A stretch of 64,000 nt of DNA from Candidatus Pacearchaeota archaeon (GTDB lineage Archaea > Nanobdellota > Nanobdellia > Pacearchaeales > GW2011-AR1), in the NCBI GenBank assembly GCA_018303825.1, contig JAGVXK010000020.1, positions 1 to 64,000 on the forward strand. Direction: 5' to 3'. The notes beneath the pieces were generated by a model. It was not told the DNA's origin and searched no databases. It saw nothing but the letters and a program-made list of their open reading frames with translations. Shown piece by piece: positions 1 through 64,000 of this stretch. A program made the translations under genes and the position numbers. Positions within the stretch are counted from its first letter, which is position 1, and the number at the start of each line of letters is the position of its first letter.

Positions 1-184
1 TTGCAACAAACTCTCCCTGAAAGTAATATTTTTTAGAATAAATAAGTACGCAATTCATCCGTTAGCTAAAGCTTAACGGATTTCTTGCTAACATTTAAAC
101 AACTTTAACGATAGATATTAGTGTATAAGATAATGAATTAGTGGGATTGGTTTGGTGCAAAATTAAAAATAAGTTAAAACAAAC

Positions 185-562
185 TCAGACCAAGAAATCA
201 ACTTTGTCTTTTGCCTTTGCGGGAGGAGCTTTATGGATTTCTGCAAACTTTGGAGTTGCAATTATTGTCGTGTCCCCAAATCCGGCAATGCTTCCTTCAA
301 GAGCCTCAACCGTCTTTTTGATTTTAGCTATTGCTCTTTTCAATTCAATGACATCTTTCTGCTTCAAAGGCTTGATATCAACAACTGCAATAGTATATCC
401 TTCCCTTAATGAGTTAAGAATTTCATTAACATCATCAAATGTTTTTAGCAAAAATGGTTTTACAATTATCTTACTCTCTTTTGCTTCCCCAGAACTGAGG
501 TCAATTTCAACATATTCCTCCTCCCCGCTTTTGCCGAACATCTTTTTTAAGTTAAAAGCCAT
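185..562 (-). CDS. sepF: Cell division protein SepF (archaeal)
   Basis: 125 aa with LREGYTIAVVDI...LKRAIAKIKKTVEALEGSIAG pattern; ftsZ present in the same window. Confidence 0.85.
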   Translation of the reverse strand: MAFNLKKMFGKSGEEEYVEIDLSSGEAKESKIIVKPFLLKTFDDVNEILNSLREGYTIAVVDIKPLKQKDVIELKRAIAKIKKTVEALEGSIAGFGDTTIIATPKFAEIHKAPPAKAKDKVDFLV

Positions 563-583
563 GTTAAAAATTGAATAATCCAG

Positions 584-591
584 TTTATAAA
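584..591 (-). promoter_or_regulatory. TATA box (TTTATAAA) with purine-rich BRE; likely leaderless sepF transcript
   Basis: AAAAAGATTTATAAA on the minus strand ends 22 nt before the ATG; the same geometry recurs at many genes here. Confidence 0.6.
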
Positions 592-679
592 TCTTTTTAT
601 AATCGATAGAAACGGTTTGTTATTATTATGTCATAATTAAAATACCATAGATTTGGGTTTATCGATGGTATTTCAGAGG

Positions 680-1015
680 TTATTTTTTTGTTATCTCTGT
701 GTTTACTTCCTTCCTTAACCTTTCAGCTTTCTCTTCAAGTATATTTTCCTGTTTTTCTATAGAATTTACTTTTATTTCAAGGAGTTTTTTCTTCTCCTGA
801 AGTTCGTTTAAAATTAAAGATTTGTCTGCCTTTAACATAATATTGGAAGAAACCTTGTAAACATCCCCGGATGACTTTTTAACCTCCTCAATTGCATTAA
901 TTATCTCGTTTAATTCTACCTGAAAAGACTGTCTTTGCATCAAAAAGTTGTTTGAGTTAACTTCTAAAATCCTTAATTCTTCGATTTTTTTTGACAGCTC
1001 CTTAGAAACTTCCAT
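680..1015 (-). CDS. pfdB: Prefoldin subunit beta
   Basis: 111-aa coiled coil with central VYKVSSNIML hairpin; follows rpl37ae-rpoP as in the usual archaeal order. Confidence 0.85.
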   Translation of the reverse strand: MEVSKELSKKIEELRILEVNSNNFLMQRQSFQVELNEIINAIEEVKKSSGDVYKVSSNIMLKADKSLILNELQEKKKLLEIKVNSIEKQENILEEKAERLRKEVNTEITKK

Positions 1016-1016
1016 A

Positions 1017-1154
1017 TTAAACTGCCTTTAATTTAACAATCTGCGTTCTTGGCTTGTAAAATATCTTACTCCCGCAATTTGGGCAGACAAATCTCTTTTC
1101 CAGTATCTTGCTTGAGATAGGTTTCTCGCAATGAAAGCATTTGTATTGTGCCAT
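1017..1154 (-). CDS. rpoP: DNA-directed RNA polymerase subunit P (Rpo12); not in ORF track
   Basis: Manual translation MAQYKCFHCEKPISSKILEKRFVCPNCGSKIFYKPRTQIVKLKAV: zinc ribbon plus IFYKPR. Confidence 0.9.
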   Translation of the reverse strand: MAQYKCFHCEKPISSKILEKRFVCPNCGSKIFYKPRTQIVKLKAV

Positions 1155-1282
1155 TTTAATTATGAGAAAATTATGTTTTTAAACCTTTGTGGTAACAACT
1201 TTTTTTCTTAAGATTTTTTAAATCTTGCCATATCAACCTTAACTTCTCTGACTTTCTAAGGGTCCTTTTAAACCTTTAGAAA

Positions 1283-1510
1283 TTACTTTTTCTCTTCTAA
1301 ATAGTATGCAGGGCCTGCAAAGACTTTCCCTGTTCGAACATCTTTCCATATTCCAGCAGCAATTCTTTTTACTTTTCCTTTTGGATGGAATGGAGACTGC
1401 TGCTTTTTTCTCTGCAAAGCTTCAATAGCGTTGTATTCTTTTCTTGCAAAAGTTCCAACTCTAGAGCCGAATTTTCCTGCTGCCTTAATTTTTTTTGTCT
1501 TGCTTCCCAT
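1283..1510 (-). CDS. rpl37ae: Ribosomal protein L37ae (eL43), cysteine-free variant
   Basis: AGKFGSRVG, VKRIAAGIWK and FAGPAY motifs; synteny with rpoP. Confidence 0.85.
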   Translation of the reverse strand: MGSKTKKIKAAGKFGSRVGTFARKEYNAIEALQRKKQQSPFHPKGKVKRIAAGIWKDVRTGKVFAGPAYYLEEKK

Positions 1511-1612
1511 TTTAATATGTAATATATATAAGGTGAAAATAGGCTTTTTAAATTATGCTGTCCATGGATGAATTTGCTAAAGATTTTTATATATACTTAA
1601 TTTGAACTTGGG

Positions 1613-1708
1613 ATGGCAAAAAAGAATATTATTATAGAAAAAATATTGTTTTGGATTGGAGTAATTATAATCGTAGCATTATTACTGAGAATTTTTAGGA
1701 TAATATGA
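1613..1708 (+). CDS. Small single-pass membrane peptide (31 aa)
   Basis: MAKKNIIIEKILFWIGVIIIVALLLRIFRII; ATGA overlap with the next ORF. Confidence 0.45.
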   Translation: MAKKNIIIEKILFWIGVIIIVALLLRIFRII

Positions 1709-2058
1709 ATTCAAAAGAAAGATTAAAATTATCCTGGAAAATAACTAATCACATTAATAAGAAGTTCTGCAAAAATAGGTTAATAATTGATAAAATATTG
1801 TTTTTTAATTCAATTAGAAAATCAAAAGGATGTGGAGTTGTTCATGGATTTTATGATTCTAATAGTAAAATGATAGGGATAAAAAATGATATTTCTTTGA
1901 TTGAACAAATAGAAACACTTTGTCATGAATTGACTCATGCATATCAGCACCAAATTGAAAAAAACAACAAGTTAGTACATAACAAAGTAGGAAACAAGAT
2001 ATTTAGTAAGTTTATGAAGTCTACAGAAGATATATTAAAGATTTCATTATCAAGATGA
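1705..2058 (+). CDS. Zincin-like metallopeptidase domain protein
   Basis: TLCHELTHAYQH HExxH motif, IrrE/ImmA-like context. Confidence 0.6.
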   Translation: MNSKERLKLSWKITNHINKKFCKNRLIIDKILFFNSIRKSKGCGVVHGFYDSNSKMIGIKNDISLIEQIETLCHELTHAYQHQIEKNNKLVHNKVGNKIFSKFMKSTEDILKISLSR

Positions 2059-2540
2059 ACGAAGATTTAAGGAAAAAGATAGAACAAATGGTCAAAGAAG
2101 TTTCATTTCTAAGAGGAGTCGTCATAACTAAATCAGTTGATGTGGAGTTGATGATTGGAGCGATTATCACCAATTATTTTGCTTTATCAAATAAGCATTC
2201 TGATTTTTCAACAATGGTTCTTTCAGACCCTTACTTCTCTTTTGGGTTAAAGATAAATATATTGAAGAAAATCTTAAATAAAATAAACTGGTCATCATAT
2301 GATGGTTTTAAAGAAGATTTACAAAGGATAGATACGCTTCGAAATAGGTTTGCTCATGCTCATATGTTTGGTTTTGAAGGAGATTTGGCTTACCCTGCTG
2401 GGGAGAAACCATTGAAGGTCAAAAAAGCCAAAGAGATGTATGATGAGTTTATTCCTATATGGCTTAAGGTTTTTGAAGAACTAGATAACGTCTTCTGGCA
2501 GATAATTGATAAGCCAAAACCTGTAAAAAAATTCGGTTAA
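2055..2540 (+). CDS. HEPN-like domain protein (putative RNase)
   Basis: Helical protein with LRNRFAH (R-x4-H); ATGA overlap with the HExxH ORF. Confidence 0.55.
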   Translation: MNEDLRKKIEQMVKEVSFLRGVVITKSVDVELMIGAIITNYFALSNKHSDFSTMVLSDPYFSFGLKINILKKILNKINWSSYDGFKEDLQRIDTLRNRFAHAHMFGFEGDLAYPAGEKPLKVKKAKEMYDEFIPIWLKVFEELDNVFWQIIDKPKPVKKFG

Positions 2541-2610
2541 ATCAGATACTTATTTTAACCACTTTTTAGAGGTTGGAAGATATTTTAAAGCAGGAAACAG
2601 ATATAAAACA

Positions 2611-2760
2611 ATGAAAAAGAGAGTTTCAAGATTGTTGAAGCAAAGAGATGAAATTGATAGAAAATTAACAGAATTAGATAATAAGAAAGAAGATTTAGAA
2701 AATATTAAGATGTATCTTCAAAGAGAGAAAGAGAACATCACTCAATTAATAACCAATTAA
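2611..2760 (+). CDS. Small coiled-coil hypothetical protein (49 aa)
   Basis: Manual ORF MKKRVSRLLKQRDEIDRKL... Confidence 0.35.
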   Translation: MKKRVSRLLKQRDEIDRKLTELDNKKEDLENIKMYLQREKENITQLITN

Positions 2761-2775
2761 ATTCTGTGTAAAATA

Positions 2776-2967
2776 TCAAAAACCGATTTCTTCCATTACT
2801 GTTTGAATATCATGTCCAGGTTTGTAATCTGGATTTTCTTTAGCTCTTTTTTCTTTCTCTTCTTTTGTTAAAGGTCTTCTTATTTTTATGAACTTTTCTA
2901 TTTCCTTAACTCTCTTTTCTAATAAATCAATTCTTTTTATTATCTCATCAGATTTATCTTTAGCCAT
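2776..2967 (-). CDS. Hypothetical protein
   Basis: 63-aa charged ORF with a TATA-like element upstream. Confidence 0.5.
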   Translation of the reverse strand: MAKDKSDEIIKRIDLLEKRVKEIEKFIKIRRPLTKEEKEKRAKENPDYKPGHDIQTVMEEIGF

Positions 2968-3057
2968 ATATTTAGATGGAGTTCGCTTTATTTAAAGTTT
3001 TTGATAAGTAATTGTAAAATTAGTTTTAGGTAAGTTTTTATATAATGCTTTATAGAT

Positions 3058-6000
3058 TTGAGTATGGATAAGGAAAGTGCCAAAATAAAAATACTTGAAA
3101 AAATCCAGATATTTAGAGAACATTTAGAACAATATAAACTGAACTCTTATAAAGAGGATAGATTAAAAACTGAATTTATAGAAGAATTTTTTTTGGCTCT
3201 CGGATGGGATATAACAAATAAACAGGGATTACCAGAACAATACAAAGAAGTTATAAAAGAGGATGAATTAAAAGATGATTTTGGAACAAAAGAACCTGAT
3301 TATGCTTTTAGACTTTTTGGTAAAAAACATTTTCTTGTGGAAGTTAAAAGACCTTCGGTAAATATAGATAAAAAGTTAGCTCCAGCATTACAATTAAGAA
3401 GATATGGTTGGAACGCTGAAATATCAATAGGAATATTAACTGATTTTGAACAATTTTCAGTTTATGATTGCAGAATTAAACCTAAAGAAACAGACAAACC
3501 AGATGTTGCAAGGATAATAAATCTTACTTTTGAAGATTATGAAAAAAGATTTGATGAAATTTATGACACTTTTTCTAAAGAAGCTGTAAGCAAGGGTAGA
3601 TTTGATAAATTCGTTTTTTCAAACAAAGATAAGAGGGGAACTTCTGAGGTTAGTAATGAATTTTTAAAAGAAATTGAAAGATGGAGAGATAATTTAGCAA
3701 AGAATATAGCTCTGAGAAATACAAAAATAACTATAAATGAGCTAAATTATGCTGTTCAAAAGATTATAGATAGAATTCTCTTCTTGATTATATGTGAATA
3801 TAAAAGTATAGAAAAATATGGAAAACTAAATGAAATATCTAAAAAATTAGATATATACAAAAATCTTATACCCTATTTCAAAGAAGCAGATGATAAATAT
3901 AATAGTGGTATTTTTGATTTTGCGAAAGATAAACTAACTCCCGACTTACTAATTGACGATAAAATATTAAAAGAAATTATTAACAATCTTTACTATCCTA
4001 AATCACCTTATGATTTTTCAGTTTTACCTATAGAGATTTTAGGTAAAGTGTATGAGAGATTTCTAGGGAAAACAATTAGACTAACTATTTCTCATCAGGC
4101 AAAAGTAGAAGAAAAGCCAGAGGTAAGAAAAGCAGGTGGAGTTTATTACACCCCAGAATTCATAGTTGATTACATAGTCGAGAACACAATCGGGAGAATA
4201 ATCAAAGGCAAAACACCTAAACAGATAGAAGGCATAAAAGTTTTGGATTCGGCTTGTGGTTCTGGAACTTTCCTAGTCAGAGCATATACTTATATTCTGA
4301 ATTATCTATTAGAGTACTACAAGAAAAATCCATTAAAATATAAAAAAGAAATTTATCAAGTAAAAGAAGGAGTCTGGTTTTTGACAACTGAAATAAGAAA
4401 GAATGTTTTATTAAACAACATATATGGTGTTGATATTGATGCACAGGCAGTAGAAGTAACGAAGTTAAGTCTTTTATTGAAAGTTCTTGAAAATGAAACA
4501 AAAGAATCAGTTAATCAACAATTAAAGTTATTTAAAGAAAGAGCCCTGCCAAATTTAGATAATAACATCAGATGCGGTAATTCTGTGGTTGACTCTTCCT
4601 ACCTTGAGCAAAAAAAATTAGATGAATCCCTGGAAGAGTTAAGTAAGATTAATCCTTTTGATTGGGAAAAAGCATTTCCTTTCAAGTTTGATGTCATTAT
4701 AGGAAACCCACCATATGTTAAAGAATATACTAACAGAGAAATCTTTGAACCAGTCAAGAAAACAAATATGAATAAATATTACCAAGGAAAAATGGACTTT
4801 TGGTATTTGTTCACTTGCAAGGCATTAGATTTACTTAAGGAAGGGGGGCTTCATAGCTATATAGCCCAAAATAATTGGGTAACAAGTGCAGGGGCTTCTA
4901 TTTTAAGGAATAAAATATTATCTGATTCTAAGATAATTTCTTTCTTTGATTTTAATGAATTTAAAGTATTCAAAGAAGCAAGTATTCAAACGATGGTATT
5001 TATATTAGAAAAGGAAAAGGTTAGCCGTGGTTATTCTATCGATTATTATAAAATTATAAATGAAGATATTTCAAAAGAAGAGTTAGCTAATTATCTGATA
5101 ACTAAGAAAGATGGAGAAAAGATACAGAAGTTTAAGGCAAAGATTAATCCTCTTGAACTAAAAGATAAATTGATTGGTTTTACTAATAACCAGATTGGAG
5201 AGATATTAGAAAAAATAAAACTAAAAGGAAATTATTATTTAACAAAAGACAATGTTGCACAAGGCATTGTTTGTCCGCAAGAGTTTGTTATAGAATCCCA
5301 TATTAAAAAATTAGGAGATTCTGTTAAGAGGGGAGAAGGAATTTTTACTCTGAAAACCGAAGAGCTTAATAAATTAAAACTAACAAAAGAAGAAAAAAAA
5401 GTAATTGAGCCCTTTTATACCTCGGAGCAATTGTTTAAATATTCTGGAAAACCAGAGAATAAATTATGGATTATTTATTCTGATATGAATATAAGAAAAA
5501 ATATTAAAGAATACCCTCATATAAAAGAACATCTTGACAGATTCAAAGAAGTTATAACCTCGGACTTTGCTCCTTATGGATTACATAGGGCAAGAGATAA
5601 AAGTTTCTTTGAAGGAGAGAGAATAATATCTTTGAGAAAAACAGATGTTCCTTATTTTACATATGTCAATTTTCCTTGCTATGTTTCCCAAACATATTTT
5701 ATCATAAAACCAAATAATATAAACTTAAAATATCTCACAGGATTATTAAATTCAAGGCTAATTAATTTTTGGCTTTATCATAAGGGTAAAAGGCAAGGGG
5801 AACAATTACAAATAGATAAGGAACCATTATTAGATATTCCATTAATCAATTTAGAAAATAGGGAGATTATTGAATCAGTAGATTCAATAATAGGATTAAA
5901 CAAACAATTAGAGAGTCTTAATTTAGAAAAGGAGAGAGAATTAATAAAAAAACAGGTTGATGTTTTAGTAAAAAGAATTGATAATGTTGTTTATGATTTA

Positions 6001-6063
6001 TACAAAATAAGTAAAGAGGAAAAAGACATTATAGAGGAAGGTTTAGGTCAGTCCTCTTCTTAA
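3058..6063 (+). CDS. Type IIG restriction-modification enzyme (fused endonuclease, N6-adenine methyltransferase and TRD)
   Basis: PDY...EVK nuclease motif, VLDSACGSGTF (motif I), NPPY (motif IV), TaqI_C-like C-terminus. Confidence 0.9.
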   Translation: MSMDKESAKIKILEKIQIFREHLEQYKLNSYKEDRLKTEFIEEFFLALGWDITNKQGLPEQYKEVIKEDELKDDFGTKEPDYAFRLFGKKHFLVEVKRPSVNIDKKLAPALQLRRYGWNAEISIGILTDFEQFSVYDCRIKPKETDKPDVARIINLTFEDYEKRFDEIYDTFSKEAVSKGRFDKFVFSNKDKRGTSEVSNEFLKEIERWRDNLAKNIALRNTKITINELNYAVQKIIDRILFLIICEYKSIEKYGKLNEISKKLDIYKNLIPYFKEADDKYNSGIFDFAKDKLTPDLLIDDKILKEIINNLYYPKSPYDFSVLPIEILGKVYERFLGKTIRLTISHQAKVEEKPEVRKAGGVYYTPEFIVDYIVENTIGRIIKGKTPKQIEGIKVLDSACGSGTFLVRAYTYILNYLLEYYKKNPLKYKKEIYQVKEGVWFLTTEIRKNVLLNNIYGVDIDAQAVEVTKLSLLLKVLENETKESVNQQLKLFKERALPNLDNNIRCGNSVVDSSYLEQKKLDESLEELSKINPFDWEKAFPFKFDVIIGNPPYVKEYTNREIFEPVKKTNMNKYYQGKMDFWYLFTCKALDLLKEGGLHSYIAQNNWVTSAGASILRNKILSDSKIISFFDFNEFKVFKEASIQTMVFILEKEKVSRGYSIDYYKIINEDISKEELANYLITKKDGEKIQKFKAKINPLELKDKLIGFTNNQIGEILEKIKLKGNYYLTKDNVAQGIVCPQEFVIESHIKKLGDSVKRGEGIFTLKTEELNKLKLTKEEKKVIEPFYTSEQLFKYSGKPENKLWIIYSDMNIRKNIKEYPHIKEHLDRFKEVITSDFAPYGLHRARDKSFFEGERIISLRKTDVPYFTYVNFPCYVSQTYFIIKPNNINLKYLTGLLNSRLINFWLYHKGKRQGEQLQIDKEPLLDIPLINLENREIIESVDSIIGLNKQLESLNLEKERELIKKQVDVLVKRIDNVVYDLYKISKEEKDIIEEGLGQSSS

Positions 6064-6276
6064 CTTATTCATATTAACCTTGCAATAAGTCCTATTACCT
6101 TTTGTTTTACAATCTAAATAACCTAATTTAGAAAGCTTTTCGACATGCTTTTGAGCAGTTACTGGGTGTATTCCTATCGTTTTAGCTATCTTAGAGGGAG
6201 TACTTGCTAATTTATTATCTCTGATGCTTTTTATTATATCTCTGTCAATTGGATGGAATTTTACTTTGTTTTTCAT
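6043..6276 (-). CDS. Winged-helix HTH transcriptional regulator
   Basis: TPSKIAKTIGIHPVTAQKHVEKLSKLGYL HTH plus wing. Confidence 0.75.
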   Translation of the reverse strand: MKNKVKFHPIDRDIIKSIRDNKLASTPSKIAKTIGIHPVTAQKHVEKLSKLGYLDCKTKGNRTYCKVNMNKLRRGLT

Positions 6277-6503
6277 TTTATTTTCTTTAGTTTAATTGAA
6301 TATTCTTTGATATTATCTAATGGGACATTGAAAGTAATTGTATCCCCCTTCTCTATGTTTAATGCCTCGGCTATCTGTGAGGGTATTTGTATTATTAATT
6401 GTCTGCCAGTATCTTGCACTTTTACTTCTCTAATCAAGGTTTTAGGTTCTTCTACTTTAGGGGTAAGTGTATCTTCCTCTCCTCTTTTAAGCGATTTCTG
6501 CAT
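6273..6503 (-). CDS. AbrB/MazE/SpoVT-family DNA-binding protein
   Basis: RQLIIQIPSQIAEALNIEKGDTITF swapped-hairpin signature. Confidence 0.8.
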   Translation of the reverse strand: MQKSLKRGEEDTLTPKVEEPKTLIREVKVQDTGRQLIIQIPSQIAEALNIEKGDTITFNVPLDNIKEYSIKLKKIK

Positions 6504-6594
6504 AATTTATCTAAGTATTACCAATATATAAATTTATCTTTTTTTAATATTACTAAATTTCTATTTTAGAAAGGTATATATAGTAATGAATATG

Positions 6595-6606
6595 AGTAAT
6601 ATTACT
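6595..6606. promoter_or_regulatory. 12-bp palindrome AGTAATATTACT, putative operator
   Basis: Perfect palindrome between the divergent AbrB and transposase genes; partial half-sites at ~6514, 6546 and 6582. Confidence 0.4.
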
Positions 6607-6690
6607 ATATTTCATAGGAAATGTAGAATGTTAGATTATGGCTAACTTTGGCTTAGTTATGGGATAAGCCCATCATATTCAGGAGGAAAC

Positions 6691-7644
6691 ATGGAACAAA
6701 TACCAATACAAAGGCAAAAGATAGTCTATATTGAAAAGAAAGACTATTTAGAACTAGAGAAAAAGAACTTTCTTATAGTCTTGACTGATTTCTTTGAAAG
6801 AACTGATGAAAAGAAGGTTTCGGGTAATGGAAGACCTCCAATTTACTTCAAAGATATGCTCAAATCTTTATTAATCATGGCTTATCATGGAATGAGTTAT
6901 AGAAGATGCAGAAGTGATTTAGAATTAGCAAAGGAGATGGGAATTCTGTATGCTGCGCCTAAAAGAAGCACTCTTTGTAAATATATGAATGAAAAGAGCA
7001 TTAAGGAGCAATTAGTTGATTTAATTCAACAATCTGCTATCTATTTTATTAGTTCTGAAAGTTCTATGATTGTAGATTCTACTTGGTATCCATTAAAGTC
7101 TTGTCATACAGGTTATTTGAAAAAGCCTAATTTCAAGAAGAATAAATCAAAAGAAATACCTCCTCTGTTAAAAACTCGCAAATTGCATGTTGCCCTATTG
7201 AAAAACTCCAGAATAATAGCTTATGCCACAACAAGCAAAGGCACTAAAAATGATTCTCCGTTATTCAAAGAAATTTTGACAAAAGTTATTAATAATGGAT
7301 TCGATATTAAAGTTTTATTGGCAGATGCAGGTTATATGTCAAAATCTAATTATTCCTTTGCTCAAGAGAAAGGAGTAGATAACATATTTATTGACTTTAG
7401 GAAGAATGTAACTGGAAAAAGAGCCAAAAGCAAGGCTTGGAAAGATGCATTTTATCTATGGAAGAAAGATAATGAATATTGGCATGAAAGTTATAGATAC
7501 AGAGTAATCATAGAAGGATTCTTTTCTTTGCTTAAAAAGAAGTTTATGAATTGGTTAAGAACAAGAAAGGCAATTTCAAGAGACAATGAAATGTTATTGA
7601 AAGTTCTGGCTTATAATCTTACTATTCTAGGAAAACGTATCTAA
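6691..7644 (+). CDS. DDE transposase (IS4/IS5-like)
   Basis: IVDSTW, LLADAGY, YRYRVIIEGFFSLLK (YREK-like) motifs. Confidence 0.85.
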   Translation: MEQIPIQRQKIVYIEKKDYLELEKKNFLIVLTDFFERTDEKKVSGNGRPPIYFKDMLKSLLIMAYHGMSYRRCRSDLELAKEMGILYAAPKRSTLCKYMNEKSIKEQLVDLIQQSAIYFISSESSMIVDSTWYPLKSCHTGYLKKPNFKKNKSKEIPPLLKTRKLHVALLKNSRIIAYATTSKGTKNDSPLFKEILTKVINNGFDIKVLLADAGYMSKSNYSFAQEKGVDNIFIDFRKNVTGKRAKSKAWKDAFYLWKKDNEYWHESYRYRVIIEGFFSLLKKKFMNWLRTRKAISRDNEMLLKVLAYNLTILGKRI

Positions 7645-7856
7645 TCCTGGCTAGTCCAATCTTTAAAGAAATTACTCAATGTTATTCTTACTCCAGATGT
7701 TAGCGAAACGATTATACCTAAGATAGAAGCAATCTCTCTATAAGGGCTTTCGTTAATTAACCTTAAAGAAGTAAAAAAGATAACGACCCCAAGTATTAAT
7801 TTTGTAAACATGAATAATACAACAGCCCAATTTAATCCTTTATTTTTCTTAGGCAT
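7641..7856 (-). CDS. Small membrane protein
   Basis: Two hydrophobic segments. Confidence 0.55.
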   Translation of the reverse strand: MPKKNKGLNWAVVLFMFTKLILGVVIFFTSLRLINESPYREIASILGIIVSLTSGVRITLSNFFKDWTSQD

Positions 7857-8052
7857 ATTTTAGTATATCCCAGAATAACTTTAATATTCCGATAATAACA
7901 ATTAATAGACCTAAACCAGATTGCTGAGAATACATAATTATTCCTAAGATTACTAACACGATGCCCCATATGCTAATCTCTGGTCTCTTCTTTGACATAT
8001 CTATATTAATACTTACTGCTCTTTTAAATCTTGTTTTTTTAGTCATAAACAT
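7849..8052 (-). CDS. Small membrane protein
   Basis: Two hydrophobic segments; overlaps its neighbour in operon fashion. Confidence 0.5.
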   Translation of the reverse strand: MFMTKKTRFKRAVSINIDMSKKRPEISIWGIVLVILGIIMYSQQSGLGLLIVIIGILKLFWDILKYA

Positions 8053-8078
8053 TTATAAAGTTGATTTATTTTTAGACA

Positions 8079-8293
8079 ATATGAATAAAAAAGGACATGA
8101 GCATAGTAACTGGATTGAAGCGGTCTTTGCTCTGATAGTTGGATTTTTGATTGTTATATCTGTTCCGCAATTAAAAACATATTTTGACCAATTGGTTGGG
8201 GCAATATTTGCTGGAATAATTCTCGGTCTTATTGTTGCGATAATCATTTTTGTAGTGTGGTGGATACTAAATAAAGAAGGATATTCATTATAA
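8079..8293 (+). CDS. Small membrane protein (likely start MNKKGH inside track ORF 7961..8293; start coordinate approximate)
   Basis: Two TM helices; the upstream part of the track ORF overlaps an opposite-strand gene. Confidence 0.45.
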
Positions 8294-8300
8294 ACACTTT

Positions 8301-8364
8301 TTTATGGACATTTTTCATAGTTTATGGACAGATGCCTCCCTTTGTGGACTATGTCTGTCCATGG
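8301..8364. repeat. 20-bp-periodic motif TTTRTGGAC x3 plus one inverted copy
   Basis: tttatggaca at 8301 and 8321, tttgtggact at 8341, ctgtccatgg at 8355. Confidence 0.6.
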
Positions 8365-8426
8365 CATAATTTGATAGATATATTAAAAGGCATAAATCCT
8401 TATAAGAGTTTAATCAGATTATTTTA

Positions 8427-8729
8427 ATGAATTCATCAGAATATAAAACAGATGATGTTGAACAGTTAACTGACCATACTGGATTGAGGATACTTTCTGA
8501 ACACAGGGTTGCGATGGAAAATTGCGAGAGAGTCAGAGTTTATTGGAATGGAAAAAGAGAGGAAAGTTTTTTTGATTTGGGGATGGCTTTCTCCCTGAAA
8601 AAACCAATAATTCCCATAAATAGATATGATGTTGAAAAAATAGCTGTTCCCGAAAAGAAAAGTTTTGAAAATGTTTTGCTGGTTCTCGACAGGGAAGCAA
8701 AATTGAAATCTGTGAATGATATTTATTAA
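8427..8729 (+). CDS. Nucleoside 2-deoxyribosyltransferase-like protein, possibly N-terminally truncated
   Basis: VYWNGKREESFFDLGMAFSLKKPII; no recognisable N-terminal strand/helix. Confidence 0.5.
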   Translation: MNSSEYKTDDVEQLTDHTGLRILSEHRVAMENCERVRVYWNGKREESFFDLGMAFSLKKPIIPINRYDVEKIAVPEKKSFENVLLVLDREAKLKSVNDIY

Positions 8730-8748
8730 TTTTATTAAAAAACAAAAA

Positions 8749-8821
8749 TGGGGATGCCAGAATTTGAATCTGGATCGCAAGCTCCCAAAGCTTGAATGTT
8801 GCCAGGTTGCACCACATCCCC
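8749..8821 (-). tRNA. tRNA-Pro(TGG)
   Basis: Acceptor GGGGATG/CATCCCC, anticodon arm CAAGC-TTTGGGA-GCTTG, T arm CCAGA-TTCAAAT-TCTGG. Confidence 0.95.
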
Positions 8822-8903
8822 ACTAAATAAACTAATAAGAAATGGCTTTTTAACCTTTGCCTTGTTTGTCCTATTTGTGTGATTCAAAAGAAAAAAATTA
8901 AAA

Positions 8904-9638
8904 TTATTTCTTCTTGGCTTCTTTCTTTTCTTCTTTTGCCGGTACTGTTGCTGTGGGCGTTGCTGCTGTTGCTACTGCCGGAGCGGTTCCTGCTGTAGGA
9001 GCTGCGCCTGAAGATCCTGGTGCTGCTGTTGCAAGCGCTGCTTTCGCTGCTTCTTCTGCAGCCTTGGCTTCTTCTTCTGCCTTCTTGACTTTCTCCTGCT
9101 GCGCTTTTCTAACTGTAAAGAATTTTTCCATGTCTGCTTTCTTTTCAGCAGAAGGCTCTGTAATCTCATTCTTAATTTCATTATCATACTTTCCCGCATC
9201 GATATCTTTCTCGATATCCTTTGCTTCTTTGTTATCAATTAAAATTCCAAGAGAAACGCATGTGCCAACAATTAATTTTATTCCTGCCCTAAGATCTTTT
9301 GCTAATAGTCCTGAAAGTTTTGTCTTTGCAACAGAAACAACTCTTTCAAATGAAATATTTCCAACCTTATATTTCAAAGGCTCTCCAGAACCCTTTTCAA
9401 GACCAAGTTCTTTCTTTAATAATTCCGAGACTGAAGGTGAGGAAACTTTTATAGTGTATGTTTTTGTCTTTCCATCAACATCAATTTCAACCGGAACCTT
9501 TGTTCCTTTAAAGGAAGATGTTGCTGCATTCACATCTGCAATAACTTTTCCAAGATTTATTCCTAATGGACCAATTTGCTGGGCCACAGCCGGACCAGGC
9601 TTCATATCTCCACCATCTACAATTAATTTAACTTTCAT
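8904..9638 (-). CDS. rpl11: Ribosomal protein L11 (uL11) with long Ala/Thr/Pro and Lys/Glu tail
   Basis: VDGGDMKPGPAVAQQIGPLGIN and TCVSLG motifs. Confidence 0.95.
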   Translation of the reverse strand: MKVKLIVDGGDMKPGPAVAQQIGPLGINLGKVIADVNAATSSFKGTKVPVEIDVDGKTKTYTIKVSSPSVSELLKKELGLEKGSGEPLKYKVGNISFERVVSVAKTKLSGLLAKDLRAGIKLIVGTCVSLGILIDNKEAKDIEKDIDAGKYDNEIKNEITEPSAEKKADMEKFFTVRKAQQEKVKKAEEEAKAAEEAAKAALATAAPGSSGAAPTAGTAPAVATAATPTATVPAKEEKKEAKKK

Positions 9639-10147
9639 TGAAACTCCTCGCTTAGTTCATCACCAAGGCTTTTTGAATCTTTTGCTTCTTCCTCTTTTTC
9701 TTCTTCCTTCTCTTCCCTTCTGATTACTTTTATGTTATCTATCTTGACTGTTACTGGGATAGGAACAGACGCTCCAAGCAGTGAGACAACTACCTCTCCT
9801 TTTTGCTTATCTATTCTCGTGACTTTGGCTTTTTCCCCTTTGAATGTCTGGCCAATCATTTCAACAATGTCTCCAACTTCTATTTTAATATCCTCTATCT
9901 TTGGTTCAATCATATTTTTAATTTCTTCATAAGTAACTGTCTTGCCGATAATTCCTTTTACATATGGAAGATTAAATGCTGCTTCTTCCGCTGATTCTCT
10001 TTCTGCGGCTTCTAAAATTATGTACCCCCTTAACCCGTGGGGACGTGCAATTGCGTATACGTTTAGACCTTTTTTTACAACTCTGTCCTCAATCATTTCC
10101 ATTGCTTTTTCTTCTTTATTTGTCGTTACTTTTATTATGAATAACAT
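9635..10147 (-). CDS. spt5: Transcription elongation factor Spt5 (NusG family)
   Basis: LRGYIILEA NGN domain and VGDIVEMIGQTFKGEKAKV KOW domain. Confidence 0.95.
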   Translation of the reverse strand: MLFIIKVTTNKEEKAMEMIEDRVVKKGLNVYAIARPHGLRGYIILEAAERESAEEAAFNLPYVKGIIGKTVTYEEIKNMIEPKIEDIKIEVGDIVEMIGQTFKGEKAKVTRIDKQKGEVVVSLLGASVPIPVTVKIDNIKVIRREEKEEEKEEEAKDSKSLGDELSEEFQ

Positions 10148-10300
10148 CTTTATGCTCCGCTACTTCCCTAGTATCTAAGAAGTAGATATATAAGTTGAGA
10201 AAAGATGGTTTATAAATATTTTGTTATCCTTTTTTCTGAATTTAAATCGAAATAATCTGCTATAAATATCATCAGCCAAGAAGATTTTTCATACGTTTTT

Positions 10301-10582
10301 TTAGCTTCTTCCTCGATGGCAGTATCTCTTTTCTCGTTCTTCATTATGGTCCTTTATCGTTTCGGGATTTCTTATGTCATCCCGTGCATGAATGCATTCG
10401 TGAAAGGCAGTTATTGTGAAATCTTCCTTGGAATGAATTCTATCCAGATATACTATTAATTCCAGAGATGCTGGCTCAGAATCTCCTCTTCTCTCATCGG
10501 GACTTTTGCCCATAAAAGAAAAGCTATAACCTTCTTCATAAATTCTTTGGACTTGCCTTGCTGTTAACATGCAATATTGCAA
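10301..10582 (-). CDS. Hypothetical protein with HExxH motif
   Basis: AFHECIHAR. Confidence 0.45.
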   Translation of the reverse strand: MQYCMLTARQVQRIYEEGYSFSFMGKSPDERRGDSEPASLELIVYLDRIHSKEDFTITAFHECIHARDDIRNPETIKDHNEEREKRYCHRGRS

Positions 10583-10618
10583 AAACTCTCATTTTTAATT
10601 ATTTCTATTGTAAAAAAC

Positions 10619-10930
10619 TTAATCTGTGCCTGTAGCTTTGTTAAACAAATCATCAATTGAATTGCATAAATATATCTTTGGCCTGCCAATAATTGTGCGA
10701 AAATCCAATCCTAAAGATTGAAAGAAATCTCCTGCAGGAATGGTTATTCTATGAGACTTTGTTCTTTCATCCAAATATTGTATTATAATTTTTCTGTTGG
10801 GTGGTGTTTGTCTGAGCTGTTCTGCCCTTCCTGGATAGTCACAGAATACTGTCGATGAAATATTTATTGATGGAATTAAAGCCAAGAGATTGTAATTAAT
10901 TATATGAACGAATCCTTCATACTTTTGCAT
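10619..10930 (-). CDS. Hypothetical protein
   Basis: 103-aa ORF with an upstream TATA-like element. Confidence 0.5.
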   Translation of the reverse strand: MQKYEGFVHIINYNLLALIPSINISSTVFCDYPGRAEQLRQTPPNRKIIIQYLDERTKSHRITIPAGDFFQSLGLDFRTIIGRPKIYLCNSIDDLFNKATGTD

Positions 10931-10964
10931 TAGCTGTTTGGGTAAAATTAATTATTAAATATTT

Positions 10965-11417
10965 CTATTGTACATTATCTAACTTAGATAAATATTCCTT
11001 GACTCTTTCGATTGTCTGGGGAATGAGGAATTTTTCGACTTTGATTTCGAAAAGCTCTAAAACTGGCGCGAATTCAGAAATCCTGTACTGGTTTTCCTGC
11101 TTGTCAACAAGCATTGCATCCCTTAATCTTTTTAGCTGCCTTCTTATGTTGCTTTCTGCCAGCCCTTTGCTGTCAAGAGAATTTTCCTTTCTTAATTGCT
11201 CAACTTTATCCCTTATTGTGAAAGATGAAAGCCATTGCTTGTTTTTTCTTGCTTCATCTAAAACAAGAAATATGTCCACCATAATGTCCCTGGAATCTCC
11301 TGGCTGTAGAAGGCCAAGGGAAAGGCAAACTTTCCTCATCAACTCTCTTTTTCCTGTTTCATACGGCTTCTCATACTTTCTTAGAGTAATTTCACCAAGA
11401 GGAACCTCTTTTATCAT
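10965..11417 (-). CDS. Conserved archaeal winged-helix protein
   Basis: EITLRKYEKP...SLGLLQPGDSRD N-terminus and SNIRRQLKRLRDAMLV HTH. Confidence 0.65.
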   Translation of the reverse strand: MIKEVPLGEITLRKYEKPYETGKRELMRKVCLSLGLLQPGDSRDIMVDIFLVLDEARKNKQWLSSFTIRDKVEQLRKENSLDSKGLAESNIRRQLKRLRDAMLVDKQENQYRISEFAPVLELFEIKVEKFLIPQTIERVKEYLSKLDNVQ

Positions 11418-11560
11418 CCTAATATCTAATATATTAGTAATTTAAAGATATCGATATTGTGAGCTGTAAAGTTAAAGGGAGCTAATCAATATTTCTAATT
11501 TTAGCGGGAGAACATTAACCTAAAGTTAAAGTCTCCAAAGTCTTATCTACGCTGATGTCA

Positions 11561-11576
11561 GGGGAGCACTTAACTG
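11561..11576 (+). repeat. 16-bp direct repeat GGGGAGCACTTAACTG, copy 1
   Basis: Identical to 14398-14413. Confidence 0.85.
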
Positions 11577-11665
11577 TATGTTTTTGGGAGCGTTTAACTA
11601 ATAAATAAAAGAAAAGTTTTATAAGTGGCTTTATCTTCAAGAAATGATATTAAAAAGAGGATGAA

Positions 11666-13933
11666 ATGAAAAAGAAAATTATTGCCACTGGCATTTTTCT
11701 GATGTTAATGCTTTCCCTAATTGTTTTTGTTGCTGCTCAAAATGAAAGTTCTTCCAATTCAATAGAACAGAATTCTCCACCTGATTCAGAAACAACTTCA
11801 AACTCTGTAACAAATCAAGAAGTTACATCAACTACAACTGAAAATTCTTCAAATGATATAAGCGATAATTCAAAAAATAAAACAGAATTTAATGTTGATG
11901 CTGGAATAACCCCTGATAATCCTATTTATTTTGTAAAAGATACTTATCAAAGGATTGTAGTTGGAAATGATCCTGAAAGAGCTCTAGGTTATAGGGAACA
12001 AAAAATTGCTGAAGCAAAAGCAATGGTTGAAAAAGGAAAGCCTGAAGAGGCTGAACAAGTTTTAGACAGAGCTTTGCAATATGGAAATATTGTTGAGAAA
12101 GAAGTTTCACCTGAACTTAAAGATAAAGTTAAAGAAAGTGCAGTTAAAGTTGAAGGCGCAATTAACGACATGAAAGAAAATACAAAGGGTGAACAATGGA
12201 AAGATGTTAATGAAGGTTTTGATAACAATATAGAACAGGGGGAAAAAGTTGAAATTGCTGCAGAGTTATCTGCTAAAATTGCAGAGTTATGTGAAACTCT
12301 TGCTAAACTAGACCCATTACAATATGCTGATTCTTGCAAACCTAAAGATAATTCTCCTAGGTGGATGAAAGAACAAAATAAGCAATTAACAAAGGAGCAA
12401 GAACAACAAGCCCAAGCTTTTTTTGATAAACTCTCCCAATGTTTTGAGAATCCTAAGCAGTGTGATTGTAAAGGTATGGGAATTCAAAAATTCGAGGATT
12501 TCTGTGTTCAACAAAGTGCATTAGCAGTAAAGTGCATGGATGGAGATAAAACTTCTTGTGATTCTATGAATAATGGGGCTCCTGAAGACTTATTGCCTGA
12601 TTATTTAATTCCTGTAATGAAGCAAGTTGAGAGTAAATATTCAAAATCTCAGTTTGATAACTTTGCACCTGAAGAATGTGTAAAAGCAAACGCAAAAACA
12701 CCTCAAGAATGTAATAAAATTATGTTTAAGCTTAATGCGCCTGAAGAATGTTTAGATGCAGGATTGACTGGGACATCAAGAGAAGATGAGACTAAATGCA
12801 GGGATATAATGTTTCAGCAAAATACTCCTAAAGAATGCGCTGATGCTGGAATTACTTCTCAAGATAAAAATGGTGCAAGAAAATGTGCTAAAATAATGTT
12901 TCAGTCTAGAGCACCTCAGCAATGCCTTGATGCAGGATTGACAGGAGAGGGCAGAGACGATGAGAAAAAGTGCAGAGAATTAATGCAGAGTCAGGGAGGA
13001 AATTATAAACAAATAAATAATACCTATGCTCCTCAATTTAACAGAGATTGTAATTCTATACAAGATGTTAATGAAAAAATGAAGTGTTTTGAAGAATTTT
13101 ACAATAATGCTCAATTTCAGATTAAAGACGATTTCAGGCAGAGAGAGATGACAGACCAAAATACAGGAGAAAAAATAACTCCGGAAGAAGAAGCACAGAG
13201 AAAAGTATGTATGGATAAAGGAATGGGAACTATACTGAAGTATGAGAATGGAAAAAGAGTAGTGATTTGCGTTGATAAAAATCAGCTAGGGGCCCAGGGG
13301 GGGCAGCAATGTCAAAGCCAAGATCAAATAGAAAGATTAAAACAAGATTGCAAATCAAGAGGGCAAGATGCTCAAGTTGAGACTAGGGGAGGATGCCCAT
13401 GGGTTATATGTATTGGCGGAGAGACACAAAAGCAGTCTTATCAACAACCTGGTCATGTCGCAGGAGATAAATCTGGAATCAAATGTCCTGATAATATTTG
13501 TGATGATTATGAAAAAATGAATTCTTACGCATGTCCTGAAGATTGTGGTGAAACAAGACAACCTGAAAATTATCAACAACCTCAAAATAGAATAGACCAG
13601 CCACAGCAACCAGATCAAAACCAAGAGAATTTTTGTTCTGGGCAAGCTCCAAGTTGTGCACCAAATGGTGCTCCTTATTGCCAAAATGGAAATTGGGTTT
13701 GTCCTTCAGCACCTCAACAGGAACAAGTTCCACAGCAACCTCCACAAGAACAACAACCTACTCAGCCAATAGAACAACCACAAACACCAGCTCCGATACA
13801 GACTCCTGAAATAACTCCATCACCTGCCCCTGTAACTGGAGGAGTAATAACTGGAAGAGTTATAACTAGTGAATATGGGAATGAGAATAGCAGAAGTGGA
13901 GACAGCTTTTTAGATTACTGGTTTAACAGATAA
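11666..13933 (+). CDS. Secreted Cys/Gln-rich protein with DUF5667-like domain (transposon cargo)
   Basis: Signal peptide, AGITPDNPIYFVK motif, tandem PxxCxxAGxT repeats, Q/P-rich tail. Confidence 0.75.
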   Translation: MKKKIIATGIFLMLMLSLIVFVAAQNESSSNSIEQNSPPDSETTSNSVTNQEVTSTTTENSSNDISDNSKNKTEFNVDAGITPDNPIYFVKDTYQRIVVGNDPERALGYREQKIAEAKAMVEKGKPEEAEQVLDRALQYGNIVEKEVSPELKDKVKESAVKVEGAINDMKENTKGEQWKDVNEGFDNNIEQGEKVEIAAELSAKIAELCETLAKLDPLQYADSCKPKDNSPRWMKEQNKQLTKEQEQQAQAFFDKLSQCFENPKQCDCKGMGIQKFEDFCVQQSALAVKCMDGDKTSCDSMNNGAPEDLLPDYLIPVMKQVESKYSKSQFDNFAPEECVKANAKTPQECNKIMFKLNAPEECLDAGLTGTSREDETKCRDIMFQQNTPKECADAGITSQDKNGARKCAKIMFQSRAPQQCLDAGLTGEGRDDEKKCRELMQSQGGNYKQINNTYAPQFNRDCNSIQDVNEKMKCFEEFYNNAQFQIKDDFRQREMTDQNTGEKITPEEEAQRKVCMDKGMGTILKYENGKRVVICVDKNQLGAQGGQQCQSQDQIERLKQDCKSRGQDAQVETRGGCPWVICIGGETQKQSYQQPGHVAGDKSGIKCPDNICDDYEKMNSYACPEDCGETRQPENYQQPQNRIDQPQQPDQNQENFCSGQAPSCAPNGAPYCQNGNWVCPSAPQQEQVPQQPPQEQQPTQPIEQPQTPAPIQTPEITPSPAPVTGGVITGRVITSEYGNENSRSGDSFLDYWFNR

Positions 13934-13935
13934 AA

Positions 13936-14385
13936 ATGAAAAAAAGTGTAATAAGCAAAGAACAAAAAGTAGTTTTATCCAAAACTTATGGATGGATTAT
14001 ATTAATAGGATTAGTTATTCTTGATGCTTCTCTTGATATAATTTTTGCAGAGGGAAAAGGACTTGAAAGTCCAGTGTGGAAGCCAATAGCAAATTTTCTT
14101 GGAGTTAATAATCCTCTTTTCTTAACCCCTCTTATTATGATAATATTTTATTTTGGAGTTAAAGGTGGAGCTTGGTTATCTAAAAAGGTAGATAAAATTC
14201 CAACCCAAGCAGAAGAATTAGTTTTAACTACTTTAGTTATTGTTTATGGTGTTTTTGTTTTATGGTTAATTTCAGTTTATCTCTTTAACTTTACATTGAT
14301 TAAAAACCACCTTTATTTGATTCCTATTCTGATTATAATTGGAATAGCTTATAGCTGGTGGGCTGAAAAGAAATTAAAAAAATAA
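13936..14385 (+). CDS. Multi-pass membrane protein (transposon cargo)
   Basis: About four hydrophobic helices. Confidence 0.7.
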   Translation: MKKSVISKEQKVVLSKTYGWIILIGLVILDASLDIIFAEGKGLESPVWKPIANFLGVNNPLFLTPLIMIIFYFGVKGGAWLSKKVDKIPTQAEELVLTTLVIVYGVFVLWLISVYLFNFTLIKNHLYLIPILIIIGIAYSWWAEKKLKK

Positions 14386-14397
14386 AAAATCAGGTCC

Positions 14398-14413
14398 GGG
14401 GAGCACTTAACTG
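14398..14413 (+). repeat. 16-bp direct repeat, copy 2 (internal, just downstream of the transposase)
   Basis: Identical to 11561-11576. Confidence 0.85.
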
Positions 14414-14444
14414 CCCAATTTTGCAGAGCTTAATTTGTTTGGAT

Positions 14445-15310
14445 TTATCTGCTTATACTTGCTAATCGAATTAATCCTAACCAATGATTATCCCCAAAAT
14501 TTAACTTTTGTCCTGCCCGGTTACATGGAACTTCATCTAATGTTGTATGTGCTTCTATGAAGTTATGCTGAATAACCAAAGCATTCATTAAAATTGGGGC
14601 AGACCATAAAGCTTTCAATCCTCTAAAGTCATCAACTCTATCTTTAATCTTCATAAAAACGGTTTCTATTCGGTAGTTATGTATTTTAGTAACACTTGCA
14701 TTTTGTATTTTATGCTCAATTGTTAAACCACCAATTTTATTAGAATAGAAGAGTTTTCTAAATGCTCTTGGATAGAAAACACCTCCATCAGTTTGAATAA
14801 ATCTTGGCTTTCCTTTTTGAATTGACTTAAAAAGGAATTTTTGTGCTTCTATTGGATTGCCTGACAAACTATAATGAGCCCCTGTAATTAATCGGGTATC
14901 CCAATCAATACAACACCAAAATCTATCATCTCTCCCTCCGCAATCAATTAAGGTTTCATCAGCATAAAAATTATTTCCCATGTTATACCCTAACTTATCA
15001 ACAAACTTGCTGACTTTTAATGTATATCTTCTTACCCAGTCAAGAATGCTCATATGGCTTATTTTCGTGTTTAGATGTCTGCTTAACTGATTTCTCATTT
15101 TCCTACTTGACAGATTAGAAATATACATATCGATTGACATTGTAATAATCTTTTCATTATTTCTCATTCTGTAAAAGCCATTATCGAAGACAAAACGATA
15201 ATTACAAATCTTACATCTGTATCTTTGGATTTTTCCTCTTTTTCTGTTGTTCTTAATTCATCTTTCTTAATGCTTTTCTCTTCACAATGTGGACAAACTA
15301 TCTCTTTCAT
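14445..15310 (-). pseudogene. IS6-like DDE transposase with N-terminal zinc ribbon, split by a -1 frameshift
   Basis: MKEIVCPHC in one frame, RYRCKIC...YADET...IQTDGG...RIETVF in another; frame changes at an A5 run (15239-15243). Confidence 0.75.
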
Positions 15311-15320
15311 AATATAATTA

Positions 15321-15379
15321 GGTACCTATCGTTTATATATCTTTCGGTACCTAAGTTACTATTTGCTAGTGGGTACCTA
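15321..15379. promoter_or_regulatory. Three GGTACCTA boxes between divergent transposase and AbrB promoters
   Basis: Copies at 15321, 15346 and 15372 (25-26 bp spacing), flanking TATA-like elements. Confidence 0.5.
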
Positions 15380-15412
15380 AAGATTTAAATAGAAGTTATT
15401 ATTTCTTATTTT

Positions 15413-15574
15413 ATGAAGTTACAAAAACAACTTTCTAGAAAGGTGGGAAACACTGAATATGCTAAATGGGTTATAGTTATACCTCTAGAAATAATTAAAG
15501 AACTAGAATGGAAAGAAGGACAAGATTTAGAAACAGAGGTTAAAGATAAAAAGCTAACTATTAAGAAAAATTAA
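15413..15574 (+). CDS. AbrB/MazE-family DNA-binding protein (53 aa; not in ORF track)
   Basis: MKLQKQLSRKVGNTEYAKWVIVIPLEIIKELEWKEGQDLETEV. Confidence 0.8.
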   Translation: MKLQKQLSRKVGNTEYAKWVIVIPLEIIKELEWKEGQDLETEVKDKKLTIKKN

Positions 15575-15627
15575 TTTTTTTAGTTAAAATAACTCCCGTT
15601 TACTTTACAGCTCACGATATTGTGTTA

Positions 15628-16095
15628 TTAAAATCTATGGAATGAAACTTCATTATAAGTATTGAACTTTTGCCCAGAAATCTCAAAATATTCTTGAAAA
15701 AAATGGCCAAAATCTGAAAATTCGAATTCTCCACCTTTACCATTTTGCTCAAAAACTAATCTTTTATCTCCTACCTTTCCTAGATAAATGCCTGTATGGG
15801 CAAGATAATTGTTTAAACCATTTCTTACAGCAATTATTGCATCTGCTGTTTCTTCTACTCTTGGATATCTTAAATCCAACTTTTCGTCGCATATCTCTTC
15901 TGGAGGAGCATAACGTGGAAGATTTATTTCTCCAATAAGGTAAAGAACTGTTCCATGACAATTTGGCTCGTTGTCCATCTTATCTTTAACTTTTCCTAAA
16001 TATTGATTTTCTAATAAATAAATTATTCTTTTTCCGACAAGCGATCTTTCGACTATGGTTTGTACTTTAGGGTCTGATAATGTGTTTGAATTCAT
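15628..16095 (-). CDS. Putative papain-like/NlpC-P60 fold hydrolase
   Basis: NCHG...AHTGIYLG...VFEQ Cys-His-Glu arrangement. Confidence 0.5.
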   Translation of the reverse strand: MNSNTLSDPKVQTIVERSLVGKRIIYLLENQYLGKVKDKMDNEPNCHGTVLYLIGEINLPRYAPPEEICDEKLDLRYPRVEETADAIIAVRNGLNNYLAHTGIYLGKVGDKRLVFEQNGKGGEFEFSDFGHFFQEYFEISGQKFNTYNEVSFHRF

Positions 16096-16197
16096 GCTGC
16101 CATGATAAAATAATGGTTAAAATACCTTTCTATTATCATTAATGAGATTGTCTTCCATCATAATAAAGGTTATAAACCTATTCTATTAAATAATGAA

Positions 16198-16548
16198 ATG
16201 GAACTAGTGGCTTTTCTTGGAAATGACAAAGAAAATTGGGGGCAGGTTAAAGCCCTATGCGGAAGAATGCAATGGAACAATATTGTTCTTGTGAAGAATA
16301 AAAATGCTAATGATTTTGAGATTGAAAATGCAGAAGTTGTGGAGATTGATTCTAATAAATCTTTGATTGGTATAAAAAATGACTTGATAAACAAATTAAA
16401 AACAAGATTGAAAGATTTTGAAGTTGCTCTTTCAATTGCTTCTGGAAATGGAAAAGAACACATGGCTCTTGTCTCTGCATTATTAACCCTGCCTGTTGGG
16501 GTAAGACTAGTTGTATTTACAAAAGAAGGCGTTGAGTTTATTAATTAA
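16198..16548 (+). CDS. Hypothetical small Rossmann-like protein
   Basis: Alternating beta/alpha pattern, VALSIASGNGKEHMAL. Confidence 0.55.
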   Translation: MELVAFLGNDKENWGQVKALCGRMQWNNIVLVKNKNANDFEIENAEVVEIDSNKSLIGIKNDLINKLKTRLKDFEVALSIASGNGKEHMALVSALLTLPVGVRLVVFTKEGVEFIN

Positions 16549-16601
16549 AATGTATTTTACTATATAATAAAACTTATATATTGCTTACGAATATAATGTA
16601 G

Positions 16602-16853
16602 ATGTCATATTGCGAAGGTATGGATGTAAGTATTGAAAAGATGGATAGAAGTGACATTTTGAGCCTAAGAAATGGAGAAGTGATTAAATATAGAGATCCA
16701 AGGCATGGAACACAATATTTATTTGTTGAAAGTATTGATATGGAAAGGAAAGTAGTTAGTGGAATGATTTTAGAACAACCTGTTGGAGTAAATGCTATTC
16801 CAATTCAAGATTTAGTTGAACAAGGGATTGCTATTGCGAAGTATAGAGTATGA
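16602..16853 (+). CDS. Hypothetical protein
   Basis: 83-aa ORF with upstream TATA. Confidence 0.5.
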   Translation: MSYCEGMDVSIEKMDRSDILSLRNGEVIKYRDPRHGTQYLFVESIDMERKVVSGMILEQPVGVNAIPIQDLVEQGIAIAKYRV

Positions 16854-16880
16854 AAGATAATTGTTTGTTCTATTAAAATA

Positions 16881-18263
16881 TTAAAAAATAGCCAGAGCCC
16901 ACTTTAACATTAATGCCAACACTAATAATAGCAGAACCCAAGTTGATATTTTATAGGCAATTTCTCCCGCCTTCTTGCTCTTTGTTATTCCCCATATTGT
17001 AAGAAGGAAGAACTTTCCACCATCGAATATTCCCAATGGAAGCATGTTCATCAATGCTACTGAAAGATTGATTATTATGAGCCACCATAACAAATCGTTG
17101 ATAAATATTCCGAAGTCGCCTATTCTTGACTGGTAATAAACTTCTGGATGCTTTATCTTTGATATAAATGAGTAAAAAAATCCCATTATCCCTGAAGGTT
17201 TATTCGGAATAATCCCTATGCCTAAGAAAGCTTTACCGTTTCTTTCTCCTAGTTGAATATTGTACTCTTTTGTTTTTGTTCCTGTCTTGCCGATTATCGT
17301 TGTGATTTTTATTTGATCTCCGGAGCCATAGTTATTCAATGTCTGGTTCAAATCATTATATGAATTTATTTTTACGTTATCTATCTGTGAAATAGCCCCT
17401 TTTAATTGGGCATTAAATGCTGGGGAGTTGTCATATGCCAAAAATGCACTGACTTTTCCCTCTTTCACCAATGAGACAATATCCAGAGTTATGAAATAAG
17501 TTTTATTGTTAACATTTATTTCCCCATATGTTATATTTGCAAAAGTCACGTTTGAAATTCCGGTTATCTGTGAGGCATTTATTGGAGTTATAGCATAAGT
17601 ATTAAATTGAACTCCCGCAGGAATGAATGCAAGGGAAAAGAAGGCCCACATTATCAACGCAAAGACAATAGTTACAAGAATGTTCGCAAAAGTTCCTGAG
17701 GCAAGAATTGCCATCTGTTCTTTCTTGCCTATCTTATTCATTTGCTTTTCATCAGGTTCAACAAAAAATGCAAGGAATGGACCTAGAAAACCAAATCCTG
17801 TTGAATGAACTTTTATTTTGCTTAATTTGGCAAATATTCCATGGAAAAACTCATGAGGTATTGCAACGATTGCGATTATGATTACCCAGTATGTGAAGTA
17901 AAACGGAGGAAGAAAATCCAATTTAAACAAACTTGGAATGTAAGGAAATAAGGGCAATAAGACCGGAATTTTAATTGCCTTTGCCAAATAGCTTGAACCA
18001 ATATATGTTATCGAAAACTTAACCAGAAGATAAATCATTAAAATCATTAATATAAAACCGCAGAAAATTATCAGATATTCAAGTGCTTTCAGAAGTTTAG
18101 AATATTTCTTGGAAGTATAATTGATTATCTTTATCCCTATTTTTGTCTTATATAAGTAGAGAATGCCCTGCCTTTCTAAATTCTTTTTATGCTTGTATAA
18201 AAAAAGGATAGCAATTAAAGTGAACAGGACAAACAGAGTTAAATCGATTGCTATAAAGCTCAT
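16881..18263 (-). CDS. Site-2 protease, M50 family, with PDZ-like insert
   Basis: PHEFFHG HExxH in TM context and NMLPLGIFDGG. Confidence 0.9.
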   Translation of the reverse strand: MSFIAIDLTLFVLFTLIAILFLYKHKKNLERQGILYLYKTKIGIKIINYTSKKYSKLLKALEYLIIFCGFILMILMIYLLVKFSITYIGSSYLAKAIKIPVLLPLFPYIPSLFKLDFLPPFYFTYWVIIIAIVAIPHEFFHGIFAKLSKIKVHSTGFGFLGPFLAFFVEPDEKQMNKIGKKEQMAILASGTFANILVTIVFALIMWAFFSLAFIPAGVQFNTYAITPINASQITGISNVTFANITYGEINVNNKTYFITLDIVSLVKEGKVSAFLAYDNSPAFNAQLKGAISQIDNVKINSYNDLNQTLNNYGSGDQIKITTIIGKTGTKTKEYNIQLGERNGKAFLGIGIIPNKPSGIMGFFYSFISKIKHPEVYYQSRIGDFGIFINDLLWWLIIINLSVALMNMLPLGIFDGGKFFLLTIWGITKSKKAGEIAYKISTWVLLLLVLALMLKWALAIF

Positions 18264-18287
18264 TATTTTATTTCTTTTTTATTTTAT

Positions 18288-18452
18288 TTATTTCTTCTTC
18301 ACTGGACGGAAAGACTTACCATTGCACTTTGGGCACTTCACTTTTCTTGCTATGACTCTAACTGCCTGAGTTCTAATCTTTTTACTGCAATCTCTGCAAA
18401 CGAAAATATCTCCAAACAATCTCTTCTGTGCTATTAGTATTTTTGTTGCCAT
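18288..18452 (-). CDS. rpl40e: Ribosomal protein L40e (54 aa; not in ORF track)
   Basis: AQKRLFGDIFVCRDC...CPKCNGKSFRPVKKK. Confidence 0.8.
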   Translation of the reverse strand: MATKILIAQKRLFGDIFVCRDCSKKIRTQAVRVIARKVKCPKCNGKSFRPVKKK

Positions 18453-18472
18453 TTTACTTTTTGTTTATAAAT

Positions 18473-18862
18473 TTAAATTACCCTCATAATTGCTTTCTTG
18501 CCTTCAACATCCCAGTATTCTACTTGTTTTTCAGGAGCAAGATGGTCTTTAACTTCTTCTATGAATGGAAGGTCAATTGTTTCAAAACTTTCCAAGTCCA
18601 TCACAGATACCTTGTCTCCAGAAATGCTAAGTATTTGTCCGCGTCTTTTCTCTACCATTGGAACTTCAAATCTTGTGCTCCCGGGAATTGCAGTTATTTT
18701 TTTCTTTCCTGAAAAAATCTCTATTGCCTCTATTCTACACTTGGATGCTCCGTGCTTTCCTGTTTTTGAAACATCTACTGACTTGACAGCGCAGGCTTCT
18801 CCGTCAATTATAATTGTTGTGCCCGGTCTTACCTCTGTCGCAGATATAACTTTTAAAACCAT
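18473..18862 (-). CDS. eif5a: Translation factor aIF-5A
   Basis: SKTGKHGASK hypusine loop. Confidence 0.95.
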   Translation of the reverse strand: MVLKVISATEVRPGTTIIIDGEACAVKSVDVSKTGKHGASKCRIEAIEIFSGKKKITAIPGSTRFEVPMVEKRRGQILSISGDKVSVMDLESFETIDLPFIEEVKDHLAPEKQVEYWDVEGKKAIMRVI

Positions 18863-19130
18863 AAATGGAGTGAGAAAGAAACGTTTATAAAACTTACGTA
18901 GTAAGTTTTATCTCCCTTTTTAGATAGAATTTTAAGTAAACCTTAATTTAAACATTATATTAAAAAGATTCAAAGAACAAACAATATAATTAAGTGTATA
19001 ATTGATTTTTCTATTATTTAGAATCACAGAAGGAGAATATAACTTTAACCATATTAAGCTTGACAATTGATTTAACAAGAAAGCAAAAGATTTAAGAGGC
19101 ATAAATGGAAAAGATTATGATGACAGATAA

Positions 19131-19153
19131 GCTTTAGAAAAGCTTAAGAAAGT
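19131..19153 (+). promoter_or_regulatory. Promoter-like 23-mer GCTTTAGAAAAGCTTARGAAAGT shared with 33840-33862
   Basis: 22/23 identity; both copies lie just upstream of start codons. Confidence 0.4.
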
Positions 19154-19171
19154 AAGGATTAATAAATTAAT

Positions 19172-19864
19172 ATGACAGATGTAGTTAAGAAAGATGATTT
19201 TGTTGAACTGAAATATACAGGGTATGCAAACGGAAAAATCTTTGACTCAAATATAGAAATGGATTTGAAAGAGCTTGATGAGAAGGCACAACCTGTTAAA
19301 ACAATAATCTCTGTGGGAAATGAGATGGTTGTCAAAGGATTTGACAAAGCCTTGGAAGGAAAAGAAATTGGAAAAGAATACGAAATAATCCTAAACAAAG
19401 ACGAAGGATTTGGAGAGAGAAAAAGAGATCTTATTAAAACGATTCCCTTAAAAGTATTTCATGAAAAGAATGTCGATCCCAAGCCCGGGATGAGTTTTGT
19501 TGTTGACAATATGCTTGTCAGGATTATAACTGTATCTGGAGCAAGAGTTATTGCTGACTTTAACAATCCTCTTTCTGGGAAAGAGATTAAGTATAAATTT
19601 ACCATAACAAGAAAAGTTGAAGATGAAAAAGAAAAAGTTGAATGCCTGTTTACAACATTCTTTAGATTTATGCCTGAATATAAAATAAAAGCAAAAGAAA
19701 ATAAAGTTATTGCTAAGGGGCCGAAGGGATTTGATGTTTTTGTCAATGCTTATAAAGACAAATTTAAAGAAATCATCGGAAAAGAGCTTGCCTTTGAGGA
19801 AAAAAAGGAAAGGAAGAAAGAGGCAAGTAAAGAAGAGAAAAAGCAGGAAACTGCAAAGGCTTAA
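19172..19864 (+). CDS. slyD: FKBP-type peptidyl-prolyl isomerase (SlyD-like)
   Basis: YTGYANGKIFDSN, GFDKALEG, DFNNPLSGK. Confidence 0.9.
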   Translation: MTDVVKKDDFVELKYTGYANGKIFDSNIEMDLKELDEKAQPVKTIISVGNEMVVKGFDKALEGKEIGKEYEIILNKDEGFGERKRDLIKTIPLKVFHEKNVDPKPGMSFVVDNMLVRIITVSGARVIADFNNPLSGKEIKYKFTITRKVEDEKEKVECLFTTFFRFMPEYKIKAKENKVIAKGPKGFDVFVNAYKDKFKEIIGKELAFEEKKERKKEASKEEKKQETAKA

Positions 19865-19940
19865 TAATAACTATTGTGGTAAAACAACAATACTTATAAA
19901 TATACAATCTCTAAACTATTAATAATAAAAAGAGACGAAA

Positions 19941-21032
19941 ATGGCAGAATATACAAGTGAGAAGGGAGCTAAACCAACTTTAGAAATAGACAAAGAATTA
20001 GAAGAAATAATTCAAAAACAAGCTACAAGAATAAAAGTTATTGGGTGCGGAGGAGGAGGAGGAAATTCTATATCTAGGATGAGAGAAGTTGGAATAAGAG
20101 GATGTGAAATTCTTGCAATAAATACTGATGCACAAGACTTGTTATATACAAATGCGGACTCAAAAATTCTTATTGGCAGAGAATTAACACACGGACTTGG
20201 CGCCGGAAGCAATCCAAAAATAGGTGAGCAGGCAGCAAGAGAGTCTGAGCAGGAAATAAAAAAGAAGATGGGGGAAATAGATCTTGTTTTTGTAACATGC
20301 GGACTTGGAGGAGGAACTGGAACTGGAAGCGCTCCTATTGTATGCGAGATTGCAAAAAAGATGGGAGCCTTGACAATTGGGGTTGTTACCCTGCCTTTTA
20401 CAGTTGAAGGGCAAAAAAGGATAGAAAATGCCCAGTATGGCCTAGAAAAGATGGCTGCAATAACAGATACATTGATTGTAATTCCAAATGATAAACTTCT
20501 TGAAATTGCTCCTGACTTGCCAATCCACACAGCATTTAAAGTTGCGGATGAAATATTGACAAATGCTGTCAAAGGAATAACAGAATTAATAACAAAGGCT
20601 GGACTGGTTAATTTGGACTTTGCTGATATAAGAGCAGTCATGGCCAATGGCGGAGTTTCATTGATAGGAATTGGAGAATCTGATTCCAACAAGAACAGGG
20701 CGCAGGATGCAGTTGAAAAGGCAATTAACAATCCATTATTAGATGTCAGCATTGCAAATGCAACGGGGGCATTAGTTAACATAATAGGCGGACAGGATAT
20801 GTCTTTGGATGAATACAGGCAAGTAATGCAAATTCTTGGGGAAAAAGTTGCCCCTGATGCAAAAATAATTTCAGGAGCACAGATATCTCCGGATATGGAT
20901 AAAACAATAAAAGTACTTCTTATTGTCACAGGAGTTAAGAGCTCTCAAATCATTGGAAGTTCAACTGAATTCTCAAAGAGCGAGCAGGATGCCCTTTCAG
21001 AAGAGCTTGGAATTGACTTTGTTAAAGAATAA
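19941..21032 (+). CDS. ftsZ: Cell division protein FtsZ
   Basis: GCGGGGGN, GLGGGTGTG, NLDFAD. Confidence 0.97.
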   Translation: MAEYTSEKGAKPTLEIDKELEEIIQKQATRIKVIGCGGGGGNSISRMREVGIRGCEILAINTDAQDLLYTNADSKILIGRELTHGLGAGSNPKIGEQAARESEQEIKKKMGEIDLVFVTCGLGGGTGTGSAPIVCEIAKKMGALTIGVVTLPFTVEGQKRIENAQYGLEKMAAITDTLIVIPNDKLLEIAPDLPIHTAFKVADEILTNAVKGITELITKAGLVNLDFADIRAVMANGGVSLIGIGESDSNKNRAQDAVEKAINNPLLDVSIANATGALVNIIGGQDMSLDEYRQVMQILGEKVAPDAKIISGAQISPDMDKTIKVLLIVTGVKSSQIIGSSTEFSKSEQDALSEELGIDFVKE

Positions 21033-21225
21033 AATAACTGATAAAAAGTTAGGGCAAAAATTGTCTTATGAATGCATGTGCGATAATGTTTCTAAATCTA
21101 CAATAAATGCTACAAAAAGATGGCTTGAATTAAATATCTCTATCGATGTGATTCAAGAGATGTATCGGTGCGGAGTCAGAGATATGTACAATCAGATTAA
21201 CAATTCTCCTCCTAAAGAATAATAT

Positions 21226-21759
21226 TTATTTTTTGCTTAATTCAAGAAGCATATTACTGTATGAAATGGAAATTAAATCCTTTTCTTGGATTTGAAATTC
21301 TTTTAAAAAATCCGCGCATTGTCTTATAAGAAATTCTCTTCCAATGTCTCCTTTTTTGTCTAGTGCTTCAACTTCAACAAAATTTCCGAGGCTTTTTACC
21401 TGGTCAAGATGGAATTTAACATTGTCAACAAAATATATCTCCCTTATTTTGTCTACAACTGCAAGAACTCCAATAGATTTTGTCAGAATCTCTTTCAAAT
21501 CGCGAACATTTGCAGATTGGGTGTCAAATAGTGTTACAAGAGACTGCTTCGGTCCTTGTTTATTTTCCCTTTCATAGTAAATAAGGTTATTTTCGACGTT
21601 CCCTTCCCTGAGCTTCAATCTTCCATTTGGCGGTTTGAAGTATGTATCAATCTGATGGTCTAAACCATGAAAATTTGCATTGTAAGCAATAGTAAGTATA
21701 TCTCTTATCTGACCAAGATTATGGCATCGCGCTTTAAACTCCACATTAAGATGAGACAT
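21226..21759 (-). CDS. CYTH-domain protein (class IV adenylate cyclase/triphosphatase family)
   Basis: NVEFKA, QIDTYF, RLKLRE, HLDQVKSLGNFVEVE. Confidence 0.9.
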   Translation of the reverse strand: MSHLNVEFKARCHNLGQIRDILTIAYNANFHGLDHQIDTYFKPPNGRLKLREGNVENNLIYYERENKQGPKQSLVTLFDTQSANVRDLKEILTKSIGVLAVVDKIREIYFVDNVKFHLDQVKSLGNFVEVEALDKKGDIGREFLIRQCADFLKEFQIQEKDLISISYSNMLLELSKK

Positions 21760-21841
21760 TGAAATCCTTTGGTTGTTTAGTTTAAAATCATTGTTGTATG
21801 AGAAAACATAATTTTAAAAACACCTTTTATTTTGTATAGAA

Positions 21842-22048
21842 ATGGGTGAAATGAATCAGACTATTGGATGGAAAAGCAGACTGGGCTCTTTTTTAGTTCA
21901 GTGCAAAAGAGTTTGGCAAGTTTTAAGGAAGCCGACTAATGAAGAATTCAAGACCATTGCAAAAATATCTGCAATCGGAGTTCTGATAATCGGCGCAGTA
22001 GGATTTATTATCGCTGACCTAATCAAGTTTATTACGAAGATTTTCTAA
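21842..22048 (+). CDS. secE: Protein translocase subunit SecE (Sec61 gamma)
   Basis: RVWQVLRKPTNEEF followed by a TM helix. Confidence 0.9.
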   Translation: MGEMNQTIGWKSRLGSFLVQCKRVWQVLRKPTNEEFKTIAKISAIGVLIIGAVGFIIADLIKFITKIF

Positions 22049-22052
22049 AAAT

Positions 22053-22412
22053 CTATTGTGTCTTATCAGAAGCCTTATTAGGGTCTTTATCAAACTCAAA
22101 ACTTAATCCTTCCTCAATTTTATTTGCCATGAGCTGAGTTTCCAGCATTGCATACAGCCCAACAGCAATGCCAAAAAGGGCCAGACGCATTTCTAAAGAA
22201 TGCTGCTTTAAGTATGTTCCAATGTATTCTGATAAAATCGGATCGTCTCTTAGTATTCTTTCTCCAACCTCTTCTACATAAGCTGTCCAATCAGACTTAC
22301 CCTGGTGTTTTTTGCCCACAAATCGCGCCACTAGTGTATTATAAGTATTCATAGATATTCTAGGCATACCTGTAGGAGTATATTTATCACCTGAATTTTT
22401 ATCCGAATCCAT
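22053..22412 (-). CDS. Hypothetical protein
   Basis: 119-aa ORF convergent on secE. Confidence 0.55.
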   Translation of the reverse strand: MDSDKNSGDKYTPTGMPRISMNTYNTLVARFVGKKHQGKSDWTAYVEEVGERILRDDPILSEYIGTYLKQHSLEMRLALFGIAVGLYAMLETQLMANKIEEGLSFEFDKDPNKASDKTQ

Positions 22413-22624
22413 CGTCTTTTTTAAGTGGTTTGGATTTTTTAAATCTATCTTACTTTTTCTTTTTATTCACTGTATGGAAAAACAGGGGAAAAACAAATAT
22501 TTAAAAAGGCGTTAAACAAAGGAATAATATTATCGTTAACTACGTACCGAAGCCATATTTTCTATGGGTTTGGGTCATAACGTAGGAGATAATGGGTAGA
22601 AAACTACAGCAGGAGTAAAACAAG

Positions 22625-23242
22625 ATGGAAATAAAGCAAGCATTAGAAGAACTTAGGAAGAATGAGAAGAAGAATTTTGACCAGACAGTAGACTTAATTA
22701 TAAATCTGAAGGGGATAGACATGAAAAGAGACAATGTTTCTACAGTTATTACATTTCCTTATAACATCGGAGAAAAGAAAATATGCGGATTTTTAACAAA
22801 AAAAAGCGAGAATGTTGAAACAATAACTCTAAATGAATTCCAATTGTATAGAGACAAGAAAGCATTGAAGAATCTTATAAAAAAATATGACTATTTCCTT
22901 GCAGTTCCAAGCGTAATGCCTGCTGTTGCTACAACATTCGGAAAGATTTTAGGTCCTGCTGGAAAAATGCCCACTCCACAGCTTGGAGTTTTGATGAAAG
23001 AAGATGAGAAGGCAATAAAAGAACTTGTGGAAAAGATAGCAAAATCAACAAGAATTAAAATGAAAGAGCCCAGCATTAAAGTCAGCATCGCAAGAGAGAG
23101 CATGAAAGATAATGAGATTATAGAAAATCTGATGGCTGCTTATAATGCCATTGTAAATGTTCTTCCAACAAAAAAGGAAAATGTCAGATCTGTTTTAATA
23201 AAATTAACAATGAGCAAGCCAATAAAACTGGAGGTCAAATAA
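22625..23242 (+). CDS. rpl1: Ribosomal protein L1
   Basis: KKNFDQTVDLIINLK, GKILGPAGKMP. Confidence 0.95.
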   Translation: MEIKQALEELRKNEKKNFDQTVDLIINLKGIDMKRDNVSTVITFPYNIGEKKICGFLTKKSENVETITLNEFQLYRDKKALKNLIKKYDYFLAVPSVMPAVATTFGKILGPAGKMPTPQLGVLMKEDEKAIKELVEKIAKSTRIKMKEPSIKVSIARESMKDNEIIENLMAAYNAIVNVLPTKKENVRSVLIKLTMSKPIKLEVK

Positions 23243-24072
23243 TGGTCGAGAAGAAAACAGGAGAAAAAAAAGTAGAAAAGAGAGAAGTTCCAGAATATAA
23301 ATTGAAAATAATTAATGACCTTGTTGCAAAAATAAAAAAGAGCAAAACATTATTGTTAGCCTCTACGAAAGGATTGCCAAGCTCGCAATTCCATGAAATA
23401 AAGAAAAAATTCAGAGGAAAAGCAGAAATCAAAGTTGTGAAGAAGTCTGCCGTATTAAGAGCTATTGAGCTTGCAGCAAAACCTGGATTGGATCCATTGA
23501 AAGAGCAAATAGTGGCAGATGTAGCTATATTTTTCTCAGATATAGACCCATTTGAATTATCTGGAATGTTAACTGATAATTTAAGCCCTACAAAAGCGAA
23601 GGGGGGAGATATTGCCCCAGAAGATATTAATGTCGAATCTGGACCAACAGATTTGCTTCCTGGACCTGCAATTTCCGAATTATCTGGAGTTGGATTAAGG
23701 GTTGCTGTTGAGAGTGGAAAGATTGCAATAAAACTTCCAGCTACACTTGTTAAAAAAGGAGAGATAATTAAAGAAAATGTTGCTTCTGTTCTCGGAAAAT
23801 TGAATATAACTCCTATGAAAGTGGGATTTGAACCTATTGCAGCTTATGATGCAAATAATGAAAAGATATATGTTGGAATAAAAATAGATAAAAAGCAGAC
23901 TCTTGAGCAATTGAGGTATGACATTAGCAAAGCATTTGGATTTGCCAGGAATATTAAATATATTGTAAAAGAAACACTTTCATACTTCTTCGCAAAGGCA
24001 AATACGGAAGAAAAAGCAGTACAGAAATTGATTGACAAACAAAATGCTGTGGCAGGAGAGACACAACAATGA
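23242..24072 (+). CDS. rpl10: Ribosomal protein L10 (P0), short C-terminus
   Basis: AKGGDIAPEDINVESGPTDLLPGP, LGKLNITP. Confidence 0.9.
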   Translation: MVEKKTGEKKVEKREVPEYKLKIINDLVAKIKKSKTLLLASTKGLPSSQFHEIKKKFRGKAEIKVVKKSAVLRAIELAAKPGLDPLKEQIVADVAIFFSDIDPFELSGMLTDNLSPTKAKGGDIAPEDINVESGPTDLLPGPAISELSGVGLRVAVESGKIAIKLPATLVKKGEIIKENVASVLGKLNITPMKVGFEPIAAYDANNEKIYVGIKIDKKQTLEQLRYDISKAFGFARNIKYIVKETLSYFFAKANTEEKAVQKLIDKQNAVAGETQQ

Positions 24073-24332
24073 ACATGGAAGAAGTTTTAGCCGCAATTAG
24101 TGAGAAAATTGACGCTGGAGAGTATACTGAAGCAAAAACAATAGTTGATGATTTTTACACTGAGAAGAACAGAGAATTATGCGCAATGCAAAGGTTAGCA
24201 GCTAATGAAGAAACTAGATTTAGTGATACTATACCGGAATATGTTGAAATGCTAGAAGATTTGGCCGCAACTTCAAATCGCATTGGAGATATCATAAGAC
24301 AAACTCAAAATACATCGGGAGGTCAAAATTAA
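24069..24332 (+). CDS. Acidic helical hypothetical protein between rpl10 and rpl12
   Basis: ATGA overlap with rpl10; contains the GGAGGT SD for rpl12. Confidence 0.55.
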
Positions 24333-24333
24333 G

Positions 24334-24612
24334 ATGGAATACATATATGCGGCTTTATTGCTGCACAAGCTAGGACAGAAAGTAGATGAAGACAATTTGA
24401 AAAAAGTTGTTTCAGCAGCCGGAGCTAAAGTAGATGAAGCAAAAATCAAAACGTTGATTGCTGCTTTGAATGGTGTTGACATCGCTGCAGAACTAGCAAA
24501 TGCAAGTATTGCAGTGGCAGTGCCAGCAGCTACGGAAGCAAAGAAGGAAGAGAAAAAGGAAGAAGAAAAGCCTTCTGAATCTGCTGCAGGATTAAGTGCA
24601 CTATTCGGCTGA
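24334..24612 (+). CDS. rpl12: Ribosomal protein L12 (aP1)
   Basis: [11 protein letters not shown]...[10 protein letters not shown]. Confidence 0.95.
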
Positions 24613-24735
24613 TTATAATTTTTTATTTTTAGTTTACAACCGAATAGAAATACAGGTTTAGCAAGGCTAGATTGGTCTTGCTTGAGAATTCTTAAACCAT
24701 AAAGGTTTTAAGTCAGGTATTTTATACAAATCTAA

Positions 24736-24838
24736 GCCCACGTGCGACAATGGTACTCGGACGGTCTTGAGCTGATAGTTAAGCACAGGGAAACCGTTTT
24801 CCCTTCGGGATATCCAGGTTCGATTCCTGGCGTGGGCG
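24736..24838 (+). tRNA. tRNA-Ser(TGA) with 20-nt BHB intron at 37/38 (24772-24791)
   Basis: Acceptor GCCCACG/CGTGGGC, ACGGT-CT-TGA-G|intron|A-ACCGT, long variable arm; CTTG pairs with intron CAGG, giving 3-nt bulges. Confidence 0.92.
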
Positions 24839-24854
24839 TTTATTACATTCAAAA

Positions 24855-25277
24855 ATGCAAGAATTGACGAATATCATTGAAAAGCTTAGAAAAGAAGGAT
24901 ATTTTATTTGTGATTTTGCATATGAAGAATTTAGTGACTCCAGACTGCAATTTGATCATGGAGTAATGCCCAATCCAGATAAAGCACATGGGCATAGATC
25001 TCTGGCAAGAATGATAAATGAACACCTTAAAAATGGGATTCATCTTACACCAATATTAATTCATATTTTTCTCGGATCCAGGAAAATGAAGTTGCCTGAA
25101 CAAATGAACGGAAAAACGAATGATAATGATAGGTTTGATTATCCAATTGAAGTAGATGTTTCTACAAGAACTATGAACCCTTATTTAGAATATAGAAAAT
25201 TGCAGAATCCAGAAAAGATATACGAGGATATAACAAGAATTTTCCAAGAATCTGGCTGGAATGCAAACAAAGCTTAA
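24855..25277 (+). CDS. Hypothetical protein
   Basis: 140-aa ORF immediately after the tRNA. Confidence 0.55.
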   Translation: MQELTNIIEKLRKEGYFICDFAYEEFSDSRLQFDHGVMPNPDKAHGHRSLARMINEHLKNGIHLTPILIHIFLGSRKMKLPEQMNGKTNDNDRFDYPIEVDVSTRTMNPYLEYRKLQNPEKIYEDITRIFQESGWNANKA

Positions 25278-25296
25278 AAATAAAAAATAAATTCTT

Positions 25297-25500
25297 TTAA
25301 GCTGAGTAATCAAGCCAGCTTGCTCGAAGAGAACCTTCTGATGAGGCACAATATTCATCTCCTTGTCTTTCCATGGTATTTTGCGGGTCTTTCTCTTTCT
25401 GCAATGCTTCTCTGAAGTTTTTCTTTTGTTTAGTTTCTTTTATAACGGTGGCTCCAGCTTGAACAGCCTCAGATGTTATTTGTTCGATTGTCTTTTTCAT
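25297..25500 (-). CDS. Small hypothetical protein
   Basis: GGAGG SD upstream. Confidence 0.45.
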   Translation of the reverse strand: MKKTIEQITSEAVQAGATVIKETKQKKNFREALQKEKDPQNTMERQGDEYCASSEGSLRASWLDYSA

Positions 25501-25755
25501 TTATGGAGTCCTCCTTTCAGTTTCTTATTTTTTCTTGTTTTTCTTTTGTTTTCTTGTTTTTTGTTTAATTTTCTAAAGAAATATTAAAAAGCCATAGAAA
25601 TTTCCCAACATTGTACATCGAGAACATTCCAAAGGCCAGAATCAATATGCCTTTAGAATAGCTTGACTACGACTGCGTCTAGCGCAATAACTGCATAAGC
25701 AAATTTAGTCGCATTTTGCATCCTTTCTGAAAGCAAAGGAAGTATATAAATTTTG

Positions 25756-26181
25756 TTAAAGATGCAAATCATGAAGTTTTTTCCAGACAGAATATGATTC
25801 TATATGTGTTGGCCTGTCTGTATTTATTACATGAGTTAATTTGAATTGTTTTATCTTTTTTATTAATTTTTTTGATGAAACTCTTCCGGGTTTTAACCCA
25901 TATGCCTTGATTTCTTCTAAATCTCTTAAAGATAGAGATTTTCCTGAACAACTATTTTCCTGAGCTTTGCAGTCAGAATTGCATGGGGAATCAAGAGTAT
26001 TTGTTAATGTTATAATCTGTTCTGGATTGTCTATAATTGTATTATATAAATCCTTTACTTTCTTTATATTAAATAATCCATATCTTAATCTGTCAGGTTT
26101 GTGCTCATCTGACAGCTGATGATTAAATAAATATGTGGCAAAATCGCTCAAATGATGCCCTCTTAGTATTATTTGTCCCAT
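25756..26181 (-). CDS. DUF1284-like protein
   Basis: ILRGHHL...DSPCNSDC metal-binding pattern. Confidence 0.55.
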   Translation of the reverse strand: MGQIILRGHHLSDFATYLFNHQLSDEHKPDRLRYGLFNIKKVKDLYNTIIDNPEQIITLTNTLDSPCNSDCKAQENSCSGKSLSLRDLEEIKAYGLKPGRVSSKKLIKKIKQFKLTHVINTDRPTHIESYSVWKKLHDLHL

Positions 26182-26266
26182 CTTTTCTCTTTTTTCCCTT
26201 TTTTTATTTTTATCTCGGCTTCGACCTAACTTGTCCCTTGCTTCTATCTTTACTTTACTTCTATTT

Positions 26267-27010
26267 TTATTTCAACTTTAATAGTTCTATCCTTAATCTT
26301 ATTATAAATTCTGGAGTTGCCTTCTTGATTGGCTTGTCAAGGGTTTCTTTGTGAAAATTCATCTTTTCTAAAATTTCCCTGGCTTTATTTTTTATCTTTT
26401 TATCTTTCATTAATGAGTAAATTATTGCATTTCTTGTATTCCCATTTTTTGTTAAAACATTTCTTAAGATTTCTTCCACTTTATTTTTAGGTTCTTTTCT
26501 TTTTAATTGAATGAGCCAGCAGCCAGTTTTTGGCTCGGGAGAAAGGCTTTCAGGTTCAACTTCCTGGACAGTTTTCATGCTGAAAAATAAGTTACTTAAT
26601 AGACCAAGCTTGTTTTCTCCAGATAATGTTTTCTTTAAGCCATCACTTACCAACAAAGAGAGGAGAGAAATCCTTTCCCTGATAGATTTTTGAATTAATG
26701 CTTCAGTAGCTGAAAATGGAATATTTCCTATTAATTTATTGCATCCTTTCCATGAATGTTCAAGAGCATTGCCAAATACAATGCTTAAGTTGGGATGCTC
26801 TTTCTTTAACTCTTCTAGGAATGGCTTAAATCTCAAATCAAGCTCAAAGGCGAGAACAGGGAAGCCTAATTTAACTAATTCGTGAGTTATATTTCCTGTT
26901 CCGGGGCCAATTTCAAGTATCTTATCCCCTTCTTTCACTTCCAATTCAGAAATCATTCTCTTTATTGCCTTCATATTTATCAGAAAATGCTGGTCTTTTT
27001 CTATTTCCAT
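26267..27010 (-). CDS. rsmA: rRNA adenine dimethyltransferase KsgA/Dim1
   Basis: DQHFLI, LEIGPGTG, GNIPF. Confidence 0.9.
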   Translation of the reverse strand: MEIEKDQHFLINMKAIKRMISELEVKEGDKILEIGPGTGNITHELVKLGFPVLAFELDLRFKPFLEELKKEHPNLSIVFGNALEHSWKGCNKLIGNIPFSATEALIQKSIRERISLLSLLVSDGLKKTLSGENKLGLLSNLFFSMKTVQEVEPESLSPEPKTGCWLIQLKRKEPKNKVEEILRNVLTKNGNTRNAIIYSLMKDKKIKNKAREILEKMNFHKETLDKPIKKATPEFIIRLRIELLKLK

Positions 27011-27060
27011 ATATTATTAAGAAAGATTAATTTTATAAATACTACTTTATTAGAGTTCGA

Positions 27061-27330
27061 ATGAGAAAAGGAGAAAATTATATTACTCAACTTGCTGAAT
27101 ATGTGAAGAAGAATTTAAGGAAGGGGTATACTAAAGAATCATTAAAATGGGCTTTGGTTAATCAGGGTCATTCTAAACTGGAAGTTGAGAAAGCAATGCA
27201 GAAAGCAGAAAGTGATCTAGCTGCAGAAGCGCCTGTGCTTAGAACAAAGCCGGAAATAAAAATTGAAATAGTAGAACCGAAAGATGCTGTTCTCGAAAAG
27301 AAGCCCTGGTGGAAAAGAATATTTGGTTAA
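27061..27330 (+). CDS. Hypothetical protein
   Basis: 89-aa ORF with TATA upstream. Confidence 0.6.
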   Translation: MRKGENYITQLAEYVKKNLRKGYTKESLKWALVNQGHSKLEVEKAMQKAESDLAAEAPVLRTKPEIKIEIVEPKDAVLEKKPWWKRIFG

Positions 27331-27647
27331 GGATATAACAACTTAAGCACTTTATTTATTGGTTGATTGTGGATATATTTTCCGTTCTTTAGTTCTTGAA
27401 AGTAATGCTTTCTTACTATCTCATTTTCGTGTATTCTTCCATTTAACCAATGTGCAAATGTGTTTGGATCCTTCCAATCTTTTACCCAATCCCAGTTTAT
27501 ATAACAAAATGCTTTAACATAAGTCATATATATTACGGGCTTGTATTTTCCTACTGCCTTGCAATAATTTGAGAAAGCCTCAGGGCTTTGTCCAGCACCA
27601 TGAAGTACTCTATTTCCTTTTGGTTCAAACTTCTGTTTAAAATCCAT
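27327..27647 (-). pseudogene. Probable internally deleted glycoside-hydrolase (GH26-like) remnant
   Basis: N-terminal FEPKGNRVLHGAGQ joined directly to C-terminal KAFCYINWDW; 106 aa is too short for a TIM barrel. Confidence 0.5.
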
Positions 27648-27648
27648 T

Positions 27649-29118
27649 TTAATTTATTTCAATAACCTTTGATTCATTAAAGAAATGAATGGCTTCTTTG
27701 AGCTTCTTGCTTGACTCGGCATATAATGTTAATAATTTTTGCCCTTCTGTGATTTCTTCGTTTTTATGATGGTGGATATAAATTCCTGCTTTTTTGTCTT
27801 CAGGGCAACCAAGCACCCTTGATATGTAATTTATCAATTTATTATCTATTAGAGTTATTTTTCCAGATTTTTTTGCTTTGATTTCATAACTATGTTTTGC
27901 TAAACCTAAATCAGCTTTGATTTTTCCTTGCGCATCGATTATCTCTTTAAATTTGTCATATGCTACTCCTGTTTCCAGAATGCTTCTTGCAATAAATTCA
28001 CCTTTCCCTGGCTTTGATTTTCCCATCATTTCTAATATTTTTGCGGCAAGAAATATTGATTTGTTTTCAAGATCTTTGGGAGAATTATTTTGTTGTAAGA
28101 CGCGAAGAACGTCTTTTATTTCTAAAACCGGACCAATACCATTGCCTATTGGTTGATCGGCAGGGGTTAAAACAACATGCATATGCAATTTAAAATTTTT
28201 TGCTATTTTAAGAAATTTTAACTTTAATTTTCTTGCTTTTTCTTTCGAGACCTTTGCTTGAGGACCATAAGGGATATCAATTAAAATATATTTGCTCCCT
28301 GCGGCAAGTTTTTTTGAGATAATTGATGCAAGAAGCTGCGGTTCAGGATCGAGATTGAGAAGTCTTTCAACGCGAATGAGTTTATCATCTGCTGGAGCCA
28401 ACCCTAAAGAACCCCCCCATGTAAGACAGGCATTTGTCTTCTTAACAACTCTCTTCAAATCATTTAAAGAGAGATCAACTTTAGCTAAAACTTCCATAGC
28501 ATCTGCCGTTCCGGCTGCGCTGGTTATTGCTCTTGATGATGTTTTTGGCATGGTAATCCCTGCTGCCGCACAGATGGAAACAACTATAGGGGTAGTTCTG
28601 TTTCCTGCTATGCCCCCTATTGAATGTTTGTCTGCTATTTCTTTTTTATCCCAGAAAAGTTTTGAGCCAGTTTTATAGATAGCTTCTGTTAGAAAACAGA
28701 TTTCTTTGAAAGACATTCCTTTCTCATAAACTCCGGCAACGAAATAGGCAATCTCTGCTTCAGTAAGAGAATTATCAACTATATCTCCAACTACAGCGAA
28801 TATCTCTTCTCTTGAGAGAGATTTTCCATTTAGTTTTTTTATAATGTATGTTGTACTTTCCGGGCTCAGGGCCAAGTTTATATGAACTTCTTTTTTAGAA
28901 TTGAATTTAGCATACTCAAATACTTCCTGGGAGAGAACCACTTCCTTTTCACTAACAAGACTCTTAACAATATCAAAGATTGCAATTGCCCTCAAATTCT
29001 TCTGGGTTATTGCAATTCTGTCTCCTATGTGGATGTTTAGCTTCTGGGCTGTTTTTTCATGGAGAAAAACTATCGGCCTACCCGCTTCTAATTTTAATTT
29101 TTTTATTTTTAGCCTCAT
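27649..29118 (-). CDS. deoA: AMP phosphorylase (thymidine phosphorylase family)
   Basis: DKHSIGGIAGN, PKTSSRAITSAAGTAD, N-terminal double-psi barrel. Confidence 0.92.
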   Translation of the reverse strand: MRLKIKKLKLEAGRPIVFLHEKTAQKLNIHIGDRIAITQKNLRAIAIFDIVKSLVSEKEVVLSQEVFEYAKFNSKKEVHINLALSPESTTYIIKKLNGKSLSREEIFAVVGDIVDNSLTEAEIAYFVAGVYEKGMSFKEICFLTEAIYKTGSKLFWDKKEIADKHSIGGIAGNRTTPIVVSICAAAGITMPKTSSRAITSAAGTADAMEVLAKVDLSLNDLKRVVKKTNACLTWGGSLGLAPADDKLIRVERLLNLDPEPQLLASIISKKLAAGSKYILIDIPYGPQAKVSKEKARKLKLKFLKIAKNFKLHMHVVLTPADQPIGNGIGPVLEIKDVLRVLQQNNSPKDLENKSIFLAAKILEMMGKSKPGKGEFIARSILETGVAYDKFKEIIDAQGKIKADLGLAKHSYEIKAKKSGKITLIDNKLINYISRVLGCPEDKKAGIYIHHHKNEEITEGQKLLTLYAESSKKLKEAIHFFNESKVIEIN

Positions 29119-29127
29119 TTTTACTGG

Positions 29128-30198
29128 TTATTTCTTATCTGCAGTTGGTTGGATTTGTGGAGATTCTTCATCCAGGAACAAGCTGCTTAGCTCTTTTTCC
29201 TTGTATAATTGCAAAATAATTAAAAAGTATGCAAGTATTAATGGACCAAGAAGTAGTCCCATAAGGCCAAACATGAACATTCCGCCCATCATTCCTACAA
29301 AGACAACTACTGAACTAATCTTTGTCTTCCTTGCAACAATATACGTTCTTAAGAAATTATCCAAAGTAGAAACTATCGCAAAGTTATACAGCAGATAAGC
29401 TATGCCAAGTCCAGTATTTCCATTAAGAAACATAAAGAATGCGACTGGAAGATAAACTACAAACGGCCCAAGAATTGGGATTATGGACATGAAAATTGCC
29501 AAGAGCGTAAGAACTAAAGCATTTTGGACCCCAAAAATTAGGAATCCCAGGCCTGCAAGAAGACCCTGTACTATTCCTACGATTATCTGGCCGTAGACTA
29601 GCGAATCTGTGATATCCTTAAATTGCTGGACCAGAAGCTTTTCTTTCGATTTGTTTAATGGAGATAACTCCCTCATCAGTTCCAAAAGTTTATTTGAATC
29701 CCTCAACCCGAAGAAAAAGACGAAACCAACAATAAACAAATGCAGAAGAATATTTGGCAGTTCAATAAGAGTATTTACCAAAGTATTGAGCGCAACCGCA
29801 GACGCCTTTCCAAATATAGTATTTACAGTTGTCGTTGCTTGAACTATGAATGCATCAGATGCTGTTGGAAACAATCCTTTGATAAATCCATCGATATTTA
29901 ATGTCTGGGAAAGTTTGAACAGGCCGAAAAATTGGTTAACCAATATTGGAATGACAAACCACAACAAGGAAACTATAACAATAATCAGCAACATCAGCAC
30001 TACCCAAGCTGTTGCGTTCCTGCTTTTGAATACCCTTAACAGCCTTTTATAAACAGGCAGAAGAAGGTAAGCAAGAATAAGGCCGCTGAAAACAGAGACA
30101 AACACCGGCTTTAACAAGAAAAATACCAGAATGCCGACGATTATTATGACTGCGATAGTCAAAAATCTGCTTACTTCTTTCTTCTCAAATACCATCAA
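29128..30198 (-). CDS. AI-2E (PerM) family transporter
   Basis: Multi-TM, IPILGPFVV, DNFLRTYIV, GLLLGPLILA. Confidence 0.9.
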   Translation of the reverse strand: MMVFEKKEVSRFLTIAVIIIVGILVFFLLKPVFVSVFSGLILAYLLLPVYKRLLRVFKSRNATAWVVLMLLIIVIVSLLWFVIPILVNQFFGLFKLSQTLNIDGFIKGLFPTASDAFIVQATTTVNTIFGKASAVALNTLVNTLIELPNILLHLFIVGFVFFFGLRDSNKLLELMRELSPLNKSKEKLLVQQFKDITDSLVYGQIIVGIVQGLLAGLGFLIFGVQNALVLTLLAIFMSIIPILGPFVVYLPVAFFMFLNGNTGLGIAYLLYNFAIVSTLDNFLRTYIVARKTKISSVVVFVGMMGGMFMFGLMGLLLGPLILAYFLIILQLYKEKELSSLFLDEESPQIQPTADKK

Positions 30199-30364
30199 AG
30201 TTAAATGAAATTTAACTATATAAACTTTAACTTCGAATTTGATTGAAGTTAACCCTGATTAGCCTTAGCGCCTGTTGGCAGGGTTTATAATAAGATTTGG
30301 GAAATCTTAAGAAAGCAAGGTTGCTAACGCAAATGTTTATAAATAAAAATTTGATGTAACTTCT

Positions 30365-31021
30365 ATGGAAAGCTTTATAAAAAAAATATTAACTGGAAAA
30401 GGGGATGAAGATTCTCATAAGTATTTAATTAGGTTTGGAAAGGGAGCTTATAATAGAAGATTTTTGATAAGTTATGCAAAATCAGCCGATAAAATAAAGA
30501 TAAAAACAAGCTTTGAATTCGCAAATGATCTTGTCAAATTTATTAGAGAGAATAAAGATGTCAAGTTTTCGGGAAAAGTGCTTTCAAAACAGCAAGTTTC
30601 TGGGATGTCTGGAAGAAAAAAAGCAGGAGTATACTTATATGAAATGACAGATTCAGATTTAAGGGGTTTTGACAATCCATATTATTTCCTGCTTGATGCT
30701 AATGACTCTGACATTGTTTTAAAAATGAAGAAATCATTGCCCAAACCAGGAAAAAATTCTGAAAAAATAGATGATGGTTTCTGCTCTTTAATAATATCAA
30801 ATAAATATTGGCAGAAAGTGAAAGAAACTTTTTTTTGGGATGTTCCAGATGGAAAGAAAGCAGAAATTGAACATAAGCTGGATATCAAAGAAATTATCCT
30901 TCCAAAAAATGAGAAAGACTCTGTTAAAATAAGAGAAAACTCACTAAGAAAGGGGGCGATAACGAGAAAGATTAATGTTGATGGCAAAGAGGAAAGCAAG
31001 AATATTAATTTTGAAGCCTAA
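30365..31021 (+). CDS. Hypothetical protein
   Basis: 218-aa ORF with TATA. Confidence 0.65.
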   Translation: MESFIKKILTGKGDEDSHKYLIRFGKGAYNRRFLISYAKSADKIKIKTSFEFANDLVKFIRENKDVKFSGKVLSKQQVSGMSGRKKAGVYLYEMTDSDLRGFDNPYYFLLDANDSDIVLKMKKSLPKPGKNSEKIDDGFCSLIISNKYWQKVKETFFWDVPDGKKAEIEHKLDIKEIILPKNEKDSVKIRENSLRKGAITRKINVDGKEESKNINFEA

Positions 31022-31172
31022 ATATTAATTACATTTAAATAGGGCGGAAATTATTTTTATATAATAATTAATATCGGAATATGAAGTAGTAATCCCTCTT
31101 GGTCCAAGGAGATATGCTATTTCTAACATACCAAGATAATAGGTTCAGATTGAGAAAAAACAAGATAACAAA

Positions 31173-32504
31173 ATGGAAAAGTTTAGAAAATTGAAAATAA
31201 GTGGGAAAATTTTGAAAGCCATAGAAAGTTCAGGATATAAAGAACCTACAGAAATACAAGAAAAGACAATACCTTCCATAATTGAGGGAAAAGATGTAAT
31301 TGGCAGCTCTGCAACAGGTTCTGGAAAGACATTTGCATTTGGCTCTGGAATAATTGATAAAATAATAGTTGGAATGGGAGTACAAGCCTTAATTTTGACG
31401 CCAACAAGAGAACTTGCCAATCAAATATCGAAGCATTTGAAAATTTTTGCCCAGCATTATGATATAAACATAACAGAAGTTTATGGAGGGGTCGGAATGG
31501 AGCCGCAAGTAAGAGCAATTTCTCATTCTGAAATTGTTGTTGGAACTCCTGGAAGAATATTAGATCATATTGGAAGAAGAAGTCTTAATCTTGGCAAAGT
31601 AAGATTTCTCATTCTTGATGAAGCGGACAGAATGCTTGAAATGGGATTCATTGAAGATGTTGAAAAAATTATTAATGAATGTCCAAAGGAAAGACAGACA
31701 TTGTTGTTCTCCGCAACAATACCCTTAGATGTTCAAAAGATAGCTAGAAAATATATGAAAAATCCTATTAATATAGAAGTTGACGCATATGTTGACCCTT
31801 CAAAACTCTATCAGATTTATTATGATCTTGGGAGCAGTTCAAAATTCTCTCTTCTTGTTCATCTGTTGAAAAAAGAAAAATCTGGATTAGTCATGGTTTT
31901 CTGCAATACCAGAAGGAACACAGATGTTGTAGCAAAAAATCTTATAAGATATGGAATAAATGCCTTGGCAATACATGGAGGATTATCTCAGAATCAAAGA
32001 GACAATGTAATGAAGGCATTCCATTCACAAAGAGCACTTATTCTTGTATGCACTGATGTCGCAGCAAGAGGATTAGACATAAAGGGAGTATCGCACATTT
32101 ACAATTATGACACTCCAAAAAACAGCACAGATTACATTCATAGGATAGGAAGAACGGCAAGAGCAGGCAAGAAAGGGATTGCGGTAAGTCTTGTTGCCCA
32201 AAGAGATTACGATAATTTTAGAGAGGTATGCAAAAATCCTGATTTGAATATAGAGAAAGTTGAAGTTCCTAAGGATGTAGAGATTCTCGAAGTTAGTTTT
32301 GTTGGAAGAAGTTCATTCAGAGGTGGAGGTTTTAGAGACGGCGGAATGAGAAGGGGTGGATTCAGGGGAAGACAGGGAGGACAAGGAGGAGGGTTTGGAG
32401 GAAGAAGAGATGATAGAAGAAGTTTTAGAGGCGGAGACAGGGAAGGACAGAGAAGTGGAAGAAGTTATGGTCAGTCAAGCAGAGGAAGTTTCGGAAGAAG
32501 ATAA
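31173..32504 (+). CDS. DEAD-box RNA helicase with RGG-rich tail
   Basis: ATGSGKT, PTRELA, DEAD, SAT, HRIGRTARAG. Confidence 0.95.
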   Translation: MEKFRKLKISGKILKAIESSGYKEPTEIQEKTIPSIIEGKDVIGSSATGSGKTFAFGSGIIDKIIVGMGVQALILTPTRELANQISKHLKIFAQHYDINITEVYGGVGMEPQVRAISHSEIVVGTPGRILDHIGRRSLNLGKVRFLILDEADRMLEMGFIEDVEKIINECPKERQTLLFSATIPLDVQKIARKYMKNPINIEVDAYVDPSKLYQIYYDLGSSSKFSLLVHLLKKEKSGLVMVFCNTRRNTDVVAKNLIRYGINALAIHGGLSQNQRDNVMKAFHSQRALILVCTDVAARGLDIKGVSHIYNYDTPKNSTDYIHRIGRTARAGKKGIAVSLVAQRDYDNFREVCKNPDLNIEKVEVPKDVEILEVSFVGRSSFRGGGFRDGGMRRGGFRGRQGGQGGGFGGRRDDRRSFRGGDREGQRSGRSYGQSSRGSFGRR

Positions 32505-32510
32505 ATTTAC

Positions 32511-32915
32511 TTAATTTCTTAGAGACACGTTCTTTAACCCTCTAAAATCATTGTCTAGTGTTATTAATTCTGCATCATTCTCTAAACTTGAGGCATATAT
32601 TAATGAATCCATCGCAGGAAGATTATTCTCTATTGCTAAATCTGCAGCTCTTTCTGCTATTCTATCCTCAACATTGATTATGAGACTTCTCTTTTTAATA
32701 AAGTCAATTATCTTTTCTATATCTTTTCTGAGCACCTTATCTTTAATCAATCTTTTTTTTACCTCAAATAAAGACAAAGCAGAAGTAAGTAAATTTTTGT
32801 CTGAATTTATTATATCTGCATTCTCATTGTTAATGTTAATTGCAAAGTTAATCCATATTGAAGAATCTATAAAATTAAAATCTGTCACCTTCCCTCCTCT
32901 CTTTTTGCAGCTCAT
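32511..32915 (-). CDS. vapC: PIN-domain toxin VapC
   Basis: FIDSSIWI, LFEV, MDSLIYASS, TLDNDF. Confidence 0.88.
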   Translation of the reverse strand: MSCKKRGGKVTDFNFIDSSIWINFAININNENADIINSDKNLLTSALSLFEVKKRLIKDKVLRKDIEKIIDFIKKRSLIINVEDRIAERAADLAIENNLPAMDSLIYASSLENDAELITLDNDFRGLKNVSLRN

Positions 32916-33099
32916 TTAAAACATCTTTTAATTTCTTACGTTTATAGTACTTTGCTAAAGAACCGCCTATCTGGCTTTTATTTGCTCTTTGCATAACTAA
33001 TCTTTTTATAGCCTCCTCGTACGAAGCTACTGCATATTCTGCTTTAAGCCTCTTTAATAAAAGCAGGGTTTTTTCGTCTACTTGTATTGTTGTAACCAT
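32875..33099 (-). CDS. Antitoxin (VapB-like)
   Basis: MVTTIQVDEKT...SYEEAIKRL; overlaps vapC. Confidence 0.8.
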   Translation of the reverse strand: MVTTIQVDEKTLLLLKRLKAEYAVASYEEAIKRLVMQRANKSQIGGSLAKYYKRKKLKDVLNELQKERREGDRF

Positions 33100-33142
33100 A
33101 TATTATATAACTATATTCTATATATAAATTTTTCTGTTTTGA

Positions 33143-33703
33143 TTAATATTCTAAGCCCTTTCTCGCAATTATCCCAGAATCATATGGATGTTTAATCTTT
33201 TTTATTTCGGTGACTAAATCAGCTAATTGAAAGATATTCAGCAAGGGGATATGACTTCCTGTTAGAATTAGTTCTTTATTTTTCGGCTTATTTTTTATTA
33301 AATCTATAACTTTTTCTTCCTCTAAAAGTCCCAACTGGACTGCATAAAGAATTTCATCTGCAATTATTATATCATAATTGTTATTGTTTACTGAATTTAA
33401 CAGGTAATCATAAGTTTCTTTTACATTTAATTTATGTGCTTCATCATTCTTTCCTCTTTTATACCAATCTCCTAAGCCAAACCTCTTATAAGTAAATGTT
33501 GGGAACTTGCTGAGGGCTTTTATTTCTCCAGGAATCTGATCTTCTTTTAAAGAAGAAGCTCCATTTTTCATGAATTGAACTAAATGCACCGAATAGCCGT
33601 TTCCGGAAGCTCGAAGAGCAGTGCCAAGCGCGGAGGTAGTTTTGCCTTTTCCATTACCATAAAATATCTGAACAAGGCCTAATTTTGACTTGTCCAATTC
33701 CAT
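33143..33703 (-). CDS. cobO: Cob(I)yrinate adenosyltransferase CobO/BtuR family
   Basis: FYGNGKGKTTSALG, VQFMK, ADEI, ELILTG, HPY...ARKGLEY. Confidence 0.88.
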   Translation of the reverse strand: MELDKSKLGLVQIFYGNGKGKTTSALGTALRASGNGYSVHLVQFMKNGASSLKEDQIPGEIKALSKFPTFTYKRFGLGDWYKRGKNDEAHKLNVKETYDYLLNSVNNNNYDIIIADEILYAVQLGLLEEEKVIDLIKNKPKNKELILTGSHIPLLNIFQLADLVTEIKKIKHPYDSGIIARKGLEY

Positions 33704-33874
33704 TAACTTAATAGTTTCTTTGAGCTAATAAGCTTTATGCCATACGTATTATTACGTATAAATACTTAAGAATACATTTAAATACTAATTATTACGTATT
33801 GTACTTATAGGAAAATGTTGTAATGAAAAAAGAGAATAGGCTTTAGAAAAGCTTAGGAAAGTTGAGGTTCATAA

Positions 33875-34039
33875 ATGAAAAGAGAAAAAGACAAGCTGAC
33901 AATCCTCATAAACAAGGAAGTCAAGGACAAATATAAGGAATTCTGCGAAAAAAAAGGCCTGAAAATAGGAAAACAAGTTGAGATATTCATGCAAACTGAA
34001 CTAGAAGCTGAAAATAAAAGGGGGAAAAATGCAAAATAA
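33875..34039 (+). CDS. Ribbon-helix-helix protein (54 aa; not in ORF track)
   Basis: KLTILINKEVKDKYKEFCEKKGLKIGKQVEIFM; GAGG SD. Confidence 0.7.
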   Translation: MKREKDKLTILINKEVKDKYKEFCEKKGLKIGKQVEIFMQTELEAENKRGKNAK

Positions 34040-34784
34040 AAAGGGGCAGATGATAATATGGGTAATAGTTGCCATTGCAATAGTTGTAACAATTGTTATC
34101 CTTTTCTTTTTTAAGATAAAGCCAAGCTTCCTGCCGCAGCAAATATCATCTCCGGAAGCGTTCATACAAAAATGCGCTGGATATAACGTCCTTGAAGCAG
34201 TGGATAAAATGATGCCACAGGGTGGTTTTGTCAATCCGGAAAACTACAAGGTTTATCAAAATACCAAGATAGAGTATCTGTGCCAGAATCTTGGAAATTA
34301 TCTTTCCTGCATAAATCAGCACCCTGCTCTATTGAATGAAGAAAAAGAAGAAATAAAGAATTACATATCGCCTAAAATTGAAAAATGTTTCAATGATTTA
34401 AGGGACGAACTTGGAAAAAAGGGAGAAAATATAGTATATGGTAAAATGAATCTTGATGTTTTCCTCGCTCCAAGAAGAATAATTGTTGAAATTGAAAGAG
34501 AAACAACAATATCAAAAAGTGGAGAAATAAATAGATTTAATAATTATAAAACTGAAATTGAATCCCCGTTATATGAATTGGCTAATGTGGCGAATGAGAT
34601 TGCAAGCAATGAAGCAAAATATTGCTATTTTGAATATGTGGGATATATGATTCTTTATCCCGAATTTGACATAAGAAAGTTTACAATGAGCGATTCGACA
34701 AAGATATATACTATTGAGGATAAAGAATCCGGAAAGAAGTTCAATACCGCCATAAGGGGGTGTGCAATTCCTGCTGGAATCTAG
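34029..34784 (+). CDS. Pilin-like protein with class III signal peptide
   Basis: NKKGQ then hydrophobic helix; paralog of 38863..39696. Confidence 0.75.
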   Translation: MQNKKGQMIIWVIVAIAIVVTIVILFFFKIKPSFLPQQISSPEAFIQKCAGYNVLEAVDKMMPQGGFVNPENYKVYQNTKIEYLCQNLGNYLSCINQHPALLNEEKEEIKNYISPKIEKCFNDLRDELGKKGENIVYGKMNLDVFLAPRRIIVEIERETTISKSGEINRFNNYKTEIESPLYELANVANEIASNEAKYCYFEYVGYMILYPEFDIRKFTMSDSTKIYTIEDKESGKKFNTAIRGCAIPAGI

Positions 34785-37700
34785 GCAAAGAAAAATTATG
34801 AAGAAAAAAAGTAAAAAGATAAGAGGTGAAAAGATAATTGTTCTGTTTGAAATCTTGCTGGCAGTATCTATAGCTATAACAACTTCTTATTTTATTCACG
34901 AATCTGCAGTAAGTCTGGTTAATTCGGATTTAAACAATGATGTAAATGACGAAAGCAAAATTGCAGAGCTTGCAATTGTTCTTGGATTTTTTGGAAAGAT
35001 AATATTTGGAGAAAAAGGAATTGTTTCTGCTCTTGAATCTAGTGACTTGCAGAATGGAGCATATACCTGCTTGAAAACAAAAAATAACTCTATATGCCAG
35101 GAGTTTCCGGCAAGTGAATGCAACTCTAACTGCCAGGCAAATTGCGTTCCAACTGGAAGAAATTTAGTATCTCAATGCCTGATTGGAACCTGCTATGATA
35201 AAGATGAAGGGACCTGCTCAACTGGAAGTCCAAAACAAGCTTGCGAAGACCATAGCGGGCAATGGTTTAGTGACCAATATGGAAATATTCAGGAATGCAA
35301 AAAAGGATGCTGCATCCGGGGAGAAAATGCCAACTTTGTTACCGAACAGCAATGCGCTGCATCTGCCGCAGGGCTTGGAATAGTGAAAAATTTCAAGCCT
35401 GAAACAAATAATGAACTTTCCTGCATACAGCAAAGCAAAACACAGGAACAAGGCGCTTGTGTGTTTGAATCTGAATTTGAGAATACATGCAAGTTTACGA
35501 CAAAGGCTAATTGCTTGACTCTTGGAGGAGGATTTTATTCTGGATATCTTTGCTCAACTGCTGAGTTACAGACAAATTGCAAACCTCAAGCCACAACTTC
35601 CTGCATTAATGAAAAAGATGAAGTATATTGGTTTGACTCCTGCGGGAACAGGGAAAATATATATGATGCTAATAAAGTCAAGAGCTTTAATAATGGAAAG
35701 GTATTGAGCAAGAATGAATCCTGTTCTTTGGGGACATCATCAAATGCATTTTCAAATAAAAATATATGTGGGAACTGCAATTATCTTCTTGGAAGCACTT
35801 GCGGGTTGAAAGAATCAGGAGACAGCATATATGGAAATTCTATATGCAAAGACCTTAGATGTAAAGATGAAAATGGAGCAGTAAGACAAAATGGAGAATC
35901 CTGGTGCGCATATCAGGGAGCGATAGGGATTGATAAAGGAGTTGGCACAACAAAAGACAAGCAACCCCTTTTCAGGTCAATTGATGTTGTTGGAAGCAGA
36001 AATTTCAGAAAAGTCTGCATCGATGGAGAAGTAAGAATAGACCCCTGCGCAGATTATAGAAATGAAATTTGTGTCCAAGCAGATACAAAAGCAGGAAGCA
36101 AAACGTTCTCGTCTGCGGCATGCAGAATAAACAGATGGCAGCAGTGCCTTGAATATAACACACAAATTCAAACTGACAACAATCCAAACGGAATAACAAT
36201 AGAACAGAGAAACACCAAATGCACGGAAAACTCTGATTGTTTTATTAAATCTGTAAATCTTGGAAAAGGATTTAGTTTTGGCATGTGCGCTCCAAAATAT
36301 CCAGAAGGATTTGATTTATCAGATACAAATTCAGGCAGTGGCGCCGAGGCAATATGTTCTTTTGCTTCTCAGAAATGCACAGAAGTATGGGTCAAAGATG
36401 TGGGTGGTAGCTGGGAATGTGTAGCTAATTGTCAATGCCATACGACAAAGTTCTCGGAACAGATGAACGATTTATGCATTAGTTTGGGCGATTGCGGAAC
36501 AAAGGCAAATGTTCGGGGAGAAGTTACATATAATAGCAAAGTTTTTCGAAGTAATAATGTGAAGAAGCTCGGAAAAGATGTTACATTAAAAGGAAAGGGA
36601 TGGTTCCCTGCCGATTATGTTTCAGCTTTGAAAAAATATTCAGATTATGAAAATTCACCGAATAAATTTGCTGCTCCTGGAAATCTAAGCGCTTTCTACG
36701 GCTCGCTTGGAATACCTGAAGGATTAGGAAGTGCCCAAACACCAACAGATCCTGCAGCTGCTTTAGGAAGTATTGGAATGATTGCTGGGATGACTGGAAT
36801 TTTGCTGGTTGCTCTATCATATACTGGTGTTGCTCTTGGGGCTGGTGCTGCAGCTTTCTTTGCCGGTGCTGCTTCTGTTACTGGAGCGCATGTCGGAAGT
36901 GCCGCTGTAGGTGCTGCTGTAGCAGCCAATCCTGGGATGGTTGCGGCTGGTGGAGCTTTGGCCGGAGCAGCAATAGGATTCGCGGTTGTTTCTATGCTAA
37001 TTCAGTTTACAGGAATAGGGGGAGCGATCGGAGAAGAGGGAGCATATGCATTAATGGCTGCTGGAGCAGTTGCTGGGGCAATTATAGGAGCGAATATTGC
37101 TGCAGGTACTTCTGCCCTTGCTGGTATGGGTCCATTAGGAGCTTTTGCCGCCGCAGCTCTGACTTTTGCGATAGTAATTATAATAGCCGTAGTCGTGTTC
37201 ATAATCATAGAAGCGATACTTGGAGCAGGGGATATAAAGAAAGTGACATATACTTTCCAATGCCAGCCATGGCAGGCTCCGCTTGGTGGAAAAGATTGCA
37301 ACAAATGCGGAAAAAATGAATTGCCATGCGGAAAATATGAATGCCAAAGTCTTGGACAGACATGCCAATTTATCAACGAGGGAACAGGGCAAGAAGCCTG
37401 CGTAGATGTAAGTCCAAATGATGTTAGTTCTCCAATTATAAATCCACTTCAATCTGTATTAACGCAAGGATTTAGTTATAATGATGTAAGTGATTCCGGA
37501 TTTAAAATAAAGAGCAATGAAAATGATGGCTGCTTGAAATCTTATCAGACATTAATATTTGGAATAGGGACAAATGAAGCCAGCTATTGCAAATTTGAAG
37601 CAAACCATACTGCAAGTTTTGAAGAAATGGAAAGTGATTTGGGGGGAAGCAACTTGTTCTTGATAAATCACACACAGATAGTGCAAATACCAAGCTTGGA

Positions 37701-38862
37701 TAGTCTAGGAATTCCAGGATATGATCCTGAAAGAAAAGCAGATTACAGCTTATATTTAAGATGCCAGGATAAATCTGGAAATGCAAATGTGAATGAATAT
37801 GTTGTGAACTTTTGCATTAAACCTGGAAATGACTTAACACCACCTGTTGTTACAGGACAAGAGCCAACATATAACTGGTTGAAATATAATTCAACGGATA
37901 TAAAGGCTTCTGTATTCACAAATGAGCCAAGTGATTGCAAATGGGATAAATTAGATACTGGCTATGAGCAAATGCAGAATAATATGACTTGCAAGAATGG
38001 GCTTGATGAGCAAGAGCTTCTTGGATGGAGATGTTCAAGCACATTCCCAATAACAGCAAATGATAATTCATTTTATGTTAAATGCAAAGATCAACCCTGG
38101 CTCATGGACACACCGAGCGGGCAGCAAATAATTGTAGATGATAAGATAAATGCTTCTGAATTAGATAATGTTGATCAGGATATATTAAATGCTATCAATA
38201 ATCCGGCAACAATAAATACAACTGGAAAGCAAAGAAATGCCATGTCTACAAGCTACCTTCTTTCATTCAAGAGAACGCAAAGCCAATTAAACATAGATTA
38301 TTTGAAACCAGATAATCAGACTATTGTTTCGGGAGTTGAACCTGTTTCGGTTAAAGTAGAAGTAAAAACTTCTGGGGGAGTTGATGGAAAATCAGATTGC
38401 CAATATCAGATAAGATCAGAAAGATATCTTCCTTTGACTGGCGATACGTTTGTTCCTCCTAGAGTGAGCGAGCATAGCATTATTTTGCAGCTATTCAATG
38501 GTGAGCACTGGCTTTATGCAAAATGCTGGGATAATGCAGGAAATATCGCGGAGAAAACTACAAGATTTGGTGTTGAAATTGACACAACTATGCCTATTGT
38601 TACAAGAGTTTACAACTCAAATGGATTAAATGTGATTACTGACGAGAATGCTGAATGCACCTATTCCCCCTCAAATTGCGAGTTCAGCTTTGAAAATGCA
38701 ACATTGATGGATGGAAGTGAATTAATTCACACAACGAGATTCAATGCCAATTCAATTTACTATGTTAAATGCAAAGATAAATATGGGAATGCGCCCGGAG
38801 GATGCAGTATAGTTGTAAAGGGAGTTGACTTAAAACCTGAAATTCAAGGAAGTGGAGTATAA
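34762..38862 (+). CDS. Giant Cys-rich surface/membrane protein (1366 aa; likely start 34798)
   Basis: N-terminal TM, many Cys, central Gly/Ala hydrophobic tract, beta-rich C-terminus. Confidence 0.8.
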   Translation: MQFLLESRQRKIMKKKSKKIRGEKIIVLFEILLAVSIAITTSYFIHESAVSLVNSDLNNDVNDESKIAELAIVLGFFGKIIFGEKGIVSALESSDLQNGAYTCLKTKNNSICQEFPASECNSNCQANCVPTGRNLVSQCLIGTCYDKDEGTCSTGSPKQACEDHSGQWFSDQYGNIQECKKGCCIRGENANFVTEQQCAASAAGLGIVKNFKPETNNELSCIQQSKTQEQGACVFESEFENTCKFTTKANCLTLGGGFYSGYLCSTAELQTNCKPQATTSCINEKDEVYWFDSCGNRENIYDANKVKSFNNGKVLSKNESCSLGTSSNAFSNKNICGNCNYLLGSTCGLKESGDSIYGNSICKDLRCKDENGAVRQNGESWCAYQGAIGIDKGVGTTKDKQPLFRSIDVVGSRNFRKVCIDGEVRIDPCADYRNEICVQADTKAGSKTFSSAACRINRWQQCLEYNTQIQTDNNPNGITIEQRNTKCTENSDCFIKSVNLGKGFSFGMCAPKYPEGFDLSDTNSGSGAEAICSFASQKCTEVWVKDVGGSWECVANCQCHTTKFSEQMNDLCISLGDCGTKANVRGEVTYNSKVFRSNNVKKLGKDVTLKGKGWFPADYVSALKKYSDYENSPNKFAAPGNLSAFYGSLGIPEGLGSAQTPTDPAAALGSIGMIAGMTGILLVALSYTGVALGAGAAAFFAGAASVTGAHVGSAAVGAAVAANPGMVAAGGALAGAAIGFAVVSMLIQFTGIGGAIGEEGAYALMAAGAVAGAIIGANIAAGTSALAGMGPLGAFAAAALTFAIVIIIAVVVFIIIEAILGAGDIKKVTYTFQCQPWQAPLGGKDCNKCGKNELPCGKYECQSLGQTCQFINEGTGQEACVDVSPNDVSSPIINPLQSVLTQGFSYNDVSDSGFKIKSNENDGCLKSYQTLIFGIGTNEASYCKFEANHTASFEEMESDLGGSNLFLINHTQIVQIPSLDSLGIPGYDPERKADYSLYLRCQDKSGNANVNEYVVNFCIKPGNDLTPPVVTGQEPTYNWLKYNSTDIKASVFTNEPSDCKWDKLDTGYEQMQNNMTCKNGLDEQELLGWRCSSTFPITANDNSFYVKCKDQPWLMDTPSGQQIIVDDKINASELDNVDQDILNAINNPATINTTGKQRNAMSTSYLLSFKRTQSQLNIDYLKPDNQTIVSGVEPVSVKVEVKTSGGVDGKSDCQYQIRSERYLPLTGDTFVPPRVSEHSIILQLFNGEHWLYAKCWDNAGNIAEKTTRFGVEIDTTMPIVTRVYNSNGLNVITDENAECTYSPSNCEFSFENATLMDGSELIHTTRFNANSIYYVKCKDKYGNAPGGCSIVVKGVDLKPEIQGSGV

Positions 38863-39696
38863 ATGACAAGGAAAATGGAAGAGAGAAATTATTATAAACT
38901 AAAAAAACGAGAAACTGGCATGAATGGGGGGGTAAAAGTGAGCAAAAGGGGTCAGATAGCTATCTTTGTTATAATTGCGATAGTTATCATTGCTGTGATA
39001 CTTGTGATAATGCTTTATCCTAAAATAAAAATTATCACTGGTGGCACTCCAAGTCCTGAAGAATTTTTGAAGTCATGCATTGTAAATGATGTTAAAAGTT
39101 CTGTTGATTTGCTTGCAAAGCAGGGAGGATATGCAAATCCTGAAGGATTTTATGTTTACAACGACCAAAAGATAAAATTCTTGTGCTACACAAATGAATA
39201 TTACAAAACCTGTGTTGTCCAGCAGCCGATGATAGAGACTCATTTTGAGCAGGAAATGGACAGAATCTTAGAGCCAAAAGCAAGAGATTGTTTAACAAAA
39301 TTAAAGCAGGAATATGAAAGCAGGGGATATTCTATAACTGGAAATTTTATTGATGCAAAAACAGGCATAGAACAGGGAAAAATAAAAGTGATTTTCAATT
39401 CACCACTAACAGTAACAAAGGCTTCAACTGAAAGATTTAATGATTTTGAAATAGGTATAGACAGCAAGATGTCTGACCTTTTAGCTATTGCGCAAAGCAT
39501 TGTGGAATTTGAGTCAGTATATGGCGATTCTGAAACTACCGCATATATTCAATACTATCCTGATTTGAGAATAGAAAAAATAAAATTAAGCGAAGGCACA
39601 AAGATTTACAAACTTTCAGATGTAATTACTAAGGAAGAGTTTGTATTTGCTTCAAGAAGCTTATCCTGGCCTCCAGGATATGGGGTTTCACAATGA
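38863..39696 (+). CDS. Pilin-like protein with class III signal peptide
   Basis: SKRGQ then hydrophobic helix; shares LAKQGGY.NPE and CY/CQ motifs with 34029..34784. Confidence 0.75.
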   Translation: MTRKMEERNYYKLKKRETGMNGGVKVSKRGQIAIFVIIAIVIIAVILVIMLYPKIKIITGGTPSPEEFLKSCIVNDVKSSVDLLAKQGGYANPEGFYVYNDQKIKFLCYTNEYYKTCVVQQPMIETHFEQEMDRILEPKARDCLTKLKQEYESRGYSITGNFIDAKTGIEQGKIKVIFNSPLTVTKASTERFNDFEIGIDSKMSDLLAIAQSIVEFESVYGDSETTAYIQYYPDLRIEKIKLSEGTKIYKLSDVITKEEFVFASRSLSWPPGYGVSQ

Positions 39697-41342
39697 TGAA
39701 TATAAACAATAGGAAGAAAAACGATAATATTAACAGCATCAGCAGTTATAGATTAATTATAACTTTATCAGTTGTTAGTCTGTTGTTTATTATACTATTA
39801 AGCTTTGGTGTGAGTGCGGAAGTAAATGCAACTTCATGCTGTGAAAAAACTACATCAGGATTTTACTGCCAGAATGCTCCTCAAAATGAGTGCAATGCTA
39901 ATTTTAGAAATGTTCCGAGCGCCTGTGAATCCACTTCTTATTGTAGATTGGGAACTTGCTATGATTCGAACAAAGGAACATGCACAGGAAATACTCCTGA
40001 AATAGTCTGCAATAAGGAAAGAAATGGGACATGGTTTGAAACTCCCCCGGCTCAATGTAGTTTAGGATGCTGTGTTCTCGGGGATCAGGCGGCTTTTGTT
40101 TCTCTTGTCAGATGCAAGAAGCTTTCAGCGTCATTTGGATTGCAAACAAATTTTGACAAGACAATAACTAATGAAGTTTCCTGCGTATTGAGCGTGCAAA
40201 GCCAGGATAAAGGAGCCTGTGTGTTTGAATCCGAATTTGAAAAAACATGCAAGTTTACAACAAGGGCAGATTGTAGTAATACTGTAAATGAAAATGGAAC
40301 AAGCGGAGAATTCTTTAAGGGAAAGTTATGCACTGCTCCCGAACTAGGAACAATCTGCGGGAAGACAACTGAAACACTTTGCGCCCCAGGAAAAGATGAA
40401 GTCTACTTTAAAGACACATGCGGAAATCCTGCAAATATTTATGATTCTTCAAAGATAAATGACGCTGATTATTGGGCTAATATAAGAACGAAGTTAGAAT
40501 CTTGCAATCCTGATAAGGACAATGGAAATTCTAAGAGCTGCGGAAACTGCAATTATCTTCTTGGAAGTTTCTGCAGAAATAGCAAAGATGCAGGCTCTAG
40601 CGCAACCTATGGAAATAACATATGCGCAAATCTGAATTGCAAAAACACGCAAAACGGAAATTCTTACAGGCATGGAGAATCATGGTGCGTTCAGAATGAT
40701 GCCGGAACAACAAACCAGGGAGATAATTCTGTAGGAAGCAGATTTTACAAGCATATCTGCATAAATGGAGAAGAAGTTCTTGAGCAATGCGCTGATTTCA
40801 GACAGGAAGAATGCATAGAAGATACAATAAAAACAAATGCTGGAGATTTTTCTCAAGCTGCATGCAGGGTTAACCGATGGCAGGATTGTTTAGTGCAAAC
40901 AAGCAAGAGTGATTGCGAGAACACTGATAAGAGGGACTGCTTATGGAAGGAGGGAATTTCACTGAATTCAACAAAAGCAAGCAAAGACGATGGAGTATGT
41001 ATTCCTAAGAACACTCCAGGATTGCAATTCTGGGCAAGCACTACCTCCAGCGCTGTTGGAAGCGCAGGAACAAGTACAAGTGCAATTTCAGGAACAGATG
41101 CGCAGGCGGTTTGCGGACAGGCAAATACCAAATGTGTTGTTACTTATGAAAGTGGATTATTCAGTGGAGAGAAATGCGTTGGGAATTGTGAGTGTCTTAC
41201 TGATACATGGGCAAAAGAAAGAAACCAGGTTTGTGTTGCATTAGGAGACTGCGGTCCAAAGATAAACTGGCTGGGACAGCAGGGATATAAACTTGGATTT
41301 AACATCACGGTAGGAAAAGTAAAAACAGGAGAAAAGAAATGA
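39693..41342 (+). CDS. Cys-rich secreted protein, paralog of the N-half of 34762..38862
   Basis: GACVFESEFE.TCKFTT.A, CGNCNYLLGS and AACR.NRWQ shared. Confidence 0.8.
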   Translation: MMNINNRKKNDNINSISSYRLIITLSVVSLLFIILLSFGVSAEVNATSCCEKTTSGFYCQNAPQNECNANFRNVPSACESTSYCRLGTCYDSNKGTCTGNTPEIVCNKERNGTWFETPPAQCSLGCCVLGDQAAFVSLVRCKKLSASFGLQTNFDKTITNEVSCVLSVQSQDKGACVFESEFEKTCKFTTRADCSNTVNENGTSGEFFKGKLCTAPELGTICGKTTETLCAPGKDEVYFKDTCGNPANIYDSSKINDADYWANIRTKLESCNPDKDNGNSKSCGNCNYLLGSFCRNSKDAGSSATYGNNICANLNCKNTQNGNSYRHGESWCVQNDAGTTNQGDNSVGSRFYKHICINGEEVLEQCADFRQEECIEDTIKTNAGDFSQAACRVNRWQDCLVQTSKSDCENTDKRDCLWKEGISLNSTKASKDDGVCIPKNTPGLQFWASTTSSAVGSAGTSTSAISGTDAQAVCGQANTKCVVTYESGLFSGEKCVGNCECLTDTWAKERNQVCVALGDCGPKINWLGQQGYKLGFNITVGKVKTGEKK

Positions 41343-41968
41343 GAAAACAATTAATTTCACTTATTGCTGCGGGTGCTCTTGCTGCAGGATGTGCTACTGA
41401 ACAGGATTCCCAGAGAGGACTTGGAATGCTGATTGCTGCAGCTATTCCCGGAAATGCTGCTGCGCAAATAATCGGTGGGGGATTGATTAGCGGAGCTAAT
41501 TCACAACAGCAGGGACTTGCAACAGCTCAATATCGAAACCAACAGGCACAACAATATCAACAACAAGTACAGCAGTTTGTATCTGGGAATGTTAAGGAAG
41601 TTACATTCCAATTAAATGCAAAAAGAGGTGATGAATATGGTATAGGAATAAATACAAAATTAGACATTGCAAATGGTGTTGGAAGACAATTTAGGTGCGA
41701 CACTTATTTCTGCTATGAAGATGAAAGTCCGTTAATGGGTGGAAAGGAAGGATTTAGAACAACTGAGGGAGGGGTAGTTCTCCCTGGAACGATTTTTGAA
41801 GTGCCATATCAAATCTCGGAGGTTAATCACTTTATGTTTATGCCAAGTAGCCAGCTGGTAGTTGAAAGGCCAGGAAAACAGATAATAAGATTTGTTGTTG
41901 TCTTAGAAGATATAGCAACCAGAAGAACATTATCTGTCAGCAGACCGAGTTATTTTAGTTATAGATAA
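41339..41968 (+). CDS. Putative lipoprotein with glycine-zipper-like segment
   Basis: LAAGC lipobox; Q-rich linker. Confidence 0.65.
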   Translation: MRKQLISLIAAGALAAGCATEQDSQRGLGMLIAAAIPGNAAAQIIGGGLISGANSQQQGLATAQYRNQQAQQYQQQVQQFVSGNVKEVTFQLNAKRGDEYGIGINTKLDIANGVGRQFRCDTYFCYEDESPLMGGKEGFRTTEGGVVLPGTIFEVPYQISEVNHFMFMPSSQLVVERPGKQIIRFVVVLEDIATRRTLSVSRPSYFSYR

Positions 41969-41981
41969 AATAAAAAATAAG

Positions 41982-44237
41982 ATGAAAAAGCAAAACGAAA
42001 GGAAGGAAATAAGGAAGAAGAAAGCAATTTCAATAGTTGAAATTTTCTTAATGATAAGCGTGAGCTTTGCCGTTGCATTTTCACTTGGACAAAATTTTGT
42101 GAGCGCAGATGTGACATCTTTACTTCCGGTTCCATTGAGCAAAGTTTACAGAGGTGGCCCACTTCCGGCTCCAACAGGTTCAGCATCAGGAGCCGCATTG
42201 GGAGCAGACACTTTTCCACCACAGACAGCTCTTTCACAAGACGGAGTTATTGTGGTTGCCGATAAAACTACTGGGGGTGTGTCTCAATTTACATGGGACA
42301 ATCCAATTAAAAAAATATACAGCGGACAGGCAACGTCTGGAGTTGGTGGTTCTCTTGTTGCAGGTGTAGCATGGGCAGCAACTGCATATATAGCAGTTAA
42401 ATTAATAGGAAGTTTTCTTGGATTAAAAGATGGACAGCAGAAAGCATTGGAAAATGCTGCTCTTGCAGGAGGATTCACGGCAGGATTCTTGAGTAGTGCT
42501 GCCACTAACGTTCCAGGATTGTTCGGAGCTGCAACTCCAGGATTGGCTGGAAGCGGGGGAGCACTTAATTTTATGACTTTCGGGGGAGGAGTTCCGGCAG
42601 GATTAATTATAGCTGCAGCAGTATTCATATTGACATATACAGATGAGAAAAAAGAAGTTGTTACTTATTTGTGTCTGCCTTATGAGCCGCCGATAAAAGG
42701 AGAGAAATGCGAGCAGTGCAACAAAGACCCTTTCAAGCCTTGCTCTGAATATAGATGCAAGGCTCTTGGGCAGGCTTGTGAATTAGTTGACAAGGGAACT
42801 GGACATGATAAATGCGTCTGGGTGAATAAGTTTGATGTTAAAAGTCCTACAATATCTCCATTGAAATCAGCTTTGACAACAGGATTAAAATATGACCCTG
42901 ACAATTCAATAAGGCCCCCAAACAGGGGAGTTAAAATAGTCAATCCATTAAATCAAAATGGCTGTCTGCAGGCATTTACAAAGTTAACATTTGGAATTAC
43001 AACAAATACATCTGATGAAAATTCAGAGCCAGCAAGGTGCAAGATTGATTATACAAGAGGCAATTCAACAGGGAAAGCAGGATTTGACTCGATGCAGTAT
43101 TATTTCGGAGGAAGCAATTACTTTGAATACAATCATGTTCAGGAAATGAAACTGCCGAGCCCTAACGCAACGGGAGTTGACCTTGGACCATTGTTGAAGA
43201 ATGGAGAGACAGCAACTCTTTATGTTAAATGCATGGATGCAAACGGAAATGTGAATGAAGATGATTTTGTGTTCACATTCTGCGTTGACAAGGGACCGGA
43301 CACAACACCCCCAATAATAGAAGCAACTTCAATTAACAATGACGCTTATGTGCAGTACAATGCTGATAGTGTGCCTATAGATGTTTATGTGAATGAGCCC
43401 GCAGAATGCAAGTGGTCCAGAATAGACAAGTCATTTAATGACATGGAAAACAATATGAATTGTGCGACAAAGACTTATGAAGTTAACTCGCAGTTGACAT
43501 ATACTTGCTCCGGGAGTTTGACTGGAATAAAGAATGAACAGGATAACATATTCTACTTCAGATGCAAAGACCAGCCAGGCAAGCCGGAGAATGAAAGATA
43601 TTCAATGGAGCAAAGCTATGTATTAAATTTGAAAGGCTCAAGACAATTAACATTGATAAGTTTAATTCCGAATGAGACAATAAGGGGAAATACTGAAGTA
43701 GTCCCTGTTACATTGGAAGTTCAAACAGGCGCAGGAGCTGAAGAAGGAAAAGCTGTCTGCTACTTCTCTTCAACCGGAGATAAAGATTCGTATGTGGCGA
43801 TGTTTGAAACAGATAACTACATCAGTCGACAAACACTTGACTTGACTGGAAGTCTGGCAGGAATTCCTTACAAATATTATGTGAGATGCGTTGATGCAGG
43901 AGGGAATGCAGCAGAAGGAAGTACAGGATTTACAATATTCGTTGACAAAAACCAGCCAATTGTCACGAGAGCATATAAAGAAGTTCCAGATGCACTGAAA
44001 ATAGTTACAAATGAAGATGCACAATGCGTGTATTCTCTTAATTCGTGCAATTATAATTTTGCTGACGGGAAGCAAATGTTGTACATTGACACAAGTGTAT
44101 TGAATGTGCACGCAGCAGAATGGAAGAATAATGCTTATTATTATATTAAGTGCAAAGACAAATATGAGAATCAACCGAGCCCTAATGCTTGCTCGATAGT
44201 TGTGAGCGCAATTGAACTAACTCAGAGAAATGCTTAG
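41982..44237 (+). CDS. Cys-rich membrane protein, paralog of the C-half of 34762..38862
   Basis: Gly/Ala hydrophobic tract, C.P..PP.GG..C, D.TPP, YY.KCKDKY shared. Confidence 0.8.
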   Translation: MKKQNERKEIRKKKAISIVEIFLMISVSFAVAFSLGQNFVSADVTSLLPVPLSKVYRGGPLPAPTGSASGAALGADTFPPQTALSQDGVIVVADKTTGGVSQFTWDNPIKKIYSGQATSGVGGSLVAGVAWAATAYIAVKLIGSFLGLKDGQQKALENAALAGGFTAGFLSSAATNVPGLFGAATPGLAGSGGALNFMTFGGGVPAGLIIAAAVFILTYTDEKKEVVTYLCLPYEPPIKGEKCEQCNKDPFKPCSEYRCKALGQACELVDKGTGHDKCVWVNKFDVKSPTISPLKSALTTGLKYDPDNSIRPPNRGVKIVNPLNQNGCLQAFTKLTFGITTNTSDENSEPARCKIDYTRGNSTGKAGFDSMQYYFGGSNYFEYNHVQEMKLPSPNATGVDLGPLLKNGETATLYVKCMDANGNVNEDDFVFTFCVDKGPDTTPPIIEATSINNDAYVQYNADSVPIDVYVNEPAECKWSRIDKSFNDMENNMNCATKTYEVNSQLTYTCSGSLTGIKNEQDNIFYFRCKDQPGKPENERYSMEQSYVLNLKGSRQLTLISLIPNETIRGNTEVVPVTLEVQTGAGAEEGKAVCYFSSTGDKDSYVAMFETDNYISRQTLDLTGSLAGIPYKYYVRCVDAGGNAAEGSTGFTIFVDKNQPIVTRAYKEVPDALKIVTNEDAQCVYSLNSCNYNFADGKQMLYIDTSVLNVHAAEWKNNAYYYIKCKDKYENQPSPNACSIVVSAIELTQRNA

Positions 44238-44384
44238 GGTGTTTTGTTAAGCTAACTGATAATGACTAATTTCATCGTTGATATTTTATTATATTAATTC
44301 AAAAGAACTTTCATAGTTTATTAAGGTATTCTGGGTTTTATCACCTTTTAATTTAACAGAACCAAAAAAAAATAAAGATTTGAA

Positions 44385-44597
44385 TTATTTTTGCTGGACT
44401 TCATAGCCGCCAAGGGCATCATAAGGCTGTTTTCCCTCTCCTCCGCCCTTCAGATATTTTTCCCCTCTTTCCTCAATACTATTGAATGGAAATGGGTAAT
44501 AAGGCTTCCGGGCACCAATGCTTCTGCATCCACAATTAGAAGTTAAGACTACAATTCCTGCTGTGAGAAGAACTATCTTTAACAGCTTGCTTACCAT
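44385..44597 (-). CDS. Small putative lipoprotein
   Basis: Signal peptide ending TSNCGC. Confidence 0.45.
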   Translation of the reverse strand: MVSKLLKIVLLTAGIVVLTSNCGCRSIGARKPYYPFPFNSIEERGEKYLKGGGEGKQPYDALGGYEVQQK

Positions 44598-44652
44598 TTT
44601 TTAGGCAAGGATATGCTCTATTTAAGGGTTTTGATATTTAATAAATATTTTC

Positions 44653-45042
44653 TTATTCGAAAAATTGAGAAAATCTCTTTCCCTCTGTTTTTGCCTTCTT
44701 TAAAGAAATGACCCAATTTTTTCCAGAATCTTCTAACTGGCTTGGATTGATAAAAAGCCATCCTTCATAATTAAATCTGACTGCTATAACTGGAATCAGC
44801 CCCATCGTGCTTGAAAATAAAATGAAATCTTCTATTTGTCTTTTTGTAATGTAAATAGAGGTCTTTTTTGATGATTTTGCTTCTATTGTATACGCTTTCT
44901 TTCCCAATTTTGCAGCCATTAAATCACAGGGAGAATCATCGTTTACTCCTGAACCTGCAACTCTAACACATCTCCAGCCATTTTCGGTCAACAAGGAAAG
45001 TAATTCTCTCTCCACTCTTGAACCCTTTGCTTTGTTTGACAT
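44653..45042 (-). CDS. hjc: Holliday junction resolvase Hjc
   Basis: KGSRVEREL, RVAGSG, PCDLMA, IEAKS. Confidence 0.92.
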   Translation of the reverse strand: MSNKAKGSRVERELLSLLTENGWRCVRVAGSGVNDDSPCDLMAAKLGKKAYTIEAKSSKKTSIYITKRQIEDFILFSSTMGLIPVIAVRFNYEGWLFINPSQLEDSGKNWVISLKKAKTEGKRFSQFFE

Positions 45043-45137
45043 ATTCCCTCTTTATATCAAATAGAATAATTACTGAATATTAAAACCTATCTTATGTTAA
45101 ATATTAAAAAAGTTGAAATTGAAATTAATAAATTTAT

Positions 45138-45311
45138 TTATAAATCTCGAGTCTGAAGGGTTCTTCTTCCGTTTGCCTTTGCTCTTCCAGCTGCATCCTT
45201 TAACAATGCAAGAACTTTTTCATTTAATGCCTCTGGAACATCCGAAGCAACATTCAAGTCAGAGGCTGCTTCTTTTATCTTGCTTTTCACAACCAGCATT
45301 ACATTTGCCAT
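45138..45311 (-). CDS. Minimal histone-fold protein, DUF1931/Bd0055-like (57 aa; not in ORF track)
   Basis: MLVVKSKIKE...ALNEKVLALLKDAAGRAKANGRRTLQTRDL; GGAGG SD. Confidence 0.85.
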   Translation of the reverse strand: MANVMLVVKSKIKEAASDLNVASDVPEALNEKVLALLKDAAGRAKANGRRTLQTRDL

Positions 45312-45348
45312 TTTTATTTCCCTCCTTTTAGTTTTTTATTTGTAGACT

Positions 45349-46881
45349 TTACCTTTTTGTCTTCTTTTTTTGTATTTTCCCCATTTTCAATTCTTTTTTA
45401 ATGAGCTTATCAAGAGGCTTCATGAACGGAAATGCGATTACATCTCTTATTGAAGGGGAATCTGTAAGAAGCATTACTAATCTATCAACTCCTAAACCTA
45501 GGCCTGATGTTGGAGGCATCCCTACTTCCAGAGCATTTACAAAATCAGAATCATAGGGGGCGGCTTCTTCATCTCCTCTTTTGATTAACTCTGCTTGTTT
45601 TAACAGAACTTCTTTTAGCCTTCCCGGGTCATTGAGCTCTGTATAATTGTTCCCCATTTCCCAGCCATTAATTATGGGTTCAAACCTTTCGCATATCTCT
45701 TTATCTTTTTCCTTTGCCTTTGCTAAAGGAGATGTATCTGCAGGATAATCATAAATTATTGTTGGCTGGATTAATTTTGGCTGAACTAATTCTGAAAATA
45801 TTTCTTCGACTGCCACTCCTTTGCTAAATTCATGCTTTAATATCAAATTATTCTTTTCCAGAGTTTCCTTTAATTCTTTTTCAGACATCTTGTCAACATC
45901 AAGGCTAGTATGCTTCCTGATGGCTTCATTCATAGTCATTCTTTTCCAAGACCTTTTCAATTCTATCTCCTTTCCTTGATAAGTTATCTTAGTTCTGCCA
46001 AGGACTTTTTTCGCAATAAACTCCACCATTTCTTCAAATAAGTCCATATTAGAATTATAATCTACGTAAGCCCACATAGTTTCCAAGATAGTGAACTCTG
46101 GATTATGAGTGGCATCTATTCCCTCATTTCTAAAAACTCTATTCATAGTATAAATCCTATCAAATCCCCCGACAATTAATCTTTTCAAGTATAATTCATT
46201 TGAAATTGCAAGATAAACATTCATCTTCAAACTATTAAGTTCTGTGATAAATGGTTTTGCAGCTCCGCCTCCGTAAAGTGGCTGCAACATAGGAGTATCT
46301 ATCTCTATAAACCCTTTTGAGTTCAAAAATTCCCTTAATGAGTTAATTACCGCTGTTCTTTTTTGGAAGACAGATTTCACATCAGAATTAATGACTAAAT
46401 CAATGTATCTTTTCCTGTATCTTTCTTCCTTGTCCTGAAGGCCATGCCATTTTTCAGGGAGAGGAAGAATTGATTTTGTTAAAAGCTCAATATTTTTTAC
46501 AGAAACAGACAACTCTCCTCTCTGCGTTCGAAAAATTGTGCCTTCAACTCCGACTATATCCCCTGAATCAATATACTTCTTGCAAAAGTCAACTATCCTA
46601 TTAGGTGTTTCTTTATCTTGCAAGACTACCTGGATTTTTCCAGTGCCATCCTGTAAAACTCCAAAAGCTATTTTTCCCATATCTCTTAAGGCCATTAATC
46701 TGCCTGCAACTTTTACATGGTCTTTTGTCTTTCCTTCCGCCTTTAACTTAGAATATTTTTCTTGGAGATCTTTTGCATAATTTTTAACATCATATCTATT
46801 AGGATAGGGATTAACTCCTAGCTGCCTGAGCTCTTTTATTTTTCTCAACCTCTCCTCTATTATTTGGTCTTCTCTTCCCAT
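45349..46881 (-). CDS. lysS: Lysine--tRNA ligase, class II
   Basis: OB-fold, ERYRKRYIDL, FRNEGIDATHNPEFT, GMPPTSGLGLGVDRL. Confidence 0.95.
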   Translation of the reverse strand: MGREDQIIEERLRKIKELRQLGVNPYPNRYDVKNYAKDLQEKYSKLKAEGKTKDHVKVAGRLMALRDMGKIAFGVLQDGTGKIQVVLQDKETPNRIVDFCKKYIDSGDIVGVEGTIFRTQRGELSVSVKNIELLTKSILPLPEKWHGLQDKEERYRKRYIDLVINSDVKSVFQKRTAVINSLREFLNSKGFIEIDTPMLQPLYGGGAAKPFITELNSLKMNVYLAISNELYLKRLIVGGFDRIYTMNRVFRNEGIDATHNPEFTILETMWAYVDYNSNMDLFEEMVEFIAKKVLGRTKITYQGKEIELKRSWKRMTMNEAIRKHTSLDVDKMSEKELKETLEKNNLILKHEFSKGVAVEEIFSELVQPKLIQPTIIYDYPADTSPLAKAKEKDKEICERFEPIINGWEMGNNYTELNDPGRLKEVLLKQAELIKRGDEEAAPYDSDFVNALEVGMPPTSGLGLGVDRLVMLLTDSPSIRDVIAFPFMKPLDKLIKKELKMGKIQKKKTKR

Positions 46882-46987
46882 TTTTATTATAAAGTTAAAA
46901 GGCCTTTATAAGCCTTATTTAATCAAAATTTGAACATTTAAATATCTTTAGTATATTTTGTAGAATTATTATCTCTTGATAAATATT

Positions 46988-47224
46988 TTATAATAAATGC
47001 ATCAGACCTTGCAATATCTTATTTGGCATCCCACTATTGTATTCCAATCTAACTCCTTCATATACTGGCGGCACCCCACTAACTTTGTCGATACCTTTTA
47101 GTTTTATATAAGGTAAAAGATTACTATTTTTTCCTTTAGGATACCTACTCTTATCCAAGTACATTATCAATTCAGAGAATTTTTCGTGCTCTAACTTGTC
47201 TATTTTTAGTTCTAGGAGTGCCAT
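46988..47224 (-). CDS. Hypothetical protein
   Basis: 78-aa ORF. Confidence 0.45.
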   Translation of the reverse strand: MALLELKIDKLEHEKFSELIMYLDKSRYPKGKNSNLLPYIKLKGIDKVSGVPPVYEGVRLEYNSGMPNKILQGLMHLL

Positions 47225-47246
47225 GATTATATTGATAAATTAATTT

Positions 47247-47522
47247 CTAGAAATTAATTATCCTGAAATCCTTAAAATCCTGCAATTTTTCCTCTTTTTG
47301 CTCAAAAGACCTTACTTGGGCATATTTTGGCCCCGCCTTGCATATATCTACGACAGTGTCAACATTTCCAGATTCGCCTTCCAAAAATATCTCAACTTTC
47401 CCATCGCTTTTTATCCTCAAAAAACCCCTAACATTATAGCCATCAGCCACATCTTTTATTGATTGCTTGTAAAATAAGCTCTGCATATTTCCAGTTAAAA
47501 ACAATCTCATTGCCTTTTTCAT
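47247..47522 (-). CDS. acyP: Acylphosphatase-like protein
   Basis: LTGNMQ, VRGFLRIKSDGKVEI, GPKYAQV; catalytic loop diverged. Confidence 0.75.
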   Translation of the reverse strand: MKKAMRLFLTGNMQSLFYKQSIKDVADGYNVRGFLRIKSDGKVEIFLEGESGNVDTVVDICKAGPKYAQVRSFEQKEEKLQDFKDFRIINF

Positions 47523-47593
47523 AATTATACCTATTAATTGGAGTTAAAAAGGTTTATGGTAAAATAAAATATAGTCCAAGCAAAGTAAAATTT

Positions 47594-48367
47594 TTACTTT
47601 ATTAAGATGATGCTATTAGATCTCTTTGAACCCTCTTCTCTTGGGCTAAAAGATTCATCTAAAAGCTTCAAATGCTGGATTGATTTCCATTCTTTTCCTA
47701 AAAGTCTTGCTGCCTGTTTATCCATTTCAAGAGGCTGACCCGCTAGCAAAGAACCTTTTGCTGATGCGTCTATAATAGCAAGGTCAGGCATCTTTGCCTT
47801 TAATATATCATGAATTGCATATTTTATTGGTTCCTTTCTTATCTTTTTCTTTTTTGAGGAAAATACTCCCTTATAGAATGAAGAAGGGAATGCGCCAATC
47901 ATAGAAGATAAGGAGCCTATCATCTCCAACTCTGCATCTTCATTCAAAAATGGAAGAGAGATGACAAATGAGTCCATCAGAATTTCAGGATACATTATTC
48001 TATTAAATTTTAGAAATCCTCCATCCCGTATTTCTTTTGTTTCGGCGTCATTTAAATCAATTAATCCTATTGAATACTTTTCAGACAGACCCTTGTATCC
48101 TAACTCATCGAACAAATCCATTGTTGATGCGCCATCTGCCCCCTCTGCTATGAATATTTGCGCTTCAGGATTTTTATGCTTCAAACAATACTGCAAAACA
48201 GACTCAACAAACTCTCCTTTGGTTGATTTTGCCAAATCTGAGGACAAATAAGGCTTCAACACTATCTTATTATGCTTCTTTAACTCTTCATTCAGCTTAA
48301 TCAAGGAAAGTAACTTAGGAACGGTGTCCTGATAACTTTTTAATTTAACAGATATCCCTTTTGCCAT
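47594..48367 (-). CDS. DUF362-domain protein
   Basis: IVLKPYL, IFIAEG, IDLN, PDLAIIDA. Confidence 0.75.
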   Translation of the reverse strand: MAKGISVKLKSYQDTVPKLLSLIKLNEELKKHNKIVLKPYLSSDLAKSTKGEFVESVLQYCLKHKNPEAQIFIAEGADGASTMDLFDELGYKGLSEKYSIGLIDLNDAETKEIRDGGFLKFNRIMYPEILMDSFVISLPFLNEDAELEMIGSLSSMIGAFPSSFYKGVFSSKKKKIRKEPIKYAIHDILKAKMPDLAIIDASAKGSLLAGQPLEMDKQAARLLGKEWKSIQHLKLLDESFSPREEGSKRSNSIILIK

Positions 48368-48401
48368 CTTTCTTTTTGATTTTTCCCGCTTTTAAATATT
48401 A

Positions 48402-49053
48402 TTATGCTTCATCATAATGGCTATTTATCATCGTGTTTTTCAGATAAGAATACATATTTTCTATTATTTGGAAGTTGACTTTAATTTTTTTATCTCTTCA
48501 AGCGCTTCTTTCCATCCAGTTACCCTAATTAAGTTAACATGATTGATTTTTTGATTCCATGGTTGATCAAATAAAATGACTTTTATTTCATTTTCTGCGC
48601 ATTTAAGAGCAGTATCTGGAGCATCTTCAAGCAATACTGGAATTTTTAGTTCCTTGCATATCTCTGCTTTTGTTGCACTTTGCCCTTTATGAAAATCTCC
48701 AGCACTGATTATTTTTATTGTTCTTCTGATATGATGTTTTACCCGATTTTCTGCTCTATTTTTAAATCTGCTCGGTCTGGAAGTTATAATAAAAAGTTCG
48801 TTATTGGAAGAAAGATTTGTTATCGCCTCTTCTGCGCCTTCAATTGGTTTAACGTCTTCAAGATTATGTGTTTCATGTGAAATTCATCAACATTTTTTAT
48901 GGCTTCCTCTCTGGTTTCTCCTAAGAGGGGCCACCATTTCCATTCTGGAAAATCCTCTTTTTTATACAGCTTTCCGGTTTTTTTATGATAAAAAATAAGA
49001 AGTGCAGTCATAAAGTCAGCAATTACTTCATCCAGATCCAAAGCAATTTTCAT
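48402..49053 (-). pseudogene. HAD-family 5'(3')-deoxyribonucleotidase, frameshifted
   Basis: ALDLDEVIAD in one frame; IITSRP, LEDAP and FDQPWN in another; extra CA at ~48876-48879. Confidence 0.75.
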
Positions 49054-49667
49054 TTTAACTTTCCAGAATCCTCTCTTCTGTCCAATTCATTATTGACAAC
49101 AGCAATTGTTTGAGAGGCAAAATAGGTTCTTTTTCCTATAGTAACTGCCTTACATAGGGCTTTTAATCTTTTTAGCTCTTTTATTGGGAGACCTCTGTGG
49201 TCTCCGAGAACAAATATAGGATTTTCTTTTATTTCGCAAGTCCTGATATCTTCTCCATTGGGGTCAAGAACATAGATATTTCTCCCCTCTTTATGCAAAT
49301 CATTCACAACTTCAAGGAAATTCTTCTTTTGAATCCAAAATCCCGGAAAAACCTCTCTTCTTTCTCCTTCTCTATATTTGTAAAGCATCTTTTTTAAAAC
49401 TGCAGAAATATTTGTTTTTGACAGATAAATTTTATCAACTCCTGTTTCTCCTTCAGTAACTGGTTTTATTTCCAAATGTCTTGGGGGTGTTGGAGGTCCG
49501 GCAAAGCATAAATGCAATTTTGCATCTGTTCTTATCTTATGTGACAAAAAGAAAGCAGCAATAACAGTATGTATTGCTATGTCTATTCTTCCAGATTCCT
49601 GCAAATTCTCTCCAATGTAACTTCCTGAAGTTGGCGCTGTCCTTGAATAATAAATAAATTCCCTCAT
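49050..49667 (-). CDS. trmY: tRNA (pseudouridine54-N1)-methyltransferase, SPOUT
   Basis: GRIDIA..AAFFLSH.IR, FVLGDHRGL, YFASQTI. Confidence 0.88.
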   Translation of the reverse strand: MREFIYYSRTAPTSGSYIGENLQESGRIDIAIHTVIAAFFLSHKIRTDAKLHLCFAGPPTPPRHLEIKPVTEGETGVDKIYLSKTNISAVLKKMLYKYREGERREVFPGFWIQKKNFLEVVNDLHKEGRNIYVLDPNGEDIRTCEIKENPIFVLGDHRGLPIKELKRLKALCKAVTIGKRTYFASQTIAVVNNELDRREDSGKLK

Positions 49668-49707
49668 AGAATATTCTTGAATTTATAGGTTAAAAGGCTT
49701 TGGATTT

Positions 49708-50292
49708 TTACCTCTGCAACTTTTTCTTTATCACAGATTCTACAACATAAAGAGCAACGATTACACTTATAGCCAAAAGAGCTATTTTGTGCAAGTCCTC
49801 GAATATATTTATAGCTGTAAAGAATGTATTTCCTATAAACCAGCCAAGAGAGAGCATTATGGCAGACCATATTAAAATAGCCAAAGCATCAAGCAACAAA
49901 AACATCCAGAATGACTTTTTTCTTCTTGAAACTCTAAGAACACTTATAATTCTCAATCCATAAAGAAATTTAGTAAACAACAGATAGAGAAAATCGTTTT
50001 CATGGCTGAATTTTTTTATTATATTTGTTGCATGCTTATACAATGCATATCTTTTTGATTTATTTTTTAATCTTTCAAATGTCTTTGTCCTTGCTATAAA
50101 GAACCAGAATATATCGGAGATTAAGATACCTAAAAATCCAATAACTGCCACTGCCCATATGCTCAACAAGCCATGCCCTGAAAGAATAGAGAAGAATATA
50201 AGCAGCTCTTCTCCGCCAAGCAAAGCAGCCAAAGAAACTATCCAATATGAGTATTGGACTAGAAGCAAAATAATCACCCCTAAAGTATTCAT
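49708..50292 (-). CDS. DedA/VTT-family membrane protein
   Basis: LISDIFWFFIAR, FTKFLYGLR. Confidence 0.8.
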   Translation of the reverse strand: MNTLGVIILLLVQYSYWIVSLAALLGGEELLIFFSILSGHGLLSIWAVAVIGFLGILISDIFWFFIARTKTFERLKNKSKRYALYKHATNIIKKFSHENDFLYLLFTKFLYGLRIISVLRVSRRKKSFWMFLLLDALAILIWSAIMLSLGWFIGNTFFTAINIFEDLHKIALLAISVIVALYVVESVIKKKLQR

Positions 50293-50341
50293 TTCCTATA
50301 AAGGAGATTGGAGTTTATAAGGCTTATTTAATTTTTAATGT

Positions 50342-51205
50342 TTAATTGAAAACGAACTCTGCTCTTGCGATTATATCTCCTTCGTCTGCTTTGTGATAGA
50401 CTCCAATAAAGATGTCTTTATTGAATATACAAAATCTATCAGTTATCTTATTATCCAATTCAATGTCTTTTTTGAATATTGGCTTTCCAGTCAATAATTC
50501 ATGGATGAGCTTTTTGCCAGATATCTGAACTATAGGAAGAAGAGTTGAGATAATTTCTGCAGGAATTACTATGTCTCTTAATGGCTTATCCTTTCCCTTA
50601 TTATATTCTTCAACAGCCTTATCAAAATCATAGAGGCTTACTATTTTATCTTCTCTGAATAACCCTGCTTTGATCCTTCTTAATTCCAGCATGTGGGCTC
50701 CATTGATTCCCTGTTCTTTTCCCATATCATCTATTAATTTTCTTATGTATGTTCCAGCTTGGACTTCTGTTGAAAACAAGACATCTTTTCCAGACCTTTC
50801 CAAAATATCAAATGAAATGATTTCTCTTTCCCTTATTTGTCTTTTAACACTGCTTCTTACTGGAGGAAGCTGTTTTATTTTTCCTATAAACTTAGATATT
50901 GCATCTTTTATCTCTTTATCAAATACATTTTCTTTATGAAGACGCATAATCCCAACGTATGTTTTATTTTTATGCATAAAATAATCGCTTAACCTACAGG
51001 CTCTCCCCAATAGGATAGGAAGAACCCCTGTAACCATTGGGTCAAGTGTTCCCATGTGGGATGTTTTATTCAGTTTCAACTGCTTTGCAATATAATTTGT
51101 AACTGAAAATGATGTTGGGCCTGTCGGCTTGTCTATATTAATCACTCCAAATTTGATAAGTTCTTCGATTGGCTTTTCTTTTCTTATTTGCTCTATGTTT
51201 ATCAT
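50342..51205 (-). CDS. cbf5: Pseudouridine synthase Cbf5/TruB
   Basis: IDKPTGPTS, HMGTLDP, QLPPVRS, AGTYIRKL. Confidence 0.92.
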   Translation of the reverse strand: MINIEQIRKEKPIEELIKFGVINIDKPTGPTSFSVTNYIAKQLKLNKTSHMGTLDPMVTGVLPILLGRACRLSDYFMHKNKTYVGIMRLHKENVFDKEIKDAISKFIGKIKQLPPVRSSVKRQIREREIISFDILERSGKDVLFSTEVQAGTYIRKLIDDMGKEQGINGAHMLELRRIKAGLFREDKIVSLYDFDKAVEEYNKGKDKPLRDIVIPAEIISTLLPIVQISGKKLIHELLTGKPIFKKDIELDNKITDRFCIFNKDIFIGVYHKADEGDIIARAEFVFN

Positions 51206-52155
51206 AATATGCTCCTTACTTCTTCTTCGCTTAATTTTACAGAATATCTTTCCTTGTTTAGCGCAAAAATAAACTTGCCTTTCTTGTCCGCCTTCATAAT
51301 CTCTATTATCTTATTTTTGTCCAGGTTTTCTGGAATAGATGTTGGAAGTCCAACTGATTTTAATCTGTTAATTATTATTTCAGAATCTTTTTTGTTCGTA
51401 ATGCCTCGTTTGACTGCTAACTCTAACTCTTTTGCCATGCCTATCGAGATGGCTTCCCCGTGATTTAATCCTGACAAGAGTTCGATTGCATGTCCGATTG
51501 TATGCCCGAAGTTGAGAACATGCCGGTATCCTGAATCAAAGGGATCTTTCTCTACTACTTCAGCCTTGCTTTTACAGCAGTCAAAGATTACTTTATCTAA
51601 TTCTTTACTATCTATTTTTAGAGATATCTTTTTTATATCCGGCTTGCCGAAAAGATAGCTGTACTTTATTACTTCAGATAAGCCGTTTTGCCATTCTTTT
51701 TCTTGAAGAGTCTCCAAAAATAAAGGATCAATTATAACTTCAAATGGCTGGTAAATAGTTCCAATGTAGTTCTTTTTTTCTCCGAGATTGACTCCATTCT
51801 TTCCACCGATACTGCTGTCTACCATTGCAAGCAATGTGGTTGGAATGTGAATCAATTTAACTCCTCTTTTGTATGTAGATGCAACAAATCCTGCAATGTC
51901 ACCTACTACTCCCCCTCCGAAGGCAATAATTGTGTCATTATCTCTAATCTTTTCCAGGATTTCTTTGTAGACATCAATATCCTTGCTTTGCTCCCCTGAT
52001 TTTATACAGAAAAAATCATCTTTAATCAATGATTTATATATTTCATATACATTTGAATCTGTTATTATGAAGCCCCTTGGAAGCCCATTTTCCTTAATTA
52101 GGCCTTTTTCGATTTTAATTGTGTAAGATGGTTTTGTTTTTACAAATATTTTCAT
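51202..52155 (-). CDS. aroB: 3-dehydroquinate synthase
   Basis: GGGVVGD, PTTLLAMVDSSIGGKNG, LNFGHTIGHAIE. Confidence 0.92.
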   Translation of the reverse strand: MKIFVKTKPSYTIKIEKGLIKENGLPRGFIITDSNVYEIYKSLIKDDFFCIKSGEQSKDIDVYKEILEKIRDNDTIIAFGGGVVGDIAGFVASTYKRGVKLIHIPTTLLAMVDSSIGGKNGVNLGEKKNYIGTIYQPFEVIIDPLFLETLQEKEWQNGLSEVIKYSYLFGKPDIKKISLKIDSKELDKVIFDCCKSKAEVVEKDPFDSGYRHVLNFGHTIGHAIELLSGLNHGEAISIGMAKELELAVKRGITNKKDSEIIINRLKSVGLPTSIPENLDKNKIIEIMKADKKGKFIFALNKERYSVKLSEEEVRSIL

Positions 52156-52163
52156 GATTCTTC

Positions 52164-52865
52164 TTATGAATTGCTGTTTAAATACGTTTTCCTCTGCTTT
52201 TCAGGAAGCTTTTCAATTGAATATCTTAGCATTGTCCGAGGCATTTTTTTATAATATGTATTAAGGAATTTTATTAATTCATTTGTGTTTCTTTTTCCAA
52301 TCTCCCTTAACATCCAACCCACTGCTTTGTAAATTAAATCGTGTTTGTCTTTCAACAAGAGCTCGGCTATTTTCAATGCATCTTCAAAATCATTATTTCT
52401 TATGAATTCAAATGTGGAAAGAACTGCAATTCTTCTTTTCCATATATTTTTTGATTTTAGGAAATAATAAAGAGAAGATTTATCTATTTTAAGGAGGAAT
52501 TTACCTACAATGTTTGGCGCGGATAAGTCAACTAAGTCCCAATTATTGACATGTTTTATGTTTTTCAAATAGAATGCATAAATTTCTTCCCTCATTTCTT
52601 GATGTTTTTGATAATTATAAACTAATAAAAGAAGGGCTATTAACCTTTCTTCGTGAATCTTTGACTTCACTAAATCCTCTATGTCACGAAGGGGGAGATC
52701 CTTGAATTTTTTGACTATTTCTCTCTGCTTTGGAACTGTGATGCCAAGAAAAACATCTCCTTCTCCATATTCTCCCTTGCCTGTTTTAAAGAATCTTAAG
52801 AGAAGTTTGGCTTTTTTTGGATTAGCTGCTTTCCTTATCTCTTTTCTAATTAACTTTAGGGACAT
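52164..52865 (-). CDS. DNA alkylation repair protein, AlkD family
   Basis: FFKTGKGEYGEGD, NNWDLVD, KAVGWMLRE, RTMLRYSIE. Confidence 0.9.
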   Translation of the reverse strand: MSLKLIRKEIRKAANPKKAKLLLRFFKTGKGEYGEGDVFLGITVPKQREIVKKFKDLPLRDIEDLVKSKIHEERLIALLLLVYNYQKHQEMREEIYAFYLKNIKHVNNWDLVDLSAPNIVGKFLLKIDKSSLYYFLKSKNIWKRRIAVLSTFEFIRNNDFEDALKIAELLLKDKHDLIYKAVGWMLREIGKRNTNELIKFLNTYYKKMPRTMLRYSIEKLPEKQRKTYLNSNS

Positions 52866-52893
52866 GAGAATAAAAGAAACTTAGACTATTTAA

Positions 52894-53442
52894 TTATTTT
52901 TTACCTTCTCTTTCTGAGAGTAAATTATGTTCATCAGGATATATTTTGTCCAGCATAACCCTGCAGGCATCGCTTATAGATGAGTAAATTTTGATGTCCG
53001 GACACTCTCTTGCAAAACTTTTTCTTATGTAACTGCTACAGGGAAATCCATTTTCAACTCCGAGAACAAAATTGAATTTATCTCTCTGATATCTAACCAT
53101 CCATTTGCCAAGCATAAACCTTGAAATCTGCGCATAATCGCTGTCATAATTATGCTCATCTTCTTCAGCAAGCCAGAACATTATGCCACCTTTTTTTGCA
53201 GCCCTTTCCAGGTAGAAATCGTCCCATTTCATTTGGTCATCATCCATCTCAGAATGGCTCAAGAGATTGTCCAACTCTGGATGCCTTCTTGGGGAAGCTA
53301 TGTTTGCCTCTCTATTAATACTATGAATTATATCTATGGCTCTATCCTGCCATCTTCCAGTTCCTGCTCTGGGTCCTCCGAGAAATATCAGGGGACCTAT
53401 TATTTTCCTGTAGTTTGGAGCAACTATTACTTTTCCTTTCAT
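52894..53442 (-). CDS. Nucleoside 2-deoxyribosyltransferase-like protein
   Basis: IFLGGP...WQ...ASPRR...IMFWL. Confidence 0.6.
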   Translation of the reverse strand: MKGKVIVAPNYRKIIGPLIFLGGPRAGTGRWQDRAIDIIHSINREANIASPRRHPELDNLLSHSEMDDDQMKWDDFYLERAAKKGGIMFWLAEEDEHNYDSDYAQISRFMLGKWMVRYQRDKFNFVLGVENGFPCSSYIRKSFARECPDIKIYSSISDACRVMLDKIYPDEHNLLSEREGKK

Positions 53443-53628
53443 AAAACTATGCCAAACAAGAGATTTATAATGCTTTCTATGTTGGGTTGTGTTAACTAAA
53501 TTGGTGATAAAATTACAATTATAGACTATAAAGAATAATGTTCGTTGAACATAATGCTATAAATATTAATAAATCTATAATCCTCTTTTAATTTAATGGA
53601 ACGTATTAGTTAAAAACTAAATAAGATA

Positions 53629-53994
53629 TTAAGCCGCTGCAATTTTTTTACTAGGTTCAACAAGTTCCACTCTTATGCCTTCAAGAACTTTCTCCAAGCC
53701 AAGAGTTAAATCAGAACCTAATCCCTGGGCATTTTTTATCATCAAATAATTATTTTCTAAGAATTCGGTATTTCCCCTGAATTCAGGAAGATTTATGTCA
53801 TCAAAATATATTGCTGTTGCAACTGCCTGTTCTGCACGGTTATATATTGTTAATCTGCCTAGCTCACATCCTTTTTTGCCCTTAAACACGGCTCTTAATC
53901 CATTTGATAAAACTAATTCGCTGTAATTCCTTCCGAATTCATTAAAATTTCTTTTGTTTTGCCAGTTCAAGGTTTTTTGTTGGGGATTTGTCAT
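53629..53994 (-). CDS. Hypothetical protein
   Basis: 121-aa ORF downstream of rpl31e. Confidence 0.5.
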   Translation of the reverse strand: MTNPQQKTLNWQNKRNFNEFGRNYSELVLSNGLRAVFKGKKGCELGRLTIYNRAEQAVATAIYFDDINLPEFRGNTEFLENNYLMIKNAQGLGSDLTLGLEKVLEGIRVELVEPSKKIAAA

Positions 53995-54010
53995 TTTAAA
54001 AATGAAAAAT

Positions 54011-54598
54011 TTATTTCTGCAGGGCCATTCTTTGCGGATGACTCTTTTGTTTTTCTAATTTTGCCACATGCTTTTGCTCTTTGGCTTTTGCCTCAAATTC
54101 TTTGCTTCTCTGCTCTGCTGTTGCTGTCTCTTTTTCCTTTTCATCTTTCTTCTGCTCTTCAGTCTTTCCTTCCTGTGCTGCTGGAACTTCCCTCTTTTTT
54201 TCTTTCTTATCTTCCTTTGCCTCTTCCTTCTTTTCAAATCTCTTCAATAATTTCTCATGCTTTGCTTTCAAAAATTTGACATGTGCTGGAAAATCAACTA
54301 ATTCAACTCTTACTATGTTATCCTCTTTTACTGCTCTTACTTTTACTTTTGCTGGAGGATTTGCTCTTCCTCTGAACCAAAGTTCATTGTTTGAATATAC
54401 ATCCAACCTGACATTATTTACATCTCTATCAAGCACTTTCATGTGCTTGGCAATGAACTTCTTTATGGCTTTTATTGCCTTGCCAGTTCTCTCATACATT
54501 GGAGCTTTAAGCCACTCTTTTCTCAATGGAATTATATATTCTCTTTCCAGCTTTTTCGTTTCTGCTTTTGGTGTTTTTGTTTCTGCCATTTTATACAA
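54011..54598 (-). CDS. rpl31e: Ribosomal protein L31e with long charged tail
   Basis: EREYIIPLR, AIKAIKKFIAKHMK, LWFRG..NPP. Confidence 0.92.
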   Translation of the reverse strand: MYKMAETKTPKAETKKLEREYIIPLRKEWLKAPMYERTGKAIKAIKKFIAKHMKVLDRDVNNVRLDVYSNNELWFRGRANPPAKVKVRAVKEDNIVRVELVDFPAHVKFLKAKHEKLLKRFEKKEEAKEDKKEKKREVPAAQEGKTEEQKKDEKEKETATAEQRSKEFEAKAKEQKHVAKLEKQKSHPQRMALQK

Positions 54599-54860
54599 CC
54601 TCTGCTTCTAGCAAATCGATACCTATAATTCTTTTAATCCCTGCTAGGATGCTAGTTAAATCCTTTTCTGGAGCGATTATTTCGACTTTTGGTTTTTCAG
54701 TCTTTTGCAATATTAATCTTGCATTTTCATAGTTAAAAACAGCAGACATTCTATCGTATGAGATAGCAGTAGGATTTAGAACCCTGCCAACTACCCGATA
54801 AAATCTATCATATATTGTCTTGCTCAAGTTTATTGTCGTTACGTTTATTGTGTTTTTCAT
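54591..54860 (-). CDS. Hypothetical protein between rpl39e and rpl31e
   Basis: Abuts or overlaps both neighbours on the same strand. Confidence 0.5.
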   Translation of the reverse strand: MKNTINVTTINLSKTIYDRFYRVVGRVLNPTAISYDRMSAVFNYENARLILQKTEKPKVEIIAPEKDLTSILAGIKRIIGIDLLEAEVV

Positions 54861-54861
54861 T

Positions 54862-55062
54862 TTATCCTAGATGGGTCTTCTTGGCTCTCCTTGGTTTTAT
54901 TCTTAGTTTTGTTCTTCTCCAATGTCTTCTTTTCTTGGTAATCTGAGATGGATGAACTCTTTTTCCCTGGCCGTGCTTTCGCAGAACTGCCCAGAACGGA
55001 GCCCATTTTGTCCTTCTGTTGTGGACGCCAAGCTTTACTTTTTTTTGAAGTGCCTGTTTCAT
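54862..55062 (-). CDS. rpl39e: Ribosomal protein L39e
   Basis: WAPFWAVLR...RRHWRRTKL. Confidence 0.88.
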   Translation of the reverse strand: MKQALQKKVKLGVHNRRTKWAPFWAVLRKHGQGKRVHPSQITKKRRHWRRTKLRIKPRRAKKTHLG

Positions 55063-55478
55063 TTTGCTTCTCCTGCAAGATTTTCAAGAAATTCCTTTCC
55101 TTTAGCTGTTAATTGCCTGCCTGAATGCTTTGCTTTTACTTTTTCTGTTAATCCAGCGGAATCTGCCTGTTGTAATATCTTTCTTATTATTTTTCCTCCA
55201 GCCTTGTAAAAATGCGCTGGTTTTGCTCCTTTTCCTTTTCTGGAGCCATACCTTGTTCTCAATCTTTCTACACCAACTACTTTTTTTACATAAATCTGTC
55301 TTAATATAGAAGCAGCTCTTTTATACCAAAAGTCTGAATCAATATTTGGTCTTTTCTTGCTTGCTCCTGTTTTTACAAAATCAACCCACTCTGGCTTCTT
55401 GAATTCTGGAAGTTTCTTTAAAGCCTCAGCTAGAGAACTATTATACTTACCAGGCTCAATCATTCTTATGTCTGTCAT
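55059..55478 (-). CDS. rps19e: Ribosomal protein S19e
   Basis: PEWVDFVKTG, WYKRAASILR, GGKIIRKILQQ; ATG at 55478 preferred as start. Confidence 0.95.
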   Translation of the reverse strand: MTDIRMIEPGKYNSSLAEALKKLPEFKKPEWVDFVKTGASKKRPNIDSDFWYKRAASILRQIYVKKVVGVERLRTRYGSRKGKGAKPAHFYKAGGKIIRKILQQADSAGLTEKVKAKHSGRQLTAKGKEFLENLAGEAK

Positions 55479-55611
55479 CTTAATGTAGTAGGCCGTGCTT
55501 TGCAACACTAGATCGGCTCAAGGCCGCTAGACCCAACACTCCTTAAGAAATTTGCTTTATAAATCTATGGTTCTGGCGTGTATTTATTGCATCTTCGGGA
55601 CTTAAATCTAT

Positions 55612-56674
55612 TTAAAGAAGATACCTAGAAATAGAAACCTGCTTCAATCTTTCTTTTTTGACTTTTTGAATCTCCTTTAATATTTTCTTCCTAAGATTAA
55701 ATGAATTTGACCATTTAACATATGCTTGCCAACCTTGACAGCTTTCCATTAATTTCCAATAAGAGATCTCGCACTTTTTCAGTTCGTTTATCCTTTTTTG
55801 CATTTTTCTTATATTTCTCTTCCTTACCAATCTGAAACGATAAAAATTTCTGAATCCAACAAAGTCAGTCCCCCTTGAAAGAGGAATTATCCTTGATTTT
55901 TGAGGATGAAGTTCTATCTTCAATCTTTCTCTCAAAAAGGGGTCAATTTGTTCTTTCCATATTTCTAATTGTCTGTCAGATTCATGCAAAATAACAAAAT
56001 CATCAACATAACGAATGTAGTACTTAGCTTTCAAAATGTGTTTAACGTAATAATCTAACTTATTAAGATAAACATTAGCGAAGAATTGAGAAGTTAAATT
56101 GCCCAAAGGCATACCCTTCGGGCGTCCGCCCCCCCCCCGATTGGACTGTATTGCTAAGAATTCGGCGAATCAGCCAAATAACTTTTTCATCAGCTATTTT
56201 TCTTCTAATTATCTTTAAAAGAATTTCATGATCAACCTCTTTAAAATAATGCCTTATATCTGCTTTAAGGCAGAAAGCATTTCTCGTAAGGTTTTTTGTA
56301 ATTTTTCTTGAAAATAAGTTAAATCTGCTCAAAGCAAACAAATTGCCCTTACCAATCTGATTGGCGCATGAATCATAAATAAATTCTCTCTCAAACATGC
56401 GACTTATAACTAAGATGATAGCGTGATGAACAACTCTATCCCTAAAATCTGATTTAGAGATTACTCTTGTTTTCGGGTCTCTCAAAACAAAAGTTGTTAA
56501 TGGCCTTAGTTTATAGGTTTTATTTTTTAATTCATAATGCAAAGCAAGAAGATTTTCTATTAGGTGCTTTTCAAATTCAACAACATCTTTATGCAAGGTT
56601 TTTCCTTTTCTTGCTTTTCTCCAAGCAAGAATCAAGTTTTCCATAGAGTAGATCTTACAAAATAAACTTTCCAT
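55612..56674 (-). pseudogene. DGR reverse transcriptase split by a +1 frameshift at a G10 tract (56129-56138)
   Basis: FRDRVVHHA in frame 1; KGMPLGNLTSQFFAN and RYVDD in frame 2; G9 would give one 353-aa ORF. Confidence 0.9.
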
Positions 56675-56700
56675 ATTATGATAATTCTGGTAGCCAGAAC

Positions 56701-56791
56701 TATTCCAAAGACAGAGCCATTATCATTGTTCAGGTTCCTGTTGTTGCAGTTGAAGTTAGACCTGTTGTTCCTGTCAAGCCTGTTCAACCAG
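56701..56791 (-). repeat. DGR template repeat (TR), 91 nt
   Basis: Reads WLNRLDRNNRSNFNCNNRNLNNDNGSVFGI in the VR frame: 11 AAY codons, 31 adenines. Confidence 0.95.
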
Positions 56792-56950
56792 GCGTTATAG
56801 TCAATTTATCTTCATGTCACCACTGCTTCACGTATGTTGCAGTTGAATTTTATGGCTTAAAATAAACCTAAATATGCGCTAATAAACTAACTTGTAGTTC
56901 TGGTGCTACCAGAACCAATTTGATAAGAAATAAGGATTTTATAAATCTGA

Positions 56951-57778
56951 TTACTTTTTAAAGAAATCAGCAACCTTTCTCAGTGAAGCTGTGCCTCTCT
57001 TACCTTCAATAACACCATCTATTATAGTTAAATATTGTTTTGCCTGTCTCGGAGTATAACCACGAACTTTTGGCTCGTTAATTTGGCGCGAAGTGCCTTC
57101 GGCACTTTCCACAGAAACCCCAAAGACAGAGCCATAATCATCGCTCAGGCTCCTGTCGTTGCAGATGAAGGCAGACCTGTAGTTCCTGTCAAGCCCGTCC
57201 AACCAGTGTCCTCTTGCATAATCTTCCCCAGTTATTCTTGGCAAATAAACAGTAACTTCTGGCAATCTCAAATTCTCTGGCAATTCATTTCTTAAAAATA
57301 ATCCATATCTATTAGCTAATTCTGGACTTTCAGCTTTCCATCTTATTGTTGGATCATCAGCAAAACTATCTGTTGGAACTGGATGAGTTTTAGCCTGTCC
57401 AAGATTCAAAACCCTTTTTTGTTCTAAAGGTTTTATTTCATCTTTTTCAGCTATCTGCCTAAGTACTTGAGTAAATGGTCTCTTGCCTTTTCTTATTTCA
57501 TCAGTTAAATAAAATTCGCCTGTTCTCTGAGCTTCTACAGCTTGTTTTGCATAGGGAATAAGCGGATTAAATTCTGCTCTTGCCAGCAATATTGCTCCAT
57601 CAACAACATTAGAATCTTCTGCTGTCCAAGCTCCTCCTTCAAAATGTGTTTGATCATTAACTCCTCTTTCTAATCTATCTTCAATAAGTTCTCTTCCTGT
57701 AGAAACACGCTTATTTGCATTCTTAGCTTGTGCTAAACAATATGCCCAATTTCCTTGGTCAATTCTTTGTAATTTCAT
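56951..57778 (-). CDS. DGR target (variable) protein, probable C-type-lectin fold
   Basis: Contains the VR HWLDGLDRNYRSAFICNDRSLSDDYGSVFGV; no signal peptide or TM seen. Confidence 0.9.
   Translation of the reverse strand: MKLQRIDQGNWAYCLAQAKNANKRVSTGRELIEDRLERGVNDQTHFEGGAWTAEDSNVVDGAILLARAEFNPLIPYAKQAVEAQRTGEFYLTDEIRKGKRPFTQVLRQIAEKDEIKPLEQKRVLNLGQAKTHPVPTDSFADDPTIRWKAESPELANRYGLFLRNELPENLRLPEVTVYLPRITGEDYARGHWLDGLDRNYRSAFICNDRSLSDDYGSVFGVSVESAEGTSRQINEPKVRGYTPRQAKQYLTIIDGVIEGKRGTASLRKVADFFKK
57091..57107 (-). promoter_or_regulatory. DGR target-recognition hairpin AAGTGCC-GAA-GGCACTT
   Basis: Perfect 7-bp stem with GRA loop, 8 nt downstream of the VR. Confidence 0.85.
57116..57206 (-). repeat. 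DGR variable repeat (VR), 91 nt
   Basis: 77/91 identical to the TR; all 14 differences are at TR adenines. Confidence 0.95.
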
Positions 57779-57855
57779 ATTTTTTATAGAAATAATACCT
57801 ATTTAAACCTTTCGCTATTGTTACTATCTAATAGTTAATACAACTCATCTTACTG

Positions 57856-58110
57856 TTATACTTTATCTTTATTTTTTCCAGCTTGTCGTCTTAAAATTAT
57901 AGTAAATCCGATTATTCTGAACTCGCAATGAACATCCAGCTTGGATTGAATGGATTTTGCCATTTCCTGGATTGAATCTCTGTCTCTTCCAGAGGATTTG
58001 AGGACAGCGATTCTTATTCTTTTGTGGGTTTTGAGAGCATTATTTAATCCTTCTATTACTCCTCCCGTAATGCCATTCTTTCCTATTTGGAATTTTGTTT
58101 CTGTTATCAT
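57856..58110 (-). CDS. yhbY: YhbY/CRM RNA-binding protein
   Basis: FQIGKNGIT, THKRIRIAVLK, IIGFTIIL. Confidence 0.85.
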   Translation of the reverse strand: MITETKFQIGKNGITGGVIEGLNNALKTHKRIRIAVLKSSGRDRDSIQEMAKSIQSKLDVHCEFRIIGFTIILRRQAGKNKDKV

Positions 58111-58688
58111 ATTTTTTCTATCCTGATGCCTCCTGCGGGAAGGGCAGAAAAAAGCTCTTCCTGAGATAAAGACTCTTTAACAGAAAGCTGTATCTTAGTT
58201 ATTATTTCATCTTTTCTTAGTTTTCCTGGAAGTATCTTTAAAATGCCTTTTTTAACTGTTTTTTCTGGGACAGCTCTTAAAACTCCTTCCTGCCTTGTTA
58301 GAACTAATTCTAATGGAACGGTTACTGTTTCTACCTCTCCTAGAACCTGCCAAGTTCCAACCTTTGCTTTTCCAGGCTTATTAAGTTGGGAGGACCTAAA
58401 AATATCAACATCTGCTGTTTTTTTTCCTGATTTCCAGGCTTGGGAAAAACAGGCTGTGAAAACTGCCGTTTCCTCCAAGTCATTTTTACTGATTTTTTTG
58501 ATATTATCTAAAATTATGCTGAACGGACTTCCTGGAGAGGAAGTATGCATAACTATGAAATCTTTTTTTTCTTTCTTAGTCAAATGAAGCATCTCTTCGT
58601 TCTGGACTGCATTCTTTCCCCCAACTACCAGCTTGCCAGAATTTGTGTAAAACCACTTATATTTCTTGTAGTTGTCAATTAAACTCAT
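58107..58688 (-). CDS. NFACT-R (DUF814) RNA-binding domain protein
   Basis: YKWFYTNSGKLVVGGKNAVQNE, MHT..PGSP, ACFSQAWK. Confidence 0.85.
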   Translation of the reverse strand: MSLIDNYKKYKWFYTNSGKLVVGGKNAVQNEEMLHLTKKEKKDFIVMHTSSPGSPFSIILDNIKKISKNDLEETAVFTACFSQAWKSGKKTADVDIFRSSQLNKPGKAKVGTWQVLGEVETVTVPLELVLTRQEGVLRAVPEKTVKKGILKILPGKLRKDEIITKIQLSVKESLSQEELFSALPAGGIRIEKI

Positions 58689-58751
58689 ATTTTAGGGTAA
58701 TAAATTCAGTTATTAAACTTAGCTATTTAAAAAATATTTCCCAAAGAATAA

Positions 58752-59360
58752 TCAGCACATCGCTGACCTTATGAATCCGAGTCTCTTTATCTCAAAATGA
58801 AGATTTTGATCATAAACTGCGTCTGAAATTGGATTGGCAGTTGTTGTCTTCTCGACCTTGACTTGGAATGTGACTGGAACTTCAGCAGCGTTATCTGGAA
58901 GGTTGATAGCTATAACGTCTTTTGACTTTCCATCGCTCGGGCCAATATCATATGTTCTTGTCAATGGTTTTTGTATCCAGCTATTTAATACAGCAGATGT
59001 CAAAGCAGCCTGACCAGAATTGGCATTTATTAGTGTGAATTTATATTTTGCCTGTTCTGATGCATGAACTGCACAGGTAATATAGTTAGTCTTTCCTGGA
59101 GCAAGTTTCACAGCTTCTTCGCTCTCTCCTATGCAGGCAACTTCTCCCCCGCTGGTCCCGAATATCCTGTTTATCTCTTTATCAGCAGTATCTGAAACTC
59201 CCGCTGTTAGTCCTATTGCTTTGCACATTATACTTCTGACTAAAACCATCCCGAGAATTAGCATTGTAACACCTAAGACAATTATGATGATAGTTCCGAC
59301 AGATAATTCAATTGCTGCTTTCTTATTTTTTGTCATTTTATACTGGAAGTTGACTGGCAA
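58752..59360 (-). CDS. Pilin-like protein with class III signal peptide
   Basis: KKAAIELSVGTIIIIVLG. Confidence 0.75.
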   Translation of the reverse strand: MPVNFQYKMTKNKKAAIELSVGTIIIIVLGVTMLILGMVLVRSIMCKAIGLTAGVSDTADKEINRIFGTSGGEVACIGESEEAVKLAPGKTNYITCAVHASEQAKYKFTLINANSGQAALTSAVLNSWIQKPLTRTYDIGPSDGKSKDVIAINLPDNAAEVPVTFQVKVEKTTTANPISDAVYDQNLHFEIKRLGFIRSAMC

Positions 59361-59697
59361 CCTGCTGCTGAGTTAATGCCTGAAGATACTTCTCGCATCC
59401 TCCAAAAGCATTGCACTGTTGAATGAAATTGGACAATGCCGAGATTACCCTCGCTAGTATGAAGCTGTTAATTAACAACCCTATGAATGAAAGAATTAAT
59501 CCTGCGACCGCCCAGCTCGTTTTTCCTTTTCTAATTTGAATAAAGCCAAATATTACCCCCAGTACTGACAAAACAAAGCCAACTGCCGGAGAAAAAACTG
59601 CAAATATTATCAAGAAAGCAATTAGAACGCTCAAAACTCCGAAGATAAAAGAGACTAACCCAAATGAGTTATCTACCATTTCCCCTTTTTTATCCAT
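59338..59697 (-). CDS. Small membrane protein (DUF4190-like)
   Basis: SFIFGVLS...GVIFGFIQ...AVAGLILS. Confidence 0.65.
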   Translation of the reverse strand: MDKKGEMVDNSFGLVSFIFGVLSVLIAFLIIFAVFSPAVGFVLSVLGVIFGFIQIRKGKTSWAVAGLILSFIGLLINSFILARVISALSNFIQQCNAFGGCEKYLQALTQQQVASQLPV

Positions 59698-59752
59698 TAT
59701 TATCTTTATGCAAAGGGTTTTATAAAGTTTTAGTTTTGGTCGGCTTTGCGTA

Positions 59753-60472
59753 CTAATTAGCCCTTAATTTTGCCAGAGCTTCATTTTGAATTTGCCTAAT
59801 CCTTTCTCTAGTCACATGGTAGATTTTTCCAATTTCTTCAAGTGTTTTTTTCTTCCCATTTAGTCTAAGAAATCTTAGCTCCAAAACCTTTCTTTGTTGG
59901 GGGTTCAATTTTTTAAGAAGATTATGCACAAAAGCAGAATCAGATCTTTCACATATATCATCGTAGGGCATTCTTGCGTGAATATCTGTTATTAATGTCT
60001 CCATTGACTCCCCATCATCGCCGGTTGGTTCATCTATGGAAACAAATGTAACTGGTCCGTCTTTTGGATGATATTTTGCCAGATATCTTCTTCTTTCTTT
60101 TTTCAATGCATTAAGAATATTTTTTCTTACATAATACCTTGCATAGGTACTCAATTTTGCTTTTTTCTTATTGTATGGATTATACCTATCAATTCCTTCC
60201 ATTAATCCTTGATTGCCCTCGCTTATTAAGTCCAATAGTGGAACCCCTCTATAGGTATATTTTTTAGCGACATTCACAACAAGCTTCAAATTGCGATTAA
60301 TTAATTCTCTTCTCGCATTTCTGTTCCCCCTCATCTTTTTTACAGCGAGTGCAAATTCTTCCTCTCTTGTTAAAAGAGGCCCAGATATCTGGGAAAGATA
60401 GACATCTAATCCATCATATGCCCTAGACCTTCTTGCTCCATCATATAATATTTTTGACATAAAAATTGACAA
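59753..60472 (-). CDS. Bacterial-type sigma-70 family factor (ATG at 60460 likely start)
   Basis: Region 1.2 YLSQI..LLTREEE, region 2 NLKLVVNVAKKY/DLISEGNQGL/STYA, region 4 TLEEIG...TRERIRQI. Confidence 0.9.
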   Translation of the reverse strand: MSIFMSKILYDGARRSRAYDGLDVYLSQISGPLLTREEEFALAVKKMRGNRNARRELINRNLKLVVNVAKKYTYRGVPLLDLISEGNQGLMEGIDRYNPYNKKKAKLSTYARYYVRKNILNALKKERRRYLAKYHPKDGPVTFVSIDEPTGDDGESMETLITDIHARMPYDDICERSDSAFVHNLLKKLNPQQRKVLELRFLRLNGKKKTLEEIGKIYHVTRERIRQIQNEALAKLRAN

Positions 60473-60541
60473 GAATTGGAGTTTAAAAACCTTATAGCCT
60501 AGTTTTGCTACTGATTTGGGAGAAAATAACAGCAGATAAGA

Positions 60542-61282
60542 TTATGCAATTGAGGGTTTGCGGGTTATCGAAGCATTGTCAAATAACCTCTTGCCGATAA
60601 TAGAAAAGTCCAGGACTCCATTGTCGCGAGCATTTTCGAAAACTAAACCATAGGCATGCATTCTGTCTATTGCCAAGCCAAATCTCACTATTCTGTCAAA
60701 ATCTTCTACATAAGATCTGCTTAAATAAATTGGATTGATTTTCAGAGGAGTTGAAATAAATTTGCTTAAATCTCTGGAAACATAATCACTTCCCGGATGG
60801 TCTTTACAATCAGATGGAATCAGAAGAACTGATGCCCTCCAGGGACTTTCTCTAAATTCTCTTTTTGCCTGTTCCTCAGATGCAATTTTTCGAAATGGGG
60901 CAACTTTTTCAGCAAGGAATTTTTTATATTCTTCGAACAAAATATCTGTATTTCTTGCTGCTCTGACAAATAATGGAACGATTGGGACTGAAACTCTTCT
61001 TATTATTTCTTTAGTTAAATTTCTTTTATCATAGGGGTAAGTCACCTCATTAATCTGCATTGCCCATTCAGAGATGCCATACTCATTAATTCCTTCAATA
61101 GGTTCTAATTCTAAAAGTAATTCATCTGCCCTTTCAACTTTCTTTGCTCCAACAAGCTTATCATACTGTGTTGGGATAATTCTCAGATATAACGAATCAG
61201 AAATCTTTGGGAGCTTGCCAAACCTTCTGTTGTATGCTGCTCTTGCTTTTTTTAGAATATATTCCAACATTTCCATTACCAT
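60542..61282 (-). CDS. Hypothetical protein
   Basis: 246-aa ORF with TATA. Confidence 0.6.
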   Translation of the reverse strand: MVMEMLEYILKKARAAYNRRFGKLPKISDSLYLRIIPTQYDKLVGAKKVERADELLLELEPIEGINEYGISEWAMQINEVTYPYDKRNLTKEIIRRVSVPIVPLFVRAARNTDILFEEYKKFLAEKVAPFRKIASEEQAKREFRESPWRASVLLIPSDCKDHPGSDYVSRDLSKFISTPLKINPIYLSRSYVEDFDRIVRFGLAIDRMHAYGLVFENARDNGVLDFSIIGKRLFDNASITRKPSIA

Positions 61283-61329
61283 AATAAAGAATATTTTCTA
61301 GCATATTTAAGTCTTCTATTTAATTTTTA

Positions 61330-62490
61330 CTACCCGCACAGACTAAATTTATCTGATGTTAACCTGATCAAATCACTGTCAAGAATTTTCTTTCTATCGT
61401 CGGCAAAAGCTTTGAATTTAATGAAAAGAGATTCAAATTCATCCTCCCTGAAAGAATATCCTAATTGTTTATACTTTGTTCTAAGAGCATTTCTTCCTGA
61501 TCTTGGACCAAAGGTTTGAATGCTTTCATAGCCAAACATTTTTGGTTCAAATATCTCATATGTATTCCTGTCTTTCAACATCCCATCCTGATGAATACCG
61601 GCTTCATGGGCAAATGCATTCTTTCCTACTATGGCTTTATTATCTTGGGGGTAATGGCCTGTGAATTGAGAGCACATCTCGCTTGTTTCTTTGATAAACT
61701 CTGTTTTTATTCCAGAATAGCCGACATTTTTCAAAATCATTGCTGCAACAATTTCCTCCAAAGCTGTATTTCCTGCCCTTTCTCCTATTCCATTTATAGT
61801 AACCTCTGCTTGTCTGGCTCCTGCAAGAATTCCCATCAGAGTATTCGCTGTAGCCATTCCAAGATCATTATGATTATGAATGGAAAAAATTGCGTCTAAA
61901 CCAGAGTTTCTTACATTATCAATTACATATTTTATTTTTTCATATGATTCTAAAGGAGCAAGGCAGCCGACAGTATCTGGAAGATTAATAGTTGTTGCGC
62001 CCTCCTCTATTGCCGCTCTAACAACTTGAACAACATAATTTAAATCAGATCTTGAAAAATCTTCGCATGAGAATTCTACATCATAAACATAAGATTTCGC
62101 TTTTCTAACTGCATTTCTGGCTTTTTCTATAACCCATCCATTAGTTTTCTTGAATTTTCCACTTATGTGGATGTCGCTTGTTGCAATGAATGTATGAATC
62201 CTTTGATTTTTTGCATTTTCAATGGCTTTTGCTGCTAATTCTATATCTCCCTCTACAGCTCTCGCCAATGAGCATATTACAACATCTTCTTGCCCAAATT
62301 CCTTGGATATTTGTTTTATTGATTCGAAATCTCCGCATGAAGAAACTGCAAAACCGGCTTCTATTACATCAACTCCCAGCTTGTGAAGCTGCTTTGCCAG
62401 AGCTAGCTTTTCATTTCTAAGGAAATGAAACCCTGGGGCTTGATCCCCGTCCCTTAATGTTGTATCGAATATAGTTATTTTATTTGTCAT
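61330..62490 (-). CDS. leuA: 2-isopropylmalate synthase-family enzyme without the C-terminal regulatory domain
   Basis: FDTTLRDG.Q, HNHNDLGMATAN, NGIGERAGN, AHEAGIHQDG; GAGGT SD before ATG 62490. Confidence 0.88.
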   Translation of the reverse strand: MTNKITIFDTTLRDGDQAPGFHFLRNEKLALAKQLHKLGVDVIEAGFAVSSCGDFESIKQISKEFGQEDVVICSLARAVEGDIELAAKAIENAKNQRIHTFIATSDIHISGKFKKTNGWVIEKARNAVRKAKSYVYDVEFSCEDFSRSDLNYVVQVVRAAIEEGATTINLPDTVGCLAPLESYEKIKYVIDNVRNSGLDAIFSIHNHNDLGMATANTLMGILAGARQAEVTINGIGERAGNTALEEIVAAMILKNVGYSGIKTEFIKETSEMCSQFTGHYPQDNKAIVGKNAFAHEAGIHQDGMLKDRNTYEIFEPKMFGYESIQTFGPRSGRNALRTKYKQLGYSFREDEFESLFIKFKAFADDRKKILDSDLIRLTSDKFSLCG

Positions 62491-62563
62491 AGAAACCTCT
62501 AAAGATTTATGATGTAGTGAAATCAAACTAAAAATAAACTGAAAGCAAACTAGAAGCTTAATT

Positions 62564-62629
62564 TCACAAAAGTAAGAGCAGCAAAGCTAAAGAACTTGTT
62601 CCACTGAAGGATTTATCTGCACTTTGCAT
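62564..62629 (-). CDS. Putative Leu-rich leader peptide (leuL-like), 21 aa
   Basis: MQSADKSFSGTSSLALLLLLL*; TTG CTG CTC TTA CTT TTG; TTTAAATA box 21 nt upstream; 73 nt before leuA. Confidence 0.7.
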   Translation of the reverse strand: MQSADKSFSGTSSLALLLLLL

Positions 62630-62724
62630 TTCTTTTAAAGAACTGGAATCTATTTAAATTTTTGCTTTTCACAGTTTATCTTCAGTACAATAAATGTTAT
62701 ATACTTCTTCCAGAACTTAATTTA

Positions 62725-62820
62725 ATGAAAAAAGTCAAAGCAGGAATACTTGGAGCAACTGGAGCAGCCAGAGGAGCAATCCTAACTGCTGAACTACTTC
62801 ATCACAAAGGCCTTTTGTAA
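62725..62820 (+). pseudogene. asd: Aspartate-semialdehyde dehydrogenase remnant (internal deletion)
   Basis: MKKVKAGILGATG (Asd-like N-terminus) fused to AARGAILTAELLHHKGLL (Asd-like C-terminus). Confidence 0.6.
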
Positions 62821-62837
62821 TTAATTCAATTATTCTT

Positions 62838-63620
62838 TTGTTTCTACCTTTTAACAAATGGTTTTATAAAGATTTGATTTTATATATAGAAATGAGAGAG
62901 GTTGAATTCAGGCCTTCGACTTTGGAAGAAAGAGAGGCGTTCTACAGGAAAGAATTCGATATAAACAAAGTTAAGAGATGGTTTAAGAAAAATGGGATGA
63001 AACTTCCCCAGATATGCGCTCTTGACGCCGGGACGGATACTGGAATAATAAAAAATCCCAAACTAAAAGGTGAAATGATTTACTTTCTGTTCTCTGAGCT
63101 GAAAGGGAAGATAAAAGAATATGTTCCAGAAGATGTTTATTATGATAGGGGAAGATACAAGCATGCCTGGCAGAAGCTCAGACATTTAAACAAAAAAAGC
63201 TGGACAGAACAAGAGATAGTATTTGATGTAGACAGCGACAATATCTCTAAATGCGACAAATTAAATGGAAGATGCCTGTCGACAGCATATAGTTATGCAA
63301 AAAATATGAAGAATGCACTAAAAAAATATTTCAAGGAAATGAAAATGGTTTATTCCGGGAGGGGATTCCATATCCATATTTTGGATAAGAAGGCGTATAT
63401 GATGAACAAGCATGAAAGGAAAGAATTCACCGCTAAATTCAGGAGATTTCCAATAGATCTATGGGTTTCGCAGGGAAATATAGAATTGATACGACTTCCG
63501 TACTCTCTTAACTCATTAGTTTCGAGAAAAGTTACGCCGATAAATAAAAAATTCAGGGCAAAAGAAGCAATCCCTGATTTTTTAAAGAAAAATTATCTTC
63601 TCTTTCTTTTCTTAGCGTAG
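62838..63620 (+). CDS. priS: DNA primase small subunit (AEP superfamily; likely start ~62892)
   Basis: VFDVDSD, YSGRGFHIH, IRLPYSLN. Confidence 0.85.
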   Translation: MFLPFNKWFYKDLILYIEMREVEFRPSTLEEREAFYRKEFDINKVKRWFKKNGMKLPQICALDAGTDTGIIKNPKLKGEMIYFLFSELKGKIKEYVPEDVYYDRGRYKHAWQKLRHLNKKSWTEQEIVFDVDSDNISKCDKLNGRCLSTAYSYAKNMKNALKKYFKEMKMVYSGRGFHIHILDKKAYMMNKHERKEFTAKFRRFPIDLWVSQGNIELIRLPYSLNSLVSRKVTPINKKFRAKEAIPDFLKKNYLLFLFLA

Positions 63621-63730
63621 TATTTTTTCTTCTTGGAATAATACTTTTTCTTTTTAGAGTAGTATTTCTTCTTCTTGCTCGAGACTCTCTTCGTCCTTTT
63701 AGAAACTTTTCCGCGCGCTTTTTTTGACAT
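63593..63730 (-). CDS. 45-aa ultra-basic peptide with (KKKKYY[S/A])3 (not in ORF track)
   Basis: GAGGTG SD and upstream TATA; 26/45 residues K/R, no acidic residues. Confidence 0.7.
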   Translation of the reverse strand: MSKKARGKVSKRTKRVSSKKKKYYSKKKKYYSKKKKYYAKKRKRR

Positions 63731-63828
63731 TTTTACCACCTCTTTTCAATTTTTGCAAACATTTTTTGATATTACTATCAGGACAAACTAGTATTTAAAA
63801 TTATTGCAAAAAATAAAAAATAATTTAA

Positions 63829-63999
63829 TCAATAAATTGCATATCCTCTTGACCCGTCATTAATAATTATTTCCGGATTGAAAACATTTCTTATTTCATC
63901 ACTGTTTGCTGGGGCATATCCATCAATATTATTAAATTTATTGACATAATTAACCATGAATTGTGAATTCATCAGCTGTGCATGTAAATGCGGCCACCA
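63829..63999 (-). CDS. 3' end of a CDS truncated by the window edge, M23-peptidase-like
   Basis: WWPHLHAQ (HxH motif)...DGY; partial. Confidence 0.4.
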   Translation of the reverse strand, partial: WWPHLHAQLMNSQFMVNYVNKFNNIDGYAPANSDEIRNVFNPEIIINDGSRGYAIY

Positions 64000-64000
64000 A

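Follow-up and report, generated by a model that had tools for sequence, protein, structure and literature searches.

The window, a stretch of 64,000 nucleotides from a small DPANN archaeon (an assembly of 806 kb, for a genome of ~0.8 Mb, 86% complete), contains a diversity-generating retroelement (DGR) that is a 2.3-kb insertion in the conserved NFACT-R–YhbY–S19e–L31e operon. The case for insertion comes from synteny with relatives, in which YhbY and S19e lie only 20 to 130 nt apart, and from homology to the related loci L047 and L045, which extends over the DGR and starts at about 57840 to 57842. The whole element lies on the minus strand in the order target gene with VR, TR, and RT (Table 1). 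Its neighbors are housekeeping genes and matches to phages are absent, in keeping with the chromosomal setting, free of phage genes, that was described in an earlier note made from the letters of this stretch. Avd (or HRDC) accessory proteins are found in many DGRs without being universal. Here, no ORF is present in the 160 nt between the target gene and the TR, the neighboring ORFs being housekeeping genes, and a PF05635 search for Avd in the 86%-complete genome gave nothing more significant than E 0.17, the best match not being credible. Neither MutS nor NucS was found in the same 86%-complete genome. Elsewhere in this genome, there are two short fossil fragments of the C termini of related RTs.

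Table 1. Coordinates of the DGR, its component features, and its immediate neighbors in the window
Feature	Position	Strand	Basis
YhbY/CRM-domain gene, upstream neighbor	57856..58110	-	Pfam PF01985
TATA-like box TTTAAATA	57800..57807	-	Read from sequence; putative function
Target gene, 275 aa (P0001)	56951..57778	-	ORF
VR, codons for target aa 191-220	57120..57206	-	Ungapped 87-nt TR repeat, 11 mismatches at TR A
IMH-like VR 3' end: adenine-free block GGCTCTGTCTTTGG then GGT (TGGGGT motif)	57117..57133	-	Sequence
Hairpin, 7-bp stem AAGTGCC/GGCACTT, GAA loop	57091..57107	-	DNA fold, z -2.05
TATA-like box TTTATAAAA	56937..56945	-	Read from sequence
5' hairpin of putative DGR RNA, GGTTCTGGT-AGC-ACCAGAACT	56896..56916	-	RNA fold
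TR, 28 A in 87 nt, 11 AAY codons in VR frame	56705..56791	-	87-nt repeat
IMH* TGGAAT at TR 3' end	56702..56707	-	Sequence
Hairpin TTCTGG-CTA-CCAGAA directly 3' of TR, 10 nt ahead of RT start codon	56685..56699	-	
RT N-terminal frame (fingers, motifs 1-2), 199 aa	56075..56674	-	ORF, translation; RVT_1 positions 8-107
G10 homopolymer (C10 on + strand), frameshift site	56129..56138	-	Sequence
RT C-terminal frame, 166 aa: GMPLGNLTSQ, YVDD, thumb	55612..56112	-	ORF; RVT_1 positions 119-203
Ribosomal protein S19e gene, downstream neighbor	55059..55508	-	Pfam PF01090, E 4.5e-42

Target protein, repeats, and hairpins

The VR falls within the 3' portion of the target ORF. The target protein has only about 20 homologs, across which the VR columns are hypervariable, and it gave no matches in Pfam, NCBIfam, PHROGs, or a sequence search of the PDB. 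Its AF2 model (pLDDT 76, with the VR part low) has a single significant match in the PDB, namely, AvpA (5IOO), at a Foldseek E value of 3.4e-4 and a probability of 1.00; the two superimpose with a VIA Z score of 15.4 and an rmsd of 2.8 A over 183 of 209 residues, the next match having a Z score of 4.8. Going by the model, residues 1 to 218 are likely to adopt an AvpA-like C-type-lectin fold, with residues 234 to 275 forming a predicted C-terminal two-helix tail.

The earlier note had aligned the TR (56701-56791) with the VR (57116-57206) without gaps and had counted 14 mismatches, every one at an adenine of the TR (14 of 31). We could reproduce both the alignment and the counts, and a re-alignment in which non-adenine mismatches were looked for yielded none; however, the clean record of mutagenesis comprises 11 sites rather than 14, because alignment positions 87, 88, and 90 mark the end of the homology and represent the fixed IMH/IMH* difference. 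That difference, TGGGGT at the VR as against TGGAAT at the TR, has been described as fixed in nanoarchaeal DGRs (PMC4372165), and the contrast between GG/GGT and GG/AAT is shared by most relatives of this element. In a repeat search, the top direct repeat of the region was the 87-nt core of the pair with its 11 mismatches, and the chance of all 11 landing on the 28 adenines among the 87 positions is 7.7e-7. The 11 AAY codons, too, are as previously reported, nine of them being changed in the VR; relative to the TR, the codon changes in the VR are 11 nonsynonymous and one synonymous. The TR with its flanks (56660-56950) shares 96% identity with L047, against about 75 to 78% for the coding parts. 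Among related loci, a TR/VR pair was found in 40 of the 47 tested, mostly with all or nearly all of the mismatches at TR adenines. Remote VRs were sought by blastn with the TR and tblastn with the target protein, which recovered the local VR and TR only and thus no extra targets or remote VRs in the 806-kb, 86%-complete assembly. An identical target protein is encoded by 13 contigs, and this protein is alone in its 90% cluster, so that VR variants are without record; the VR is hence not visibly diversifying and is monomorphic on record.

The 7-bp hairpin with a GAA loop that had been noticed after the VR is confirmed 8 nt 3' of it. It sits inside the target ORF, where it encodes a conserved SAEG; GCCGAAGGC-type hairpins occupy the equivalent position in relatives, and a GRA-triloop hairpin within the TP gene has been described for nanoarchaeal DGRs (PMC4372165). 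The two further hairpins, which flank the TR, have a common core sequence. The predicted RNA fold of 56660-56950 has an MFE of -70.4 kcal/mol (z -3.2), with the flanks pairing over about 20 bp and enclosing the TR; for a long-range duplex of the two flanking hairpins, L047, the sole informative close relative, gave no compensatory pairs. The hairpin 3' of the TR recurs at the homologous position in 26 relatives, with compensatory changes in three of six pairs. Changes on both sides of this stem number 19 cells against 7.5 in shuffles, with lower values in slid controls, a modest covariation that was measured on a hand-specified 6-bp stem; RNAalifold predicted no consensus structure in the region 3' of the TR. 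As to transcription, the TTTAAATA box stands 21 nt upstream of the target ATG, a leaderless geometry, and is the putative promoter of the target gene itself. The TTTATAAAA box stands 21 nt upstream of the 5' hairpin and, by the same geometry, is a putative promoter of a TR-RT transcript.

The element is a real DGR, that is, a targeted-hypermutation cassette, as indicated by an RT nearest to bRT (see below), TR/VR mismatches at adenines only, a VR located toward the 3' end of a target gene whose product has a probable AvpA-like fold, and the combination of IMH/IMH* with a hairpin. The reading as a DGR in the earlier note is therefore supported, though it was incomplete. Its type is that of the DUSEL4/AvpA nanoarchaeal DGRs (Paul 2015; Handa 2016), a kind of element known since 2015, and what sets this one apart is the RT tract described below. 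With the DUSEL4 DGRs of Nanoarchaeota (Paul et al. 2015, PMC4372165), which have AvpA-type variable proteins (Handa et al. 2016, PMC5006420; PDB 5IOO), it shares the order of target gene with VR, TR, and RT, the IMH TGGGGT versus the IMH* TGGAAT, a GRA-triloop hairpin within the target ORF, an orphan target with what is predicted to be the AvpA-like C-type-lectin fold, a conserved xFGV strand for which the IMH codes, a tail of ~45 to 55 aa after the VR, and a small-genome DPANN host from groundwater-type metagenomes. In contrast, the cassette is single here versus four or more per genome in DUSEL4, an Avd-like ORF is missing between target and RT, the target is 13% identical to AvpA and without a sequence-level PDB match, and the RT is broken by a G10 tract, a feature on which PMC4372165 and PMC5006420 are silent. 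Likewise, the DGR of Bordetella phage BPP-1 (mtd-VR, avd, TR, brt; 8UB7 series) has an RT homologous over nearly its full length, an adenine-specific TR-to-VR record, an IMH with a downstream hairpin, and a C-type-lectin-fold target with the VR at the ligand-binding face, but the element described here is chromosomal and archaeal rather than phage-borne, Avd was not found, the hairpin has a triloop instead of a tetraloop, the TR-RT spacer is very short (~30 nt), and the RT has a four-residue tract-encoded Gly insertion in the loop before GxPxGxLTSQ.

The broken reading frame of the RT gene

The LGNLTSQ and YVDD motifs pointed out in the earlier note are present in the RT, but its treatment of the gene as a single ORF does not stand: the gene is split at the G10 tract, a frameshift that had been missed. 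The N-terminal frame passes the tract into the wrong frame and reaches a stop at 56075, while the C-terminal frame is +1 relative to it, the two ORFs overlapping by 38 nt. This tract is the only lesion of the RT, both halves being otherwise intact, and G9 or G12 would give an uninterrupted protein of 353/354 aa. When read through (353 aa, P0002), the RT has its best match in bRT (8UB7_A, E 1.8e-40, residues 4-327), with group II intron RTs matching at 2e-17 only, and it matches phrog_1423 at an E value of 1e-112. Relative to bRT, the tract amounts to a Gly insertion of four residues in the insertion-tolerant loop just before GxPxGNLTSQ.

No other G/C run in the 806-kb genome is as long as this G10, for which the expected number is 0.035. 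Across 14 independent assemblies of the same element, the run is G10 in 13, which are JGI and ENA assemblies from different samples, and G11 in one, whose other 6,028 nt are identical to those of the G10 form; none of the 14 is in frame, and every one of the 14 contigs with the exact C-terminal half of the RT has either G10 or G11. Among proteins of at least 292 residues in a collection of 5.8 billion, we found no in-frame allele of the same element, the best full-length match to the C-terminal half being 81% identical. Hence, the population is OFF in every assembly seen, and the cassette must at present be off or at best leaky. With no in-frame allele and one length in 13 of 14 assemblies, any switching here would be rare or missed by consensus assemblies.

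Tracts in related RT genes

A tract at the homologous RT site, scored as at least seven G or at least six GA units, is present in 35 of 70 distinct related sequences. All three phases occur among these 35 RTs, at 7:14:14 (chi-square P 0.25). The same spread would be equally expected from neutral drift if function were independent of the DNA phase, as when slippage at the RNA or ribosome level is the source of the protein. We considered and rejected a fixed programmed +1 frameshift: the first five relatives all needed +1, but -1 states turned out to be just as frequent. Apart from the tract, 26 of the 28 out-of-frame alleles are without other stops, and the remaining two have one stop each. For both halves of the out-of-frame RTs, dN/dS is 0.05 to 0.17 with dS saturated, and both halves are under purifying selection. 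Related RTs without a tract are in frame in 27 of 28 cases (Fisher P 5e-10, on rows that are not independent). Tract-bearing and tract-less RTs are interspersed on a quick tree, and the nearest relative has an RT with an interrupted tract that is in frame.

Four near-identical pairs of alleles among the relatives have the tract as their sole or nearly sole difference. In one of these, a G11 OFF allele and a G12 ON allele show no mismatches over 6,471 nt; other pairs differ as (GA)13 versus (GA)11 and as G10 versus G11. Comparison of the VRs of the near-identical alleles L025 and L060 revealed no changes, and three substitutions are found in their RT, 50 nt before the tract. Further, every long SSR in 352 kb of related loci is in or at the RT gene. 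These features recall the poly-G/C and dinucleotide contingency loci of Campylobacter, Neisseria, Haemophilus, and Helicobacter, which likewise have intragenic runs of 9 to 12 G or (GA)n, length polymorphism between otherwise identical alleles, three phases with the ORF kept intact, and "locked-on" relatives with interrupted tracts. The differences are that the gene presumably switched here would be the mutator enzyme, the RT of a DGR, rather than a surface or restriction-modification gene, that the host is archaeal, and that the switching is proposed from comparison of sequences.

A candidate switch and its alternatives

Taking these findings together, we consider it quite probable that the locus is a DUSEL4/AvpA-type DGR with a phase-variable RT that is currently OFF. 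The RT is knocked out of frame by G10, and, to go by dozens of relatives, the tract is most likely an ON/OFF switch prone to slippage. By analogy with the family, the RT of the element would reverse transcribe the TR-containing RNA with misincorporation at template adenines, and the cDNA would then take the place of the VR, with the IMH (TGGGGT) and the GAA-loop hairpin as guides, such that the ligand-binding face of the target might be re-randomized at as many as 11 AAY codons (~1e16 possible proteins). The G10 tract would be a hypermutable SSR that sets the catalytic half of the RT out of frame, and slipped-strand gain or loss of G (to G9 or G12) would switch the RT on in a minority of the cells, as a heritable but reversible change. 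With slippage in few cells, the population could keep a working VR while hypermutation is confined to a few lineages. The phase distribution suggests that such switching may be reversible within lineages, and the OFF state would presumably be one in which mutagenesis is absent.

Several of these observations could also be read as leaky recoding, in which RNA polymerase and/or the ribosome slips on the G or GA tract to give a small constant fraction of full-length RT at any DNA phase; the tract would then be a throttle holding the RT very low instead of an on/off switch. Runs of nine or more are known sites of polymerase slippage, the even phases are as expected if the DNA phase is irrelevant, the dominance of G10 (13 of 14 assemblies) and the occurrence of both +1 and -1 states among relatives point the same way, and selection on both RT halves would fit continuous low-level use. 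However, the in-frame state of nearly all tract-less relatives implies that a single in-frame polypeptide is the selected form, the length of the DNA tract varies between otherwise identical alleles, and (GA)n dinucleotide tracts are poor substrates for ribosomal slippage. We judge leaky recoding unlikely; it is compatible with a DNA switch, and both may act.

A dying element, in which the frameshift would be the initial damage to an RT turning pseudogene and the TR/VR differences a fossil of past activity, appears improbable to us. The out-of-frame state of all 14 assemblies, the monomorphic VR, the failure to find Avd in the 86%-complete genome, and the two fossil RT C-terminus fragments all accord with decay, but the tract is the only lesion in otherwise intact halves, one slippage event would reverse it, and the TR with its flanks has been conserved at 96% relative to a locus whose genes are only ~75 to 78% identical. 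Moreover, this pattern is repeated in the 28 related out-of-frame RTs, at dN/dS values of 0.05 to 0.17, which is incompatible with repeated independent decay. Given that several platforms tend to err at runs of 10 or more G and that one assembly reads G11, one might suspect a homopolymer sequencing or assembly error masking an in-frame gene; the repetition of G10 across 13 contigs, which come from JGI and ENA assemblies whose samples differ, the absence of an in-frame gene call from the 5.8-billion-protein collection, and the presence of relatives shifted in either direction, including at (GA)n tracts with a length difference of 4 nt, which is atypical of base-calling error, leave this with hardly any probability. 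The well-placed ATG at GMPLGN, with which the C-half ORF opens, and its 38-nt overlap with the N-terminal ORF raise the idea of a split enzyme, with the two ORFs translated separately and assembling into an active RT. This Met codon is indeed common in the family, but it is equally present in the in-frame, tract-less relatives and is missing in at least two out-of-frame ones (L023 has Thr and L097 has Leu). The N-terminal fragment would also carry a different junk tail in each phase, and we know of no split RT of this two-ORF kind; accordingly, we find a split enzyme scarcely credible.

To our knowledge, there is no known dedicated regulator of DGR mutagenesis, and a permanently active mutator would continually destroy functional variants. 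If the RT is indeed switched by its tract, hypermutation itself would be phase variable, a simple answer to the problem of DGR control. Literature searches on DGRs and phase variation or frameshifting returned no description of a DGR RT switched by a slippage tract, and such a tract would be the first genetic means of regulating DGR activity to be described, conserved over a large clade: across many ultra-small archaea, it is the position of the tract in the RT that is conserved and not its sequence, which may be poly-G or GA repeats. In practice, about four in five of the tract-bearing elements would be overlooked or misclassified by automated surveys that accept only DGRs with an intact RT ORF. 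More generally, we lean toward the view that DPANN DGRs carry a built-in second-order bet-hedging device, in which the poly-G or (GA)n tract of the RT might stochastically switch hypermutation on and off. In that event, diversification of the surface or ligand-binding protein would be confined to a subpopulation, while most cells would retain the proven variant.

The DGR cassette and its setting

The DGR, whose coding strand is the minus strand, is a new example of a type already in the literature (PMC4372165, PMC5006420). It had been described in the earlier note as chromosomal with no phage genes nearby, and this holds: there were no phage-family matches, and the neighbors encode S19e, L31e, a YhbY/CRM protein, an NFACT-R protein, Cbf5/TruB, dehydroquinate synthase, an alkylation-repair enzyme, the primase small subunit, and an HMGL-like (homocitrate/isopropylmalate-type) synthase. 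In at least eight related genomes, NFACT-R, YhbY, S19e, (a small ORF), and L31e are contiguous in this order, with a YhbY-S19e gap of 20 to 130 nt versus 2,348 nt here, occupied by the DGR; homology to two DGRs in other contexts begins at about 57840-57842 and stops inside the RT 3' end. These gap sizes and homology limits indicate that the cassette is a discrete chromosomal insertion. Elsewhere in the assembly (G000; 806 kb, 23 contigs, about 35% GC), DGR-RT C-terminus fragments of 50-58 aa are found at G000:C19:37233-37433 (L120:3255-3428) and G000:C13:71036-71191 (L121:3040-3189), with 74% and 62% identity, respectively, to the thumb end of the window RT. Both stand alone, lacking an N-terminal part and with no TR, VR, or target nearby, and resemble fossil remains of past DGR insertions. 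A sigma-70 gene of the bacterial type (regions 1.2, 2, and 4) lies 2 kb from the DGR in this archaeal genome.

Coordinates of DGR features and a nearby gene in the window
Feature	Position	Strand	Remarks
RT ORF 2	55612-56112	-	166 aa, ORF list
RT ORF 1	56075-56674	-	199 aa, ORF list
G10 run	56129-56138	-	RT frame break
Noncoding stretch	56660-56950		holds TR
TR	56701-56791		91 nt; 87-nt core 56705-56791
Target protein tail	56951-57075	-	aa 234-275; basic two-helix hairpin after VR
Hairpin	57091-57107		AAGTGCC-GAA-GGCACTT, 8 nt past VR
VR	57116-57206		91 nt; 87-nt core 57120-57206
Sigma-70 gene	59753-60472	-	bacterial type

The top direct repeat in a search of 54000-59500 is the 87-nt core pair (87% identity). 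The ungapped 91-nt TR/VR comparison of the earlier note was reproduced, with 14 mismatches, all at TR adenines (31 in total) and none elsewhere; its 11 AAY codons and its hairpin after the VR were likewise borne out. Read in the frame of the VR, 9 of these 11 TR codons are altered in the VR. Three of these mismatches, however, at alignment positions 87, 88, and 90, lie where TR/VR homology stops (VR CTTTGGGGTT versus TR CTTTGGAATA) and belong to the boundary between IMH and IMH*, the motifs at the 3' ends of the VR and TR. Because the same TGGGGT (IMH) versus TGGAAT (IMH*) contrast has been published for DUSEL4 nanoarchaeal DGRs (Paul et al. 2015, PMC4372165), we consider them a fixed cis element and ruled them out as a mutagenesis record. 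GRA-triloop hairpins within the target gene are also described for those DGRs (PMC4372165). In the 87-nt core, the probability of all 11 mismatches landing on its 28 adenines is 7.7e-7. Of the changed VR codons, 11 are nonsynonymous and 1 is synonymous. The 806-kb, 86%-complete assembly yielded neither a remote VR nor another target.

Between the target stop and the RT start lie 291 nt whose predicted fold is more stable than that of shuffled sequence (z -3.2), and in this fold the two TR-flanking hairpins pair together; this long-range duplex has no covariation support in the comparison with a related locus, L047. In 26 relatives a small hairpin is again present just 3' of IMH*, and some of its changes are compensatory. 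The noncoding stretch is 96% identical to L047:2160-2466, versus about 75-78% at the DNA level for the target and RT genes, which suggests that the DGR RNA is strongly constrained, although the TR module may instead have been exchanged recently. Two TATA-like boxes, each 21 nt upstream of its feature (the target ATG in one case, the 5' hairpin in the other), are putative promoters.

Searches of Pfam, NCBIfam, and PHROG placed the target protein (P0001, 275 aa) in no family, and by sequence it has no PDB relative. Its homologs, only about 20, align as a conserved scaffold with hypervariable columns exactly at the VR, followed by the conserved SVFGV...SAEG. In an AlphaFold model built from this alignment (pLDDT 76), residues 1-190 mostly score 80-98, with three 10-residue blocks at 65-78, and the VR is low. 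The single significant PDB match of this predicted structure is 5IOO, the Nanoarchaeota variable protein AvpA (Foldseek E 3.4e-4; VIA Z 15.4, rmsd 2.8 A over 183 residues; runner-up Z 4.8). AvpA has an approximately 46-residue tail after the VR, unresolved in the structure, and an RFxGV strand encoded by the IMH (PMC5006420); P0001 likewise has a tail, and its SVFGV follows the VR. The tail, of which two sequence types occur among homologs, gave no specific structural match. It may stand in for Avd, serve as an anchor, or bind a partner. The search for an Avd homolog in the 86%-complete genome was negative.

The reverse transcriptase and its G10 tract

The RT sequence falls into two ORFs rather than one, a point that the earlier note overlooked, and plain translation meets stops after SGGG; skipping one base at the G10 run yields a 353-aa read-through protein (P0002). 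This carries GMPLGNLTSQ, YVDD, and a full thumb, in agreement with the LGNLTSQ and YVDD motifs noted earlier, and aligns over residues 4-327 with the Bordetella phage DGR RT (8UB7_A; E 1.8e-40), the best group II intron RT being weaker (E 2e-17). Relative to 8UB7_A, the tract-encoded glycines form a 4-residue insertion in the loop directly before GxPxGxLTSQ.

The genome has no other G/C homopolymer as long as this G10; under a zero-order model, 0.035 runs of at least 10 would be expected. Exact-protein look-up recovered 14 contigs with an identical C half (the RT part after the tract): in 12 the N fragment is of the G10 type, a thirteenth, short contig likewise has G10, and one (ERZ27254845), otherwise identical over 6,028 nt, has G11. 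A one-off error is thus rejected for G10, which recurs in 13 of the 14. Among 5.8 billion proteins, full-length matches to the C half reach at most 81% identity, and therefore the element has no recorded in-frame allele. The same target protein sequence occurs on 13 contigs and is the sole member of its 90% cluster, which fits with the RT being off. The 86%-complete assembly gave no match to MutS (PF00488) or NucS/EndoMS (PF01939) and hence no sign of a known mismatch-repair pathway, which would favor tract instability. The second longest G/C homopolymer, a G9 run at G000:C11:8724-8732 (L122), directly precedes GGAGGATG and so lies where a 131-aa ORF has its ribosome-binding or start region, possibly another slippage-controlled gene; G8 runs lie within ORFs at C4:21375 and C5:33206.

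Tracts among related RTs and their interpretation

About 100 loci, the RT relatives deriving from MAGs of Nanoarchaeota, Woesearchaeota, and Pacearchaeota, were fetched, the two halves located by tblastn, and 70 distinct RTs compared. Among 28 with no tract at the homologous site, 27 are in frame, one is at +1, and none is at +2, versus 7, 14, and 14 for the 35 with G7-G12 or (GA)6-16 tracts (Fisher P 5e-10, the rows being related); short tracts (G5-6 or (GA)4; seven RTs) give 4, 1, and 2. The three phases of tract-bearing RTs do not depart from uniform. Outside the tract, neither half contains a stop in 26 of 28 out-of-frame tract-bearing alleles (one each in the other two), and dN/dS between out-of-frame alleles is 0.05-0.17 in both halves (dS is saturated). 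In four pairs of near-identical alleles, the tract is the sole or almost the sole difference: L031 (G11, out of frame) and L083 (G12, in frame), with 0 mismatches over 6,471 nt; L025 (G11) and L060 (G10); L076 ((GA)13) and L078 ((GA)11); and L052 (G9) and L054 (G11). Between L025 and L060, three adjacent bases are also replaced (AAA to GCT; L025:2921-2923) 50 nt upstream of the tract, a change that may stem from micro-recombination or from the assembly.

In a quick tree, tract-bearing RTs are interspersed with tract-less ones, and the nearest relative of the window RT, L045, is in frame with an interrupted run, GGCGGGCGGG. All G/C runs of at least 9 and (GA) runs of at least 6 units in 352 kb of fetched DNA are in or at an RT gene, three at other RT positions; the tract-RT association extends beyond one loop. 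Three relatives that are tract-less at the usual site have a long G run elsewhere, L038:2809 (G11), L088:2052 (G9), and L099:1324 (G9); these runs lie in the N half, the C half, and just 5' of the RT start. The sole tract-less out-of-frame relative, L047 (Ga0209542_10020408), has apparently lost the whole tract plus CGAACG (CCAATCG joined to CAAGAAAGG), a candidate for a truly dead allele or an assembly collapse. L033 (CAZMGC010000068.1), a 3.1-kb contig with an archaeal-type DGR RT (G11, in frame), comes from a MAG labeled "uncultured Gammaproteobacteria," probably a binning error. A TR/VR pair is present in 40 of 47 loci tested, in-frame and out-of-frame alike; in most of the 40, mismatches fall all or nearly all at TR adenines, and the GG-GGT/GG-AAT contrast and GAA-type hairpins recur among them.

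Judged by sequence comparison, the pattern at the RT tract is the signature of a contingency locus, because the tract position is conserved with differing repeat chemistries, all three phases occur, tract loss goes with "locked" in-frame alleles, the RT halves are intact and selected, and indels are limited to the tract. The best explanation, and in our view a probable one, is a heritable and reversible DNA-level switch at the tract. Leaky slippage at this tract, at the RNA level or on the ribosome, as an alternative to the DNA switch or a compatible addition to it, is considerably less likely; the even spread of phases and the one dominant length at the window locus fit it equally well. Decay of the element fits poorly and is improbable, and sequencing error and a split enzyme, also poor fits, are both very improbable. 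In the literature on DGRs with simple-sequence tracts or phase variation, we found no paper making that link. Under the DNA-level switch, the gene being switched is the DGR mutator itself, the RT.

Follow-up and report, generated by a model that had tools for sequence, protein, structure and literature searches.

The window, by which we mean the whole stretch of 64,000 nt that was analysed, corresponds to bases 1-64000 of contig C20 (GenBank JAGVXK010000020.1) in a genome assembly of 806 kb, 23 contigs and 85.7% completeness, with a GC content of ~34%. The genome encodes TBP and an archaeal primase subunit, and the close homologues of its proteins carry the names Nanoarchaeota, Pacearchaeota or Woesearchaeota archaeon; accordingly, the host is a small DPANN archaeon. 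Near the end of the window, on the minus strand, a gene for a 2-isopropylmalate-synthase-type enzyme (the leuA-like gene) is preceded by a short upstream open reading frame (uORF) that terminates in a run of leucine codons. The features of the locus, in the direction of reading, are the following.

62651..62658, minus strand: TATA box TTTAAATA of the leader transcript, read directly from the sequence; it ends exactly 21 nt before the ATG of the uORF
62564..62629, minus strand: leaderless uORF (leader peptide) of 21 codons, with its ATG at 62629 and its stop codon TGA at 62566-62564
62567..62584, minus strand: six Leu codons flush with the stop (TTG, CTG, CTC, TTA, CTT, TTG; five codon types)
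62517..62567, minus strand: hairpin H1 with a 13-bp outer stem, on which the minimum free energy (MFE) and centroid folds agree; its first base is the final base of the sixth Leu codon, so that the stop codon forms part of the stem
62530..62538, minus strand: U-rich tract TTTATTTTT, inside H1 between its arms, 26-34 nt past the uORF stop
62487..62512, minus strand: hairpin H2 of the MFE fold, pairing part of the Shine-Dalgarno sequence (AGGU) and the AUG of the leuA-like gene
62495..62499, minus strand: Shine-Dalgarno-like (SD) sequence GAGGT, 4 nt ahead of the main ATG
61330..62490, minus strand: leuA-like gene, specifying a 386-aa 2-isopropylmalate-synthase-type enzyme without LeuA_dimer domain (Pfam, NCBIfam and structure match)

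Leucine accounts for seven of the last eight residues of the uORF and, when codons 14-15 are included, the tail reads L-A-L6 (62590-62567). The gap between uORF and leuA-like gene is 73 nt. The layout described in the original prediction was borne out by the coordinates: a TATA box (62658-62651) 21 nt before an ATG (62629), a uORF that ends in six consecutive Leu codons of five types, and then a U-rich tract (62538-62530), a GAGGT SD (62499-62495) and leuA (ATG at 62490). The statement that no coding sequence on the opposite strand lies behind the run also stands, as no plus-strand ORF of at least 20 aa overlaps the uORF. In the whole 806-kb genome, only 20 Leu runs of at least six codons exist in all six frames; a chance origin of the run is, therefore, very unlikely, the chance expectation of such a run in a 140-nt same-strand leader being ~0.002. 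A TATA-like T-tract is present 38 nt before the main ATG, which could provide the leuA-like gene with a promoter of its own and counts against the leader model; the tract TTTATTTTT could act as a weak internal TATA-like element.

The spacing of the TATA box is a genome-wide signature of leaderless starts. A distance of exactly 21 nt between TATA box and ATG occurs at 99 long ORFs of the genome, where the neighbouring distances occur at seven ORFs at most each. The two start types are nearly exclusive: 118 genes are of the leaderless type (TATA-21) and 129 of the SD type, while only five combine both. The uORF has a start of the TATA-21 type, and the leuA-like gene is of the SD type with no TATA-21 element before it. 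Since the two types hardly ever coincide, the SD marks the leuA-like gene as a cistron internal to its transcript. The uORF, by its start, would be the opening cistron of a leaderless mRNA that continues into this SD-led gene. Of 65 small ORFs in this genome that are preceded by a TATA box and located upstream of genes, only two end in a homo-amino-acid run, one of them being the Leu leader and the other an Ile leader described below. The scan of these TATA-preceded small ORFs yielded no further cognate-run leaders in this genome, where three other class-I synthetase genes (found with an IleRS query and not individually identified) have no leader either.

The 386-aa protein matches the Pfam domains HMGL-like (PF00682; 4e-86) and HCS_D2 (PF22617). 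With NCBIfam NF002086, it scores 521.5 bits, below the equivalog cut-off of 532, because the C-terminal part is missing: the match spans positions 4-384 of 516. It is ~55% identical to the LeuA of Campylobacter, its closest solved structure is 3RMJ (Neisseria IPMS; 7e-102), and the DTTLRDG, HxH and ERAGN motifs are kept. By these matches, the enzyme appears to be a genuine member of the IPMS type. The LeuA_dimer domain (PF08502) was not found in it by Pfam, which agrees with the absence of an allosteric domain noted in the original prediction. Close homologues exist in two forms, a long one of ~505-530 aa with PF08502 and a short one of 378-395 aa, and leaders are equally present on the long forms that keep LeuA_dimer, which argues against the additional idea that control by the leader replaces feedback inhibition.

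That the enzyme functions in leucine synthesis, as the original prediction implies, was not supported. The enzyme has the appearance of a true IPMS, but leuB, leuC, leuD and ilvE (sought by the domains PF00180 Iso_dh, PF00330 Aconitase, PF00694 Aconitase_C and PF01063 class-IV aminotransferase) were not found in this 85.7%-complete genome; it is in larger relatives that the leader precedes full leu/ilv operons (see below). Aconitase_C was found in none of 61 relatives, and Iso_dh in none of the relatives of that set that bear LeuA or CimA. Moreover, one 1.0-Mb genome of 100% completeness has the leader, and aconitase was not found in it. We regard the enzyme as an orphan because the leuB, leuC, leuD and ilvE domains were not found here and because the complete 1.0-Mb relative is likewise without aconitase.

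As the original prediction had suggested, we have sought the uORF upstream of homologous genes. The enzyme was used as a query against 401 genomes of the same order, 35 of which have a homologue, and the upstream regions were scanned; loci where the enzyme is at least 39% identical to that of the window are called LeuA-type at the order level (22 loci). A Leu-run uORF starting with ATG, typically of 17-26 codons, precedes the LeuA-type gene at 19 of these 22 loci, with its stop mostly 34-49 nt ahead of the main ATG. The consensus tail is S-L-A-L-L-L-L-L-stop, and the uORF in the window shares the C-terminal S-L-A-L-L-L... pattern. In the three exceptions, the enzyme gene is located directly behind another gene, or a TATA box is so placed as to serve the enzyme gene directly. 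A Leu leader is also present at each of the three metagenomic loci with the closest homologues (3/3; identities of 70, 68 and 61%). In addition, we have searched 401 genomes sampled across the phylum, where the hits outside the own family were all listed as the same class: elsewhere in the class, Leu or Leu+Val leaders occur at 11 of 12 LeuA-type loci, and one further clade also has Leu leaders. Absence of the uORF in relatives, named in the original prediction as a refuting outcome, was thus not observed. The leader uORFs are without annotation in every contig examined, so that they systematically escape gene calling.

The Ile leader of this genome belongs to a second HMGL-type gene, in contig C4, that encodes a protein of 539 aa in which LeuA_dimer is present and for which citramalate synthase (TIGR00977) is the best match. 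This CimA-like gene is preceded by a uORF of 22 codons, of which five of the last six specify Ile. An Ile-run uORF occurs at 15 of the 16 CimA-like loci in the order, with the consensus tail S-I-I-A-I-I-I-stop and a gap of 27-39 nt to the main ATG, and clear Ile leaders are found at 12 CimA-like loci at the class level. A TATA box at exactly 21 nt is present in 13 of 19 Leu leaders and in 10 of 15 Ile leaders of the relatives. Two further groups of paralogues have no cognate-run uORF: a third clade, represented by five order-level loci, and three class-level loci in which the gene follows a small Cys-rich, LysW-like ORF. The latter paralogues, read by eye, are most likely homocitrate synthases.

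Within the last eight residues, the 19 Leu leaders have Leu at 91 of 152 positions (60%) and Ile at 22 of 152, and the Ile leaders have Ile at 79 of 120 positions and Leu at 2 of 120. All six Leu codons are used in the Leu leaders and all three Ile codons in the Ile leaders, so that the conserved element is the amino acid (i.e., the charging state that would be sensed), and not a nucleotide word.

The gene order downstream of the leaders is cognate too. In this genome, the sole IleRS gene (TIGR00392; 780 bits) is located 25 nt downstream of the CimA-like gene, and ileS follows the CimA-like gene in all five loci examined (5/5; this genome and four others). A gene for a bacterial-type LeuRS (TIGR00396; 629-647 bits) comes directly after the LeuA-like gene in two sister-family genomes; no synthetase gene follows the leuA-like gene in the 64,000-nt window. 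Four larger genomes of the class (1.3-2.1 Mb) harbour leuC on the same strand, 3-5 kb downstream of leuA. In one larger genome, the operon consists of leuA (with LeuA_dimer), ilvB, ilvN, leuC and leuD, and the tail of its leader mixes Leu and Val. Because a Leu+Val leader precedes leuA-ilvBN-leuCD and leuC lies downstream in larger genomes, the predicted leader device is one that heads genuine branched-chain amino-acid operons in archaea, and the copy in the window is the putative version kept in a reduced genome.

At the level of RNA, the most conserved feature of the leaders is a hairpin adjacent to the stop codon. In 33 of the 34 leaders at the order level, its start falls between -3 and +4 nt relative to the stop, and across the relatives the position of this first hairpin is conserved, the sequence is not. 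Over a 36-nt window from the stop, the mean MFE of the leaders is -8.5 kcal/mol versus -1.9 kcal/mol at 660 ordinary gene stops of this genome (p = 7e-18). We scored a stop-adjacent hairpin in 74% of the leaders as against 3.8% of ordinary gene stops (a ~20-fold difference) and 7.1% of random small-frame stops; in the class-wide leader set, the figure is 82%. The original prediction had seen no obvious terminator hairpin at the window locus, where, however, the 13-bp hairpin at 62567-62517 is present. The fold of the whole leader beats shuffles only modestly (z = -1.84).

Compensatory changes are seen in the stem of the Ile leaders (GCAA...TTGC); one of its pairs is GC in six, UA in three, CG in two and AU in one of the sequences. 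The covariation score of 0.41 compares with 0.19 in shuffles (0/500 reach 0.41) and with 0.07 at most when the partners are slid, a result obtained from a tighter alignment of the Ile leaders with a stated structure. With a plain MAFFT alignment of the Ile leaders, in which the arms are out of register, RNAalifold predicted no structure. A covariance model of the Ile-class hairpin (28 positions, too short to inform) gave no match in the own genome, the training copy included.

The 3′ arm of the hairpin often carries, or adjoins, the start signals of the next gene. It holds the SD in five Leu leaders and, in four loci, the AUG of a second mini-ORF whose end is at the main ATG; in most Ile leaders, the 3′ arm ends 6-13 nt before the main AUG, beside an SD-like purine stretch. 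At the window locus, the 3′ arm of H1 contains neither SD nor AUG. Most relatives have a single hairpin and a gap of 27-47 nt.

We have also looked for signs of a terminator. Among 65 leaders, 29% have a run of at least five T (T5 run) no further than 32 nt from the stop, versus 10% in shuffles (maximum 23% in 500), a ~3-fold enrichment; most of these runs are located in the hairpin loop, and their positions concentrate at +9 to +17. Mutually exclusive antiterminator and terminator helices with a U-run were not found at the window locus, where the MFE fold consists of H1 and H2. An Rfam search, at the gathering threshold and at E<=10, gave no relevant match and no Leu_leader. The proposal that control is exerted over an oligo-U terminator is not supported by these data: the U-tract is not conserved, with a T5 run in so few of the leaders, and that of the window is enclosed in a hairpin.

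In our opinion, the uORF is very probably a cis-acting, leucine-sensing leader peptide, an amino-acid gauge read by the ribosome, and the original prediction of such a peptide in an archaeon is supported in the sense of a conserved cognate leader, on comparative sequence grounds. The transcript would start at the uORF's own AUG (leaderless), with the leuA-like gene as the presumably co-transcribed, SD-led second cistron. A ribosome that reads the six terminal Leu codons would report the supply of charged tRNA-Leu, and the time it dwells at the end of the uORF would act on the stop-codon hairpin and thereby set the expression of the downstream gene. Leucine shortage would presumably lead to higher expression: a ribosome that has halted on the final codons or on the stop could keep the 5′ arm of the hairpin unwound, by which the downstream initiation signals would become exposed.

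Given an amino-acid-sensing leader, we put the chance that it works by such translational attenuation at about even. This mode is favoured because the run extends right up to the stop, the leading edge of a ribosome stalled there would be in contact with the hairpin, and the 3′ arm carries or adjoins start signals. It is also favoured because the closest studied analogues, the leaderless poly-Cys short ORFs of mycobacteria, are cysteine-responsive attenuators in which translation, and not termination, is the controlled step (Canestrari et al., bioRxiv 10.1101/834739). When partition functions were computed with the ribosome footprint masked at various stall positions, the accessibility of the main start did not rise systematically: it went from 0.50 to 0.51 in the Leu class and stayed at 0.40 at the window locus, with p ~0.6-0.7 in the class-wide set, and only in the Ile class was there a slight rise, from 0.47 to 0.58. 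The pairing probability of H2 at the window locus is the same in the masked-ribosome folds. Furthermore, when the final Leu codon occupies the A site, the stalled ribosome extends no further than the initial base pairs of the hairpin; the geometry is thus only loosely compatible with hairpin melting.

Other uses of the hairpin or the uORF have been considered and set aside. A trp-like reading, with the hairpin as an antiterminator-like region 2:3, does no better on the same masked-fold numbers. Frameshifting or readthrough into the main ORF is ruled out by the gap lengths, which occur in all three frames, and mimicry of a tRNA anticodon by the hairpin loop is ruled out by the lack of loop conservation.

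The same sensor might instead control transcription termination, where the position of the lead ribosome would determine hairpin formation behind the RNA polymerase and, with it, the exposure of oligo-U to intrinsic or aCPSF1/FttA-type termination before leuA. We consider this unlikely, even though oligo-T tracts act as intrinsic terminators in archaea, where transcription and translation are coupled, and even though TTTATTTTT follows the stop at a short distance at the window locus and T5 runs are enriched in the leaders, mostly in the hairpin loop. As many as 71% of the leaders are without a T5 run, those of the closest relatives included, and there is no room for a terminator where only 6-13 nt separate the hairpin from the AUG, as in most Ile leaders, or where the SD is situated in the 3′ arm, as in five Leu leaders. 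Moreover, the simplest form of coupling, in which the ribosome stalls and the polymerase runs ahead and terminates, would have the wrong sign for the leuA-ilvBN-leuCD operon. That same operon weighs against positive translational coupling, according to which the hairpin blocks independent leuA initiation until a ribosome that has completed the uORF opens it and re-initiates, so that scarce leucine would lower expression. Such a leader would gate the orphan enzyme, and in the relatives also the cognate synthetase, according to growth rate or supply. Positive coupling accords with the position of the run flush with the stop and of the hairpin slightly out of range for a ribosome that stalls near the beginning of the run, with the second mini-ORFs ending at the main ATG, which show that termination-reinitiation relays exist in the leader family, and with the fact that no downstream pathway for the enzyme was found in this genome. 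Nevertheless, the same architecture heads the complete leuA-ilvBN-leuCD, for which a shut-off during Leu/Val shortage would be maladaptive, and all characterised cognate-run leaders known to us, which are bacterial, derepress on starvation; we rate positive coupling as very unlikely, with some chance left to it at the orphan loci.

Even less credit can be given, as we see it, to the uORF being a free-standing hydrophobic micro-protein, or else a decaying relic or chance ORF devoid of a regulatory role in this genome, which we deem highly improbable. The hydrophobic tail could sit in a membrane, and the pathway that would have to be regulated was not found here. A membrane tail, however, leaves unexplained why Leu, Ile or Leu+Val should track the gene downstream and why a hairpin should be fixed to the stop codon, while decay is difficult to reconcile with the intact leaders kept in genomes with an orphan enzyme, one of which is 100% complete, and chance origin with the low expectation given above.

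Beside the preferred reading, a leucine-sensing leader that acts by translational attenuation, we tentatively entertain two bolder ones, either of which is possible alone, though we hold them to be rather doubtful. One is an attenuator specific to archaea that depends on the U-rich loop: the position of the ribosome would hide the nascent U-rich RNA from, or expose it to, intrinsic oligo-U or aCPSF1/FttA termination. If true, this would be an archaeal counterpart of Rho-dependent attenuation. The other is a new role, linked to tRNA charging, of the orphan LeuA-like and CimA-like enzymes, which might serve sensing or the exchange of metabolites with a host and not biosynthesis; it rests on the retention of cognate leaders and on the leuS and ileS operons in genomes unable to make leucine or isoleucine.

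Ribosome-mediated attenuation is a textbook mechanism of bacteria. Like the bacterial leaders leuL, ilvL/ivbL, trpL and hisL, the uORFs described here are short, rich in the end-product amino acid and located before biosynthetic genes, and the Leu+Val leader before a mixed operon is multivalent, as the bacterial ilv leaders are. In trpL, the helix of region 2 begins a few nt after the leader stop codon, and the RNA helix of the archaeal leaders likewise starts a few nt past the stop. Unlike in leuL and trpL, no set of terminator and antiterminator with a U-run is evident and there is no match to the Rfam Leu leader. The regulatory codons, which in bacterial leaders are found 10-20 nt upstream of the stop, here adjoin it directly, and a gap of 27-47 nt cannot accommodate four regions. 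The rules of the archaeal polymerase and of archaeal termination differ from the bacterial ones.

Cognate leaders before synthetase genes have been predicted in actinobacteria as leader-peptide attenuators of leuS and trpS (PMC1262725). Like these and like pheM-pheST of E. coli, the relatives have a cognate leader in front of a synthetase operon (Ile leader-cimA-like-ileS and Leu leader-leuA-like-leuS). Unlike in those bacterial examples, an orphan condensing enzyme is intercalated between leader and synthetase in the relatives, and in the window no synthetase follows.

In cat-86, cmlA and ermC, a single stem-loop by the leader ORF occludes the initiation signals of the next cistron until a stalled leader ribosome brings relief, the stall being caused by a drug together with the nascent peptide. 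The layout of nine relatives, whose 3′ arm contains the SD or an AUG, resembles that of these systems; at the window locus, it is H2 that pairs part of the SD and the AUG. The archaeal leaders differ in that the proposed stall is at a hungry codon and in that folding gave no occlusion switch at the window locus.

With the mycobacterial poly-Cys ORFs, the locus shares the (here predicted) leaderless first cistron, the run of cognate codons and the next gene of the operon as the (here proposed) target. The mycobacterial ORFs are bacterial and experimentally shown, whereas the present leaders are candidates from an archaeon, with a TATA promoter, a run that directly abuts the stop, and a hairpin tied to the stop codon.

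Our full-text searches of the literature for leader-peptide attenuation in archaea retrieved only bacterial work. The leaders constitute a whole family across a DPANN class, in three cognate flavours (Leu, Leu+Val and Ile), and offer a handle on translation feedback on archaeal gene expression and on the regulation of synthetase and branched-chain amino-acid genes, as well as on the question of why genome-reduced symbionts keep lone first-step enzymes of otherwise lost pathways. The principle is bacterial; what is new, compared with the systems above, is the archaeal host, the leaderless layout, the run flush with the stop, the hairpin anchored there, and the association with orphan enzymes and with synthetases.

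The next two genes downstream of the leuA-like gene in the window are:

60542-61282 (-), an ORF of 246 aa, starting 48 nt past the leuA-like stop codon
59753-60472 (-), a bacterial-type sigma-70 family protein, with Pfam regions 1.2, 2 and 4 and RpoS/RpoD-like NCBIfam matches

The 246-aa ORF, which is possibly included in one transcript with the leuA-like gene, gave no match in Pfam and NCBIfam searches, and a counterpart was absent beside the leuA-like homologues examined. In a close metagenomic relative (locus L059), the leuA-like gene is followed by a gene of the ADP-forming acetyl-CoA synthetase type (5746-7044; CoA_binding/Succ_CoA_lig), and this neighbour hints at a tie to acetyl-CoA turnover rather than to leucine synthesis.

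The gene for the bacterial-type sigma-70 protein, second in line after the leuA-like gene, belongs to the genome of an archaeon; another match to sigma-70 region 4 occurs on a separate contig of that genome (C13, 69385-69531).

TATA-preceded mini-ORFs other than the leader are also extant in this genome:

62725-62820 (+), 31 codons, Gly/Ala-rich, beginning MKKVKAG, on the opposite strand of the leader's intergenic region
contig C4, 1302-1358, copy 1 of a second mini-ORF family
contig C18, 35022-35075, copy 2
contig C22 (-), 61031-61081 in the mini-ORF scan's own coordinates, copy 3

The 31-codon ORF, possibly a further leaderless mini-gene of the upstream kind, ends 17 nt ahead of the divergent gene for a PriS-like primase (62838-63620). 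The three copies of the second family, found by a genome scan, specify near-identical peptides (M-K-x-K-M-T-F-K-K-A-H-G-K...) upstream of three different genes.

The longest run of Leu codons in the genome (10 codons; 54325-54354, + frame) is located in the window, within the overlapping ORFs 54011-54598 (-) and 54081-54611 (+); its frame opposes another long ORF, and either strand is possibly coding. An ORF of 48 codons (63593-63739, -) is extremely rich in Lys, Arg and Tyr, with a repeated KKKKYYSK-like unit, and is preceded by GAGGTGG; it possibly encodes a small, basic protein that binds nucleic acids. The window further includes a match to the Rfam RT-16 RNA (56792-56914, -; 78.5 bits, where the gathering score is 50), adjoined by a 275-aa ORF (56951-57778, -) for which a Pfam search returned no matches.

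In many leaders of relatives (L033, L034, L038, L030, L067, L084 and L091), a second mini-ORF is present between the hairpin, which starts at or near the leader's stop codon, and the enzyme gene. Its stop codon adjoins or overlaps the main ATG, and at four of the relatives' loci its own AUG is situated inside the 3′ arm of the hairpin, a layout that looks like a termination-reinitiation relay.
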